A program made the position numbers and the translations under genes. DNA of 64,000 nt from Squalus acanthias (Eukaryota), in the NCBI GenBank assembly GCA_030390025.1, contig CM059432.1, positions 70,434,001 through 70,498,000 of the forward strand, given 5' to 3'. The notes under the pieces were generated by a model that saw nothing but the letters and a program-made list of their open reading frames with translations, was not told the origin of the DNA and searched no databases. Of this stretch, positions 1 to 64,000 are shown in pieces; positions within the stretch are counted from its first letter, which is position 1, and each line of letters starts with the position of its first letter.

Positions 1-605
1 CATTTCGTTCAAGGTTTTGTGTTAGAAGACAGCAGTTTAACTTGTTTTTGGCAATGTAAGTTTAAAAAAAAAAGAAAAGTTTGTGATAAAATTTGCTCTG
101 GGACATTTAAGCTGCATTGACCTTGTTTTACAAACTTTCTTGAAATACCATCCGATGGGGATCCAATCCTAAATTTTAAAGACTGGTTCAGTTACCCAAA
201 AGAAAATAGCAGTATCATTGCAAAAATTATTTATTAGCGTAGAGCAAAATAAATAATATCTCAGTAAGTTTAAAAAAATACCAAATAAACAGAAATCTGA
301 TCATCTTGCAAACCCAATTTTGAAAACGTGTGCCTTGCATCACTCCTGTTGGCAGCCTTTTTTTTTAACCAAAGGCGTGCTGAGCACCTCACCCACATGT
401 ACAGCCAGTAATAATGTTTTTGTTTTCCGGGCCTGTATGCACCTTCAGTGGAAATCTAGTGGGCAGAAACAAAATTGGAATTCTGATTTTTCAAATAGCT
501 ATATGTGCATGTTTGATGGTTCTTATGTTGCCACCTGTGCTGTGAAATCCACCCTGCATTATAGTAACTTCTGTTTGAAGCTTATATTTTATAGATATGC
601 ATAAC

Positions 606-700
606 GTGACTTGGTTCAGTCAGCAGTCTTATCTCTGTCAGAAGGTTGTGTATTTGAGCCCATTTCAGGACTTCAGCATAAATTCTAGCCTGACATTCCT
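606..700 (+). mobile_element. Degenerate tRNA-derived SINE head
   Basis: A-box/B-box-like head (tggttcagt...cagaaggttgtg...gagcccca) resembling fish/shark SINEs. Confidence 0.4.
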
Positions 701-1360
701 GGTTGACCTTGCACTCTTACTCCGATGCCACTGAACCACTTCTACGAACACTTCAGCTGCTACTCTGCCCCTCCATTGGCGACTGAGTCCACCCCTGCCC
801 CAGTTTAGAAAACTGGATTGCTGCACATAAACTGAGACACATGAGGTCTGTACTGACTTCCCAATGCAGTAAGATGTCCACTTTGGGGAAGCAGTGAACC
901 GTATTACACAGGGCTTCAATAAAGCTGAACCAATTGTTATAAGTTTCCCTGGGGGTAGTATTTTTGCGAGGGCTCAGAGGGTAAGGGGTCTGGATGTAAG
1001 TATAGCATTCAAAATAATTATTTCTAGCATCATTATATCCAATTATATCTACATTTTAAGGACATCTTTTCTCATGTTGTCCCTCTGCTACTTGGAACCT
1101 AGTTCTCTATAACAGCCATACCTAATGTTGTATTTATTCCCAGCATCATCATCTCTAATTGTATCAACACTTTAATTTTTCCCATTTTGTCCCACTGCTA
1201 CTTGGAATGTCACTGAGCAGATCTAATAACAAAATGTGGGTGCAGACAATAACAATGATAATGTCTAAATTTGAAATGAGATATACCAAAAACATTTATC
1301 AATATGTAGCTGCACTGTGTACGTAAAGTGTGATGTTGGCTCCTATTGAATTTATTGCAG

Positions 1361-1422
1361 TGACCGGGAACTTTATCGGATGGGATTAAAGGGAACATGT
1401 TATAACAATGAAGATAATGGAG
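1361..1422 (+). CDS. TGS1: TGS1 coding exon (probable exon 2): DRELYRMGLKGTCYNNEDNG
   Basis: tttattgcag acceptor and G|gtacag donor. The peptide resembles the vertebrate TGS1 N-terminal DRKLYxLGLKG motif as I recall it, and phase 1 matches the next exon. Confidence 0.82.
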
Positions 1423-2324
1423 GTACAGTATTAAATATTTGGTTAAATGTTGATGATTACTTCTAGTAGTGCCTCTACTGTGCTTTTTTTTCATCTTTTT
1501 TGTATGTATCCTTTTTCCAAGTTATGTTTAAGATTTTTGGAATGTGCATTTTGTTAGTGTTATGTTAAACAATAATAAAGGCATTTGACATTTCACTTGC
1601 ATTACTATACTTATAGGAAATTTCTCAGTGCTGTAGTATGTGAGCTGAAACTTTGGGAATGGGTGAAAAGACTGCCTCTGGGAGTACAGCATTCTTTGAA
1701 ACTGCTCGAAGTTAGAGTTTAAAACTGAAGTGTGTATCATAAATAAAATACATGTGTGGTAGTAACATAGAAATAAACTAAGCAATATCCAACACGAATC
1801 CTCTGTTTAAATCTTCTATTGTGCTGAGGGCATGACCATTCCCACTTTTACTTTGTCAGTTTGTGGACTGTGTTGAGACCCATTTAATTAACTAGCTTTT
1901 ATACTTTTAACTTTTGTATAATTAAGCTTTTTGGGTTGGGGCATTTGCTTATTTTCAGTGATATTTCACTTTCAGCAAATTCACTATTTTCAGTGTTTTA
2001 ATTTCTTTTATTGCCTTTTTTTTTAAAAAAAAGTCAGAATAAGCTTAAATATGAGCTACTGCACATGTGCCACTGGCCTGACTGGGAATGGGTGGTGGAA
2101 GAAGTGCACAAGCACATGGTACACAAATTGGGAGCAGAGCAGGTGGAAGATAATGTGTGAAGTTTTCATTTATGGGCCATTACTTAGATTATCTTTTCCC
2201 ACCCATATCGAGCGCACATAATTGTAATGATCATAATGAGTCGGTTAGGTGGTTTTACTAATTTATTATAGTCCTGAAATAAAATCTCCTTGGTGAGAGG
2301 CATCGCCAACCAGTGCCCTAACTT

Positions 2325-2550
2325 GCCCCATCTGAACTTATTTTGCTGCTCCATCCATGTGTGTTGGATAATGCAGCCAAGTTTCATTCTTCTGCTGTGT
2401 CCTGCCACTCTTTCAGCCCAGCTGTCTGTGACACTTTTCTGTCCATTGCAGGGTACGCCACTGCCGTCTGCCTCTTCACAGCCTGCAGCAGCATGCTCAT
2501 GTTCTCTAACATTACAGAATCCTTTGCTGCTTTCCTCTCCTGCCAGAGGA
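2325..2550 (-). pseudogene. Degenerate Myb/SANT-like (Harbinger-associated) DNA-binding domain remnant
   Basis: Minus-strand frames give MSMLLQAVKRQTAVAYPA..KEWQDTAE..HTWMEQQNKF, aligning by eye with the Myb/SANT protein at 56865 (LEALVGAVERRRAILYP..VWREVAQ..RTHTQCRKKF). Confidence 0.5.
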
Positions 2551-3769
2551 GCAGAAAACCATAATCAAGAGATGGAATTTTAAGAACAACGAAGAACACT
2601 TGTATACCAGAGTAGACATCCATCGAGAACACATTTAAAGCATTTTTTACCAAACCTTCAAGCACTTTCAATTTTAAACACTTCAAAACTATTGGGAGCA
2701 ACCAAAACACTCACTTACGTTCTTCCAGTAACCTCAGGACCAGTGAACAATGATTCTGCGGGGGTTCTTCGAATTTTGCTTTGTGAAGCTCCATGCTTCT
2801 TTAAATTGCTTGAGGTATTTAAGGCCCAAGGTGCACTTGAACTTTTACCTGGATGCTCTCTGCCATTTATGTGCCTCCACGTACACCTGAAGCCTGTCCT
2901 CTTTGCTCTAATGACGACTGTCAGTCGATCTTAACACTACCGTTCTGCGCAGGTGCAATGGACTTCTAGTGCACTGCGCACACTGCTCTTGACTGGTGTC
3001 TGTCCAGGAAATTCATCCTCCTTACGTTAGTCAGTTTCTGGTCATATGAGTGGTTATGAGTGTGTGTCACCTTATAGTAATCTGATTGGTCTGTGGGAAC
3101 CACAGGTCATGTATTCAAAAACATTTTGAGTACAGCTCTCTGCACCAGCCATTTGGCACACGCCACAGACAAGCGAGAACTAAGCCTACTTGTGCTCTTA
3201 TCTGCCCAATTACTTCTCTTCCAGCATGACTCACCCGTCAGCCCAACTCATCCTCCTGCAGGACTTTTCCCTCCAGGCCCCATCCCAGGTGCGTTTACCC
3301 TGGATATCCCAGTCCCAGTCTCCCCCATCATCCTGAGTTCTTTGCAACTTGGGAAAAAAAGCGGGGGAGGCTGTGTGGGCCAAGACCCCATTAATATCAT
3401 CACTAATTATTGTTGAAAAATCTCGAGCTGTTGTGGTCTTGAATCATTGAGTAATCTGCTGTTTACCACTAGAAGTGTTAGTGAATTGGATCAATATCAG
3501 CACTCCCTCCAGTGGTAGAAAATTGGTATAACTTACTGCAGTGCAGGGCATGTGTTTTCATTAGGTTTAGCAACTGTTATTGTTTTCTGTACACACATAA
3601 TGCCCTGATAATTAGGCCTTGGATCTCAGCCTCTGCTGTTTACAACCCTGAAAATGAATGTAGAGATTTTGGAACACAGAACAGAGGCTCATGTTACTTT
3701 AATATGGGCTTGTTTCCCATACTTTATGGAAGATGTGTAATAAATGCAGTTTCTAATTGCTATTTATAG

Positions 3770-3942
3770 ATATCCAAGAGGAAGAAGAAAAGAGTGAAGA
3801 AGAATTGAATGTTGATGATGAACCCACTCTTAATACTGTAGAGACACAGGAGGAAAGTGGAGTGGATAGTGAGGCAGAGCTGATGGCAAATATGGGATTA
3901 CCTCTCCAGTTTGGCAGTTCACCAACCTATTGGCAGCCAGTG
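3770..3942 (+). CDS. TGS1: TGS1 coding exon (probable exon 3): acidic region, DSEAELMANMGLPLQFG
   Basis: tatttatag acceptor, GTG|gtaagg donor; contains the ELMxxMGLPLQFG motif. Confidence 0.92.
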
Positions 3943-4313
3943 GTAAGGACCATTCTCTTATCATTTACATCATAAGTTTGTATGAGAGAAGTTTTGCAGG
4001 TATTAACATATTTTTCAATTCCCAAAATAAATTTATTATATGCCTATCCATCCAGAATATTTGGGCTGTAGTGAAAGATCATGGACAACTTTGAGGGATC
4101 TTTTAGTATCAGGCATTTTTCTAAACAGTGGTCTGATAAACAAAAGCAAAATTATTTATTTAATAGTTAAAATTATAAAATGAATCTACTCCTTTAATAA
4201 CTTTATACACAAAATATAGAACATTAAAGTTCAAAACTAAGTCATAGGCTTTATTTACATTAACTGCACTTAATTGAGATGAACGAACATTTTGTAACCT
4301 TTTCTTTTCCAAG

Positions 4314-5121
4314 ACGAGCACGGTTTCAAAGAAAAGATTCAAAAAGAAAAAAGTGACTTACAAATACATTGAAGATCTGCCTGAAGATTGTAATGAATGC
4401 CCAGGCGAGATTTTAAATGTTCTTTCTGGTGTCACTGACTTGAGGTTGACCGAAGAGCAAACAGATTTTGAAGTAGAGCGTAATGGCCGTCATCATTCGT
4501 GTGAAGGAGCAGCAGGCTCTGAGCTAGATTCCAAAACGGACTGGGAAAAATATTGGAATCAGTATGGTGAGGGTCTTATTTGGGAAAATTGGTTGGACAA
4601 ACATCCTGAATGGTCAGAAGATGCACCTGCTCCATGGAACTGTCCTGACACTAAAGATCAGTGGCAACAATTTTACACTGAACAGTATTGGCTATATTAT
4701 GAGCAGTTTCAGTACTGGGTAGCTCAAGGATGGTCTGTGGACTGTACTAAAGTCAGTGATCTTGGGAAGGATTCATCTTGTGCAAATGCACATGAATCAG
4801 AATTTTTCAGTAACACTGAAAACAATGCTGGTGAAAACTTCAGGACTGTGCTGCCAACAGAATCAGTCATTGCATCAAATGGAGAAAGTACTGCCGAATG
4901 TAATGAAGTTAGTTATGGAGAGGTTGTCAATATGATCAATAACATAAGACTCAATTCAGGAAATGAAACTGAGGAATCAACGGGTGTGCAAAGCAGTATC
5001 TGCCAGAGTCCTGCTGATGCTGCAAGTTCTTGTGAGTGTGGTTCTGATGAGAGAGAACCATGTGATGGAGGCAACAGCAAAAGATGTGCATCCAGTGGAA
5101 GAGTCTCCACAGTTCAGTCAG
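4314..5121 (+). CDS. TGS1: TGS1 large coding exon (probable exon 4): WEKYWNQYGEGLIWENW...WQQFYTEQYWLYYEQFQYW
   Basis: Pyrimidine tract plus aag acceptor, G|gttggt donor; open frame (ORF 4353-5165) with the Trp/Tyr-rich PIMT N-terminal region. Confidence 0.93.
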
Positions 5122-5135
5122 GTTGGTATTGCCAC

Positions 5136-5202
5136 GATTTCCTCACTATACTCCAGTGGGTGTGATTAGATTTTCTCACTATACTCCAGTGGGTGTGATT
5201 AG
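5136..5202. repeat. 33-bp tandem duplication just after the exon-4 donor
   Basis: Two near-identical copies of gatttYctcactatactccagtgggtgtgatta. Confidence 0.85.
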
Positions 5203-5607
5203 TTGATTTAGAACTAGTTCTGTTTGTGTGGGTAGATTGACGCTGGACGTGTTAAGTTTAGAATCACCCATCTTCTGTTGCAGTGGTCAAAACCGGTTTT
5301 CTTTTTCTTCCTGGATGCCTTTGTGTTAACAGAACTTAAGATGGTATTCAACTGTTTGTGTTAGAATAGTTGAGCCTTCAGTTGCACTGAAGGCAGGTGA
5401 GAGATTTTTTTCATATACTTTCATCCTTAAACAATGTTATTTCTGGTTTTAGAGCTGGGTTCAGATTTTTGCACTTTAACTGCAACAATCAACATTAGTC
5501 CAGACATGAAGTTGTAGATTACATCTAAATGACATCAGTACTTTTATGTTTTTTTTACCTATACTTGTGTAAATACTCTAACTTGAGCCAGTCATTGTCC
5601 ACATTAA

Positions 5608-5842
5608 TACAATAGCAAAATACTGCGGATGCTGGAAATCTGAAATAACAACAGAAAATGCTGGAAACACTCAGCAGGTCAGGCAGCATCGAGGAGAGAG
5701 AAACCGAGTTAACGTTTCGGGTTGAGGACCCTTCGTCAGAACTGTTCTGACGAAGGGTCCTCAACCTGAAACGTTAACTCTGTTTCTCTCTCCTCGATGC
5801 TGCCTGACCTGCTGAGTGTTTCCAGCATTTTCTGTTGTTATT
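5608..5842. mobile_element. Penelope-type terminal-repeat fragment forming a palindrome with two hammerhead motifs
   Basis: 99-bp inverted arms 5644-5742 and 5744-5842; flanking direct repeat ATTGTCCACATTAA (5594-5607, 5840-5853); same family as the 62-kb array. Confidence 0.85.
5744..5778 (+). ncRNA. Minimal type I hammerhead ribozyme motif (mirror copy on - strand at 5708-5742)
   Basis: GUU-CUGACGA-[stem II]-GAA-ACGU-U-AAC with a palindromic helix III segment. Confidence 0.78.
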
Positions 5843-6793
5843 GTCCACATTAAATTGTGCTAAACTTACTACTTTCATAAATAAAGTCACCGTGATGCAT
5901 TGATGTGCAGCTGTGTATAGTATCTCATTCTCACCATCTGTCCTGCAATATCTGCTGTACATTGTGTAATTTCTGCTGTGGAACTCTTTCTTTTAGCAAA
6001 CAAAATAGTCAGGTTTTGATTTGGCTATCGAGGTTCAAATGAGATATCCAGCCAACTTTGTTTCTATAAGAAATACAAATCCCGCACAACCAATTTGTGT
6101 GTCTTGATTTTCTTTATGAAACATGGAGAGACCAAGTAAATCCTTACTTTGTAAACTGCAGCTCTTTATCTAAGCTTGTTTTAATAGCTTTTCCTGACTA
6201 GCATTTTGCTTAAGGTAATGGTATCAGAATCACTGTGTGCCTCAGTTTACCCAGACTTGTTTAAAGACTATTGGGTTATGTCATACAGTTTTTGTTTTTA
6301 GGAAAATAGACTTTCTAAATGCAAAAGAGACAAAAATAAATGTGCATTTTCACAAAGATCCGATAAACTTATTTTATTGGAAAATCCTTGGATGGCTCCT
6401 AGGTTAGAAGCTGTTCTAGTTGCTTTGTAGGGATTTTGTTTTGTCTTCTTACCCCCAACATCTGCAACTTATTACATCTCTGTTTTGCTCGCTTTTTTCT
6501 ATTAGGATCATGTGAAAGGTAGGATGAAGTGTGCTGCTGAGTTAAATACAGATTAAAAAGGCATTTGCACACAATGATTGAGGGGAATAGCAGGCATGTT
6601 TCTGGTCATGATTAGATTCAAAGATTAACAAGTTCCAAAAAGCTTAAGTTGTAGTCTAGAATCATTTCAAGTTATGTAGGTTGGACTTGTATCACCAGGA
6701 GAGTAGCTAGTGGATGCTGTACATATGAATGGCAAAAACCCTGAAAGATATTTAAAATGGTTCATCCTAATAATTTGTGGTTTACTGTGCCAG

Positions 6794-6917
6794 CAGATCC
6801 TCCTAAACCTTCCAGCAAAGCATTAAAAACTGATGTTGCAGCAAGAAAGAGTCAGACCAGTGAAGATGAGGAGGATGATGATCCACCAGAACCTAGACCA
6901 GTAAAGATGAAGAGAAG
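6794..6917 (+). CDS. TGS1: TGS1 coding exon (probable exon 5): ...EDEEDDDPPEPRPVKMKR(S)
   Basis: CAGCAG tandem acceptor (start 6794 or 6797), AG|gtgaac donor; phases 1 and 2 fit both neighbours. Confidence 0.88.
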
Positions 6918-7986
6918 GTGAACAACCACTGAGCTCCTATTTAACCTTACTTTGTTGCATCTTCATGATGCCTGTCCAATCAGAATAAAACACAGATGAA
7001 AGGAATGGCAAATGTAGAGTAAGATGTTAGCTGTAGTATTGCATTAGCAATAGTATAAAGGGTGAATGGAAGAAGTTAATACTTAAATCATATACAAGTG
7101 GATTTCACTGCAGTTCTTTTTGTTGGCGAATATAGTAACACTCTCCAATTTACTTTGATTTCTAATGTACCTGGGATTGTTTATGGTTCTGTCATCAACA
7201 GGAACCATGAGAAACATTATATCACAGCACAATGGAGCTATTCTACAGCGCTATAGAGTGATCTAGTATTATGAACGTAACATTTAACAATCACAGCCTG
7301 TCTTTTGCTCATGATGGGAGAATCCTTAACAGTAGTTCTGTGGCCATAAAGTAAAGCTGACATTTAAAAAAAATTAAAAGATGATGTTGGATATTCATTC
7401 AGGAGGATTGATTAGCCAAGAATTGCTGACAGAATCTGGTTTATGGTCCTGTTATCTGTTGCAGCTCCATAATTGATGAGCTTTTAACGATATTAATTAA
7501 TAATTTTGGAAAATGTTTCTTGTTTTCTCCCTGCTACAGTTAAAAACAATCTATTAACGAGACTATCTTAGTATTACGTCAGTGTTTCTTTTAACAATTC
7601 CTATTAACCCTTTGAGAGCTGCATTAACATTTCTGCGTTCAAACATTTCTAATTGCATTTTTTCAGATTCTCTAAACCACAGTGAAATTGATTTCCTGTA
7701 ATTATTATGAAATTGCATACATGTTCTTTATAACACCTTCACAATTTCACTACAAATAGTGACCTGAGGAAATTTCCCCTGCTGTGAGTAAAGGAGTCAT
7801 TTTTGTAGATAATTTAACTTAAGAAACAAGTAATTATGATTCTCCCTCTTAAATCCTTTTTTTAATTGGAATGCATGGAGATCAAGTCTGAATCTGAGTT
7901 AGTGTTCCTTTTTAAATGGTCATTTGGCAGGCCTGGTTCTCTTTTTTGGTAATTTATTTGTCTATTTTGATGCCTATCTTTTTTAG

Positions 7987-8073
7987 TCATGAATTCGATG
8001 CTGAAGAGAATCCAGTTGTGGCAGTGGAAGATGCCTATTCAGCTCTTGGCTTCAAGCACCATACCAGCCAAAA
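7987..8073 (+). CDS. TGS1: TGS1 coding exon (probable exon 6): HEFDAEENPVVAVEDAYSALGFKHHTSQ
   Basis: tcttttttag acceptor, AA|gtaaga donor; completes the KRSHE.D..ENP motif. Confidence 0.9.
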
Positions 8074-8194
8074 GTAAGAATACTGTGGGGTCAACCGTAA
8101 CTTGAATAGAGGCTGCACAATAGGGAATAGCCAAATATCCATTTTATTAACTGAAGAAGAAATAACTGAAAAGTAAATGGAAATAGAAAATGAA

Positions 8195-8660
8195 CTAGCG
8201 AGGGTACAGGGGAGATCTACGAGGATGTTGCCAGGACTGGAGAATTTTAACTATGAGGAAAGATTGGATAGGCTGGGGTTGTTTTCTTTGGAACAGAGGA
8301 GGCTGAGGGGAGACTTAATTGAGGTGGAAAAAATTAGGAGGGATCTATTTCCCTTAGCAGAAGTCATTAACCAGGGGGCATAGATTTAAAGTAATTGGTA
8401 GAAGGATTACAGGGGAGTTGAGGAGACATTTTTTCACCCAGAGGGTGGTGGGGGTCTGGAACTCTCAGCCTGAAAGGGTGGTAGAGGCAGAAACTCTCAT
8501 CACATTTAAAAAGTACTTGGATATGCACTTAAAGTGCCTTAACCTACAAGGCTACGGACCAAGTGCTGGAAAGTGGGATTATGCTGGATAGCTCTTTCGA
8601 CCGGCGCAGACACGATGGGCCGAATGGCCTCCTATGCCGTAAATTTCTATGATTCTATTT
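8195..8660 (+). mobile_element. CR1-clade LINE 3' fragment
   Basis: [25 protein letters not shown] peptide plus CR1 3' hairpin and ttctatga tail. Confidence 0.9.
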
Positions 8661-9694
8661 GGAATGGAATAAAATATGTATTTTACATGCCCACATTATT
8701 TGTGTTTTTTTGTACATTATTAAAAGTTAATACTAAAAGCATATAGTGTGTTTTTAAGGAAACTTTAAAGCAAACACTTAACCATAGTTTTTTATATAAA
8801 AGATTATTAAAATGTTGAAAGTTTTGTTTTCAGGCCATCTCTCCAAAGCCCTGTAATGACTGCTGTAACAGGCGCTGTGATTACTTCAGCCAGAAGGGAT
8901 TCCCCCCCCTTTAGTGTCCATGTCATAGAGTGGGGGGTCTCCATTTGTCAATCTCCAAGAATACCTTGCTCATAGAGCTGCTATACCCTTTACAGAGTAG
9001 TAATGTTGTTGGCAGTAGTTCTCAAAGATTTCTTTCATGCTCCACTAGGTTTATTTCTTAACAGAGTCTGGGAGCATGCCCCATTCTGAGAAAATTGATT
9101 TTTGACATTTAATTTGTTGCATTTTCCATTATTTTGGACCTAATTGTGAATCTTGCATGCTATGGTAATCTAATATTAGCAAAATAATATACTGGTTTCT
9201 TTACACTTCTTTCAAAATTCTTGCTTGTGAATTTTTCCCCAAATTTCCCACTTCTATTGCTTTTTCTTCCATATGCATCCATTGTACCTTATTCCCATGT
9301 TTACATTTTCTGCCTCCTCTGGCTTTCTCTTTGCTTACTACCCACTTCTATCCTTCTTCCCATTTCTGACTTCCACCTCCAAATTAGTTGTTGACTGTCC
9401 ACACCAACTGTTCTTTTTCACTTGGTTCTACTCTGCTCCTCCAGCATTGCTGTTTTAATTGTCGCGCCATAACCTGAATTCACACTGTCCGTGGAATTGT
9501 TTCCATCACATCTGAGCTTAACCAACGTGTCAACTGTTTTTAATGTTTTTCTCACATGTTCTCCATATATCAGATTCAAATGGTCGGGAGGCAGCAGCAG
9601 CAGCATGTTTGATGAGTCAGACAAGGTGTGGCAGCAAATCTAGACTCTGTCCTTCCTTCACTGCTGCTTCATGTGTGTGTCCCAATTCTGTTAT

Positions 9695-9721
9695 TGCCTC
9701 TCTTGCTCTCTGTTATCTCCT

Positions 9722-9758
<37 letters not shown>

Positions 9759-10005
9759 CTCTTCTGTATCTTCCTCCACATCTCCCATCTCTCTCCATCG
9801 ATCTCCTCTCCCCTCTCTCTCGTTATCTTCCTCTCTTTTCTATCCTCATCCTTCTCTCTTACCTCCCTCTCACTCTCTCTCTGTTATCTCCTATCTCTCT
9901 CTGCTCTCTGCCCTTCCCCTTTCACTTTGCTCTATTCTATTCTTTCCCGGTTCTCTCTGTTCTATCTTTATTTTTTCTCTCTCTCTAATCTCTCCCTACT
10001 TCCTT
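9695..10005. repeat. (CT)n microsatellite / CT-rich low-complexity tract
   Basis: Pure CT run at about 9724-9756 within degenerate CT repeats. Confidence 0.9.
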
Positions 10006-11184
10006 TACATAGAACTCAGCGCTTGCACATTACAATACTATTTAATTATTACAAGAGATAAAATACTCCAATGATTTACATGATTGAAAAAAATGAACTT
10101 AGTAATTTAATTTAATAAAAGACCTTTCTGTGAAGATAGCAGTTGGTGCTAGTATCAGCGTAGAGACTGACCAAACACACTCAAATCAGAGCCCTCTAGG
10201 TCTCCATTAAATTGCACATTATTTGAATAAAACAGGGTGAGCAGGAAGTAGTAGTCAGCCAATCACTAAGGCATCAACTCATTTCCTTTCAAACCTTCAA
10301 GGTCCTCTGAGGATAGCCAGGCACAACTCTACACCAGCTCCCATCAAGCTACAATCTCTCTCGTAATTACATAGATGAAAGGAAATTCACTGAGCTTTCT
10401 TAGCTACTCTGAGGCTCAAGATAATAAGATGGTGGCGTGTAGAGACCTAACATCCTGTAATTTCTACGTACTTCAAGAGGAAGAGTGAGAAACTAAACCA
10501 CACAAATCCTGCACTGACACCAACAAACTTGGCATAAGAGAGGAGAAAGGAGACAGATGGCAGGAAACTCAGCAAAAGCATGCGGGAGGAACAATTTAAA
10601 AAAATTCTTGTTAGATGCAACTCCAACAACTGTACACCAGAGCTCTCCCTTCTCTTCCACCCCTTCGTCCCGGTTAGACAACTGCATCATTTACATAAAT
10701 CAAATGCACCAGGCTCCACTGCAGCCCCTCCCCCAGTTTTCTGATTGGGTCATCAATGTCCATGCTAAGTTTTCCTATCGGTTTCTTTCTCCTTCCCAGC
10801 AAATGTATCTGCTATTTACTTTTTCATTTTATTTCCTCCCTCTGCCTCTAGCTAAATCGGCTTCTGGTGAAGCAAATCCCACCGTCTAGGCATCAGTGTC
10901 TTCAATCTAAAATACTTTTCTTTTCCCCTATTTCTCTTCACTCTGTGCACCTTCCTCTCCAAGCAAGATTGAGAAAAGTGACATTTCCTGAGGGGAAAAT
11001 AGTTTCTCTCTAACTCAAAATGCAGCTTTAATGAGATTGATTCATCTCGATTCACCTGCCTAGAAGAGATCTGCTTGGATAAATTATTGCTGGGTCATTT
11101 ACAGCTGAATCTCATTGAGGTGAGGAGAGATTAACATCCCTTTCAATCTTGAGTGCATATTTTAGCACTCGATTAAAAATAAGA

Positions 11185-11850
11185 AGGCTCTCACCCCTAC
11201 CCTTTCCCTCCTTCCCATAACCACGTTAGGGTTCCCCTTGTCCTCGCCTTAACCCACCAGCCTCCTCATTCAACAGATCATCATCCGCCATTTCCGCTAC
11301 CTCCAGCGTGATGCCACCACCAAACACATCTTCCCTTCCCCTTTCAGCATTCCGAAGGGACCATTCCCTCCGTGACACTCTGGTCCACTCTTCCAACACT
11401 CCCTCCCCTTCCCACAGCACCTTCCTGTATAAGCATAGGAGATGCAACACCTGCCCTTTTACCTCCCTCCTCCCTTCCCACCGTCCAGGGTCCCAAACAC
11501 TCCTACCAGGTGAAACAGCAATTTACTTGTACTTTCAATTTAGTATACTGTATTCGCTGCTCACGATGTGGTCTCCTCTACATTGGGGAGACCAAACGTA
11601 GATTGGGTGATCACTTTGTGGAACACCTCCGTTCAGTCCGCAAGTGTAATCCTGAGCATCCGGTCACCTGTCATTTTAATTCTCCACCCCACTCCCACTC
11701 TGACCTCTCTGTACTTGGCCTCCTACACTGTTCTAATGATGCTTAACGGAAGCGCGAGGAACAGAACCTCATCTTTTGATTAGGCGCTTTACAGCCTTCC
11801 GGACTCAACATTGAGTTCAACAATTTCAGATCATAACCACTCCACTGCTC
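11185..11850 (+). mobile_element. Penelope-like element 3' fragment (GIY-YIG endonuclease, frameshifted)
   Basis: FTCTFNLVYCIRCSRCGLLYIGETKRRLGDHFVEHLRSV...HFN; downstream QPSGLNIEF in another frame. Confidence 0.88.
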
Positions 11851-11991
11851 CCATTTTTTTTGCAGATAGCAGTTGTTAATTGGAAGTGCAAAAAATTTTA
11901 AGACGACTGCAGTGCTCTCCCCCCTGCTTCCCCCAAAGAAGAATTGCTAATCTTAGATGCCTTTGTGTTTTTCTCTAATCTTCGTGTGCAG

Positions 11992-12151
11992 CATTTCAAA
12001 ATTTAGCCATGGACATGCACGCTATCGTAAGGGCACTGAGCTGACGTTCAGACACCTGGACATGCATCGACCAGCAGCTACCAAAAATAAACATACATTC
12101 TTCAGTGAAGAAGGAGAGGTGCTCAATTATAAGAGCAGAACCTTAGCAAAG
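11992..12151 (+). CDS. TGS1: TGS1 coding exon (probable exon 7): ISKFSHGHARY...KNKHTFF...KSRTLAK
   Basis: tgcag acceptor (exact site slightly uncertain), AAG|gtaatg donor; KNKHxFF and KSxxLxKV motifs. Confidence 0.88.
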
Positions 12152-12623
12152 GTAATGAAAATTATACATCATGGGGCTGGGTGATGCAATGGGTCAGCCC
12201 GGACTGATGGGTTGAACCCACTTCCTAATGCAATTATGGGCTAGAACCAACATTCATGGCCCCAGTCATGCTTTCTCGTTGTTGAGAGTGATCAAGTAGA
12301 GGCTTGGCATATTGACCAAAGCTCACTGACCTTTGCATATTTTCCTTTTATCTTCATTTAAATATCTCGCTGTCTCATTTTTAAAATAAGCTGAAACAAA
12401 ACCAAATGTATCTTTTATATGTATTAAACTGGTGATAAGGGATTAATTACAGATATTTTTGGGGTTCTTTATGCACATATTGATGTATCATACAAAGGCA
12501 CACTAGCTCCAAACCAGCTTCAGATACACCACGGTCATCTGTTATTCTTTAGCACTCTCAGCACAGTAAAAGTAACTGGCATTGTTGGAGTTGATTGATC
12601 ATTGCTTGTTTTAATGATTTCAG

Positions 12624-13011
12624 GTGCAAAGATTTCTAAAACAAGCTGTGCCTTCAAATGACTCTGTTAACACAGAGGCTCCGCCCTGTGTGGCACATAG
12701 CTCTGAGGAATGCACCAGCTCTGAGCAGCACCACAGTTCGAATGCAGAGTGCTCCATTCTATATGAAAATAGCAACAGTGGAAATGGAGAGGAAAGAACT
12801 TGTGCTGATGGAGAATTCCCAGCTTGTGTCAGCGTCCCCTCCAAATTGAATATCTGCACTGAAGGCAACAATGAGCAACTTCCCAAAATGCATGATGTGG
12901 CCCCTACTCCTGCCGAAAGCTGTGAATTGTATTCTGACCGACAGCTGGTTCCTCTGGATATTCCAGACTTTCTTCTTCCTGATGCTGATGTAACTGAGAG
13001 GGGTGATGAAT
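12624..13011 (+). CDS. TGS1: TGS1 coding exon (probable exon 8): VQRFLKQ...RQLVPLDIPDFLLPD
   Basis: tttcag acceptor. Two in-phase candidate donors (after 13002 gtgatg, or after 13011 gtatgt). Contains the RQLxxLDIPDxL motif. Confidence 0.86.
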
Positions 13012-13902
13012 GTATGTATCAAACTGAAGGGTGGACCCAAGGCACACAAACTTTTTTTGTTGAGTCACAGATTCAAACCACATTCTCAGGTTTTCACAGA
13101 ATAGTTTTCCATTTTGTAAAAGAAAACACCTACTGCACAGTAAAATGATCACTGCTGACTCCAAGTATTCTTTTCAATATTAACTCATCTTAATCCATTG
13201 TCTAGTATGTTCTCACATTTGGTAGAAATGCGTGTTTACCTGCTTTATATTATATTTGATATAAAGTGTTCTAACTAGTACTGTAATAAGTTTATACTAA
13301 AGAACATTTGAGCCCGAGTTCAAAAAGTAACCTTTGCCAATTTAAAAAATGTTTCCCTGTTCCATTTTTCTTTCTCCTTTATGCCCCCCCCCCCCCGCAC
13401 ACACACACTTGCTATTTACGAATCCCTGAGCAAGAAGGCAGAGAGTTGAACTTCTGCAAAACCTCTGTTAGCATTGCTCTGTAACTGATCTGTTTGGTGC
13501 GTCTAAGAGCAGCTTGGGTGAAATGCCTAATGCCCCCTCTGCCCCTTTTAGGAGTTTTCTGGTTTCTGCTGGATACTTCCCTTTGGTGGCCTAAATCAGG
13601 AACTCTTGTTGCTGTTTACCTGCAAAATGACTGCTGTGTTTGCTGACATAGCAACTGTTGCTCTACCTCAGAGTAATTCATTATATGTGCACAGGAGTCC
13701 AGAGTCAAAGCACTTTGATATATTCCTGAGAGACATAAACCAATATATAAAAGTCTTTAGCTAACTAGGAAAATCACTGGTGAAAATTTATGTTTTGCTG
13801 TAGAACACAGCACATTTGTACACAAACCAATGTGGCATTCTTTTAGCTGAAAAATACTTATTTTTGATAAATAAGTATTAACATATTGCAGCTCTTTTGC
13901 AG

Positions 13903-14067
13903 TGCAAAAATTGAAGAGTCTTAGAAAGAACAAAAAAAGAAGGAAGAAAAAGAAGAAAGTTTATCATATACCTTCTGACATAGTAGCGGTTCCAGAATTG
14001 ACCAAATACTGGGCTCAGCGTTACAGACTGTTTTCGCGCTTCGACGAGGGAGTCAAACTTGACCAGG
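13903..14067 (+). CDS. TGS1: TGS1 coding exon (probable exon 9): basic K/R tract and KYWAQRYRLFSRFDEGVKLD
   Basis: cttttgcag acceptor, G|gttggt donor; start of the conserved methyltransferase domain. Confidence 0.95.
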
Positions 14068-14377
14068 GTTGGTAACTGGACTTGTTTCTGTACTTATTAT
14101 GTGTTGTTTTTCATACTTCTGAACCAATTGCATATGCCATGCCATACTGGGAATCAGATTGGCATATTGTGCACATGGTGATTGCATTGTGTCATGTTAC
14201 AAGGGTGGTGTTCCTGTGGGTACACACTTGTCTTGTACATTTGTTTGGGATCCTTGGGTGTAACGGCTGTCCATTTGTTCCCATTTCCCTTGTATTCCTG
14301 TTGCTCGTAGGGGTATTGGTCCCATGGTCTGTTGCGCACTTCCATGCATCATTATGAGTGTCAATTCCTCTGTTTAT

Positions 14378-15060
14378 AATAGAATCATAGACGAGTACAC
14401 CACAGAAGGAGGCCATTCGGCCCATCGCGTCTGCGCCGGCTCTTTCAAAGAGCAGTCCAATTTGTCTCACTCCCTCGCTCTTTCCCCATATCCCTGAAAT
14501 TTGTTCTCCTTCAAGTACTTATCCAATTCCCTATTGAAGTCTACTATTGAATCTGTTACCACCACCCTATCAGGCAGTGCATTCCAAATCCTAACCACTC
14601 GTTGCGTAAACAAAGTTTTTCTTCATGTCGCCTCTGATTCTTGTGCCAATCATCTTAAATCTGTGCCCTCTGGTTATCGACCCTTCATCCATTAGATTCT
14701 CTTTATTTACTGTATCTAAACCCTTCATGATTTTAAACACCGCTGTCAAATTTCCTTTTAGTCTTCTCTGCTCTAAGGAGAACAACCCCAGCTTATCTAG
14801 TCTATCTACGTAACTGTATTCCCTCATCCCTGGAACCATTCTAGTAAATCTTTTCAGTACCCTCTCCAAAGCCTTCACGTTCTTCCTAAAGTATGGTGCC
14901 CAGAATTGCGCACACTGTGCCAGCTGGGGCTGAATCAGTGTTTTATATATGTTTAGCATAACTTCCTGACTTTTTTACTCTATGCCTCTATTTATAAAGT
15001 CCAGAATCTCGAATGCTTTACCAACTGCCCTGTCAACCTGTCCTGCCACCTTCAAAGACC
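14378..15060 (-). mobile_element. CR1 LINE 3' fragment
   Basis: [29 protein letters not shown] peptide; tail atagaatcataga. Confidence 0.9.
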
Positions 15061-15099
15061 CACTCACCAATGTGGAGCAGGACTGATCTCATGCATATT

Positions 15100-15420
15100 A
15101 AAGCCCATCCTGTGCTTCCTGTTGGGAGCCTACCAAAGGAAAGGGGATATGGGGAAAACTGCACGAGTAAGAATTTCTTAAAGGACTGTTAGTACAGACT
15201 TCGACTGGCCAGCCAGCAGAGCGCACCCACCGGACGCCCGACACTCCCAGCGAGAGGCCCGGCACACTCGATGGCCAAGCCCCACCAACACTCGTCTGGC
15301 AGGCCACAGGAGACCCCCTGCGGAGCAAGGACCACGCCGGGCCTGCAAGAACCAAAGATGTTTCCCCACAAACAATCCGTGTTCACAAAGACAAACATGA
15401 CAATCAACTGTTCCAAGGCC
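15100..15420 (-). mobile_element. Possible degenerate L1/Tx1-like ORF2 C-terminal fragment
   Basis: GC-rich island with weak by-eye resemblance to the Tx1 C-terminus; not diagnostic. Confidence 0.25.
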
Positions 15421-15834
15421 TCAGCCAGCCACAGAACTCCTCCTACCTCCCTTTCCGCCCCCCCCCCCCCCCCACTCTATAGAACTCCAAATTACATATG
15501 GAGGATAGACTTTCCTTTTTTACATTGAAAATCCTGAGGGCAGAGTTTAGGATTCCCTGTGTGGTGGTGGTGGGGATTTCTCGATTCCCACTGGAGCAGT
15601 CTTAATAGGGTTGGTATTGAAATATCAATTATTGTGGGCATCAGCTTTTCCTTGTGTTCATGTGCAGCTGGTTGCAGGAGAAGGGTACTCCTTTCCTGGT
15701 TTGCAGTTGAGAGTGGTGTTGTAATGGTAATCTGAGGCTGGAGGGGTGCTTTATCCCTTCAACTGACAACTGTGTACCTGTGGCGCTCCTCTACATCAGC
15801 TCCTCATATTTGTATAGCACTGTTAATATCATAA

Positions 15835-16041
<207 letters not shown>

Positions 16042-17964
16042 TGACTTTGAGCTGCTTATTCTACCGTACTGCAGGAATCTAATTATGTCTGTGCATTACA
16101 TTGTCAATGGAAACTTGTATTTCACAGTCATTTACCAATGTAGAATCTTGACTCGGTTCATAAAGGTAGCTGCACAGGATACTAACATACCATACTCCGC
16201 TCTTCTCCATTTACAAAACTGAATCTCTTCTAATCCTTAAGGTGACGTGCATCAGATCTGGTTTAATTGAACATAGTTGCTGTGTTCATATATAGTTCTG
16301 AATACCCAGCCAGTGCAGAAAAGGTCATGTGCTGATATGTTCATGCTGATTAGGAAATCTTAATAATGGTAGCTATCTTGAATATATACTTAAACCTACT
16401 AGGTGATGAATGAATATCAATTTGAACAATTTTAAGTAATAAAAATCAATACAATAGTCAAGTGGCATGAAGTGAGCAGAATTTAGTTACTTTTTGCTCA
16501 TGGTATTGGAAGGGTTCAAGTCCAGTAAAGTGCATGTCAGTGTCTATTTTTGGAATTTCTTTAGTTAATTTTGCCCTTATCGAGATAAGTGTGTTGGTAC
16601 TTGAGAATGGTATACTTTTCAACACTTTACATCCAAAGGCAGCACCAAACACTCCCAGGTCAGATAACATACGAGTTAGATTCAGCATAAAGTTCCTTGG
16701 TCGATCTGAATCTCAGAAAAGCACCCGACTGCTCCAGTATGGCATTTCTTCTTTACTTGCTACTTGTGGTCCTTCTGGGTGAGATTACTTATTGGTGCTA
16801 AATTATTGGTAGTTTTGTGCTCTATATTAATGAGGAATTAAGTAGGGAGACGAGACTCATCCCATTAGTCTGGACTATGTTTTACATGTGTCCTAGAGGT
16901 GAAGGTGCACCTTTCTGACCAATGAACCATGAGTCCCAGGCCAGTTTTCTCCTCAGCATACTGATAATGCAGTCTAAACTGCATTTGCTAAGCTTGGTGG
17001 TGTCTTTTTTATATATATATACACTAGTTTAGGTTCATGATTCAGGATAGGATTGTAAGGTAATGGACTGGGTCACGGGCTAAGACTGCCAAAAAAAAAA
17101 AAAAAATTCTGCAACCAGTAGGTGTTCTTAGCTGGATTTCCTGATGGGTATACAGAGGAAGGGAGTAATCAGCATTTGTCATATAGATGCTGCATCACCT
17201 AATCTGAATACTTTTTTGTTAAAACTTAAGTACTTCTCCTCCAATATCGATTGTTTTTGAAATAGATTACATTAGTATATGGTAATTGTACTTCACTATT
17301 CTCCTATTTGGAATTAGCGTTTGCATAAAGTACATGTGATTTCCATAAATCTCCCAGAACTAAAAAAAACATTCTTGCTGGTGCAGGGGAAAAGGAGCTG
17401 TATCTGGGTATCTAGAGATATTGTACATTTTACAATTTTAAACTCTCGGGTTTTCATAGTCAGATGCTCTTCCCACATCTGTGTGTAAGGCCTCATTGTA
17501 AGCCACACTTAGTTTTTTTTTTCTCCCAGCAACAATAGCAATCCTAATTTTTGTCCTTACACAAAGGATTCTTCTTGTCATTTTAATTGCTGTATTTACA
17601 CTATTGTATAATTTAGGTTGTCTTAAATAGGTTATCTAGAAGTTTTGCAAAGGGTCAGCTTCAGCTATTGATGGTGCAGCTGTGGATGAGAGATATTTTT
17701 AATATTTGTAGATGAAGGCCCAGTGCTTCAGCTAGATTTTTCACAATTGATGCCAGGAAATGGTTGCAAGTTCTGAACTAAATATCGTGGACCATTGGCA
17801 CGGATAGAGACTCACAAGAATTCTTGTGTTTTTTGCTGATATTGTGCAATTTCCAGAGGGATGAAGCCTGCTCTAAGCTCAGCAAAAATTGAGCTATTAT
17901 TTCTAATTTACTGGATGGCACTGGTCTAGAAAAGTATGATCTCCCTTTATCCATCCAAAATAAC

Positions 17965-18927
17965 GACACAAGATTAGGGCTCATGGGGTTGGGGGTAATA
18001 TAGTAGCCTGGATAGATGATTGGTTAACGGACAGAAAACAGAGAGCAGGGATAAACAGATCTTTTTCAGGTTGGCAGGCTGTAACTAGTGGGGTACCTCA
18101 AGGATCAGTGTTGGGGCCTCAGCTATTTACAATCTATATTAATGACCTAGATGAAGGGACCGAATGTAATGTATCCAAGTTTGCTGATGATACAAAGCTA
18201 GGTGGGACAGTAAGATGTGAGGAAAACACAAAGAGTCTGCAAAGGGATTTAGATAGACTAAGTGAGTGGGCAGTAAGGTGGCAGGTGGAGTATAATGTAG
18301 GGAAATGTGAGGTTATTCACTTTGGTAGGAAGAATAGAAAAACAGAATATTTTTTAAATGGTGAGAAACTTTCAAATGTTGGTGTTCAGAGAGATTTGGG
18401 TTTCCTAGTGCAAGAAACACAGAAAGCTAGCATGCAGGTACAGCAAGCAATAAGGAAGGCAAATGGCATGTTGGCCTTTATTGCAAGGGGGATGAGAGAT
18501 TGTGTAGAATGGGCCTATACTCTCTGGAGTTCAGAAGAATGAGAGGAGATCTCATTGCAACATACAAGATTCTGAAGGGGATTGACAGGGGAGATGCTGA
18601 GAGGTTGTTTCCCCTGGCTGGAGTGTCTAGAACTAGGGGGCATAGTCTCGGAATAAGGGGTAGGCCATTTGAGACCGAGATGAGGGGGAATTTCTTCACT
18701 CAGAGGGTTGTGAATCTTTGGAATTCTCTGCCCCAGTGGGCTGTGAATGCTGAGTCTTTGAGTAGATTCAAGGCTGAGATAGATTTTTGGACTCTAGGGG
18801 AATCGAGGGATATGGAGATCGGGCGGGAAGGTGGAGTTGAGGTCGATGATCAGCCATGATCTTATTGAATGGTGGAGCAGGCTCGAGGGGCCGTATGGCC
18901 TACTCCTGCTCTTATTTCTTATGTTCT
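17965..18927 (+). mobile_element. CR1 LINE RT/3' fragment
   Basis: GVPQGSVLGPQLFTIYINDL...SKFADDTKL motif and CR1 3' end. Confidence 0.93.
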
Positions 18928-19079
18928 AACTACATCTAAGGAGCACAGTCAGGGGAAGAATAGAATACAGATTTTTGACTAACTTTTCATTGAAACTGGC
19001 AATGACTGCTGCTGCATTAAATTAAGGTGAGTTGGCCAAAGCTGGTTCGAAATAAGAAGTCAAGGAGCAAGGCTAATCT

Positions 19080-21470
19080 CGGGCCCCGATATTAACTTGG
19101 AGGCATGCGTGGGTTGACGTTGCAAGGTATTGCGATGATGTCGTCTTGCATGGATAGAGTGGCCAACTGCATGGAACATCAAATGCCACAATCAAATGAG
19201 CCCATGCACGCCTTGCACACACTGGATGGTAACATGTCCGCCGCCTTAAATAGGATGACAGCTAACTTAGACTTCGCCTTGCAGCGCCCCAATGATCTGC
19301 ACCAAAGTGCTCTCCAGCAGAGTGGTAGCAGTGAATTGCAGCTGGCCCATGAAAGGGATGATGGCGAAAGAGGACATGGAAGTGGGAACTCCACTTAAAG
19401 CGCTTCCACTTCTCGCCCATTGCATGCTGCCTCGTGTCCCGATGGCCGAGTCTGCCCCTGCACAGGTGAAGCAGTCTTTGGCGGGGCCCTCACGGGCTCC
19501 AAAACCCAGAGCGCGTTGGCCAAGAGCACCTCAGCAGTCAGAACAGGGATCTGAGCAGCCAGCCTCTACCTCTGCTGAAGCCACATGGGTTGCACCAGGT
19601 AGAAATGGTAGGAAAAGGAAGATTAAAGCTTTGTAGTTGCGCAAGGGTATGAGAAAATGTTATGTTAAGTTTCGGTTCTTTAGTAGAATCACATAAATAA
19701 ATAATATTATTTTGTACCACTTTCCCATCTTGCCCATTCTTGGTTGCTGGGTGGCAAGTCGCCTTTTAACTTGCTTGATAATGAATGGGAAGACATGAAT
19801 TGACGGGACCAATGAGGGGATGGTTGGTTGTTTGCTGGCCTGCTTTGTGTCAGTGGCATTGGGGGGTGCGGGAAGAATGGCCGTTGCATGTGCTTCTGAC
19901 ATTGGTCCACATGTGCAACCTAAGTGAATTTTACATTAATAAGGGCATCCCGGGCAGCAATGTGAGCAGCTGGTGCTGCGTTGCCCTCATCACCTTCCTC
20001 CTCTTCGGAAAAGTCCACAGAGGATCTGAGCCCTGCACCTTGTTCCTCCTGCGGATCCAAACGTTGCTGCTGTGCAATGTTGTGCAGAGCGCAGCACACC
20101 ACGACCATTCTGGACACCCTGGCTGGTGCAGACTGAAGGGTGCCTCCAAATCTGTCCAGGCACCTGAAGCGCATCTTTAGCATTGTTTGTTCACACATCT
20201 GGTGGTCATATGCAATTCATTGTAACACTTTTGGGCTTCATTGGTCAGGTTTCTGAGGGATGTCATCAGCCAAGTTTGAAGTGGGTAACCCTTGTTTCCT
20301 AGCAGCCACCCCTTAAGTGTACTTGCAGGTCCAAAGACGTCATGGAGCTTGGACTGCAGCAGGATGAAAGCGCCATGGCAGCTCCCCGGGAATCTTGCGC
20401 ACATCTGCATAAAGATCTTTTTGTGGTTGCACACCAGCTGCACGTTGATGGCGTGGAAGCCCTTGCCGTTCACAAATACCCCATGTTAATCTGGGGATGC
20501 ACAAATTGTCAAGTGTACACAGGGGAATGGGGGTTAGAGAGAAATTGGGGGAATGGGTTTCAGAGATAGAGGGATATAGGGAGACTGGAGAATAGGGTCA
20601 GAGAAGGAGACGGGACAGGGAGAGGGAATGGGGTCGGGCAAGAGGCAGATTGGGGAATGGGGTCAGAGAGAGCTAGAGGTAGAGAGGTTGTTTTCTTTGG
20701 AACAGAGGAGGCTGAGGGGAGACTTAATTTAGGTGTATAAAATTATGAGGGGGCCTAGATAGAGTGGATAGGAAGGACCTATTTCCCTTAGCAGATAGGT
20801 CAATAACCAGGGGGCATAGATTTAAAGTAATTGGGAGAAGGATTAGAGGGAAGTTGAGGGAACATTTTTTCACCCAGAGGGTTTAAAAAGTACTTTTAAC
20901 ATCACATTTAAAAAGTACTTGGATATGCACTTGGAGTGTTGTAACCTGCATAGCTACGGACCAAGAGCTGGAAAGTGGAATTAGGCTGGATAGCTCTTTT
21001 TCGGCCGGCACAAACACAATGGGCCAAATGGCCTCCTGTGTTGTAAATTTCTATGATGACACCATGCACCTGTGGAAAGCCAGCCAGAGACGCAAACCCG
21101 AGCGCTCACTCACTCATTCATTCTGCCTGGCGTCATCGCAGGCAAAGTTCACATAATGGCCAGCCTTGGCAAACGACCCATCATTCACCTGTCTTATGCA
21201 TTTGTGGGCCGCCGACTGGGAGATCTTGGATATGTCTCCAGCAGAGCCCTGGGAGGATCCAGAGGCAAAAAAGTTGACGCCATTGGTCACATAGACAGCC
21301 ACTGGTAACACGTGGCCAGCAGGGAGCAGGTAGTCTTCTAGGAGGTGGCACATGTCTGCCACAACCTGAGCCTTCTGAAGCAGTGCTGTTCCGACATGTC
21401 AAGGAAACTCCGTACCTAGAATGTTCTTCGGGGTGGTAGGATAGTGGCGGCAAAATCTCTTGGAATCCTT
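19080..21470. mobile_element. Degenerate PIF/Harbinger transposon (transposase remnant on -, partner-gene C-terminus on +), interrupted by CR1
   Basis: Minus frames: LPVAVYVTNGVNFFASGS.QGSAGDI, KGFHAINVQLVCNH..ARFPGSCH..WLLGNKGYPL, MLKMRFRCLD..CCALHNIA. Plus frame: AGPSRAPKPR..RKRKIK; frameshifted. Confidence 0.85.
20519..21058 (+). mobile_element. Purine-rich tract plus CR1 3' fragment inserted in the Harbinger transposase
   Basis: [20 protein letters not shown] segment and CR1 tail; it splits the GVI..TH motif of the transposase. Confidence 0.85.
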
Positions 21471-22319
21471 CAAGAGGCATTTAGATGCTGTGTTGGAGGT
21501 GGAGGGAAATCAGGTTTCTAGGAAAGGATGAACTGAATGCATTCCTCATCTGTACTTGTCATTGTGAGCCGATTTTATGGGTATATTTTTGAGGAGGAGG
21601 AGTAAGAGCCTCAAACCTCTTGTATGCCAGGTCATGTTTTTTATTCTTTTGACTTTATTTCATGCATCACCTCCCAGTTGGGTGTATATGTCATTGAGAT
21701 TTCTGATGCCAACACAGAGTCTTATTTAAGACTTTGATAATTTCTAAGTTATCTTCTTCTCTCCTACCTCCTGCACAAGAATGGTCTTGGAGAACATAGA
21801 TCAGTTTTATACAACCTGTGATAGGCTCCTGTGGTGCTCTGTGTCCAGACTAAATGTGGAAAACTTCCCAATTAGACAAAGCCTTCCTTTCCCTCTTAAA
21901 AAATGTAGCTGGGGAAAATCTCTATATACAAAGTGCTCTTCAAATGAGACCAGCATCTTGTAAGATTTCTTGAGTCAATCGACTCAGATCAGTGATTTTA
22001 TGAACTCAAACCCTTCCAGGATCATTCTTGTGCTGCTGTAGGTTATATCCAGATGGCTAAACTTCTAAAGCAGTCGTAAGATTGATGGCCTAGATGTAGG
22101 ATTCAGAGTTCATATCAAAGCACTATGTCTTACAGACATGTCTGATTTGGTGCATTGAGTTTTCCCATTGATTTGAAGCCAAGCTAAACCTTTAATGAGA
22201 AACAATGCTTTGGTGACCAATGGAAACCCTTTTAAAAGGCTTTGAAGCAGCAACAAAGTTTTGAAGATATTCCAAGTGTAACTTCTAAAACAGTATACCC
22301 AAAGCAATGTTGGACTAAA

Positions 22320-22600
22320 CGCCTTTCACAACCTCAGGACATCCCAAAGCACTTTACAACCAACAAGGCACTTTTTTTAAACATAGTCGGTGTTGTAATG
22401 TAGGAAATGTAGAAGCCAGTTTGGCAAAACAAGGTCCCACAAACAGCAATATGATAATGAGCAGATAATCTGTTTTAGTGATGTTGGATGAGGGATAAAT
22501 ATTTGCCAGGACACAGAGGAGAACGCCCCTGTCTTTCTTTGAAATAATGCCATGGGATCTTTTACATCCACCTGAGAGGGCTGTTTAACGTTTCATCTGA
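22320..22600 (-). mobile_element. Deu-domain-type SINE fragment
   Basis: Highly similar to the copies at 44680-45000 and 35612-35725 (gccatgggatcttttacRtccacctgagagggc). Confidence 0.7.
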
Positions 22601-23131
22601 AAAACGGATGGGTTGATATCTGGCATCGAAGGAGTTGGCTCTTTTCGAAGCAAAGAAAACTGCGTGCTTAGAATCAAGTAATCTGTGGAAGGCTGTTGGC
22701 AAAAGCCCTAGCTGCTGCTTTTACCACGATTCCTGACCAGTAACTTCCCTTCATTGCAATTTCAGGGATGGGCAATAAATACTGGCCTTGCCAGCGACGC
22801 CCACATTCCAGGAACACTTTTTTTAAATCCCAAATTCTGATAGATCTGCCAGTGTGGGACTGCATACAGTGAATAACTAAGATGTGGCTTGGAAATGGAT
22901 GTAGTTTTTATAAGGTGGGCTTAGGTCAAGTGCCTAACCAAGATGACTCTGCATGGCATGAAGCTCTTAAAGGAGCAGCAACTCCAGATGCTCTTTCCCT
23001 GTTGCATGAGGCAGTACTTAATTGTACCTGGAGTTTGAATGACTTTCAAAGAATAACTACTATGCCTACATTTATTAATCTCACATTCTTCTGTGTTATT
23101 TTATTTTAACAGTAATCTTCCTTCAACATGA

Positions 23132-23428
<297 letters not shown>

Positions 23429-23629
23429 TAGAATGTATTTTATAGTTGAGAAATAAGGTTTGTTAATATTTGTTTTGAAAGCTGTTTTTGCATGTTTGTG
23501 AATTTTGATTAGCAGGCAAAGCATTACAATAGTTAGTGTCTATAATGAAAATAGTTGAATATTGAGAATAATTGAATGCACAGTACAAGAAATATTTATT
23601 TAAGGACAGGACCTGATTAATGCTTTATG

Positions 23630-24237
23630 TCCTTGTTTCCCACCCGCAGCCAGCCAGTTTGAGAGGCTGTCAGGCAGGTAGGCTTTCGACACCAGGCCGC
23701 AGCTGGGGAGAGATGGGAGGGATCGGAAATGCCGGAGAGATCAGGGGTGAGGGTGGAAGGTCGAGGGGAGGGGAGAGATCGGAGGCCGGAGAAATTGGAA
23801 GCTTGGGATCGGAAAGGTTGGAGGGGGACGGAGATCGGAATGGCGGGGGTGCAGTGGCGGAGATTGGAAGCTGCAACCGGAGAGCACAGAGGAGTGAGGG
23901 GGAATCGGAAAGACTGGGTCGGCGGGGGATGGCATCGGCCGATCGTGAGAGTGGTTTATAGGTAAGCTTGGGGGCCAGGGGTAAGCACTTTGCTCCTCCT
24001 GGCCCATAAGCAGTGCTGGAAAGACACTTAGCTGCTGGATCCAGCACGTCCTCGCCTCCCTTCAGCTGTCTTATTAAAATATTTAAATGAGCGACCCACC
24101 TTCTGGGAGCAGATTGGTCGCCCGACCCCCGTGCCACCTCCGTTTAAATCAGAAGTGGGCGGGTTGGGTTCGGGTGTGAAATTTTTAACATCCCACCCAA
24201 CCTAAACTACCCATTCTTATGGGTTAAAATTCCCCCC
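23630..24237 (+). mobile_element. Truncated GC-rich non-autonomous DNA transposon (Harbinger-like MITE)
   Basis: Shares blocks with 24548-25421 and 54295-55188; ends in aaaattcccccc, like the Harbinger TIR. Confidence 0.6.
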
Positions 24238-24547
24238 AATAAATTAGGCAGTGTTCCTGCTGCTTATCATTGTACCAGTGATCCTTGCTGGAAGTAGGTG
24301 TCACGTAAAGACATAATTGGGCTTGGCTGTGATGGTTCCCATAGTCTAGTAGCCTGCTGGCAATGCTCTGTTAAGACATGCATACAGAATGAGGTAATGA
24401 AGGCCACTCCTAGCTGGGTCTGATGCCTTAAGAGAAGTGAGGGGTCAAATGCTAAATTGGCTGGTTCTACCCTTCATTTGATCCTTGTTTTTTTTCCCAC
24501 CCCAATCTATTTCTTGAACATGACCTGCAGGAAGCACTGGAAACATG

Positions 24548-25421
24548 GGCCGGAATTTTCTCAAGGTTGGGGGCTTGGAGCCTCCGAGGCAAGCGGGAAA
24601 CCCAGGGGGCCAATTCCCACAGGCCCTGCCGACTTTAACGGCGGGGCCTGATTTGAATGTGAGGCCTCTGATTCCCACCCACAGCCAGCCAGATTGAGAG
24701 GCTGGCTGCGGACGAGTAGGCCTCAAATACGAGGGGTCGGTCCGGGAGAGGGATCGCGGGGTCGGCTTGGTTGGGGATCTGGAGGGGGGGTGTCGGGGAT
24801 CAGCATGGCTGTATCTGCGGGGGGGGGGGTCGATCTGAGATCTTTGGTGGGTGGGGGGGGGGCGCTGGATAGAGGATTTGGCCGGCCACCGGAGGTTCAG
24901 GGCTGGCCTCAGCAACATCGGTGGAGTGGGGTCGGGGATTGTGGGAGGGGATCAGCATGGCAGGATCGGGGTGGTCGATTGGGGCAGGGGGGGAGGAGAA
25001 AGGACCGGGGCCAGCCACCAGAGGATGGTGGCCGGCCTCAGCATCAACGGTGGCGGGCGGGAGGCCTCATGGTGGGGATTGGAGGCCTTGGGCGGTGATC
25101 GGCGGCCCGGGGGCTGGTCTCCGATCGCAGGGAGTGGGTTAGGCAGGGACCCTGAATCCAGGAGGTAGGTATAAAGTCACTTACCTCCTGGATGCAGCAG
25201 TCTCCACCTCGCTTTAACTGCCGGGTTTCACAAATTATGTAAAACCTGACCACATGCAGTTAAATTCAAAATGGAGGTTAAAAAAGAGGCTTCCAGCCTC
25301 ATTACAGTATTTAAATTGACCTCCCAGACGTGGGCGGGATCAGGTTGGGAATCCCATTTTTAACAATTTAACTGCCCCCACGCTCCAAACCCACTAATTT
25401 TTTTAGGGGAAAATTCCGGCC
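24548..25421 (+). mobile_element. Non-autonomous Harbinger-like MITE
   Basis: 13-bp perfect TIR GGCCGGAATTTTC / GAAAATTCCGGCC; flanks ATG/GTG (imperfect 3-bp TSD). Confidence 0.8.
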
Positions 25422-25929
25422 GTGGTGATGGAAATGTCAACATATTTAGAATGCTATTGATAACCTTAAGCTGTGCTGATGACCAAGATGTCTTGGCAGA
25501 ATCAGAAACCATAATGCCACTACTTGCTCATCTAAGCTCTTGCATCATCAGTGAGAAGGGTGATTTAAAAACCACTACCTACCCACAGTGCAAATTAAAA
25601 AGTGCAAAGAATATCTTAAAACTATGTACAGTAGCTCATATATTATTTCAGTACAGTCTAGCATCTTTATTAATCCTGGTGCAGATTTGCAAGAGATGGA
25701 GCAAGGAAGTTGTGGAAATTCAGGTATTCCGAGCTCAACTTACTTGGACATAGCCAAAGAATGCTTGGAACGATGAATTTTGCAGGTCAACAACTAGCGT
25801 TCAATGCCATTAGGGAAGAAGACACCTGTTTTCAACTAATAATGTCCTCACTTTAAAAACCTGCAGCAGTAACTCCAAGGATCCAAATTCCACAATCGCC
25901 AGCAGTTCATTGAAGTATTCCTTTAATAA

Positions 25930-26102
25930 CAAAAAACTTGAAATGTTAAATCTGAAACAAAAACAAACTTCTGGCAAGTCAAATCGATCAGCATCTAAAG
26001 ATTTAAAGAACAGGTTAATATTTTAGGTGTGGACCTCTGTCTTTTTCCTTTACGGATGCTGATGAACTTGCTGTAAATTTTCAGGGGTTTTTTTGTTTCA
26101 GT
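25930..26102. repeat. Old degenerate inverted repeat resembling the Penelope terminal-repeat palindrome
   Basis: ctgaaacaaaaa..caagt..atcagcatc..taaag pairs with cttta..gatgctgat..acttg..tttttgtttcag. Confidence 0.55.
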
Positions 26103-26223
26103 ATTGCTTTAGTCTTGCTTCAGACCTGTTTCTAATCTAAGTTGCTTTTCAGTTTAAAGTTGTATTTTTCATTGTTTGATCCTTCTGTTCCAAACTGCTT
26201 TGTACTTTGTTATTTTGCCTTGA

Positions 26224-26358
<135 letters not shown>

Positions 26359-26644
26359 TGATTTAAAAAAAACACAAACATTACTTTCAAATCACAGTTA
26401 CACCAACTTAAAATTGGTGTTGATTGATACCTAACTTTAGTGGCATAACTCTGTTCCTGGATCTATTGCAGACCAACCCTTTTGCTTTGCACAATTTTCA
26501 CTTATATGTATAAGCTATGCTTTATTTTAAGCACTACCTCAGAAAAGATAGTCTGCACACTTTAAATAAAAAGGTCTGCACAATTTTTTTGGACTTGGAT
26601 TTCATAGACCCCTTCTAAGTGTATTTTTGCTCAGTAGGTAGCAT

Positions 26645-26765
26645 TACTCAGGAATATGGGGAAAGAGCAGGGGAGTGGGTCTAATTGGATAGATCTTTCA
26701 AAGAGCCAGCACAGGCACAATGGGCCAAATGGCCTCCCTCTGTGCTGTATCATTCTATGATTCTC
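26645..26765 (+). mobile_element. Short CR1 3' end
   Basis: tatggggaaagagcaggggagtggg...gggccaaatggcctc...ttctatgattct tail. Confidence 0.8.
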
Positions 26766-28410
26766 TGTGAAATAGGATGGGTTAGATACAAGGTAAAGCC
26801 CCTTCTAAACTCAAGCCTATTCCTAACCTCAGAAGACTATCTCCAATTGTACTAAAATAAATAATTCCATACCCCATTAACTGTTCCTGCAGCCTCTGAG
26901 ATTTGCCAAAAATTCTGGACAATTTTCTACTCTGGTCTCAAATCCAGTTGGAACTAGGTTGTGACAACCCATTTATGACCCTTGGAACCCATATAGCTTC
27001 TGAAAGACTTTTAACCATTGGAGCTCAAAGGACAGTGTTCGAACCTAGTTCCCCAATACCAGAAACAGTTTTTCATTATGTCTCCACCTCAGTGTAGGTT
27101 TTTAAAAATTTGGAATCGATCATTAAAATGCATCTAGCTTGCTTTAATCCAGCTATGAATTGTTTTGTTTCATATTTTCCATTTCTCTTCACTGTGTAAA
27201 TGTAGTAACTTCACCAATGTTACAAACTTGGAAACTAAAGGAGTTTCAAGGAAAGTTCTAGTTTCAGGAAGTCATCAGTTTTTTTTTTACAGAAGCTTCA
27301 GTTACTGTAATAGAAACCAATGGGGAAGCATGTATTTTATCATTTAAACTTGTTGCAAAAACACAGTTGCAGTTGAACTTATTATACATGTTCCTTTATA
27401 TTGTAATAGTTTTTAAGGTTTTCATTGCAAATCTTTTATGAAAGTGTTTTTTAAACCTTATATTTGGTTTACATGGTACTTCCACCAGATGGCAGTTGTA
27501 GCACATTGGCAAATAGATCAAAGTCTGCATTATCCTTCATTGTCAGGTTATTGGCATTATTTCCAACAGTTATATTTGCTTTTTTTTAAAAGCAATTGAA
27601 AAGGTTTATGCAGGTTGTAAGAGTCTGGATAATCTCAACCTGGTTTCTAGTGGGCTCGGTTCCCAGTCATAAAGGTAAATGGTGTAGGAAATGGAAGAGT
27701 TTCCAGTGACACTGTAGGAAGTATTCTTTTGTGATTTGTGGTTTTAGGGTGTATTGTTGGAACAAAATAGAGAACACTTTACTTTGCTTCTGGTTCATGC
27801 TGTACTTGATGCTGTTATGCTAGACATTGAGGCTAAGTGCCAAAGTAGGAAAAGTATTCCATTCCCTCAGCACTTTGAGCAACAGAAATTTACAACCTGG
27901 CCTCCCCACTGCCCTGCAAAAACATTGAAATGATGAATAAATTGGCATTTGGTAAATTACAAATTACCATCGATCCAAACACCACTTATGAATTGACCAT
28001 TTAACCAAATTATATGAATTTCACAGCATGTTGTACATGTGTAATTATTTTATTGTGCTTTAAATTCATCAGGGAAGTCGAATGAATGTTATTTAATGCA
28101 ATCAATGCAGTCTGATACTTGAATTAATAAGCAATCAGGTATCTAAATGATTCACTTACTCAAACAGGCGTTTGAATAGGCAAGATCTCATTTTACTCCG
28201 GCCCATGTGAATTTTGTACTGGCACTATGACATTACTGCATTACCGAATGCTGAATGTAGAAATCAGTAACAGAAAACCATAAATTAGCGGGACATAGAA
28301 ACAGGAGTAGGCCATTCAGCCCCTCAAGCCTATTCTGCCATTCAGCGAGATCGTGTCTGATCTGTATCTGAACTTCATCCACCTGCCTTGGCTCCATATC
28401 CTTTTATATT

Positions 28411-29450
28411 CATCTCTAGCACAAAGGAAGATGGTTGTGGTGGTTGGTGGTCAATCATCACAGCCCCAGGACATTGCTGCAGGAGTTCCTCAGGGCAGTG
28501 TCCTAGGCCCAACCATCTTCAGTTGCTTCATCAATGACCTTCCCTCCATCATAAGGTCAAAAATGGGGATCTTCACTGATGACTGCAGTGTTCAGTGCCA
28601 TTCGCAACTCCTCAGATAATTAAACAGTCCATGCCCACATGCAACAAGACCTGGACCACATTCAGGCTTGGGCTGATAAGTGGCAGGTAACATTTGCGCC
28701 ACACAAGTGCCAGGCAATGACTATGTCCAAAAAGCGAGAGTCTAACCACCGCCCCTTGACATTCAACAGCATTACCATCGCTGAATCCCCCAACCATCAA
28801 CATCCTGGGGGGTCACCGTTGACCAGAAACTTAACTGGACTAGCCACATAAATACTGTGGCAACAAGATATTCTGCAGTGAATGGCTCACCTCCTGACTC
28901 CCCAAAGCCTTTCCACCATCTACAAGGCACAAGTCAGGAGTGTGATGGAATACTCTCCACTTGTCTGGATGAATGCAGCTCTAACAACACTCGAGAAGCT
29001 TGACACCATCCAGGACAAAGCAGCCCGCTTGATTGGCACGTCATCCACCACCTTAAACATTCACTCCCTCCACCACCGGCGCACCGTGGCTGCCGTGTAT
29101 ACCGTCTACAAGATGCACTGCAGCAACTTGCCAAGGCTCCTTCAGCAGCACCTCCCAAACCTGTGACCTCTACCACCTAGAAGGACATGGGCAGCAGGCG
29201 CATGGGAACACCACCACCTCCAAGTCCCCCGCCATCCTGACTTAGAAGTATATCGCCGTTCCTTCATCATTGCTGGGTCAAAATCCTGGAACACCCTTCC
29301 TAACAGCAGTGTAGGAGTACCTTCACCACACGGACTGCAGCAGTTCAAGAAGGCGGCTCACCACCACCTTCTCAACGGCACTTAGGGATGGGCAATAAAT
29401 GCTGGCCTTGCCAGCGATGCCCAGATCCCATGAATGAATAAAAAAAAAAA
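28411..29450 (+). mobile_element. CR1-clade LINE 3' fragment nested in the host CR1
   Basis: GVPQGSVLGPTIFSCFINDL, FTDD, IYKAQVRSVMEY; tail tgaatgaat plus polyA. Confidence 0.9.
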
Positions 29451-30411
29451 CTAGCAAAAATCTATTATCTCAGATTTATAATTATTAATTGAGCTAGCAT
29501 CTGCTGCTTTTCGTGGGAGAGAGTTCCACACTTCTACCATCCTTTGCGTGAAGAGGTGTTTCCTAACTTCTCTCCTGAATGGCCTGGCTCTGATTTTAAG
29601 TTTATGTCCTCTTGACCTAGACTCTCCCACCAGTGGAAATAGTTTCTCTCTATCTACCCTATCAATTCCTTTCAAAATCCTAAAAACCTCAATTAAATCA
29701 CCCTTTAACCTTCTATATTCCAGGGAATACAAGCCTAGTTTATATAATCTCTCCTCATAACCTAGCTCTGGGAACATTCTGGTGAATCTGCACTGTACTC
29801 CTTCCAAGACCAGTATATCCTTTCTAAGGTGCTGTGCCCAGAACTGTACATAGTACTCCAGATGTAGTCTAACCAGGACTTTGTATAGCTGTAGCAAAAC
29901 GTCCTCCCCTTTATATTCTAGCTCTCTAGTTATAAAGACTAACGTTCCATGAGCCTTTCTGATTATTCTTTGTACCTGACTACTACATTTCAGTGATCCG
30001 TGTACATGAACCCCTAAATCTCTTTGGAATCCTGCTGTTCCTAGCTTTTCACCATTCACAAAATACTTGGATCTATCCAAAATGGATCGCCTCACACTTA
30101 CCTGTGTTGAAATCTATCTGCCACTGTTTTGTCCACTCACTTAATCTATCAAGCCTCTCTGTAATTTTATGCTTCTGTCGACACTACTTACTCTGCCATT
30201 AATCTTTGTGTAATCAGCAAACTTGGATATATGGCTCTCTATTGTGTTATCCAAGTCATTAATAAATATAGTGAATAATTGAGGCCCAACACAGATCCTT
30301 GTGGGACACCACTCATCACTTCCTTCCAATTCAAGTGCATACTCATCATCCCTACTCTGTCTTCTACTGCCAAACCAATTTCTTAACCAGGTCAATAAAT
30401 TGCCTTCAATT

Positions 30412-32168
30412 CATAGAATTATAGAATGGTTACAGCACAGAAGAAGACCATTTGGCCCATTGAGCCCATGCCGACTCTCGGCTAGTCCCACTCCCTCGCT
30501 CTTTCCCCGTAGCCCTGCAAATTTTTTTCCTTCAGATACTTATCCAACTCCCTTTTGAAAGATAAGATTGAGTCTGCCTCCACCACCCTTTCAGGCAGTG
30601 CATTCCAGATCTTAACCACTCGCTGCATAAAAAAGTTTATTCTTACGCCGCCTTTGGTGCTTTTGCCAATCACCTTAAATCTTTGTCCTCTGGTTCTCGA
30701 CTCTCCTACCAATGGGAACAGTTTCTCTCTACCCTGTCGAGACCCCTCATGATTTTGAACACCTCTATCAAATCTTTTCTCAGTCTTCTCTGCTCCAAGG
30801 AGAACAACCCCAGCTTCTCCAGTCTGTCAACATAACTGAAGCCCCTCATCCCTGGAATCATTCTCGTAAATCTTTTCTGCACCTTCTCTAAGGCCTTCAC
30901 ATCCTTCCTAAAGTGTGGTGCCCAGAATTGGACACAGTACTCCAGTTGGCGCCAAACCAGTGTTTTATACAGGTACATCATAATTTCCACACTTTTGTAC
31001 TCTATACCTCTATTTATGAAGCCCAGGATCCCATAAGCCTTTTAAACCGCTTTCTCAACCTGCCCTGCCGCCTTCAACGATTTGTGCACACATACCCCCA
31101 GGTCTCTCTGTTCGTGCACCCACTTTAGAATTGCACCATTTAGTTTATATGTCCTCTCTTCATTCCCTCTACCAAAATGTATCACTTCACACTTTTCTGC
31201 GTTAAATTTCATCTGCCACGTGTCTGCCCATTTCACCAGCCTGTCTGTCTTCCTGAAGTCTATCACTCTCCTCCTCACTGTTCACTATACTTCCAAGTTT
31301 TGTGTCATCTGCAAATTTTAAAATTGTGCCCTGTACGCCCACATCCAAGTCATTAATATATATCAAGAAAAGAAGTGGTCCGAGTACCGACCCCTGGGAA
31401 ACACCACTGTATACCTTCCTCCAATCCGAAAAACAACCGTTCACCACTACTCTCTGTTTCCTGTCACTAAGCCAATTTCGTATCCATGCTGCCACTGTCC
31501 CTCTTATTCCATGGGCTTCAACTTTGCTGACAAGCCTATTATGTGGCACTTTGTCGAACACCTTTTGGAAATCCATGTACACTACGTCAACCGCATTACC
31601 CTCATCAACCCTCTCTGTTACCTCATCAAAGAACTCGATCAAGTTGGTTAAACATGATTTGCCTTTAACAAATCTGTGCTAGCTTTCTGTAATTGATCCA
31701 CACCTATCCAAGTGACTGTTAATTTTGGCCCTGATTACTGTTTCTAAAAGCTTCCCCACTACCGAGGTCAAACTGACTGGCCTGTAGTTGCTGGGTTTAT
31801 CTTTACACCCTTTTTTGAACAATGGTGTAACATTTGTAATTCTCCAGTCCTCTGGCACCACCCCCATATCTATGGAGGATTGGAATATTATAGCCAGTAC
31901 CTCCGCCTTCAATTCCCTCAGGATGCATCCCATCCGCTCCTGGTGCTTTATCTACTTTAAGTACAGCCAGCCTTTCTAATACCTCTTCATCAATTTTTAT
32001 CCTATCAAGTGTCTCCACTACCACCTCCTTCACTATGTCTATGGCAGCATCCTCTTCCTTGGTGAAGACAGATGCAAAGTACTCGTTTAGTACCTCAGCC
32101 ATACCCTCTGCCTCCATGCATAGGTCTCCTTTTTGGTCTCTAATCGGCTGCACCCCTCCTCTTACTAA
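30412..32168 (-). mobile_element. CR1 LINE nested in the host CR1
   Basis: RT motifs DVVYMDFQKVFDKVPH, QGSVLGP, FADD; own 3' tail catagaattatagaa. Confidence 0.9.
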
Positions 32169-34094
32169 TTTTAGCTTGCAGTCTCTTATGTGGAACCTTA
32201 TCGAATGCCTTCTGGAAGACCATATAAAATACATCCATAGTGATTTTTGTACTGGCACTATGACATTACTGCAGCAGTGAGTGCTGAATGTAGAAATCAG
32301 TAACAGAAAACCATAAAGTAGAGGTTTCCTTTGAAGTAGCTTCTTTGTTTCACCAATTGGTTTATTTTTGATTTATTTCTTTTGTAGTCTTCATCTGATT
32401 GTATTACACAAACTCCCTCTTTTGAAAACTGCTATTTTGCCTCTAACTGTCATGACAGTCAAACTGTGTTTGGTTCATGATCGCAGTCGAGTAATTTTTC
32501 TGACATCGAGGCATTGAAACCTGACTCTAAAATAAGGCATCTTGGTGTTGTAATTGCAAAACATTTATCATTAAATATCATGCAGCATTCTTTTGTACTT
32601 CGAGCTTTTGTCTACAAACCCAGGATCGAACCAAATGCATAATGTATTTTAATCTTGGAATTACATTGACACTAAACTGTACAACTGTACAGAGCAACTA
32701 TTTACCTTTATAGATATTATCAGAAAAAACATATTTTCTTTCCACTGGAAGGGAAGCCACAGCCCTCCGCTATTATTGTGCATATGCTGTAGTAAGCAAT
32801 TATCTACATCCGGTTGAGAATCTAATTCACAGAGCAACATGAGAGCTTGAACTACTAAACATTCAAAATATTCTTTGATTTCTAACCGCTCTGTCAGAAA
32901 TATGTTTAACCGAGTTAATGCATTTTTTTTTCCTGAAATTGGGTTTGACTTGTTCCAATTTGTTTTTACATAATTGTGCTTCCTGGTGTAAATTTTGAGC
33001 TTGTTTCTTGTTTGTAAAGAAAAGTATGGATTAAATGGTGCCTAGGCCTTGATTTGAACAATCTGCAGATTAAGATTGCAGCAGATTCAGCAATGGTTTA
33101 GATTAGTTGGGCCATGGTTGTTTTTAATTGCCATGATGACAATCTTTTTATATGTTATGTCCCGTAAGGAATTGATTTGCAGGAAGTGGCATTCCTCTCC
33201 TCCCTCTATTGCTTAATTTCCTGATGTATCAGAAACTGCAGCACGCATTTAGGGGACTTCAGATGACCTAGTAAAGTCTTGTGGAGTGAATTTCCCCTTT
33301 TGCATGCGAGAAATGTGTTCGAGCTGGGGTTTTTTTGTTTTGTAACTAATTTGCAGGAATGCAGTACTTTGAACAGTGCGATTCCGGTGAGAATGATGTT
33401 GCTGGAATGCACACGCAACTAATGAGCCAATTGGAACACTTATGTGATTATGCTGCTAATCCAATCGGTAAGCATCAAACTACATAACTGATATAAAATG
33501 CATATATTTTGTGAATACAACTGTGGAGTATACAGTGGCGTTCATTAGTGGCTGAGAAAAGCATTGTTGTGCTTTGCTAAATATATTCCCTGTATGAAAA
33601 TCTTCTTGGTGCAAAAACCATTGTACCTCCTCCTTGCTCTTGTCGAACATGCTTTGCTGATATAAATTTGAGGCAAGCGGATTGCTGACATGTTGGTAGA
33701 TACGATTTTTTTGTTACAAAGAACCATTTTTACCCCGTGTGCCAATTTAGATAGTGGTTACCCACGTCCATCATTCAATAAATATCGGTGTTACAAATTC
33801 AGATCAGTACTAGATATTCTCTCTGGTTTGGCAATCACCAGTATGAAGGCATGGCCCGTGTACAGTAAATGTAAGATCCCTTGTGTACCAGATACCATGA
33901 CTTTGCAAATGCTCCATGTGCATTTCTCCTATCCTCTGGAAGGTAGACTGATGAGAAGTCTAATGAGATGAGGCCAATTATAAATTGGTTTACTTTACAT
34001 GAAATACATGACTTGAACACATTACCATTTTCACAATGAGGTTTGCCTATTTCTTATTGCCCCTAGTATCATCAAAAGTAATACATTTCAGAAA

Positions 34095-35200
34095 CATGCA
34101 TTTATATAGCACCTTTAAACTAGTATAGAAGGTCCCCAGGCACTTTACAGATGCAAAAGGAAAACTGATGCAGTCAAAAAAAAATTAAATGGGGCGACCA
34201 GAAGTTTGGTCCAAAAAGTTGGTTTTAGGGAGGAGAGGAAGATGGATGGCCTTGGGGAGTGAATTCCTGAAGATGGGGCCTAGGTGGCCAAAGACATAGC
34301 AGTGATGGGATAAAAGGAGAGGGGGAATGCACATGAGGCTGGAGTCAGGAAATGAGAATTTGGAGGGGGGTGTTGTCGGGCTGGAGGAGGTCAGAGATAG
34401 GAAGAGGTGAAATCATGGATAAATTTAAACACAAGGCTAGAAATTTCAAATTTGAGGCATTGGGATGATGGGCGAGAGGGACTTGGCACAGGATAGGATT
34501 GGGCAGTAGAGTTTTGGATGAGCTGAAGTTTGTGGAGGAAGGGAGGCTGGCCAGGAGAGCGTTGAGAGTAATCAAGTTCCAAGGTGGCAAAAGCATGAAA
34601 CATAGAAACATAGAATCTAGGAGCAGGAGTAGGCCATTCGGCCCGTCGAGCCTGCTCCACCATTCAATACGATCATGGCTGATCATTCAAATCCAGTACC
34701 CTGTCCCTGCTTTAATCCCCACAGTACACATACCCCACCCTACCCCCGTAACCCCACGTATTTAATTCCCCCTAACATATCCCATCCTATCCCCATAACC
34801 CCACATATTTAATCCCCCCCTAACACTAAGGGTCAATTTATCATAGCCAAATCAACCTAACCCGCACATTTTTGGACTGTGGGAGGAAACCGGAGCACCC
34901 GGAGGAAACCCACGCAGACACGGGGAGAATGTGCAAACTCCACACAGTCACCCGAGGTCAGATTCGAACCTGGGTCCCTGGCGCTGTGAGGCACCAGTGC
35001 TAACCACTATGCCACCGTGTTGCCCTCTAACCACTATGCCACCGTGTTGCCCTAATGAGAGTTTCAGTGGTAGATGTTACAGGGGTGAAGTAGGGAATCT
35101 TTGTGATGGAGCAGATATTGGGTTGGAAGCTCAGCTCGGAGTTGAATGGGATGCCGAGATTGCAAATAGTCTGTTTCGGCCTGAGACTCTGAGCCCTTGA
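34095..35200 (-). mobile_element. L2-like LINE fragment interrupted by a V-SINE
   Basis: LDYS..LLA.LP..LHKLQLIQN peptide and gcatttatatagcacc tail. Confidence 0.7.
34598..35052 (-). mobile_element. HE1-like V-SINE (tRNA head, V-domain, CR1-derived tail) with duplicated 5' end
   Basis: V-domain ggaggaaaccggagcacccggaggaaacccacgcagacacggggagaatgtgcaaactccacacag; B-box on the - strand; tandem copy of ctaaccactatgccaccgtgttgccc. Confidence 0.85.
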
Positions 35201-35611
35201 TTTGGGCCTACCTTCACTTTACAAGTTAGTATACATTGAACTGGTTGGCACTAACCTTGGGAAACTGAATTCTTCGGCAGGCTTGAATCAAAATGTTGCA
35301 GACTGCTTTCTCCATCCCAAGAGAGAGAAAAAGCCCAAAAAGATTAATTTCCTCCCTTCTTCCTAGCTCACTATAGCCCACCAATCATAACTACCACTGG
35401 CTTGGTGTGGGGGTCATGTCACTACATTGGCCAGCTAGTGCTGTGTTCACTCCAATGTTAGGCATTCTAACACTATAGGTGGGAATATTTTTAAACTATA
35501 CTAACGAGCCCCATTGTCTCAAACTGAGATGGTATGTGAGAAACACATTTCCGTTAGCCACTTGGTCTTGATCCCAGCTAATGGGCCTAATCAACATTCC
35601 GCGTTCGCAAA

Positions 35612-35725
35612 TAAAGAAAGACTTGTATTTATATAGCGCCTTTCACGACCACCAGACGTCCCAAAGCACTTTACAGCCAGTGCAGTACTTTTTGAAGTGT
35701 AGTCACTGTTGTAATGTAGGAAATA
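35612..35725 (-). mobile_element. SINE 3' fragment (same family as 44680-45000)
   Basis: aaagaaagacttg..cctttcacgaccaccagacRtcccaaag shared. Confidence 0.7.
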
Positions 35726-36959
35726 GCAGTTAAATCTTTGTGGGCTGAATTTATCCTAATAGCAACAATTTAGTATAAATTACAGCCCTCCTATGCCAAA
35801 ATGAGACAATTGGGAGGAGGATAGAATACTGTTTGGTTGAGACTTGCAATTTTTTTAACAAACTAAATACATGTGTTTAACAACATGTACACCTGGTATA
35901 CTGCCTCTACAAAACCTGAGGTAAGAGAAAAGGAGTAGGAAAATGCAGACAGTGTAATGGCAGGCAAAGGTGAAAAACCAGGAGAGATGAATAGAAGTGA
36001 CGGGAAAAAACAGGGAGTTAAAGATGTATACAGCTGAATGAACGTGTGAGTGATCAAACAGAGGGCAAAAGTATTTTAATTAAAGTATCAATTAATGGTA
36101 TACTTTCTGCAGTCACACCCCGAATGTAAGAAACTAAAAGGAAGATGAAAATTATACCAAGAAAAGTTTGATCTTGATATGGTGAGATTGGTTTGGTGGG
36201 GTGTGTCGGCATAAAGTCAAGCAAACTGATAATTTGGAAAGGTTTCAAGAAACAAACAATAGAGATAGTACTGTCTCTTAAATCAATGGGCTATGTCTGT
36301 CTGTTGTTAAAAATAAGAAAGCAGAATGTAGGATTCTGGAAGAAAATTGGTGGTGTTGATGTAAATAAGTCTATGTTTAAATTGGAAGAAGAGAACTGAT
36401 GAGCCAAGGAAACCTTGAACTATATGTATAAGACATAATTACTTAACATATGGAGTTGCAAACATGGGAATCAGCTGTCAATTAGTGCAATGAATGTGCA
36501 CTTCTTTGAAAATAAATCGGAAGATTTCCCATTTAAACGGTACAGGGTTATGGGCTTGGTACAAAGGCAAGATCGATAAGAGAACGGTCTGCCTAGCTCC
36601 AGTAATTAGACTTAAACAGATTGGTGACCTGGATAGGCTGAATGGCTTTTCTTCACTTATTCCTACCTCCTTACAACCCTCAGGAATATCTCCTCATTAG
36701 TACATCATGGGTTGAACGTACAATCGACAGTCTTGTATTCTGCAATAACTTACAGGATTTACATGCAGTTGATCTCCTGTCGTGTTGCTCATTGACATAT
36801 TTCAAAGAATGATATAGCACAGGAGACGACAATTTGGCCCATTGTTCCTGTATCGGCTCATTGGTAGAGCCACCCAATTAGCCCCACTTCCCTGCTCTTT
36901 CCCCATAGTCCTGTTTAAAAATAAATAAATAAATAAATAAAATTTAAAAATTCCCTTCA

Positions 36960-38145
36960 ACATAAGAACATAGAAATAGGATCAGGAGTAGGCCATTTGG
37001 CCCCTCGAGCCTGCTCCATCGTTCAATAAGATCATGGCTGATCTGATCTTGGCCTCAACTCCACTTTCCTGCCTTTTCCCCATAACCCTTGACTTCCCTG
37101 TAGCTCAAATATCTCTGCCTTGAATATATTCACTGACTCAGCCTCCACAGCTCTCTGAGGTAGAGAATTCCAAAGATTCACAACCCTCTGAGAGAAGAAA
37201 TTCCTTCTCATCTCTGTCTTAAATGGGCTTTATCCTGAAACTATGCCCCCTAGTTCTAGATTCCCCCACGAGGGGAAACATCCTCTCAGCATCTACCCTG
37301 TCGAGCCCCCTCAGATTCTTGTATGTTTCAATAAGATCACCTCTCATTCTTCTAAACTCCAATGAGTATAGGCTCAACCTTTCCTCATAAGACAACCCTT
37401 TCATCTCAGGAATCAGCCTAGTGAGCCTTCTCTGAACAGCCTCCAATGCAAGTATATCCCTCCTTAAATAAGGTGACCAAAACTGTACGTAGTACTCCAG
37501 GTGTGGCCTCACCAATGCCCTGTACAGTTGTAGCAAGACTTCCCTACTTTTATACTCCACTCCCCTAGCAATAACGGCCAACCAACATTCCATTTGCCTT
37601 CCTAATTACTTGCTGTTTCCTGCATGCTAACCTTTTGTGTTTCATGTACGAGGACCCCCAGATCCTTCTGTACCGCAGCATTCTGTAGTCTCTCCATTTA
37701 AATAATATTTTGCTTTTCTATTCTTCCTGCCAACATGGATAACCTCACATTTTCCCACATTATACTCCATCTGTCAAATTTTTGCCCACTCACTTAACCT
37801 ATCTATATCCTTTTGCACACTCTTTGTGTCCTCCTCACAACTTGCTTTCCCACCTGTCTTTGTATCGTCAGCAAATTTGGCTACAGTACACTCGGTCCCT
37901 TCATCCAAGTCATTAATATAGATTGTAAATAGTTGAGGCCCCAGCACTGATCCCTGTGGCACCCCACTAGTTAAAGTTTGCCAACCTGAAAATGACCAAT
38001 TTATCCTGACTCTCTGTTTTCTGTTAGTTAACCAATCCTCTATCCATGCTAATATATTACCCCCAACACCATGAGCTCTTATCTTGTGCAGTAACCTTTT
38101 ATGTGGCACCTTATCGAATGCCTTTTGGAAATCCAAATACACTAA
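36960..38145 (-). mobile_element. CR1 LINE RT/3' fragment
   Basis: YLDFQKAFDKVPH..GVPQGSVLGP..FADD; tail cataagaacataga. Confidence 0.93.
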
Positions 38146-38752
38146 ATCTACTGTTTTTTTTGATCCAATTCCCTTTTGAAAGTTTACTATTCAATCTTCT
38201 TCCACTACCCTTTCAGGCAGTGCATTCCAGATCGTAATAACTTGCTGCTTAAATTTTTTTGCCTATCATTTAAATCTATGTCCTCTGGTTACTGACCCTT
38301 CCGCCACAGTTTCTCCTTATTTACTCTATCAAAACCGTTCATGACTTTCAACATCTCTATCAAATCTCCCCTTAACCTTATCTGCTCTAAGGAAAACAAC
38401 ACCAGTCTCTCCACATAACTTATTATATATTGATTTACCCTGTAGCACTGGTATTGAATTAGATTTACCATCCTTATTGTTAAGCTTAGAAACTCTAATG
38501 TACAGTGGAAGGCAATCAAGTCATCATAACAGGAAAAAGTGCCTTGCAGGCCACATCGAAAGATAAAGTCTGACTATTTTGGACATGGGTGTCATTTTGC
38601 GCTCTTGTCTGCAGTTCAATATGGAAACTTTGTTCTTTTTATATTTACAAAAAACCCTGTAAATTTTTTGTTATTTCTGTAATGTTGCTATTAAGTGTGC
38701 TTTCTAATCAGGATCTGATTAAGATAATCAACAAATATTTTGTTCTCCATTA

Positions 38753-40375
38753 TCATAGAATCATAGAAATTTAGAATCATAGAAATTTACAGCATAGAAG
38801 GAGGCCATTCGACCCATCGTGTCTCAACTCCCCTCTAATCCTTCTACCAATTGCTTTAAATCTATAAATCTATGCCCCCTGGCTATTGACTTCTCTGCTA
38901 GGGGAAATAGGTCCTTCCTATCCACTCTATCTAGGCCCCTCATAATTTTATACACCTTAATTAAGTCTCCCCTCAGCCTCCTCTGTTCCAAAGAAAATAA
39001 CCCGGGCCTATCCAATCTTTCCTCATAGCTAAAATTCTTCAGTCCAGGCAACATCCTTGTAAATCTCCTCTGTACCCTCTTTCCTGTAATGTGGTGACCA
39101 GAACTGTAGACAGTACTCTAGCTGTGGCCTAACTAGTGTTTTAACTAGCATAAACTTCTTGCTCTTGTATTCTATGCCTCGGCTAATAAAGGAAAGTATC
39201 CCGTATGCCTTCTTAACCACTTTATATACCTGTCCTGCTACCTTCAGGGATCTGTGGACATGCACTCCAAGGTCCCACTATTCCTCTACACTTCAGTATC
39301 CTACCATTTATTGTGTATTCCCTTGCCTTGTTAGCCCTCCCCAAATGCATTATCTCACACTTCCAGATTAAATTCCATTTGCCACTTTTCTGCCCACCAG
39401 ACCAGTCCATTGATATCTTCTTGCAGCATACAGCTTTCTTCCTCACTATCAACCACACGGCCAGTTTTTGTATCATCTGCAAACTTCTTAATCATGCCCC
39501 CTACATTGAAGTCCAAATCATTGATGTATACCACAAAAAGCAAGGGACCTAGTACTGAGCCCTACGGAACCCCACTGGAAACAGCCTTCCAGTCACAAAA
39601 ATATTTGTCGACCATTACCTTTTGCTTCCTGACATTGAGCAAATTTTGGATCCAACTTGCCACTTTCCCTTGGATCCCATGGGCTTTTACTTTTCTGACC
39701 AGTCTGCCATGTGGGACCTTGTCAAAAGCCTTGCTAAAATCCATGTAGACTACATCAAATGCGCTACCCTCATCAACCCTCCTTGTTACCTCCTCAAAAA
39801 ATTCAATCAAGTTAGTCAGACACGGCCTCCCCTTAACAAATCCATGCTGACTGTCCTTGATGTGCCTTTCTAAATGACGATTGATACTGTCCCTCAGAAT
39901 TTTTTCCAACAATTTGCCCACTGCTGAGCTTAGGCTGACTGGCCTGCAAATACTCGGTCTATCTCTTTCTCCCTTTTTAAACAATGGTACAACGTTAGCA
40001 GTCCTCTGGCACCACACCTGTAGCCAGAGAGGATTGAAAAGTGACGGTCAGAGCCGCCTCTATTTCCTCCCTTGCTTCTCTTAACAGCCTGGGATACATT
40101 TTATCTGTGCCTGACGATTTATCTACTTTCAAAGATGCTAAACCCCTTAGTATTTTCTCTCTCATTATGTTTATCTCATCTAATATTTCACACTCCTCCG
40201 CCTTAACTACGATGTCTGCATCGTCCCTCTCTTTTGTGAAGACAGACGCAAAGTATTCATTAAGAACTATATCCACATCTTCTGCCTCCTCCACACAAGC
40301 TTCATTTTTGGTCTCTAATAGGCCCTACTCGTTCTTTAGTTATCCTCTTGCTCTTTATGTATTTATAAAACATCT
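38753..40375 (-). mobile_element. CR1 LINE fragment
   Basis: ANVVPLFKKG..QHGFVKGR.CLTNL..MDFSKAFDKVPH..FADD; (catagaa) tail. Confidence 0.93.
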
Positions 40376-40551
40376 GAATTATAGTCAGACAGACTTGGGA
40401 CCAAATTAATGATTTGAAACTTTTTTATTAAACAATCACCTCGTGCTTATTGTTTGAAACTGCTCTGCTGTTACTGTTTGTTCAGCAGAGTACAAGCTAA
40501 ATCATGTAGGATTTAGATCACAGTTATTTTTTTTTGAAGCCATGTATTATG

Positions 40552-41229
40552 GGCCGTAATTTGCAGTAAGGCATGCGCTAAACCCGGAACTTGCCATCTG
40601 TCAAGAATTTTCTTGGCAGATCATCCGTATCCCCGGGAAAAGGGCATTCGCGGGTGGAGAGTTGGGCTATGTGCCCAACTTTTGCCCAGCGAATGCTGGT
40701 GAAATTCTTACGCCTGGTAAAAGCAAGCATATGGCCTGCTTTTACCAGCATTTTAAAACAGAAAAATAAAATGTTATCAATTTATACATTTAAAAACCTG
40801 TGAAATAAGGTAAGTTTATTTTTAGCCCCTTTAAAACATGTAAATTTATTTTTCAAAAAATTAAATTTTTGTTTTAAATATTTAATTAAATGCCATTTTA
40901 AATGTGATTTTTTTTTTTTAATTTATTTGAAGTGTAGAGGTATTTTTTTGGGTATTCCCATTCATGTTTATGGGGATTCTGTACATACGGCATTCCCATA
41001 AGTATGAATGGGGATTCCCCTTCTGTCATTGGTTGGGCCGGCCCACGAGATCCCGGGGCGCTTGCGAACCACATGTGCCCCTGGGATACGTGGGCCTCTT
41101 CCTGCGGGTACCTGGAGAGGCTTAGAACCGTGAGTCTCCGTACCTCCCGGACCACCAGGTACGCGCGGATTTTATTTGCGAATCAGAGGCATTTCCCCGC
41201 GGGAAGCTTCCGACCACAAATTCAGGGCC
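40552..41229. mobile_element. MITE-like non-autonomous DNA transposon
   Basis: Imperfect TIR GGCCGTAATTTG / CAAATTCAGGGCC; GC-rich arms around an AT-rich core. Confidence 0.65.
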
Positions 41230-42130
41230 ATTACCTTTTGAATTGCTTATACAGCTGCATCCTGCTTGCTCAGCAATAACTGCAGACATTTGTGAACAAT
41301 GCAGAAAACATGGTGCATTCTTGAATCACTGACGGTTCATGTTATTCCCGGACACCTAATCTGGATGTTGCCAAAAGTCAAGAATCCCAGGTTTGAGACA
41401 ATATTTGCAGTTTTATTTGTTTTATTTTTAAGTGTTCTGGCACAAACCACACCCTTTCCAAATAGGCCACTGTAGTGCATTGTTAGAATCATAGAATTAA
41501 ACAGCACAGATGGAGGCCATTTGGCCCATCATGCCTGTACCAGCTCTTTGAAAGGGCTATCCAATCAGTCTCACTCCCCTGCTCTTTCCCCATAGCCCTG
41601 CACATTTTTCCTCTTCAAGTATTTATCCAGTTCCCTTTTTAAAAAAATTTATTGAATCTGCTTCCACCACCCTTTCAGGCAGAGTATTCCAGATCACAGC
41701 AATTCACTGCGTATTTTTTTCCCTCATGTCACTTGTAGTTCTTTTGCCAATTATAAATCTGTATCCTCTTGTTACCGACCCTTCTGCTACTGGAAACAGT
41801 GCTTCCTTACTCTAACCCCTTCATGATTTTGAATACCTCTAATCAAATCTCCCCTTAACCTTCTCTACTCTAAGGCGAACAAATCCAGTTTCTCCAGTCT
41901 CTCCATGTAACTGAAATCCCTCATCCCTGGTATCATTCTAGTAAATCTCCTCTGCACCCGCTCTAAGGCCTTGACATCCTTCCTAAAGTGTGGTGCCCAG
42001 AATTGGCTACAATACTGAGGCCTAATCGGTGTTTTAGCATAACTTCCTTGGCTTTTGTATTCTATGCCTCTATTTATAAAATTGAGAGGTCGCACAACAC
42101 CAGGTTACAGTCCAACAGTTTTATTTGAAA

Positions 42131-42168
42131 TCACAAGCTTTCGGAACTATCGCTCCTTCCTCAGGTGA
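42131..42168 (-). ncRNA. Minimal type I hammerhead ribozyme in the Penelope 3' region
   Basis: UCAC-CUGAGGA-A-GGAGC-GAUA-GUUCC-GAA-AGCU-U-GUGA. Confidence 0.8.
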
Positions 42169-42510
42169 AGTAAATTGGATACAGAATCGTCAGAGCATAT
42201 ATAGATGGAAAAAAAAGCATGTGTACTTTACAATTGCAGACCAATAAATTAAATCATCCTGACTATCTGCCGAGGTGTGATAAAGTTAATTAAGTCAGCC
42301 AGGAAGGTACCACATCAAAAGACATAGCAAGATACAACTGAGACAATGAGGTGAAGTCGCAGGGGTTCTAACGTGTCAAAAGCTGCCGTCTGTATGTAAA
42401 ACGAAAAGCTTTAAAAAAATAAAAAAAAATTTACTTTTTTACTGGGAAAATTTTTACTTTTTTACTGGGAATCACATCTGTGAACAAGCTAACGACGACT
42501 CGAGTCCGGA

Positions 42511-44469
42511 TCACGTCATGTATCGTGACATAAACCCAAGATCCCGATTGAGACCGTCTTCATGAGTGCAGAACTTGGCTATCAGTTTCTGCTCGATGAT
42601 TTTGCGTTGTCGTGTGTTTCTAAGGTTGCCTTGGAGAACGCTTACCCGCAGATCCGAGGCTGAATGTCCTTGACTGCTGAAGTGTTCCCCGACTGGGAGG
42701 TAACAATCCTGCCTGGCGATTGTTGCGCGGTGCTCGTTCATACGTTGTCTCAGTGTCTGCATGGTCTCGCCGATGTACCATGCCGCGGTGCATTCTTTCC
42801 TGCAACGTATGAGGTAGACAACGTTGGCCGAGTCACATGAGTATGTACCATGTACCTGGTGGGTAGTGTCCTCACGTGTGATGGTGGTATCTGTGTTGAT
42901 GATCTGGCATGTCTTGCAGAGTTTGCCATGGCAGGGTTGTGTGGTGTCGTGGTCGCTGTTATCCTGAAAGCTGGGTAATTTGCTGCGAACGATGGTACTT
43001 CTGAGGTTAGGCGGCTGTTTGAAGGCAAGTAGTGGAGGCGTGGGGATGGCCTTAGCGAGGTGTTTGTCGTCATCGATGACATGTTGAAGGCTGCGAAGAA
43101 CATGTCGTAGTTTCTCCGCTCCGGGGAAGTACTGGACGACGTAGGGTACCCTGTTGGTTGTGTCCCGTGTTTGCCTTCTGAGGAGGTCTATGCGATTTTT
43201 CGCTGTGGCCCGTCGGAACTGTCGATCGATGAGTCGAGCGTCATATCCCGTTCTTACGAGGGCGTTTTTCAGCGTCCGTAGGTGTCCATCGCGTTCCTCC
43301 TCGTCTGAGCAGATCCTGTGTATTCGCAGGGCTTGTCCATAGGGGATGGCTTCTTTAACATGGTTAGGGTGGAAGCTGGAGAAGTGGAGCATCGTGAGGT
43401 TGTCCGTGGGCTTGCGGTAGAGTGAAGTGCTGAGGTGTCCGTCTTTGATGGAGATTCGTGTGTCCAGGAATGAGACCGATTCTGAGGAGTAGTCCATGGT
43501 GAGTTTGATGGTGGGATGGAACTTGTTTATGTTATCGTGTAGTCTTTTCAGTGATCCTTCGCCATGGGTCCAAAGGAAGAAAATGTCGTCGATGTATCTG
43601 GTGTACAGCGTTGGCTGGAGGTCCTGTGCAGCGAAGAAGTCTTGCTCGAACTTGTGCATGAAGATGTTGGCGTATTGGGGTGCGAATTTGGTCCCCATGG
43701 CTGTTCCGTGTGTTTGGGTAAAAAAATGGTTGTCGAAGGTGAAGACATTGTGGTCAAGGATGAAGCGGATGAGTTGTAGGATGGCGTCTGGAGATTGGCT
43801 GTTGTTGATGTTGAGTACTGAGGCTGTTGCAGCGATGCCGTCATCGTGGGGGATACTGGTGTAGAGTGCCGATACGTCCATCGTGGCAAGGAGTGTTCCT
43901 GGTTCAACTGGTCCGTGGGTGCTGAGTTTCTGTAAGAAGTCTGTAGTGTCGCGACAGAAGCTGGGGGTTCCCTGTACGATGGGTTTCAGAATGCCCTCGA
44001 CGTATCCAGAGAGGTTCTCACACAGGGTTCCATTGCCTGATACGATAGGACGTCCGGGTGTGTTGGCTTTGTGTATCTTTGGGAGGCAGTAGAAGTCTCC
44101 CACGCGGGGAGTACGTGGGATGAGAGCGCGTAGGATGTTTTGAAGGTCTGGATCGAAGGTCTTGATCAGTCTATTGAGTTGGCGGGTGTGTTCTTTGGTC
44201 GGATCTGCGGGTAGCTGTCTGTAGTGTTCCTGGTTGTCCAGTTGTCGGTATGCTTCTTTACAATAGTCCGTTCTGTTCTGTATGACGATGGCTCCTCCTT
44301 TGTCCGCTGGTTTGATGACAATGTTGCGGTTGGTCTTGAGAGCGTGGATGGCGTTGCGTTGTGCTCGGGTGACATTCTGGACTGTCTTGTGAGTGCGGCT
44401 GATGAATCTGGCGTTGATGCATTTCCTGACAGCTTGAGCATACATGTCAAGCTTGGGGCAGCGACCCAT
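42511..44469 (-). CDS. Penelope-like reverse transcriptase + GIY-YIG endonuclease (652 aa, N-terminally truncated)
   Basis: IKPADKGG, LPKIHK, GRPIVS, MDVSALYTSI, GTAMG, RYIDD; VVYLIRC..WYIGET..RMNEH..E..GLN; no stops. Confidence 0.93.
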   Translation of the reverse strand: MGRCPKLDMYAQAVRKCINARFISRTHKTVQNVTRAQRNAIHALKTNRNIVIKPADKGGAIVIQNRTDYCKEAYRQLDNQEHYRQLPADPTKEHTRQLNRLIKTFDPDLQNILRALIPRTPRVGDFYCLPKIHKANTPGRPIVSGNGTLCENLSGYVEGILKPIVQGTPSFCRDTTDFLQKLSTHGPVEPGTLLATMDVSALYTSIPHDDGIAATASVLNINNSQSPDAILQLIRFILDHNVFTFDNHFFTQTHGTAMGTKFAPQYANIFMHKFEQDFFAAQDLQPTLYTRYIDDIFFLWTHGEGSLKRLHDNINKFHPTIKLTMDYSSESVSFLDTRISIKDGHLSTSLYRKPTDNLTMLHFSSFHPNHVKEAIPYGQALRIHRICSDEEERDGHLRTLKNALVRTGYDARLIDRQFRRATAKNRIDLLRRQTRDTTNRVPYVVQYFPGAEKLRHVLRSLQHVIDDDKHLAKAIPTPPLLAFKQPPNLRSTIVRSKLPSFQDNSDHDTTQPCHGKLCKTCQIINTDTTITREDTTHQVHGTYSCDSANVVYLIRCRKECTAAWYIGETMQTLRQRMNEHRATIARQDCYLPVGEHFSSQGHSASDLRVSVLQGNLRNTRQRKIIEQKLIAKFCTHEDGLNRDLGFMSRYMT

Positions 44470-44679
44470 TTATTATAAATAATTCTATTTATAAAGCCAG
44501 GGATCCTGTATGCCTTTTTAACAGCCTTCTCAACTTGTCCTGCCACCTTCAAAGACTTGTGTACATACACCCCCAGGTCTCTTTGTTCTACACCCCTTTT
44601 AAAATTGTACCATTTAGTTTATATTGCCTTCCCTCATCCTTCCTACAAAAATGTAATACTTCACACTTCTCTACATTAA

Positions 44680-45000
44680 AGAAAGGAAGACTTGCATTTT
44701 TCTAGCACCTTTCACGACCACCAGACATCCCAAAGTGCTTTACAGCCAATTAAGTACTTTTTGAAGTTTAGTCACAGAGGTAATGTAGGAAACGCGGCAG
44801 CCAATTTGCACACAGCAAGCCTGCCACAAACAGCAATGTGATAATGACCAGATAATCTGTTTTAGTGATGTTGATTGAGAGATAACTATTGGCCAGGACA
44901 CTGGGGATAACTCCCCTGCTCTTCTTCGAAATAGTGCCATGGGATCTTTTACGTCCACCTGAGAGGGCAGACAAGGTCTTGGTTTAACGTCTCATCTGAA
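44680..45000 (-). mobile_element. Deu-domain-type SINE inserted in CR1
   Basis: Near-identical to 22320-22600; interrupts the CR1 at ctacattaaa...ttaaatttcatc. Confidence 0.75.
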
Positions 45001-45068
45001 AATTAAATTTCATCTGCCATGTGTGCCCATTTCATCAGTCTGTCCATGTCTTCCTGAAGTCTGTTATT

Positions 45069-45810
45069 GGCCCAGAAATTGATCTCGCTCTGTTCCCGCG
45101 GGGGTAAGGCTTCCCCGCGATCTCTCACTCCGCGTTGGCTTTTTCAGATCCAGCTCGCACGAACTTGATGTTCCAGACATCAGCTGGGCAGTGCTTGCGT
45201 ATCCCACCGGCGTAGTGAATTCGTGCGAGCTGTGGGATCACGTGACTCAGTTAGAGCCAATGGCAGCACACCATCTTCCATTCATAAGTTTCACATACGT
45301 GCTGTGAAATCTATGAATCTTACACCCCCCCAAAATAACAGCTAAACCTCAATTAAATTTAAAAAAAAACCATCACATTAATAAAATAAGTATAGTTAAA
45401 TAAATTAACCATTTTAAATAAAAAATTAAATTTTTGAAAAAATTTAAAATCTTTTAAAAGTTATAAAAATAAACTTACCTGTCTTTAAAGTCTCTAAAAA
45501 AGATATACCTGTTAAAAAAAATTCAAAAAAATACTTAATTCACTACTTACCTTGTTAAAAGTGGGTCTTACTCCTCCTTTTTCCATTTCTAAAATCTTCC
45601 GTCCTTACCTGCGCGTCCAAAGCACGAAGTGCACAGCATGCGCGCAGCCTGTAGCGCGCACGTGATGCACCGAGGAACCGCCCCCTTTTCAAAAGACCAA
45701 GTGCCGGTTTTCAGCGCATGCGCAGGGCATGCAGAAAACCGGCAATTGGAGAGAGAATACGCGAGAGTACGCAGTGCGTACTCTCGCGCAGCGGGATGAA
45801 TTTTTGGCCC
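45069..45810. mobile_element. MITE-like non-autonomous DNA transposon inserted in CR1
   Basis: Imperfect TIR GGCCCAGAAATT / AATTTTTGGCCC; CpG-rich arms with an AT-rich core; CR1 resumes on both sides. Confidence 0.7.
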
Positions 45811-47730
45811 GTTATCTTCCACATTGTTTACTACATTTCTGAATTTCATGTCATCTGCAAACTTTGAAATGATGCCCTGTATACCCAAGTCTAGGTCATT
45901 AATATATATCTAGAAGAGCAGTGGTCCCAACACCAACCCCTGGGGGACACCACTGTATACTTCCCTCCAGTCTGAAAAACAACTGTTCACCGCTACTCTC
46001 TGCTTCCTGTCTCTCAGCCAATTTTGTATCCCCGCAGCCATTGCCCCTTTAATCCCATGGGCTTCAATTTTGCTAACAAGTCTATTATGTGATACTTTAT
46101 CAAACCTCTTTTGAAAGTCTATATGTACATCAACCGCGCTACCCTCATCAATCCTCTCCATTACTTCATCAAAGAACTCAATCAAGTTAATCAAGCACAA
46201 TTTGCCTTTAACAAATCAATGCTGGCTTTCATTTATTGCCCATATTTTTCCAGGTGCCAATTAACTTTGTCTCGGATTAATGTTTCTAAAAGTTTCCCCG
46301 CCTCCGACGTTGCCAGGTTTATCCCTCTCCCCATTTTTGAACAGTGGTGTAACATTTGCAATCCTCCAGTCTTCTGGCACCACTCCCATATCTAAGGAAA
46401 ATTGGAAGATTTTGCTAGACCCTCTGAGTGCGGGCAACCTTTTAAGTTCTTCCTCTTTATATATTTTTATCCCATCCAATTTCTCTACAACCCCATCCTT
46501 TACTGTGAAATTGGCAGCATCCTCTTTTGTGAAGACAGATGTAAAGTACTCATTTAGTACCTCTGCCTCCAAGAAGATCTCCTTTTAGGTCTCTAATCGG
46601 CCCCACCATTCTTTTGACTACCCTCTTACTATTTATATGTTTATGAAAGACTTTTGTGTTCCCTTTCATGTTACCCGCTAATCTATTCTCATACACTCTC
46701 TTTGTCCCTCTTATTTCCTTTTTGAATTCCCCCTTGTGCTTTTTGTATTCAGTTTTCAGTTTGGTTCTCTACTAAATTATGAACCCGGCATTTATCATAA
46801 GCCTCCTTTTTCTGTTACATTTTAATCTCTATATCTTTAGTCATCCAGGGAACTCTAGCTTTGGAGCCCTTCCTTCCTTGTGGTAATGTGCCTAGTCTGT
46901 TCCTGAACTATCTCTTCATAGAAAGCCTCCCATTACTCATTGTTAGTTTAATATTTAATGGGTTTCTTTAATGAAGCTGCCGGTTACATTAATGATTCCA
47001 CTGGATGTTTTTTCTAGTGAAATATGTAGTGTTTAAAGGTCATGTCAATCTTTTGTTATTGTTTGTTTTTGTACAGTACAGAAAGCGGAAGTCTGTCTTG
47101 GGTAAATACAGAAATTAACCCCTTCGTATAATTCTCAGTGGGGACATGCTGGTTATGAAAAACAACAGATATTTACTGTGCACATTTGTTCTTGTTCATC
47201 TATTGAACAGACGAAGAAGGTTATTTTAGTTGTTTAACCGCTTGCTTTCATCTGTTTTTACTTTTTTTTCCAGAGGCCAGTTAGTAAATCCAGTTGGTTA
47301 TTTTATTAGGCTAGATACAAAATAAATGCTACTTATTTGAAGTTACGCTCAGATTTTTGTAGTTTCTTTTTTAAATCAATCACTTCTGTTCGCTTGTGAA
47401 TCTAGAAATGAGCAGTATAAAACACTTGTACTTATTTTAATTGCTGGATTACTGATTGTGTGGTTAGCTGGTGCACAGTTGTGTGTTGCTACTGCAACCA
47501 CCCAGTGTTGTCTTCCTGTTTTTCTCCTTGTATATCACTATCCTCACACATAACGTTCCCACATACTAACTCGCATACCCGACCCCCCATACGCATGTCC
47601 ACCAACACCCACAGCCATCCAAAGACAGATATGCCCACCTATATTATCCCAGCCCCAACTTGCACACCTCACACGAATGCCTCCCACATTTCCACCGCAC
47701 AGCTCAGACAGCACATCTCTCATCCCCCCC

Positions 47731-47757
47731 CACACACACACACACACACACACACAC
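47731..47757. repeat. (CA)n microsatellite
   Basis: Pure CA run. Confidence 0.9.
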
Positions 47758-48470
47758 CTCCTGCTCCCCCCTCCGCGCACACCTCACAAAAAATACACAT
47801 GCTATCAAAACTGTTGACAGGATAAAGATTGATCTCAGCAGATCAAAAATCTCTTCCGATGAAGTGTGTTACTTTGCTCAGTGGTTTCAGCAAGCCTGTG
47901 TCACTGGTGGCAGTTGACAACCAAACAGTTGATCCAGTTTCTCTTGGAACCCAGTACTTGCTTTCCATGGTCCTGTACAGGTTCTCCTTCATGAAACATT
48001 CCAGCTGGCCCACACTTTCATTCTCTGTTCTCAGGGGCACAAATTTTATTTTCTGTCCCAACTATTCCCAGTTGGCTACTGCTGACAAGCTCATGGAGCA
48101 TCTCTCTCTCTCTTGTCTAGTCACTTCACTGTCTAATCTGACTCCTGTGGCATTGCTCACTGAGAAAAATAAACATCTTCCTGTAACTATCTTCCATATT
48201 TTCTAATTCATTCTCTCTCTCACACACTCATCTTTAACTCTGTCTCTGATCCTTTTGCACTTTATTTGTAAGTTTGGCTAATCTCCTAAATGTTTCCACT
48301 ATGCCTGTATGTATCTCCCACATGTTCTTTTGTTGTTTTACTGAAATTATATCTCTCGAATTTTTTTTTTTAAAGGCCAGTGCACACAGGAAAATGAGTC
48401 TAAATAATGTACCTGGTTGGAGGTGGCGATCTGGGATGGGGAGGGAGACACCATTTGTGAAATGACTGCT

Positions 48471-48820
48471 CCAGTCGAAAAACAGCTATCCAGCCTAATC
48501 CCACTTTCCAGCTCTTGGTCCGTAGCCTTACAGATTACGACACTTCAAGAGCATATCCAAGTACTTTTTAAATGTGATGAGGGTTTCTGCCTCTACCACC
48601 CTTTTAGGCACTGGAACTCGCTGCCTGAAAGGGTGGTAGAGGCAGAAACCCTCATCGCATTTATAAAGTACTTGGATATGCACTTGAAGTGTCGTAACCT
48701 GCAAGGCTACTGACCAAGAGCTGGAAAGTGGGATTAGGCTGGATAGCTCTTTTTTGACCGGCGCAGACACGATGGGCCGAATGGCCTCCTTCTGTGCCGT
48801 AAATTGCTATGACTCTATGC
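48471..48820. mobile_element. CR1 3' fragment with inverted duplication (fold-back)
   Basis: Arms of about 140 bp (48471-48610 and 48622-48761) are reverse complements; the + copy continues to a CR1 tail. Confidence 0.88.
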
Positions 48821-50299
48821 ACCGATGAGATACTAGGGGTTAGTTCCTACGCGTGGAGGGGGTTGAGACCTTACACCAGGAAAGAGCAGGAGGTCCCAGG
48901 GATTGCCATGGGAGAGAATGTGAAATCCAAAATCACAGCCTTGTACCTTGCTGGGAGTTCATGTTAATGTGGTGGATCAGGACTTGCAACTATTCCTAGT
49001 CTGGATTGTAACATATGGGTGAAAAAAGGGGTTGGACCATGTGGCATGGAGGTAGAGAGGTGGATTTGGAGTGCAGCAGAGCTTGAGACTTGAAGTTGGA
49101 GTTAACTGGGAGTGCAGTGTGGCCCAAGAGCCAATGCTGGTAAGGAGAATCTTTTGTGATGCTCGCCTCTTTATGGTGGGGTCAAAGCTATGTTGCTAGT
49201 GTCTAATTTGGGAGCACAGCAGGATGTTAGTGTATCAGGCTCAGTGAATGGCAGGACCTGCTAATCAGCACCAATCCTGCTGCTTAGTTTTATTTTTAGA
49301 AGCAGCAGTGCTCAGCTGATTTGATCTTAAAGTTGAGTTTTTAGGGAAACAGTAGGAGTTGGGGCACTTTGGGGTAGTAGAGGATGGGCTGAGTGGGTAA
49401 AATGGTCGGGGTGGATGAGACAGTAATTTGAACTTTTTTTCTAACTATCTGATTAGTCTCTGCAATAGTGTTACAGGTCATTACGATATAACTATCTGTC
49501 AGACAAAAAAATGATACTAGTTGATATTGAAAATTATATAGAGAGTTTATCTCCAAAGTACTCTGTGTACTTGAGATGTGGCTATCGCCCTGCTGGAGGT
49601 ACCAACATATTCCATAATTAATAATGTAGCCAATGTCCTCTGAAATTCTGGATTATTTAGGCCGACTTAATTTTTAATTGCAAAGTAAGTCTGGCAGAGA
49701 GATTTCATTTTCATACTACAGTGGACTGCAATATTATGGTTTAAAGCATCTTATTTGATAATGCTATCTGGAATCACTGTGTAGGCTACATTGTCAAACT
49801 GTGGTGTAAGCTGGTTTTTTTTTAAACTGAACTGCATGCTTCATAAGATTGGTTTACAATTCACACTGTTTTACCACATGGCTTCCTTGCCCTTTCCTTT
49901 CCTCGTACAAAGGAAGATAGAAGTTTAGTGACTCTCAAATGATGGGTTATAGCAAGTAATACTACGAAATAGTACTACTACGAAAATAAAATAAAATTTA
50001 ACTGTTGGACCTTGCACTTGCATCTGTTTAACTACTATATTATAGAGCTTGTCACTATGTAACTAAGTGAATGTTACAAATTGAATGGGTGCCCTAATGG
50101 TGTTCATGACAACTGTTTTTTGCCGAGTATCTCTGAACTCTTTACTGTTCTTGTTTTTATTAATAATCGACAGCAGGGTATAAATGGCACCATTCACAAA
50201 TTTGCTGGTAACAAAAATATATGCAGAGGTTTGTAATAGAGAACAAATCGTTTGGTTTTGGGCTGATTTATATCAGTTGGGTGAATGGGCCCATGTATG

Positions 50300-50780
50300 C
50301 AGATGTCATTTAATGTGAACAAGTGCCGTGTCATGCACTTGGCGATGGAAACTCTAGGTATGTTTATACCACATGGGGTACCCATTTTTAAAAATAACAC
50401 ACCGATTAGGAAAGAGATTTGGATATAGTAGTTGACTGCTTGTTAAAGGTGCACAGTGTGAAGTAGCTATAGGGTAAACAAATAGGGTTTTAGATTGTAT
50501 TGCTGGGACCATTGAGCACAAAATAAGGAGCATTATTCATATACGGTTTTATTATGTCTGTGCTTGGAGCATTGTGCACAGTTTTGATCCTTACATTTGA
50601 AGGGTATCAAGGCTCTAGATATGGTGCAGAGGAAGGGGGCCAGAATTATATTGTCTTAAACCTCTTCGTGATAAGGAGGCTTTTAAAACGATGAAAGGAT
50701 TGGACATAATCTGGTTAAATAGGTTATTTGAAATAGTAGGCGTGGTGGACAAGAGGTCATGCCTGTAAAAATCCATATGC
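50300..50780 (+). mobile_element. Highly degenerate CR1 fragment
   Basis: Remnants tttaatgtgaacaagtgccgtgtcatgcacttgg and cttggagcattgtgcacagttttg. Confidence 0.55.
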
Positions 50781-51999
50781 AGAGAGTCATCTGCAACGTG
50801 GTGAGTATGTGATGTTGTAAAGTCCTTTAAAAAGTTCCTGAGAAAAGTGAACACTCCCAATTATAGGACTAAGTGGTTAGTTCACTTTAAATGTGATCCA
50901 TCATGCGTAACCATGGTTTCATGGGAGTTTCCTGAATTAGCCACAGGTCTTTTTCCTCTTCTTTATCCTATCCATGAGAAAGCATTATTAAAGGGAGGAG
51001 TAATGGTGTGTGAGTTTACGCAGTCCATAGATATGTGAGCTTGGTGGGGCTGGTGGTCTTTTCTTGCCCCCCTTTTTGCGTACGGGGCTAGATGGAGTTA
51101 AATACTGGAAAGCACTAAAATTCTTCTGTTGTGGGGGTGAAATAGTTGTACAATTTGCGTGGGTGGGGGAGGAAACTGGAGCGGGACCCATTTATGCTGG
51201 GCCTCCACCCCTTTGTGCATTTTTAAATTTCCCGCCTCAGTTGCCCCCATGTAATGCACACCTGCATGAAGCAGGCATGCTTGCACATCAAGACCTCGTA
51301 CTGGTGGATGTGGAGCCATTCGCAGTTTAAAAGGCTACTTTCCCAACGACAACGATTGGTTGCTGTACAGAAAACAGAAAATTCAAAAATCGGTCACTAA
51401 CAATTTTTTTAAATCTTTGGTCACAGCAAAATCTCTCTCTCTGCTCCACCTGCTAAGGTTGCTGCCTCAGTTGCAGCCTTTACCTGGGATTTGGAATAGG
51501 TTTGGGTTAGAAATCCCACTCTTCCCAAGGAGGCCAGAGCAGGAATTTCTAGCCTGAAGTGTTTACAGAACAAGAGAATACCAATCGAGATTAAGTTTTT
51601 TCCACCAAAAACTTTGTTTGTTGGAGCTGCAGCAGTGATTCAGAAAATTAACTAGCCAGGACCTCAGTTGGTAATAGTTTGGACACTATGTATTCCCTTT
51701 TCACAAAGTTCTGGCTCTGCAGTCTCCTGAGAGAGCTCGACTCCATTTTCACTCTATGAAAACACTCCAAAAAAATTTAACTTGCTCTGACTTTTTGTTC
51801 TTGGCTCCCTCCCTTTCTTTAAGGGTAAGAACCAGATGCAGACTGAGGGAAAATGGACTTTGAAAATAAACCTTAAAATAATTGGCTATTACTAGGGAGC
51901 TTGAAATAAGGCTGGGGAATTATATCCTGCAACTTGAGTGCTATATACGCTGGGACTTTGGAGAACCTTTCATGTTGCATTTATCCTCTGCTTATTTGA

Positions 52000-52131
<132 letters not shown>

Positions 52132-52166
52132 AGCAATTTAGCATTGTATGATTTATGTTTGAACCT

Positions 52167-52172
52167 AATAAA
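52167..52172 (+). promoter_or_regulatory. Candidate polyadenylation signal AATAAA for TGS1
   Basis: AATAAA 35 nt after the stop, followed by U/GU-rich sequence. Confidence 0.55.
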
Positions 52173-52214
52173 GCCTTTTTACTTAAGTGGTATGTACTGT
52201 TCATTGCAGTGAGA

Positions 52215-52520
52215 GCAACAACAACTTGCATTTATATAGCACCTTTTAACATAGTAAAATGTCCCAAGGTGCTTCACAGGCAAGATGATCAAACAAAATT
52301 TGACACCAAGTCACATAAGGAGATATTAGGGCAAAAGCTTGGTCAAAGAGGTAGGTTTTAAGGAGTGTCTTAAAGGAGAAGAGAGAGGCAGAAAGGTTTA
52401 GGGAGGGAATTCCAGAACTTAGGGCCGAGGCAGCTGAAGGCACAGCCACCAATGGTGGAGCGAAGAAAATCGGGGATGTGCAAGTGGCCAAAATTGGAGC
52501 AGCACAGAGACTATAAGGCA
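52215..52520 (-). mobile_element. L2-like LINE 3' end
   Basis: acaacaacttgcatttatatagcacc tail; FKTLLKTYLFDQAF peptide. Confidence 0.8.
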
Positions 52521-52924
52521 TAAACATGTTAGAAAAACAATTGATATACCATCTAGCAGTCTATCATTCTTTTTGTGAGTAAAGAATTGGCAGTTGTCTA
52601 AAACTAGACAGGTAAAGCAACTAGCAGACCCTTCATTGTAAAAAATCTCCAATGGAAAGCAATAATGGGCATTTGTAGAGCTCGCTAGAAGAACTGGACA
52701 ATGAGACCTTCACACACCTGTAGGTAGCCCTGGCTGCAGTGGCTGATCCAATGCTTGTGGCTGCTGTACACCAAGGATCTCTTGGTTTTCCATGTCGTGC
52801 AGCTGCTTCTTACTCAAGTCTATGGTGATGACTCTGTCCATGTCAGTTTTTTGCAGCATACCGTCCTAATTTTTCAAACAACTGGGCATATTGTAAGACC
52901 TCGCAGATTGATCAAAGCATCTGA

Positions 52925-53970
52925 AGAGTTGCGGATGAGGTGAGGCAGGGGTGGATATGTGCAATGTTACGGGGGTGGAAGTAGGTGGTCTTGGTGATGG
53001 AGAGGATATGGAGTCAGAAGCTCAGCTCAGGGTCAAATAGGACGCCAAGGTTTCGAACAGTCTGGTTCTGCCTCAAACAGTGACTAGGAAATGGGATAGA
53101 GTTGGTGACTAGGGAATGGAGTTTGTGGCAGGAACTGAAGATAACGGCTTTGGTCTTCCCAAAATTTAATTGGAAGAAATTTCTGCTCATCCAATACTGG
53201 ATGTCTGACAAGCAGCATGACAAATCAGAGGCAGTGGAGGGGTCGACGGAAGTGATGTCACCGAGGAGCAGCAGGTAGATGAGAAATAGCAGCGGGGCCA
53301 AGGATAGATCCTTGTGGGACTCCAGCGGTAACAGTGCAGAGAGCGGGAAGAGAAGCCATTGCAGGTGATTCTCTGGCTATAACTGAATAGATAGGAATAG
53401 GATGAGGCGAGGGCAACCCCACCCAGCTGGACAACAGAGGAGTGGCGTTGGAGGACAGTGGTGTGGAAAACCATGTCAAAAGGATACAGGCAGGTCGAGA
53501 AGGATGAGGGGGTTAGTTTACCACAATCACATAGGACGTCATTTGTGACTTTGATAAGGGCCATTTCAGTGCTGTGGCGGCGGGGGGGGGGTGGGGGGGG
53601 AAACCTGAATGGAGGTGTTCAAACGTGGAATTGTGGGAAAGATGGGCATGGATTTGAGAGGTGACAACACATTCAAGGACTTTGGAGAGGAATGGGAGGT
53701 CGGAGATGGGTCGGTAGTTTGCAAGAACAGTGAAGGGTTGTTTTTTTGAGGAGAAGAGTGATGACAGCAGATTTGAAGGAGAGGGTGAAGCATTAACAAT
53801 ATCCGCTAACGTGGGGGCCAGGAAGGGAAGTTGGGTGGTTAGCAATTTGGTGGGAATCGGGTTGAGAGAGCAGGAGGTGGGTCTCCTGGGCAAGATGAGC
53901 TCAGAGAGGACATGAGGGGAGATGGAAGAGAAACTAGAGAAAGATGCAAGTTCAGGGGTAGGGCAGGGGG
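52925..53970 (-). mobile_element. L2-like LINE RT fragment
   Basis: NYRPISDLPFLSKVLE, ALIKVTND, GVPQGSILGP, WMSRNFFQLN..KTK, VRNLGVLFDPELSF. Confidence 0.88.
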
Positions 53971-54294
53971 ATACATATTATCATAGTGTCTAGGTTTTCA
54001 TGATATAACCAACCATGTAACATATCATTTAAAGAGTATTGTATTGGTCACCTAGATAGTATTTGAAAAACTTCCAAGCAGGCTGTTTTTTATTTTGATA
54101 ATTAATTCCATTAAGAGACCTGGAGAAGGGGTTGAAGTAAATGGGAGAAAACCTCCAATAAATGAACCCAATCATAGAGGTTTTGAAATAGAACTAACAA
54201 GGATATGCATAGATTACATTTTATGAACTTTGTTAAAAAGCAATTTGCTATATTACTTGGTAGTTTACAGGGCTTATCCAATTAGTAATTTGCA

Positions 54295-55188
54295 TGTGAG
54301 GCCTTGGATTCCTGCCCGCAGCCAGCCAGATTGAGACGCTGGCTGGCTGTGGGCGGGTAGGCCTCAGTTGCGGAGAGGGAGCAAGGGGTCAGTCCGAGGG
54401 GGGGAGGGGGGTACGTCAGGGATCGTCTGGCTGGGTGGTCGGTCCGGGGGGGTGGGTGCATCGGGGATCGTCTGGCTGGGGGGTCGGTCCGGGGAGTGCG
54501 TCAGGGATCGTCTGGCTGGGGGGTCGGTTGTGGGGGTGCGTCAGGGATCGTCTGGCTGGGGGGTCGGTTGGGGGGGGTGCGTTGGGGATTGTCTGGCTGG
54601 GGGGTCGGTCCGGGGGGGTGCGTCAGGGATCGTCTGGTTGGGGGGGGTGCGTTGGGGATTGTCTGGCTGGGGGGGTCGGTCGGTGTGGGGTGGGGGGTGC
54701 ATCGGGGATTGTCTGGCTGGGGGGTCGGTCCGGGGGTGCGTCAGGGATCGTCTAGCTGGGGGATCGGCAGGGGAGGATCGCGGGAGTGCAGGATTGGGGA
54801 TGGGGGGGATGGCAGTTGGGTTTGAGGATCGGGGGCGGGGGGAGGAGAGAGGATTGTGGCCAGCCTCCGCATCATCGGAGGAGGGAGGCCTCATGGTGGG
54901 GATCGGAGGCCTCGTGGTGGGGTCTCCGATCGCGGAGGGGTTAGTTAGGGACCTTGGATCCAGGAGGTAGGTATAAACCTGCTTACCTCCTGGATGCAGC
55001 AGTCCCCGCCTCTGTTTAACTGCTGGGTTTCACGAATTGTGTGAAACCTGTCCACAAGCAGTTAAATTCAAAATGGAGGTGAAAAAAGAGGCTTCCAGCC
55101 TCATTACAAGAGGTGGGAATCCCAATCTTTAACACTTTAATTGCCCCCATGCTCCAAACACACCCGTTTTTTAGGGGAAAATTCGGCC
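54295..55188 (+). mobile_element. Truncated Harbinger-like MITE (family of 24548-25421) with internal G-rich minisatellite
   Basis: Strong similarity to 24660-25421 including the end ggggaaaattcggcc. Confidence 0.75.
54412..54765. repeat. G-rich minisatellite, ~30-45-bp unit, about 9 copies
   Basis: Repeats of gggatYgtctggctggggggtcggtccggggggtgcgtca. Confidence 0.85.
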
Positions 55189-56864
55189 ATAGCCTGTGTG
55201 CGACATAAATATAATTTGAATATCAAAGTCACCTTTACAGAGTTCAATTCTACTTCATGGACCAACATTGTACGTGCCAAGCTTTTTTTGTCCTTGATGG
55301 TTTAAATTCACTTACTAAAGCAGTGAAATTAGCTTCAGAAGCAAACTAAATGATGTACTGATCTAATTTTGGTCTATTATTTTGATTGGATGTGTGCTTG
55401 ACAAACTTAACCACTGGATCGATCCCATGTCCATCACTGAGAAACCAGTTAGTGGAATTAGATGTCATCAATCGGGGTGACCGTGGGAGCAGTACAATTG
55501 GTCGCAACATCACTAGGCTGGAGTGGGGAGATACATCAACTGGGATTGATTTCTCGGGTTTTCATTTCTGACTGCTGTACAGTTCCTGCTGGAAAGTGAA
55601 CTTGTGGATGTTGCTTGGTGTCTTTGCTCACACATGAAGAATGGCCTCTTAATATGGTACTCGAAGGCAGCAGGTGCCTGTGGAACCACACTACAGAACA
55701 AGCCAGTACCTTAAGTAAAGGAGAAAATTAAAATGTGGGAAAAGAAACTGTTAGTGTTGCAATTTTCAGGCCCACACCTAAGAATACAGACATATGCAAT
55801 CTGCAAGTTAAGTTTATAATGTATTATGCCCACCACTATTCTTAGTCAGTTCAGCTGGTAGCATTAAGAATTATGTCTCCTGTGTAGGTGTCTCAAGCTT
55901 AACACACAAACAATGTGATGGCTGGTGCATCTATTTGATGTCATTCTTACCAAGGTCTTCTGTTTGTATCTTTTGCATTTAGAACACCTCAACCGGGTGC
56001 ACCATTGTCTTCTTAGTTACCTCAGCTGGTTGCAACACAGACTCGTGTCTCCTGTCTTTCATTTGATGTCATTTTTACGAAGGCATATGTTTCTTTAATT
56101 TTCTGTGCTTCATTTGAAAGTGTTGGTTTAAGACACCTTAACAGGGTATATCATTGTGTTCTTTCCAATGCTTCAGACTTTCAGGAACCTCCAACCTCCT
56201 GTTTCAATAAGGTTATTGATTCCGTGTCAACAACTTATCTTATCTCAATAGCCTGCATGCTGTTTACAGCTTCTCCATTGTTAGGTTTTTAGATTTTCAA
56301 ACCCAGTTTGTCATGTTTTAATAAAGTCAAAATTATTTCATAGGATGGTGTATTTTTCTGAATAGGTATATTGCTTATTCCTTCACAAACATACATTGCC
56401 CCCTGCCCCAGTTTGACATTAAATACTGTGTTTCCTTTTTTTAATTTTCTTATGCAGTCCCATGTTTGACCTTGGATTCTTGTGAATTTTAATTTAATTC
56501 AAAGGGGGAGAAATTCGGTATCGCCCCATTTGGGGCGCAATTATCGGCCGGGCGCAAAGTTTAGCGCCTGGTGCTAATTATCGCCTCTGACTGCAAACTT
56601 GGCTTTTATCGCCCCTGGAGGTGATTGGAGCACTAAATCAGGTGCTACACATCTCTCTTAAGGCGCAAAGGCTGAGAAGCGAGGCACTAGCTCAGAGCGC
56701 GGGCAAAGCTCAGGTGGTGTCGGTTAGCAATGGAACACAGACACACTGGCGCCGGCCAGTTCTTAAAGGGGAGGGTCGATCTTGCTCTCCAGCCACACCC
56801 TGCTCATTGCAGGCTTGAATCTCGTCGTAGACAGACCTGTGCCTGAAATCTTCAGCTAAGGATT

Positions 56865-58629
56865 ATGGAGAGGGTCAGGGAACGAGCTCAGCACTTCAGC
56901 GACTGGGCCTTGGAGGCTCTGGTTGGCGCAGTGGAGCGCCGAAGAGCAATACTGTACCCTGAGAATGGCAGGAGGCCATTGCCGTGCGACTACAGAAGAG
57001 TGTGGAGGGAGGTGGCTCAGCGCGTCTCCTCCAGGAGCATGGTGCCCAGGACCCATACGCAATGTCGCAAAAAGTTCAACGACCTCACTCGGGTCGTCGG
57101 GGTGAGTGGCTGTTTTTCAATACCTCTCCATTCCTCCACCTCAACCTCACTCTATGGCCAGAGGGTCTTAAAACCCCAATGCCCAACACTCATCCAAGAC
57201 CTATGGTCATCTCATAAAACACACGCGCACATTCCACACCTTGCATACATTAAGGGCTATTCAACTATGGGAGGCACATCAGGCAAGACCATGGCTGCAT
57301 ATTTACTCAGACGCTGTCCTTTTTCTTGCAGGCCAAGCTATCTCATAATAGGCGGCAGCAGCAACGGATGGGTGGAGGGCCGCCTCAGCTGCAACCCCTC
57401 AGCGATCTTGAGGCACGCGTCCACAGGATTGTGGCAAGCCAGGTGATCGGTCCCATCGCTCCTGAAGAGGCTGACCCTGTTCGGGACAGCAATGGTAAGG
57501 TCATCAGCTTTCTCTCCTCTCTCACTCCACTTATCCCTCACAACACAAGCCGTTTACACTTTCAATCCAACTTACTAAATTGCTCCAGTCCTTGCTCCCT
57601 TACTGCCGCCCTGTCTTCACGCTAAAGCCACTCTTGTACCTCCCTGCTTTCAGATGGTGATTCACCAGCTGAGGAGACGGGCCCTCAACCAGCCAGTGGG
57701 AGCGAAGCCGCAGGCGAGGAGGAAGAGGAAGCCGGAGCCTCAGCACCAGCATCTCCCGAGGAAGCCCATGCACACACAGGGACCACGTCTTCCCTGGAGG
57801 GGAGCAGGGGGAAGGGTCTGATGAGGGTGAAGCTCCGGGACCCAGCAGGCTGCAGCAACGTGATGGGGGTAGGGAAGCTCGGGGGCCTTCTCCCCAGAGG
57901 GAGAGCAGGCCAGCGAGTCCTGCTGCACTGGATGCAGAGGAGGAGCGGCTCATCGCTGAAATGAACACCCAGGCGGTGGACATGCACACTCAGCTCATGG
58001 GTGCAGTGGGAAGGGTGCCCGAAAGCATTGATGGACTGGCAAGGAGTGTGGAGCACTACGCTGCAGCACAGGCGGGCGCCACGCAAATGCTTAGTGCTGC
58101 AATTCAGTCACTGGCTGCTGTGATCCAATCTCAGACTGGTTTCATGCAGACTCAAATTGAGGCCACGCAAGCACTGACTGCTGCCATTGTTGCTGGTTCG
58201 GACACATTTCACCGGGGCTCTCACTGCGCCTCAGCAGGCCAGCAATCTGTGCTCCAGCAGATTGCTCCGGATGCTGATGTGCTGCCCTGTGGGAGTGCCA
58301 GTGTGTCGGTCGAGCAGGGAGTTGCTGTCCTCTCTCAAGATGACAGCATTCCTGCTGCCACCACTGTCACTTCCTCATTGCACTTGCCACCGCCTGTAGC
58401 CCAGACTGCTGCTGCCCATGCAGAGTTGGTGCAGTCTGCAGCTGGGCCCTCCAGGCCCAGAGCTGGTCGAGGGCATCCTTCAAGGGTATCTGTAGTCTCA
58501 GGATCTGGCATTCAGCAGCCTTCTGCCAGCCTTGCTGCAGCCACTGGGGCCCCATTACAGAGGAGCAGTAGGGTGGGAAGGGGGGAAGTGCGCCAGGGAA
58601 GATCATCACCTTCGAAGGGCAAAAAGTAG
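56865..58629 (+). pseudogene. Harbinger Myb/SANT-like DNA-binding protein gene, 3 exons (56865-57101, 57332-57494, 57654-58629), frameshift in exon 3
   Basis: FSDWALEALVGAV..WREVAQRV..RTHTQCRKKFNDL; GT-AG junctions in phase; the exon-3 entry frame differs from the ORF 57961-58629 frame. Confidence 0.8.
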
Positions 58630-58958
58630 GAGGTCTCAAGAAATGTTGGGAATGTTTTTATTAAAGGCCGAGGTTCGTGTGATAACTTTTGTTTAGTGTT
58701 TTGGCCATTATCTCCAGGTTGTGAGAACCAGTTATGTTAATTCATGATTTGTTGTGTTTGTTTCTATTAGTTTGTCATGAATAAATGACACACGCAGAGT
58801 TTGTAAAATAAAAAAGTTTTTGTATTCAAAATGTACATGTTTGGCCTTTGGAATCATTGCTGCCTTGGCTGGCTATAGGGGTTGCTTTCCATCATGTTGT
58901 TCTCCATGCCAGAAGCCATTTCCTGAGTAGAGGCCTAGAAGCGGCTTGTTATCAGTCT

Positions 58959-61456
58959 TTAACGGACGGCCCTTGCAGTTTCAACATTGTGGGCCTCCCT
59001 CCCGCCTTGGTGCTGCTGCTGATCATCCTCTTCCTCCTCCTCTTCCTCCGGTGGTGCACCAAGGCCTGGTGGCATTGGCTGGGTCCTGAGGATTGCAAGG
59101 TTATGAAGAATGCAGCAAACAACTATGAAGAGGGAGACTCGCTCAGGCGAGTACTGCAGGGCTCCTCCTGAGTGGTCCAGACAGTGGAACCGTTGCTTGA
59201 GCACACCGATCGTCTGCTCAATGATGTTCCTGGTGGCAAGATGGCTCTCATTGTACCACAGCTCAGCAGGGGTGTTGGGGTTACAGAGCGGTGTCATCAG
59301 CCAGGTGCAGAGTGAATAACCCTTGTCTCCGAGGAGCCAATCACTTGGCTGATGCGCTGCCTGGAAAAGTTCTGGCACACCAGTCTGGCACAGGATGAAA
59401 ACATTGTGGGTGCTGCCAGGATAGCGGGCATTGACAGCGAGTATCAGCTGTCTGTGGTCACAGACTAACTGGACATTTAAGGAGTGGAACCCCTTGCGGT
59501 TTCGGAAAAGTGTAAGGTTTCCAAAATTTGAAGATCCCCAAAACCTAAGGAAAAAGGACTTTGGAACTACCTCAGAGTGATAAAAATGCATTTGGGCCTA
59601 ACATAAGGAATTTAAGACCAAAAACCAAGTTTTGGCATTTTTAAAACTATATCTGGGCCTGTAAAGGAACAAAAGGTGGGAACAACCTCTGTAAAAGCAG
59701 TTTTTGGATATTGCAGTTAATTGCAATGTCTGGGGAACCGGGATGACCTCACTCAAAGCCCCAGCAAGCATTAACATTTTGACAATAGACCCTAGGCGAA
59801 GACAGTCCCACCCAAAACAACAGGTCCCATCAAAACCGTTTACAGAACCCATTAAAGACATGCATAAAGCAAATATTCTATAGAAGTCCTAGGCCCAGTC
59901 AAGAAACCCAAAACATGAGGACAATTCAAACCCCGATTAAACAACAGATCGACAGGATGGAGCTATCCTGAAACCACTTCACACATTTACAAAACCAGTT
60001 AACACGCTAGTAAAGTCGTTACTGTTAACGAGGCCTCAAATTGAAAGGCTGTTTTCTCAAGAAGGCCCATCAAGCAGTTCAGCAGTTACAACAGAAGGCA
60101 GTTCTGCAGTTTCGAGTTCAATTTTAAAAGCCTGTTTTCAGCAGAAGTCAGTGCTGGAGTTAGAGTTCAGGAGAAGCAAGTTGGGCAGTTAAAGAATACA
60201 GTTCCGTAAGAAGGGAGTTCTCCAGCACAACAGTTCAAGTTCGAGTTCTCCAGTAGAGTTACACAGAAACAAATTCAACAAGAAAGCAACAAGCAGGACA
60301 GCAGCAGCAAGGAGTTCAACAGCAGTTCTGCAGAAGGCAGTTCCACAGTTCTGCAAGAAGGCAATTCCACAGCTCGGAAGAAGACAGTTTAAACAGAGGC
60401 AGAGTTCAACAAAGAAGGCCAACAGCTCCAGAAGCAGGCCGACACGCAAGAAGAAACCAGAGCAACAGTTCCAGTGACCATCAGACACCTCGCGGCAACA
60501 AGGGCCTTACGAAACCTTTTACGCAGAAGACTCTAAACCCTAACTCTCAACTGTCAAGGATTCGTTTGGTGAGCATTATCCCTGGTTCTCCAGAGCCCAA
60601 CCTAGCTAGTGAAGTGGGATTGGGAGGGGTGAAGTATTCTCCTAATGTTATTTCCCTCGCTTGTACCGAAGTGTTCCCCACTTTTAGAGTGTTAAGAGTG
60701 TTTGTGTTGTGTTTTTACTTTCTTGAATAAAGATTGAAGTTCTTTCATCAAACTCAGTTGTCTGCTGCACCTTTGTATCACAACCCCCAAATAAGTCCAA
60801 GGTCTAGAACCAAGGGAGTGGGAGCGATTTGAACCGCTCAGAAGTCAGAGGTAAAGCTGACACAAAACCACCACCCCCTACAAAAGCTCTGCATTCTCAT
60901 GCGGTGCCCGCAATGCCACATGCGTGCAGTCAATGGCGCCCTGCATCATGGGGAAGCCCACTATCCTCGCAAAGCCCAATGCGCATTCATGCTGTTTGGC
61001 CCGGGTCATCGGGAAAGAGATGTACTGGCGTCTCCTTTTATAGAGGGCATTTGTGACCTCCCGGATACAGCAATGGACCGCAAACTGGGAGATATTGGCG
61101 ATGTCCTCAGTAGCTGCTTGAAAGGAGCCGGTGGCATAAAAATTCAGAGCCACTGTCACCTTCACTGCCACCGACAGAGACGTCCTGGTCCTCAGTTGAG
61201 GCTGCAGATCTGGTTGTAGCAGGTGGTAGAGCTCAGTGACCACCTCCTTGCTGAAGCGCAGCCTGCGCAAACACTGCTTCTCAGACAAATGAATGTAGGA
61301 GAATTGTTCCCAGAATACCCTGGGAGGGTAAGGCCTCCTATGCAGAGGCCTGTTGGTACTCCTCCCTCTGGCCATGGTTGCCACTCTCTCTCTGCGTCTC
61401 TGATGCCTCCGATTCTGCAGGTGCAGGACGACGGCCCGAATCAGTGCAGCCCCCAT
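58959..61456 (-). pseudogene. Harbinger (HARBI1-like DDE) transposase split by a solo LTR
   Basis: RRLRFSKE, VAVKVTVALNFYATGSFQ, GAIDCTH | RNRKGFHSLNVQLVCD, LLGDKGY, IIEQTIGVLKQRF, CCILHNLA. Removing 59507-60882 gives a 373-aa open frame. Confidence 0.9.
59511..60882 (+). mobile_element. Solo LTR (Gypsy or ERV type)
   Basis: Begins TGTA and ends TACA; 4-bp TSD AAAG (59507-59510, 60883-60886); AATAAA at 60726-60731; no coding region. Confidence 0.87.
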
Positions 61457-62244
61457 TGTCTCTTGACAATCGAAGTAATGAAGGTCAAATCCAAAAGAAC
61501 CTGCAAAGTGATGCTCAGTAGCCAAAACTACTTCACACAGCATTAATTCTCTGCAGAGGTCTCTCTCTGTCAGAATGAGTGGTGCAAAAATGTCTCCCAC
61601 AAAAAAAGGCAGGAAGAGGGCACCTTTAAATAGCGCTCCCCCAGCCCCTTGCCGACTGCAAAATGTTCCAGTCTCCCTGTCGTTGCTGGCGGAAAGGAAG
61701 GGGGCGCCACCGGGGCGTTGCACAGGCAACTGACATCACGATCTGCGGGCGCAGGAGATCGGGGTGGTAGAGTTTAGCGCCGTTGCAAAAACTCGTCAAT
61801 TTCGTGAGTGGCGCAAACATCACCGCGCCCGGGCGCTAGTTGCATTGCGCCCTCTTAGGGCGCTAACAGGAGGCACTAAGCAACCAAATTTTTCCCCCTA
61901 ATTATTTGTTGAGCTTCCTGAAAGTTTAAATATAGCACATCATCAGGAGTGCCACTACCTATTTTAAGCATAACAATTTCAAAGAGGTCAGAGATTGGTC
62001 AGGCAATATCTTCCCTTTCTAAATGCGTTCGATACTAAGACATTGTTACGTAGCTACTCCTCCAGCCTGCTCTTAAAATAGATCCCATTCTGGCACCTGT
62101 TATGGTTAGGCTATAATTACCTAGATCAAATTTGTTCTCTTTTTCCCCCTGTTTCCGGTCCTGCAGAGCCACATCAGTGTTCAGCAGTTCTTCCATGACC
62201 ATAGCCAGTGCCCCATTAAATCTATTTGATTTCCGGCTCTTCCC

Positions 62245-62281
62245 AGTTCTGATGAAAGGTCATCGACCTGAAACGTTAACT
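62245..62281 (+). ncRNA. Minimal type I hammerhead ribozyme, copy 1
   Basis: AGUU-CUGAUGA-A-AGGUC-AUC-GACCU-GAA-ACGU-U-AACU. Confidence 0.82.
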
Positions 62282-62582
62282 CTCTTTCTCTCTCCACGGA
62301 TGCTGCCTGGCCTGCTGAGTTTTTCCAGCGTTTTCTGTTGTTATTTCGGATTTCCAGCATCCGCAGTATTTTGCTATCGTATTAATGTTTGGTTCACTGC
62401 CACCTCTCTTCTTGGAATGCCTACCTTGAAGAAGTTCTGCTCTTCTCTTCGACGGGATTTCCGTTTGGCTCTTCTCTTAATATCTCTTAATGTCTCTTCA
62501 TCTCCACCTTTGTTCCTTCATCCCCTCCCCCTTTTTCCAGCTTTACGCTGGCCTTAAATCTATTTGATTTCCGGCTCTTCCC

Positions 62583-62619
62583 AGTTCTGATGAAAGGTCA
62601 TCGACCTGAAACGTTAACT
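62583..62619 (+). ncRNA. Minimal type I hammerhead ribozyme, copy 2
   Basis: Identical to copy 1. Confidence 0.82.
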
Positions 62620-62920
62620 CTCTTTCTCTCTCCACGGATGCTGCCTGGCCTGCTGAGTTTTTCCAGCGTTTTCTGTTGTTATTTCGGATTTCCAGCATCT
62701 GCAGTATTTTGCTATCGTATTAGTGTTTGGTTCACTGCCACCTCTCTTCTTGGAATGCCTACCTTGAAGAAGTTCTGCTCTTCTCTTCGACGGGATTTCC
62801 GTTTGGCTCTTCTCTTAATGTCTTTTAATGTCTCTTCATCTCCACCTTTGTTCCTTCATCCCCTCCCCCTTTTCCCAGCTTTACCCTGGCCTTAAATCTA
62901 TTTGATTTCCGGCTCTTCCC

Positions 62921-62957
62921 AGTTCTGATGAAAGGTCATCGACCTGAAACGTTAACT
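62921..62957 (+). ncRNA. Minimal type I hammerhead ribozyme, copy 3
   Basis: Identical to copy 1. Confidence 0.82.
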
Positions 62958-64000
62958 CTCTTTCTCTCTCCACGGATGCTGCCTGGCCTGCTGAGTTTTT
63001 CCAGCGTTTTCTGTTGTTATTCCCCATTACTTTCTGCTTGGTTTCCTTTAGCACCCTAGATGCATACCATCTCAACCAGGTATCTGCCATTACTATGGAG
63101 AGCTTTTCGCAAAACAGTTAAGACTCTTTGACAGTTGGTCATGAAGCAAAACTCCACCGTGCATAGTGCAAGGATATAATTAAGTGAATTTCATAGAACT
63201 AACACTATTTCTGAGAGGAAGATTTCAAGTGTTAATATTGATCTGATGTGCATAGAATATAATCTGAACAAAGCCTTTGTTTTTTCATTAGACAATAAGA
63301 ATTTTAAACAGTGTCCATCCCAGTGAATGGCCAAATGTTTTAATTACACACAAGCCTTTATACATAGCCCAGACCTTTTCTTTGGTGTGACTGCAAGTTT
63401 TAGCTCTTCCTGGGATGGAAGAGATGCAAATCCAGACACAGCCATGGAAGAAGGGAACAATTATCAATAACACAACTGCTAAATTGTCCTTTTTAATGGT
63501 AACACATCCTCTTCCAACTGCAGTATAGGAAACACCTGTATGAGCATTATTAGATTTACAATTTATTGGGAGGGTATCTACCAGCATTTTGATTTTGTTT
63601 TTGATTATGTCTGTGAAACACCTTGGGAGGTTTTTCTATGTTAAAGTGCTATATAAATGCAAGTAGTTTTTAAACACTTTTATATCCAATGTACATGCTG
63701 TGCATTTCCAAAGCTGCTGTTAAGGTTCAAAACGATATTATATTACTATTTACCATTTTGAAGAGTGTTCCTCCTAAACAGCTCCTAAATCAGTTTATAT
63801 TAAGCAACAGGCGATACTCAGTTTGGTTAGTCTGATCTCAAAGTTGATTGTTTTCATGTAACAGGAGCTACTACAGAAGATATATGTTCTTTCAAGGATA
63901 GACAATTCCTACCAGCCTACACAGCAAGTTTTAACTGTCTTTAAAGATTGTGAGGGGCTCAGGTGGATAGCCCCCAAAACGGGCGAGGGGATCGCGATGT

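Follow-up and report, generated by a model that had tools for sequence, protein, structure and literature searches.

A 338-bp Hammerhead Array in Squalus acanthias as a Probable Multimeric Insertion of a Deleted Penelope-Like Element

Three hammerhead ribozyme motifs follow one another at a regular distance within less than a kilobase of the Squalus acanthias genome, which raises the question whether such an array is a working retrozyme, whose transcripts process themselves into unit-length circles, or a shortened Penelope-like element (PLE) that merely carries its ribozymes along. We analysed the window around it, the whole stretch of 64,000 nucleotides from contig CM059432.1 (positions 70,434,001 to 70,498,000, forward strand), in which all coordinates are given. 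The 803-bp array probably represents 2.4 head-to-tail copies of a deleted, non-autonomous PLE unit, copied into an old LINE remnant from a linear multimer, with the hammerheads as inherited passengers.

Array, target site and hammerhead motifs

The tandem has a period of 338 and 2.4 copies according to TRF, and covers 62219-63021 (803 bp) as 338 + 338 + 127 nt, i.e. two full units and a partial third. The initial annotation noted three hammerheads in a tandem array; these do lie exactly 338 nt apart, but the array comprises only 2.4 units. The features of the array and its borders are as follows.

61880..62210, minus strand: decayed LINE RT remnant in the left flank (tblastn E 1e-4 to 3e-3 against RT fragments of the window, Pfam RVT_1)
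62211..62218: left target-site duplication (TSD) CCCCATTA, 8 bp, the last 3 nt of which also fit the unit (microhomology)
62219..62556, plus strand: unit 1, 338 nt, with the 5' truncation point 26 nt upstream of helix I
62245..62281, plus strand: hammerhead motif 1 (minimal type I), predicted to be cut after U17 at 62277
62557..62894, plus strand: unit 2, 338 nt, 6 substitutions relative to unit 1
62583..62619, plus strand: minimal hammerhead motif 2, predicted cut after 62615
62895..63021, plus strand: partial unit 3, 127 nt, terminating at the standard 3' boundary of the family
62921..62957, plus strand: minimal hammerhead motif 3, predicted cut after 62953
63022..63029: right TSD CCCCATTA, 8 bp; the match of contig record 8 from DNA run X1 starts exactly at 63022
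63030..63200, minus strand: probable continuation of the LINE remnant in the right flank (7-aa match, E 0.48, collinear; weak)

The 8-bp TSD adjoins both array ends, with a rough chance expectation of 0.002, in agreement with the earlier proposal that the whole array arrived as a single insertion. TRF itself places the array start at 62216, within the last 3 nt of the left TSD. The host sequence had been called an old CR1 element; LINE RT flanks are weakly supported on both sides by the matches listed, and the clade label is our assumption, the flanks being what we take to be CR1-like.

The hammerhead core pattern occurs five times in the window, three times in the array (core starts 62249, 62587 and 62925) and twice at 5.7 kb, compared to a mean of 0.00 in 100 shuffled sequences. 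In each array motif, helix I AGUU is followed by CUGAUGA and a bulged A, then by helix II (5 bp, loop of 3 nt), GAA, the palindrome ACGU, U17 and AACU, so that the spacing, the intact core, the 5-bp helix II, the AGUU/AACU helix I and the ACGU in the place of helix III are all as initially described. The motifs likewise match the minimal hammerheads reported from pLTRs of metazoan PLEs by Cervera and De la Pena (2014, PMC4209133), which lack helix III, have palindromic positions 15-16, a bulged base before helix II and a short helix I, and occur mostly as dispersed single copies, their in vitro activity being low and confined to dimers; the assignment to the PLE type is borne out save for one pair. 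Positions 10.1-11.1 form A-U in the array and G-C in that study, which describes the G-C pair as highly conserved, and the motifs are 338 nt apart here compared to about 3 kb there. A canonical type I hammerhead is not present, the monomer being devoid of helix III and loop 2 measuring only 3 nt; past helix I we find only a weak distal duplex of -6.9 kcal/mol. A check against hammerhead models had been proposed with the initial annotation, and the Rfam scan of 61000-64000 gave no match at E≤1.

The 37-nt motif has a minimum free energy (MFE) of -7.3 kcal/mol in a fold that differs from the active one. Two neighbouring motifs could in the model pair as a nested double hammerhead, which is geometrically possible and keeps all core bases and the ACGU palindrome intact. 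The fold constrained to this pairing lies 14.7-16.4 kcal/mol above the MFE, which is weak evidence, since the model ignores core geometry, Mg2+ and protein.

The unit and its family

To place the array within its family we turned to public runs. A search with one unit found part of it in 20 of 22 rows from 13 studies. At least half of the unit occurs in five rows, all from organism A and two studies, while organisms B-G reach unit shares of 0.39-0.46; the whole unit was not found in any indexed run, the top share being 0.57 of its 28 words. Four of the 22 runs (X1, X10, X21 and X22) were aligned at likeness 85 to one unit plus the right flank, 62684-63220, while X19 and X20 (unit shares 0.18 and 0.14) were left out. 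The raw-read runs X21 and X22, with 9 and 0 reads, are uninformative. X1 consists of DNA contigs, of which 32,088 aligned, and X10 of 1,942 contigs that are RNA by guess. Outside these runs, a metagenome scan with an 18-nt word returned 99 loci and eight blastn matches at E≤1e-3; none exceeded 22 nt and we rejected them as chance. A viral scan gave zero hits.

The summed contig depth of X1, which is no copy number and of which only the profile shape is used, amounts to 3.2-6.9 million from the hammerhead to the 3' end, 1.2-1.3 million in the tail and 125-190 thousand at the start of the short frame. It passes a minimum of 52 thousand at 62792-62809, climbs again over 62810-62881 (289 thousand to 1.38 million) and is 14.5 in the right flank; the increase toward the 3' end resembles the effect of 5' truncation. 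Contigs leave the unit at 63021 (229 in X1 and 26 in X10), and X1 contigs enter it at 62919, 62921, 62922 and 62923 (411, 175, 244 and 161), with heterogeneous flanks. One further row of 53 loose ends lies at 62959, and none lies at the predicted cut 62953 among the 12 of 448 rows. In these 12 of 448 rows, family ends coincide with the 3' boundary of the pLTR or lie immediately 5' of helix I, away from the cut site. From the entry and exit positions it follows that the dominant family form is a solo repeat of ~100 nt, and that the array stops at the standard 3' end of its family.

Read in this way, the unit and its relatives in the window contain the following parts.

62684..62720, plus strand: optional PLE 'tail' extension, ~36 nt (unit 1 equivalent 62346-62382), placed by the drop in X1 depth
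62721..62812, plus strand: 5' internal segment, putative start of the parent ORF, ATG at 62755 and ~19 codons kept (unit 1: 62383-62474, ATG at 62417)
62813..62918, plus strand: 3' segment that precedes the hammerhead and may be the 3' UTR of the parent, placed by X1 depth (unit 1: 62475-62580)
62252..62557, plus strand: 101-codon open frame that begins with an ATG in the hammerhead core and has no Pfam match
5594..5853: another insertion of the pLTR family of the array, a head-to-head pair with the tail on one arm and a shared 14-nt flanking word

Tail depth is about one quarter of that of the hammerhead part, and across the tail end X1 drops from 1.33 million (62702-62719) to 0.18 million (62720-62737). 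Records 2 and 3 of X1 depart from the unit at 62812 and continue into other sequence. Together with the shape of the depth profile, this points to a deletion breakpoint at 62812/62813 (~62474 in unit 1) that would join the 5' and 3' parts of a longer element, ~19 codons into the short frame. The unit thus looks like an internally deleted PLE, consisting of a pLTR with hammerhead, a tail of ~36 nt, a putative ORF start and then pre-hammerhead sequence, and its parent may have carried an RT/GIY-YIG ORF. The short ATG-started frame noted earlier in each unit (MPTLKK, ATG at 62417) is real, and since related contigs leave the unit at 62812, ~19 codons in, it is a probable remnant of the 5' part of the parent.

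The longer frame of 101 codons passes through MPTLKK, stops at 62555-62557 and belongs to a frame that is open over 62117-62557. Its ATG in the hammerhead core reads ACG in both arms of the insertion at 5.7 kb and in about half of the X1 depth at 62929, for which reason we do not take it as a conserved start. Protein searches with the 46-aa and 101-aa frames gave no match among 28 and 26 candidates, respectively. A search of 1.84 billion proteins with the unit frames returned two short proteins that match only the pLTR part, and an Atlas search with the same frames reached a top score of 0.78 with no link to RT or GIY-YIG.

The second insertion, at 5594-5853, is 90 % identical to the array unit. 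Its plus arm stops at the very base where the array ends (unit position 127), and its minus arm extends to unit position 163-170. Such an inverted, 5'-truncated copy with a tail of 30-40 bp at one end is a described pattern of PLE insertion (PMC8557442, PMC3846280). As in EN+ PLE insertions, the array family has a minimal hammerhead in a terminal repeat (compared to the description in PMC4209133), a fixed 3' end with an optional 30-40 bp tail, partial tandem or inverted arrangements, 5' truncation and a TSD, the latter traits being seen in the 2.4-unit array, the inverted pair and the depth gradient. RT and GIY-YIG-type PLE sequences are both present in the window: a 652-aa RT frame at 42511-44469 (minus strand) that bears its own, different hammerhead-like end, and a GIY-YIG-like fragment at 11230-11856 with a Pfam E of 0.009, below the cut-off. 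Within the window the unit has no sequence overlap with either. Among 12 relatives of the GIY-YIG-like fragment, species are named for seven, all of them sharks, skates or rays, and none of the 12 contains a unit match.

Template of the insertion and competing readings

Between units 1 and 2 there are 6 differences in 338 positions (144, 167, 264, 268, 318 and 329). All six lie past unit position 127, and positions 1-127 are identical in all three units; C/T at position 144 is a common variant of the family. On the right side, X1 record 8 (993 nt, depth 14.5) matches 63022-63220 at 199 of 199 positions with no difference. This match begins at its letter 342, at the right TSD, and the preceding 341 letters do not run into the array, so that record 8 is, in the simplest reading, likely the empty allele. 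Judged from this one contig, the insertion is probably young or dimorphic.

Six uniformly distributed differences that arose after insertion would miss the triplicated 127 nt with P about 0.02, and P falls to about 0.002 when the unchanged flank is added, if record 8 is the empty allele; taken by itself, the difference in divergence between unit and flank does not reach significance (Fisher P 0.06). As the differences avoid the triplicated part and the flank is unchanged, the units had probably already diverged in the template. Diverged units favour a read-through transcript of an older tandem locus over the copying of one circle or a local duplication, and together with the likely empty allele the 6 of 338 differences thus argue for a linear multimer over rolling-circle copying. 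The source array of such a diverged multimer was not found in the data examined. Gene conversion by the abundant family copies could also produce unevenly placed differences, and an internally primed circular template would give the same 3' end.

The events behind the array may have been these. A deletion would have fused the first ~19 codons of the parental short frame to the pre-hammerhead region, as depth and contig ends suggest, and a tandem locus of the short unit would then have formed, the units of which diverged. Its read-through transcript, equipped with the PLE cis-signals, would have been bound in trans by an RT/GIY-YIG protein by analogy to PAc, the Poseidon-type PLE of Anolis carolinensis (Frangieh et al. 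2024, PMC11167929); the dependence on a PLE enzyme proposed earlier is upheld through this same analogy. Reverse transcription presumably started at the fixed internal site 63021, where the end is observed, ran through 2.4 units and halted at 62219 on the 3-nt microhomology, leaving the observed 8-bp TSD. The resulting insertion would be young or dimorphic in light of the one flanking contig.

A copy of 1.4 units may instead have been inserted, its pLTRs later adding one unit through unequal crossing-over; the genome would then have no other locus of the unit. Among the 16 pieces examined, out of 34,600, none bridges the 62812/62813 joint, where depth is at its lowest, an absence that is compatible with other copies as well as with none; the whole unit is absent from all indexed runs, no look-alike stretch turned up in the index of analysed DNA, and PLE ends are proposed to be amplified locally in the preprint of Li, Clavereau and Pollet (bioRxiv 10.64898/2026.07.22.740005). 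Units duplicated on the spot would be identical at first and then mutate evenly, yet none of the six differences falls in the triplicated part and none of the 199 flank positions has changed, which makes such a one-off history unlikely in our view.

The competing reading closest to the initial annotation is a working non-LTR retrozyme, in which double hammerheads cut their own multimers into 338-nt monomers, these close into circles, and a PLE RT goes round such a circle 2.4 times. Circle copying predicts a copy longer than one unit, and the intact core bases and ACGU palindrome permit the nested pairing described above. In unit size, GC content (45 %), TSD length (more than 4 bp) and the presence of a complete motif in each unit, the array agrees with the retrozymes of coral, mussel and axolotl (Cervera and De la Pena 2020, PMC7229834), for which hammerhead units of 150-450 bp, GC <50 % and a TSD >4 bp are given. 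The looser operational definition of the 2026 preprint, which asks for a TRF tandem where two or more complete motifs, canonical or minimal, follow each other, and for a motif MFE below -5 kcal/mol, also covers the array with its 2.4 TRF copies, three motifs and -7.3 kcal/mol.

Against this reading stands the hammerhead type itself: the circRNA-forming retrozymes described have canonical type I hammerheads, highly self-paired and abundant circRNAs and thousands of copies (PMC7229834), and in reviews minimal motifs are attributed to PLEs, retrozymes being associated with the canonical type (PMC7761336, PMC6155905). The array has minimal motifs with A10.1-U11.1 in place of G-C. Its circular monomer is 49 % paired at -61.2 kcal/mol, with z scores of -1.5 and -1.3 at two cut positions, which is not unusual when judged against 60 shuffles as the sole yardstick, and neither a canonical hammerhead nor a highly self-paired circular monomer was found. 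Cleavage was seen in only one of nine predicted Xenopus dimers according to the preprint. The energy cost of the double-hammerhead fold, the six differences between units and the lack of any indexed run above 0.57 of the 28 unit words likewise weigh against it. In X10, which is RNA by guess and in which one depth is exactly 1000 and maybe capped, depth relative to the hammerhead part is 0.4 % in the short-frame part and 3.1 % in the upstream part, compared to 3.2 % and 24 % in the DNA contigs of X1. Relative to the hammerhead part, the inner unit is thus about 8-fold scarcer in the putative RNA run, from an individual that may lack the array. Abundant unit-length RNA would flatten the X10 profile, and poly(A) selection or an array-free individual would hide such an RNA.

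With family ends away from the cut site (12 of 448 rows), a circle that is not unusually paired, an inner part ~8-fold scarcer in putative RNA and units that have diverged, the earlier suggestion of self-processed 338-nt circles finds no support, and we regard a working retrozyme as improbable. On the features tested, the array is a retrozyme by the loose sequence definition and not by the strict one. There is also a small chance that we are looking at a retrozyme at its birth: the deletion to 338 nt would have brought minimal hammerheads close enough to pair as a dimer, perhaps aided by the PLE protein, giving rise to a young, dimorphic family that yields circRNA. If true, minimal hammerheads would here underlie a retrozyme that forms circRNA and whose parent and breakpoint can still be read.

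Relation to described systems

The multimeric insertion of a deleted PLE that we favour can be compared with PAc, with which the array shares a hammerhead followed by two fixed ends that are split by the tail, a tandem organisation and insertion ends that lie off the ribozyme cut. In PAc, the tail is delimited by the two internal positions at which reverse transcription begins; insertion proceeds normally when the hammerhead is mutated, and ribozyme cleavage requires protein (PMC11167929). The architecture is common to both, and a shared chemistry may be supposed by analogy. PAc differs in being autonomous and in starting its ORF at stem II after G8; the array has an in-frame, unconserved ATG within the core. 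We had considered this core ATG as the equivalent of the PAc start and dropped the idea, as the PAc start follows G8 and the codon reads ACG in many family copies.

Non-autonomous PLE derivatives with pLTRs and multicopy head-to-tail insertions are also known from Chlamys, e.g. MRC1 (Craig et al. 2021, PMC8557442). MRC1 belongs to another clade and host, and its clade is described as having no canonical hammerheads. The vertebrate non-LTR retrozymes of Li, Clavereau and Pollet, interpreted in their preprint as non-autonomous PLE derivatives, resemble the array in that they are pLTR-derived tandems whose units all bear a type I hammerhead of the canonical or the minimal form, and most of their families contain ≤7 units. 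They include retrozymes of the one chondrichthyan studied, with a mean consensus of 363 bp. Compared to these, the unit described here seems to add the parental tail, the short-frame start and an upstream region joined by deletion, and it comes with a mapped TSD and a likely empty allele. Retrozyme-type arrays of chondrichthyans have accordingly been reported already, and the supplements of the preprint may list the present family. Shark and skate terms gave no match in the searchable supplements of PMC4209133, and the accessible literature on retrozymes, hammerhead ribozymes and Penelope in sharks and cartilaginous fish yielded no description of the 338-bp unit.

The array does not define a new kind of system. 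If the reading preferred here holds, it is a clean and probably young case of a PLE shrinking into a hammerhead-bearing tandem repeat, and it would suggest that among the vertebrate 'retrozymes' defined by sequence there are deleted PLEs that moved as linear multimers, in which case the label 'retrozyme' need not imply circular RNA. As a natural construct of 803 bp that has kept its cis-signals, the array offers a substrate for asking whether minimal hammerheads cleave as dimers and whether insertion depends on it.

Penelope-like sequences beyond the array

Three further loci in the window carry Penelope-like (PLE) sequence or the terminal repeat of the array.

42080-44469, minus: contains a stop-free PLE-like reverse transcriptase (RT) frame of 652 aa (Pfam RVT_1, E 9e-9)
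11230-11856, plus: 3′ end of a PLE-like element, GIY-YIG-type and decayed, with related chondrichthyan predicted proteins
5594-5853, two arms: head-to-head pair of the array's terminal repeat (repeat match and two minimal hammerheads)

The first of these is apparently a second PLE family that inserted in a LINE, and its RT frame is followed by a hammerhead-like motif at 42164 that differs from the hammerhead of the array. By eye, we also noted a GIY-YIG-like end of this frame. The decayed fragment ends before any hammerhead. The head-to-head pair is flanked by a 14-nt duplication with microhomology at both ends and bears the tail on one arm only. Its arms differ at several positions, among them base pair 10.1-11.1, which is G-C in one and G-U in the other.

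Other frames in the window

4278-5165, plus: long exon-like frame with a weak lead to trimethylguanosine synthase in an Atlas search (score 0.76)
12618-13148, plus: long exon-like frame
58959-59597 and 60878-61735, minus, and 56847-57446, plus: frames within 56847-61900

We take the last set to resemble a Harbinger-type transposase and a Myb/SANT-like partner; the single frame of this set that was scanned gave no Pfam match.

Copy ends and possible deletion derivatives of the array family

Among the loose-ended rows listed, copies very frequently start at 62919-62923 and its unit equivalents, the 5′ strand of helix I, which follows a pyrimidine tract with CAG at its end. The intron of D. virilis Penelope ends at the equivalent position (PMC4209133). 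The clustering of 5′ ends could reflect a splice acceptor or a transcription start.

RNA folding of 62298-62363 and its unit equivalents predicts an 8-bp stem closing a multiloop, within which the 3′ end of the family is bracketed (region MFE −21.7 kcal/mol, a value without shuffle control). This predicted fold is a candidate structure for RT start.

An identical 8-mer occurs at the inferred deletion breakpoint (62805-62812) and just 5′ of helix I (62911-62918). Among the pieces listed, one contig from a public DNA run (X1) and one from a run presumed to be RNA (X10) join 62811 to 62919 with letters in between, hinting at other, shorter deletion derivatives.
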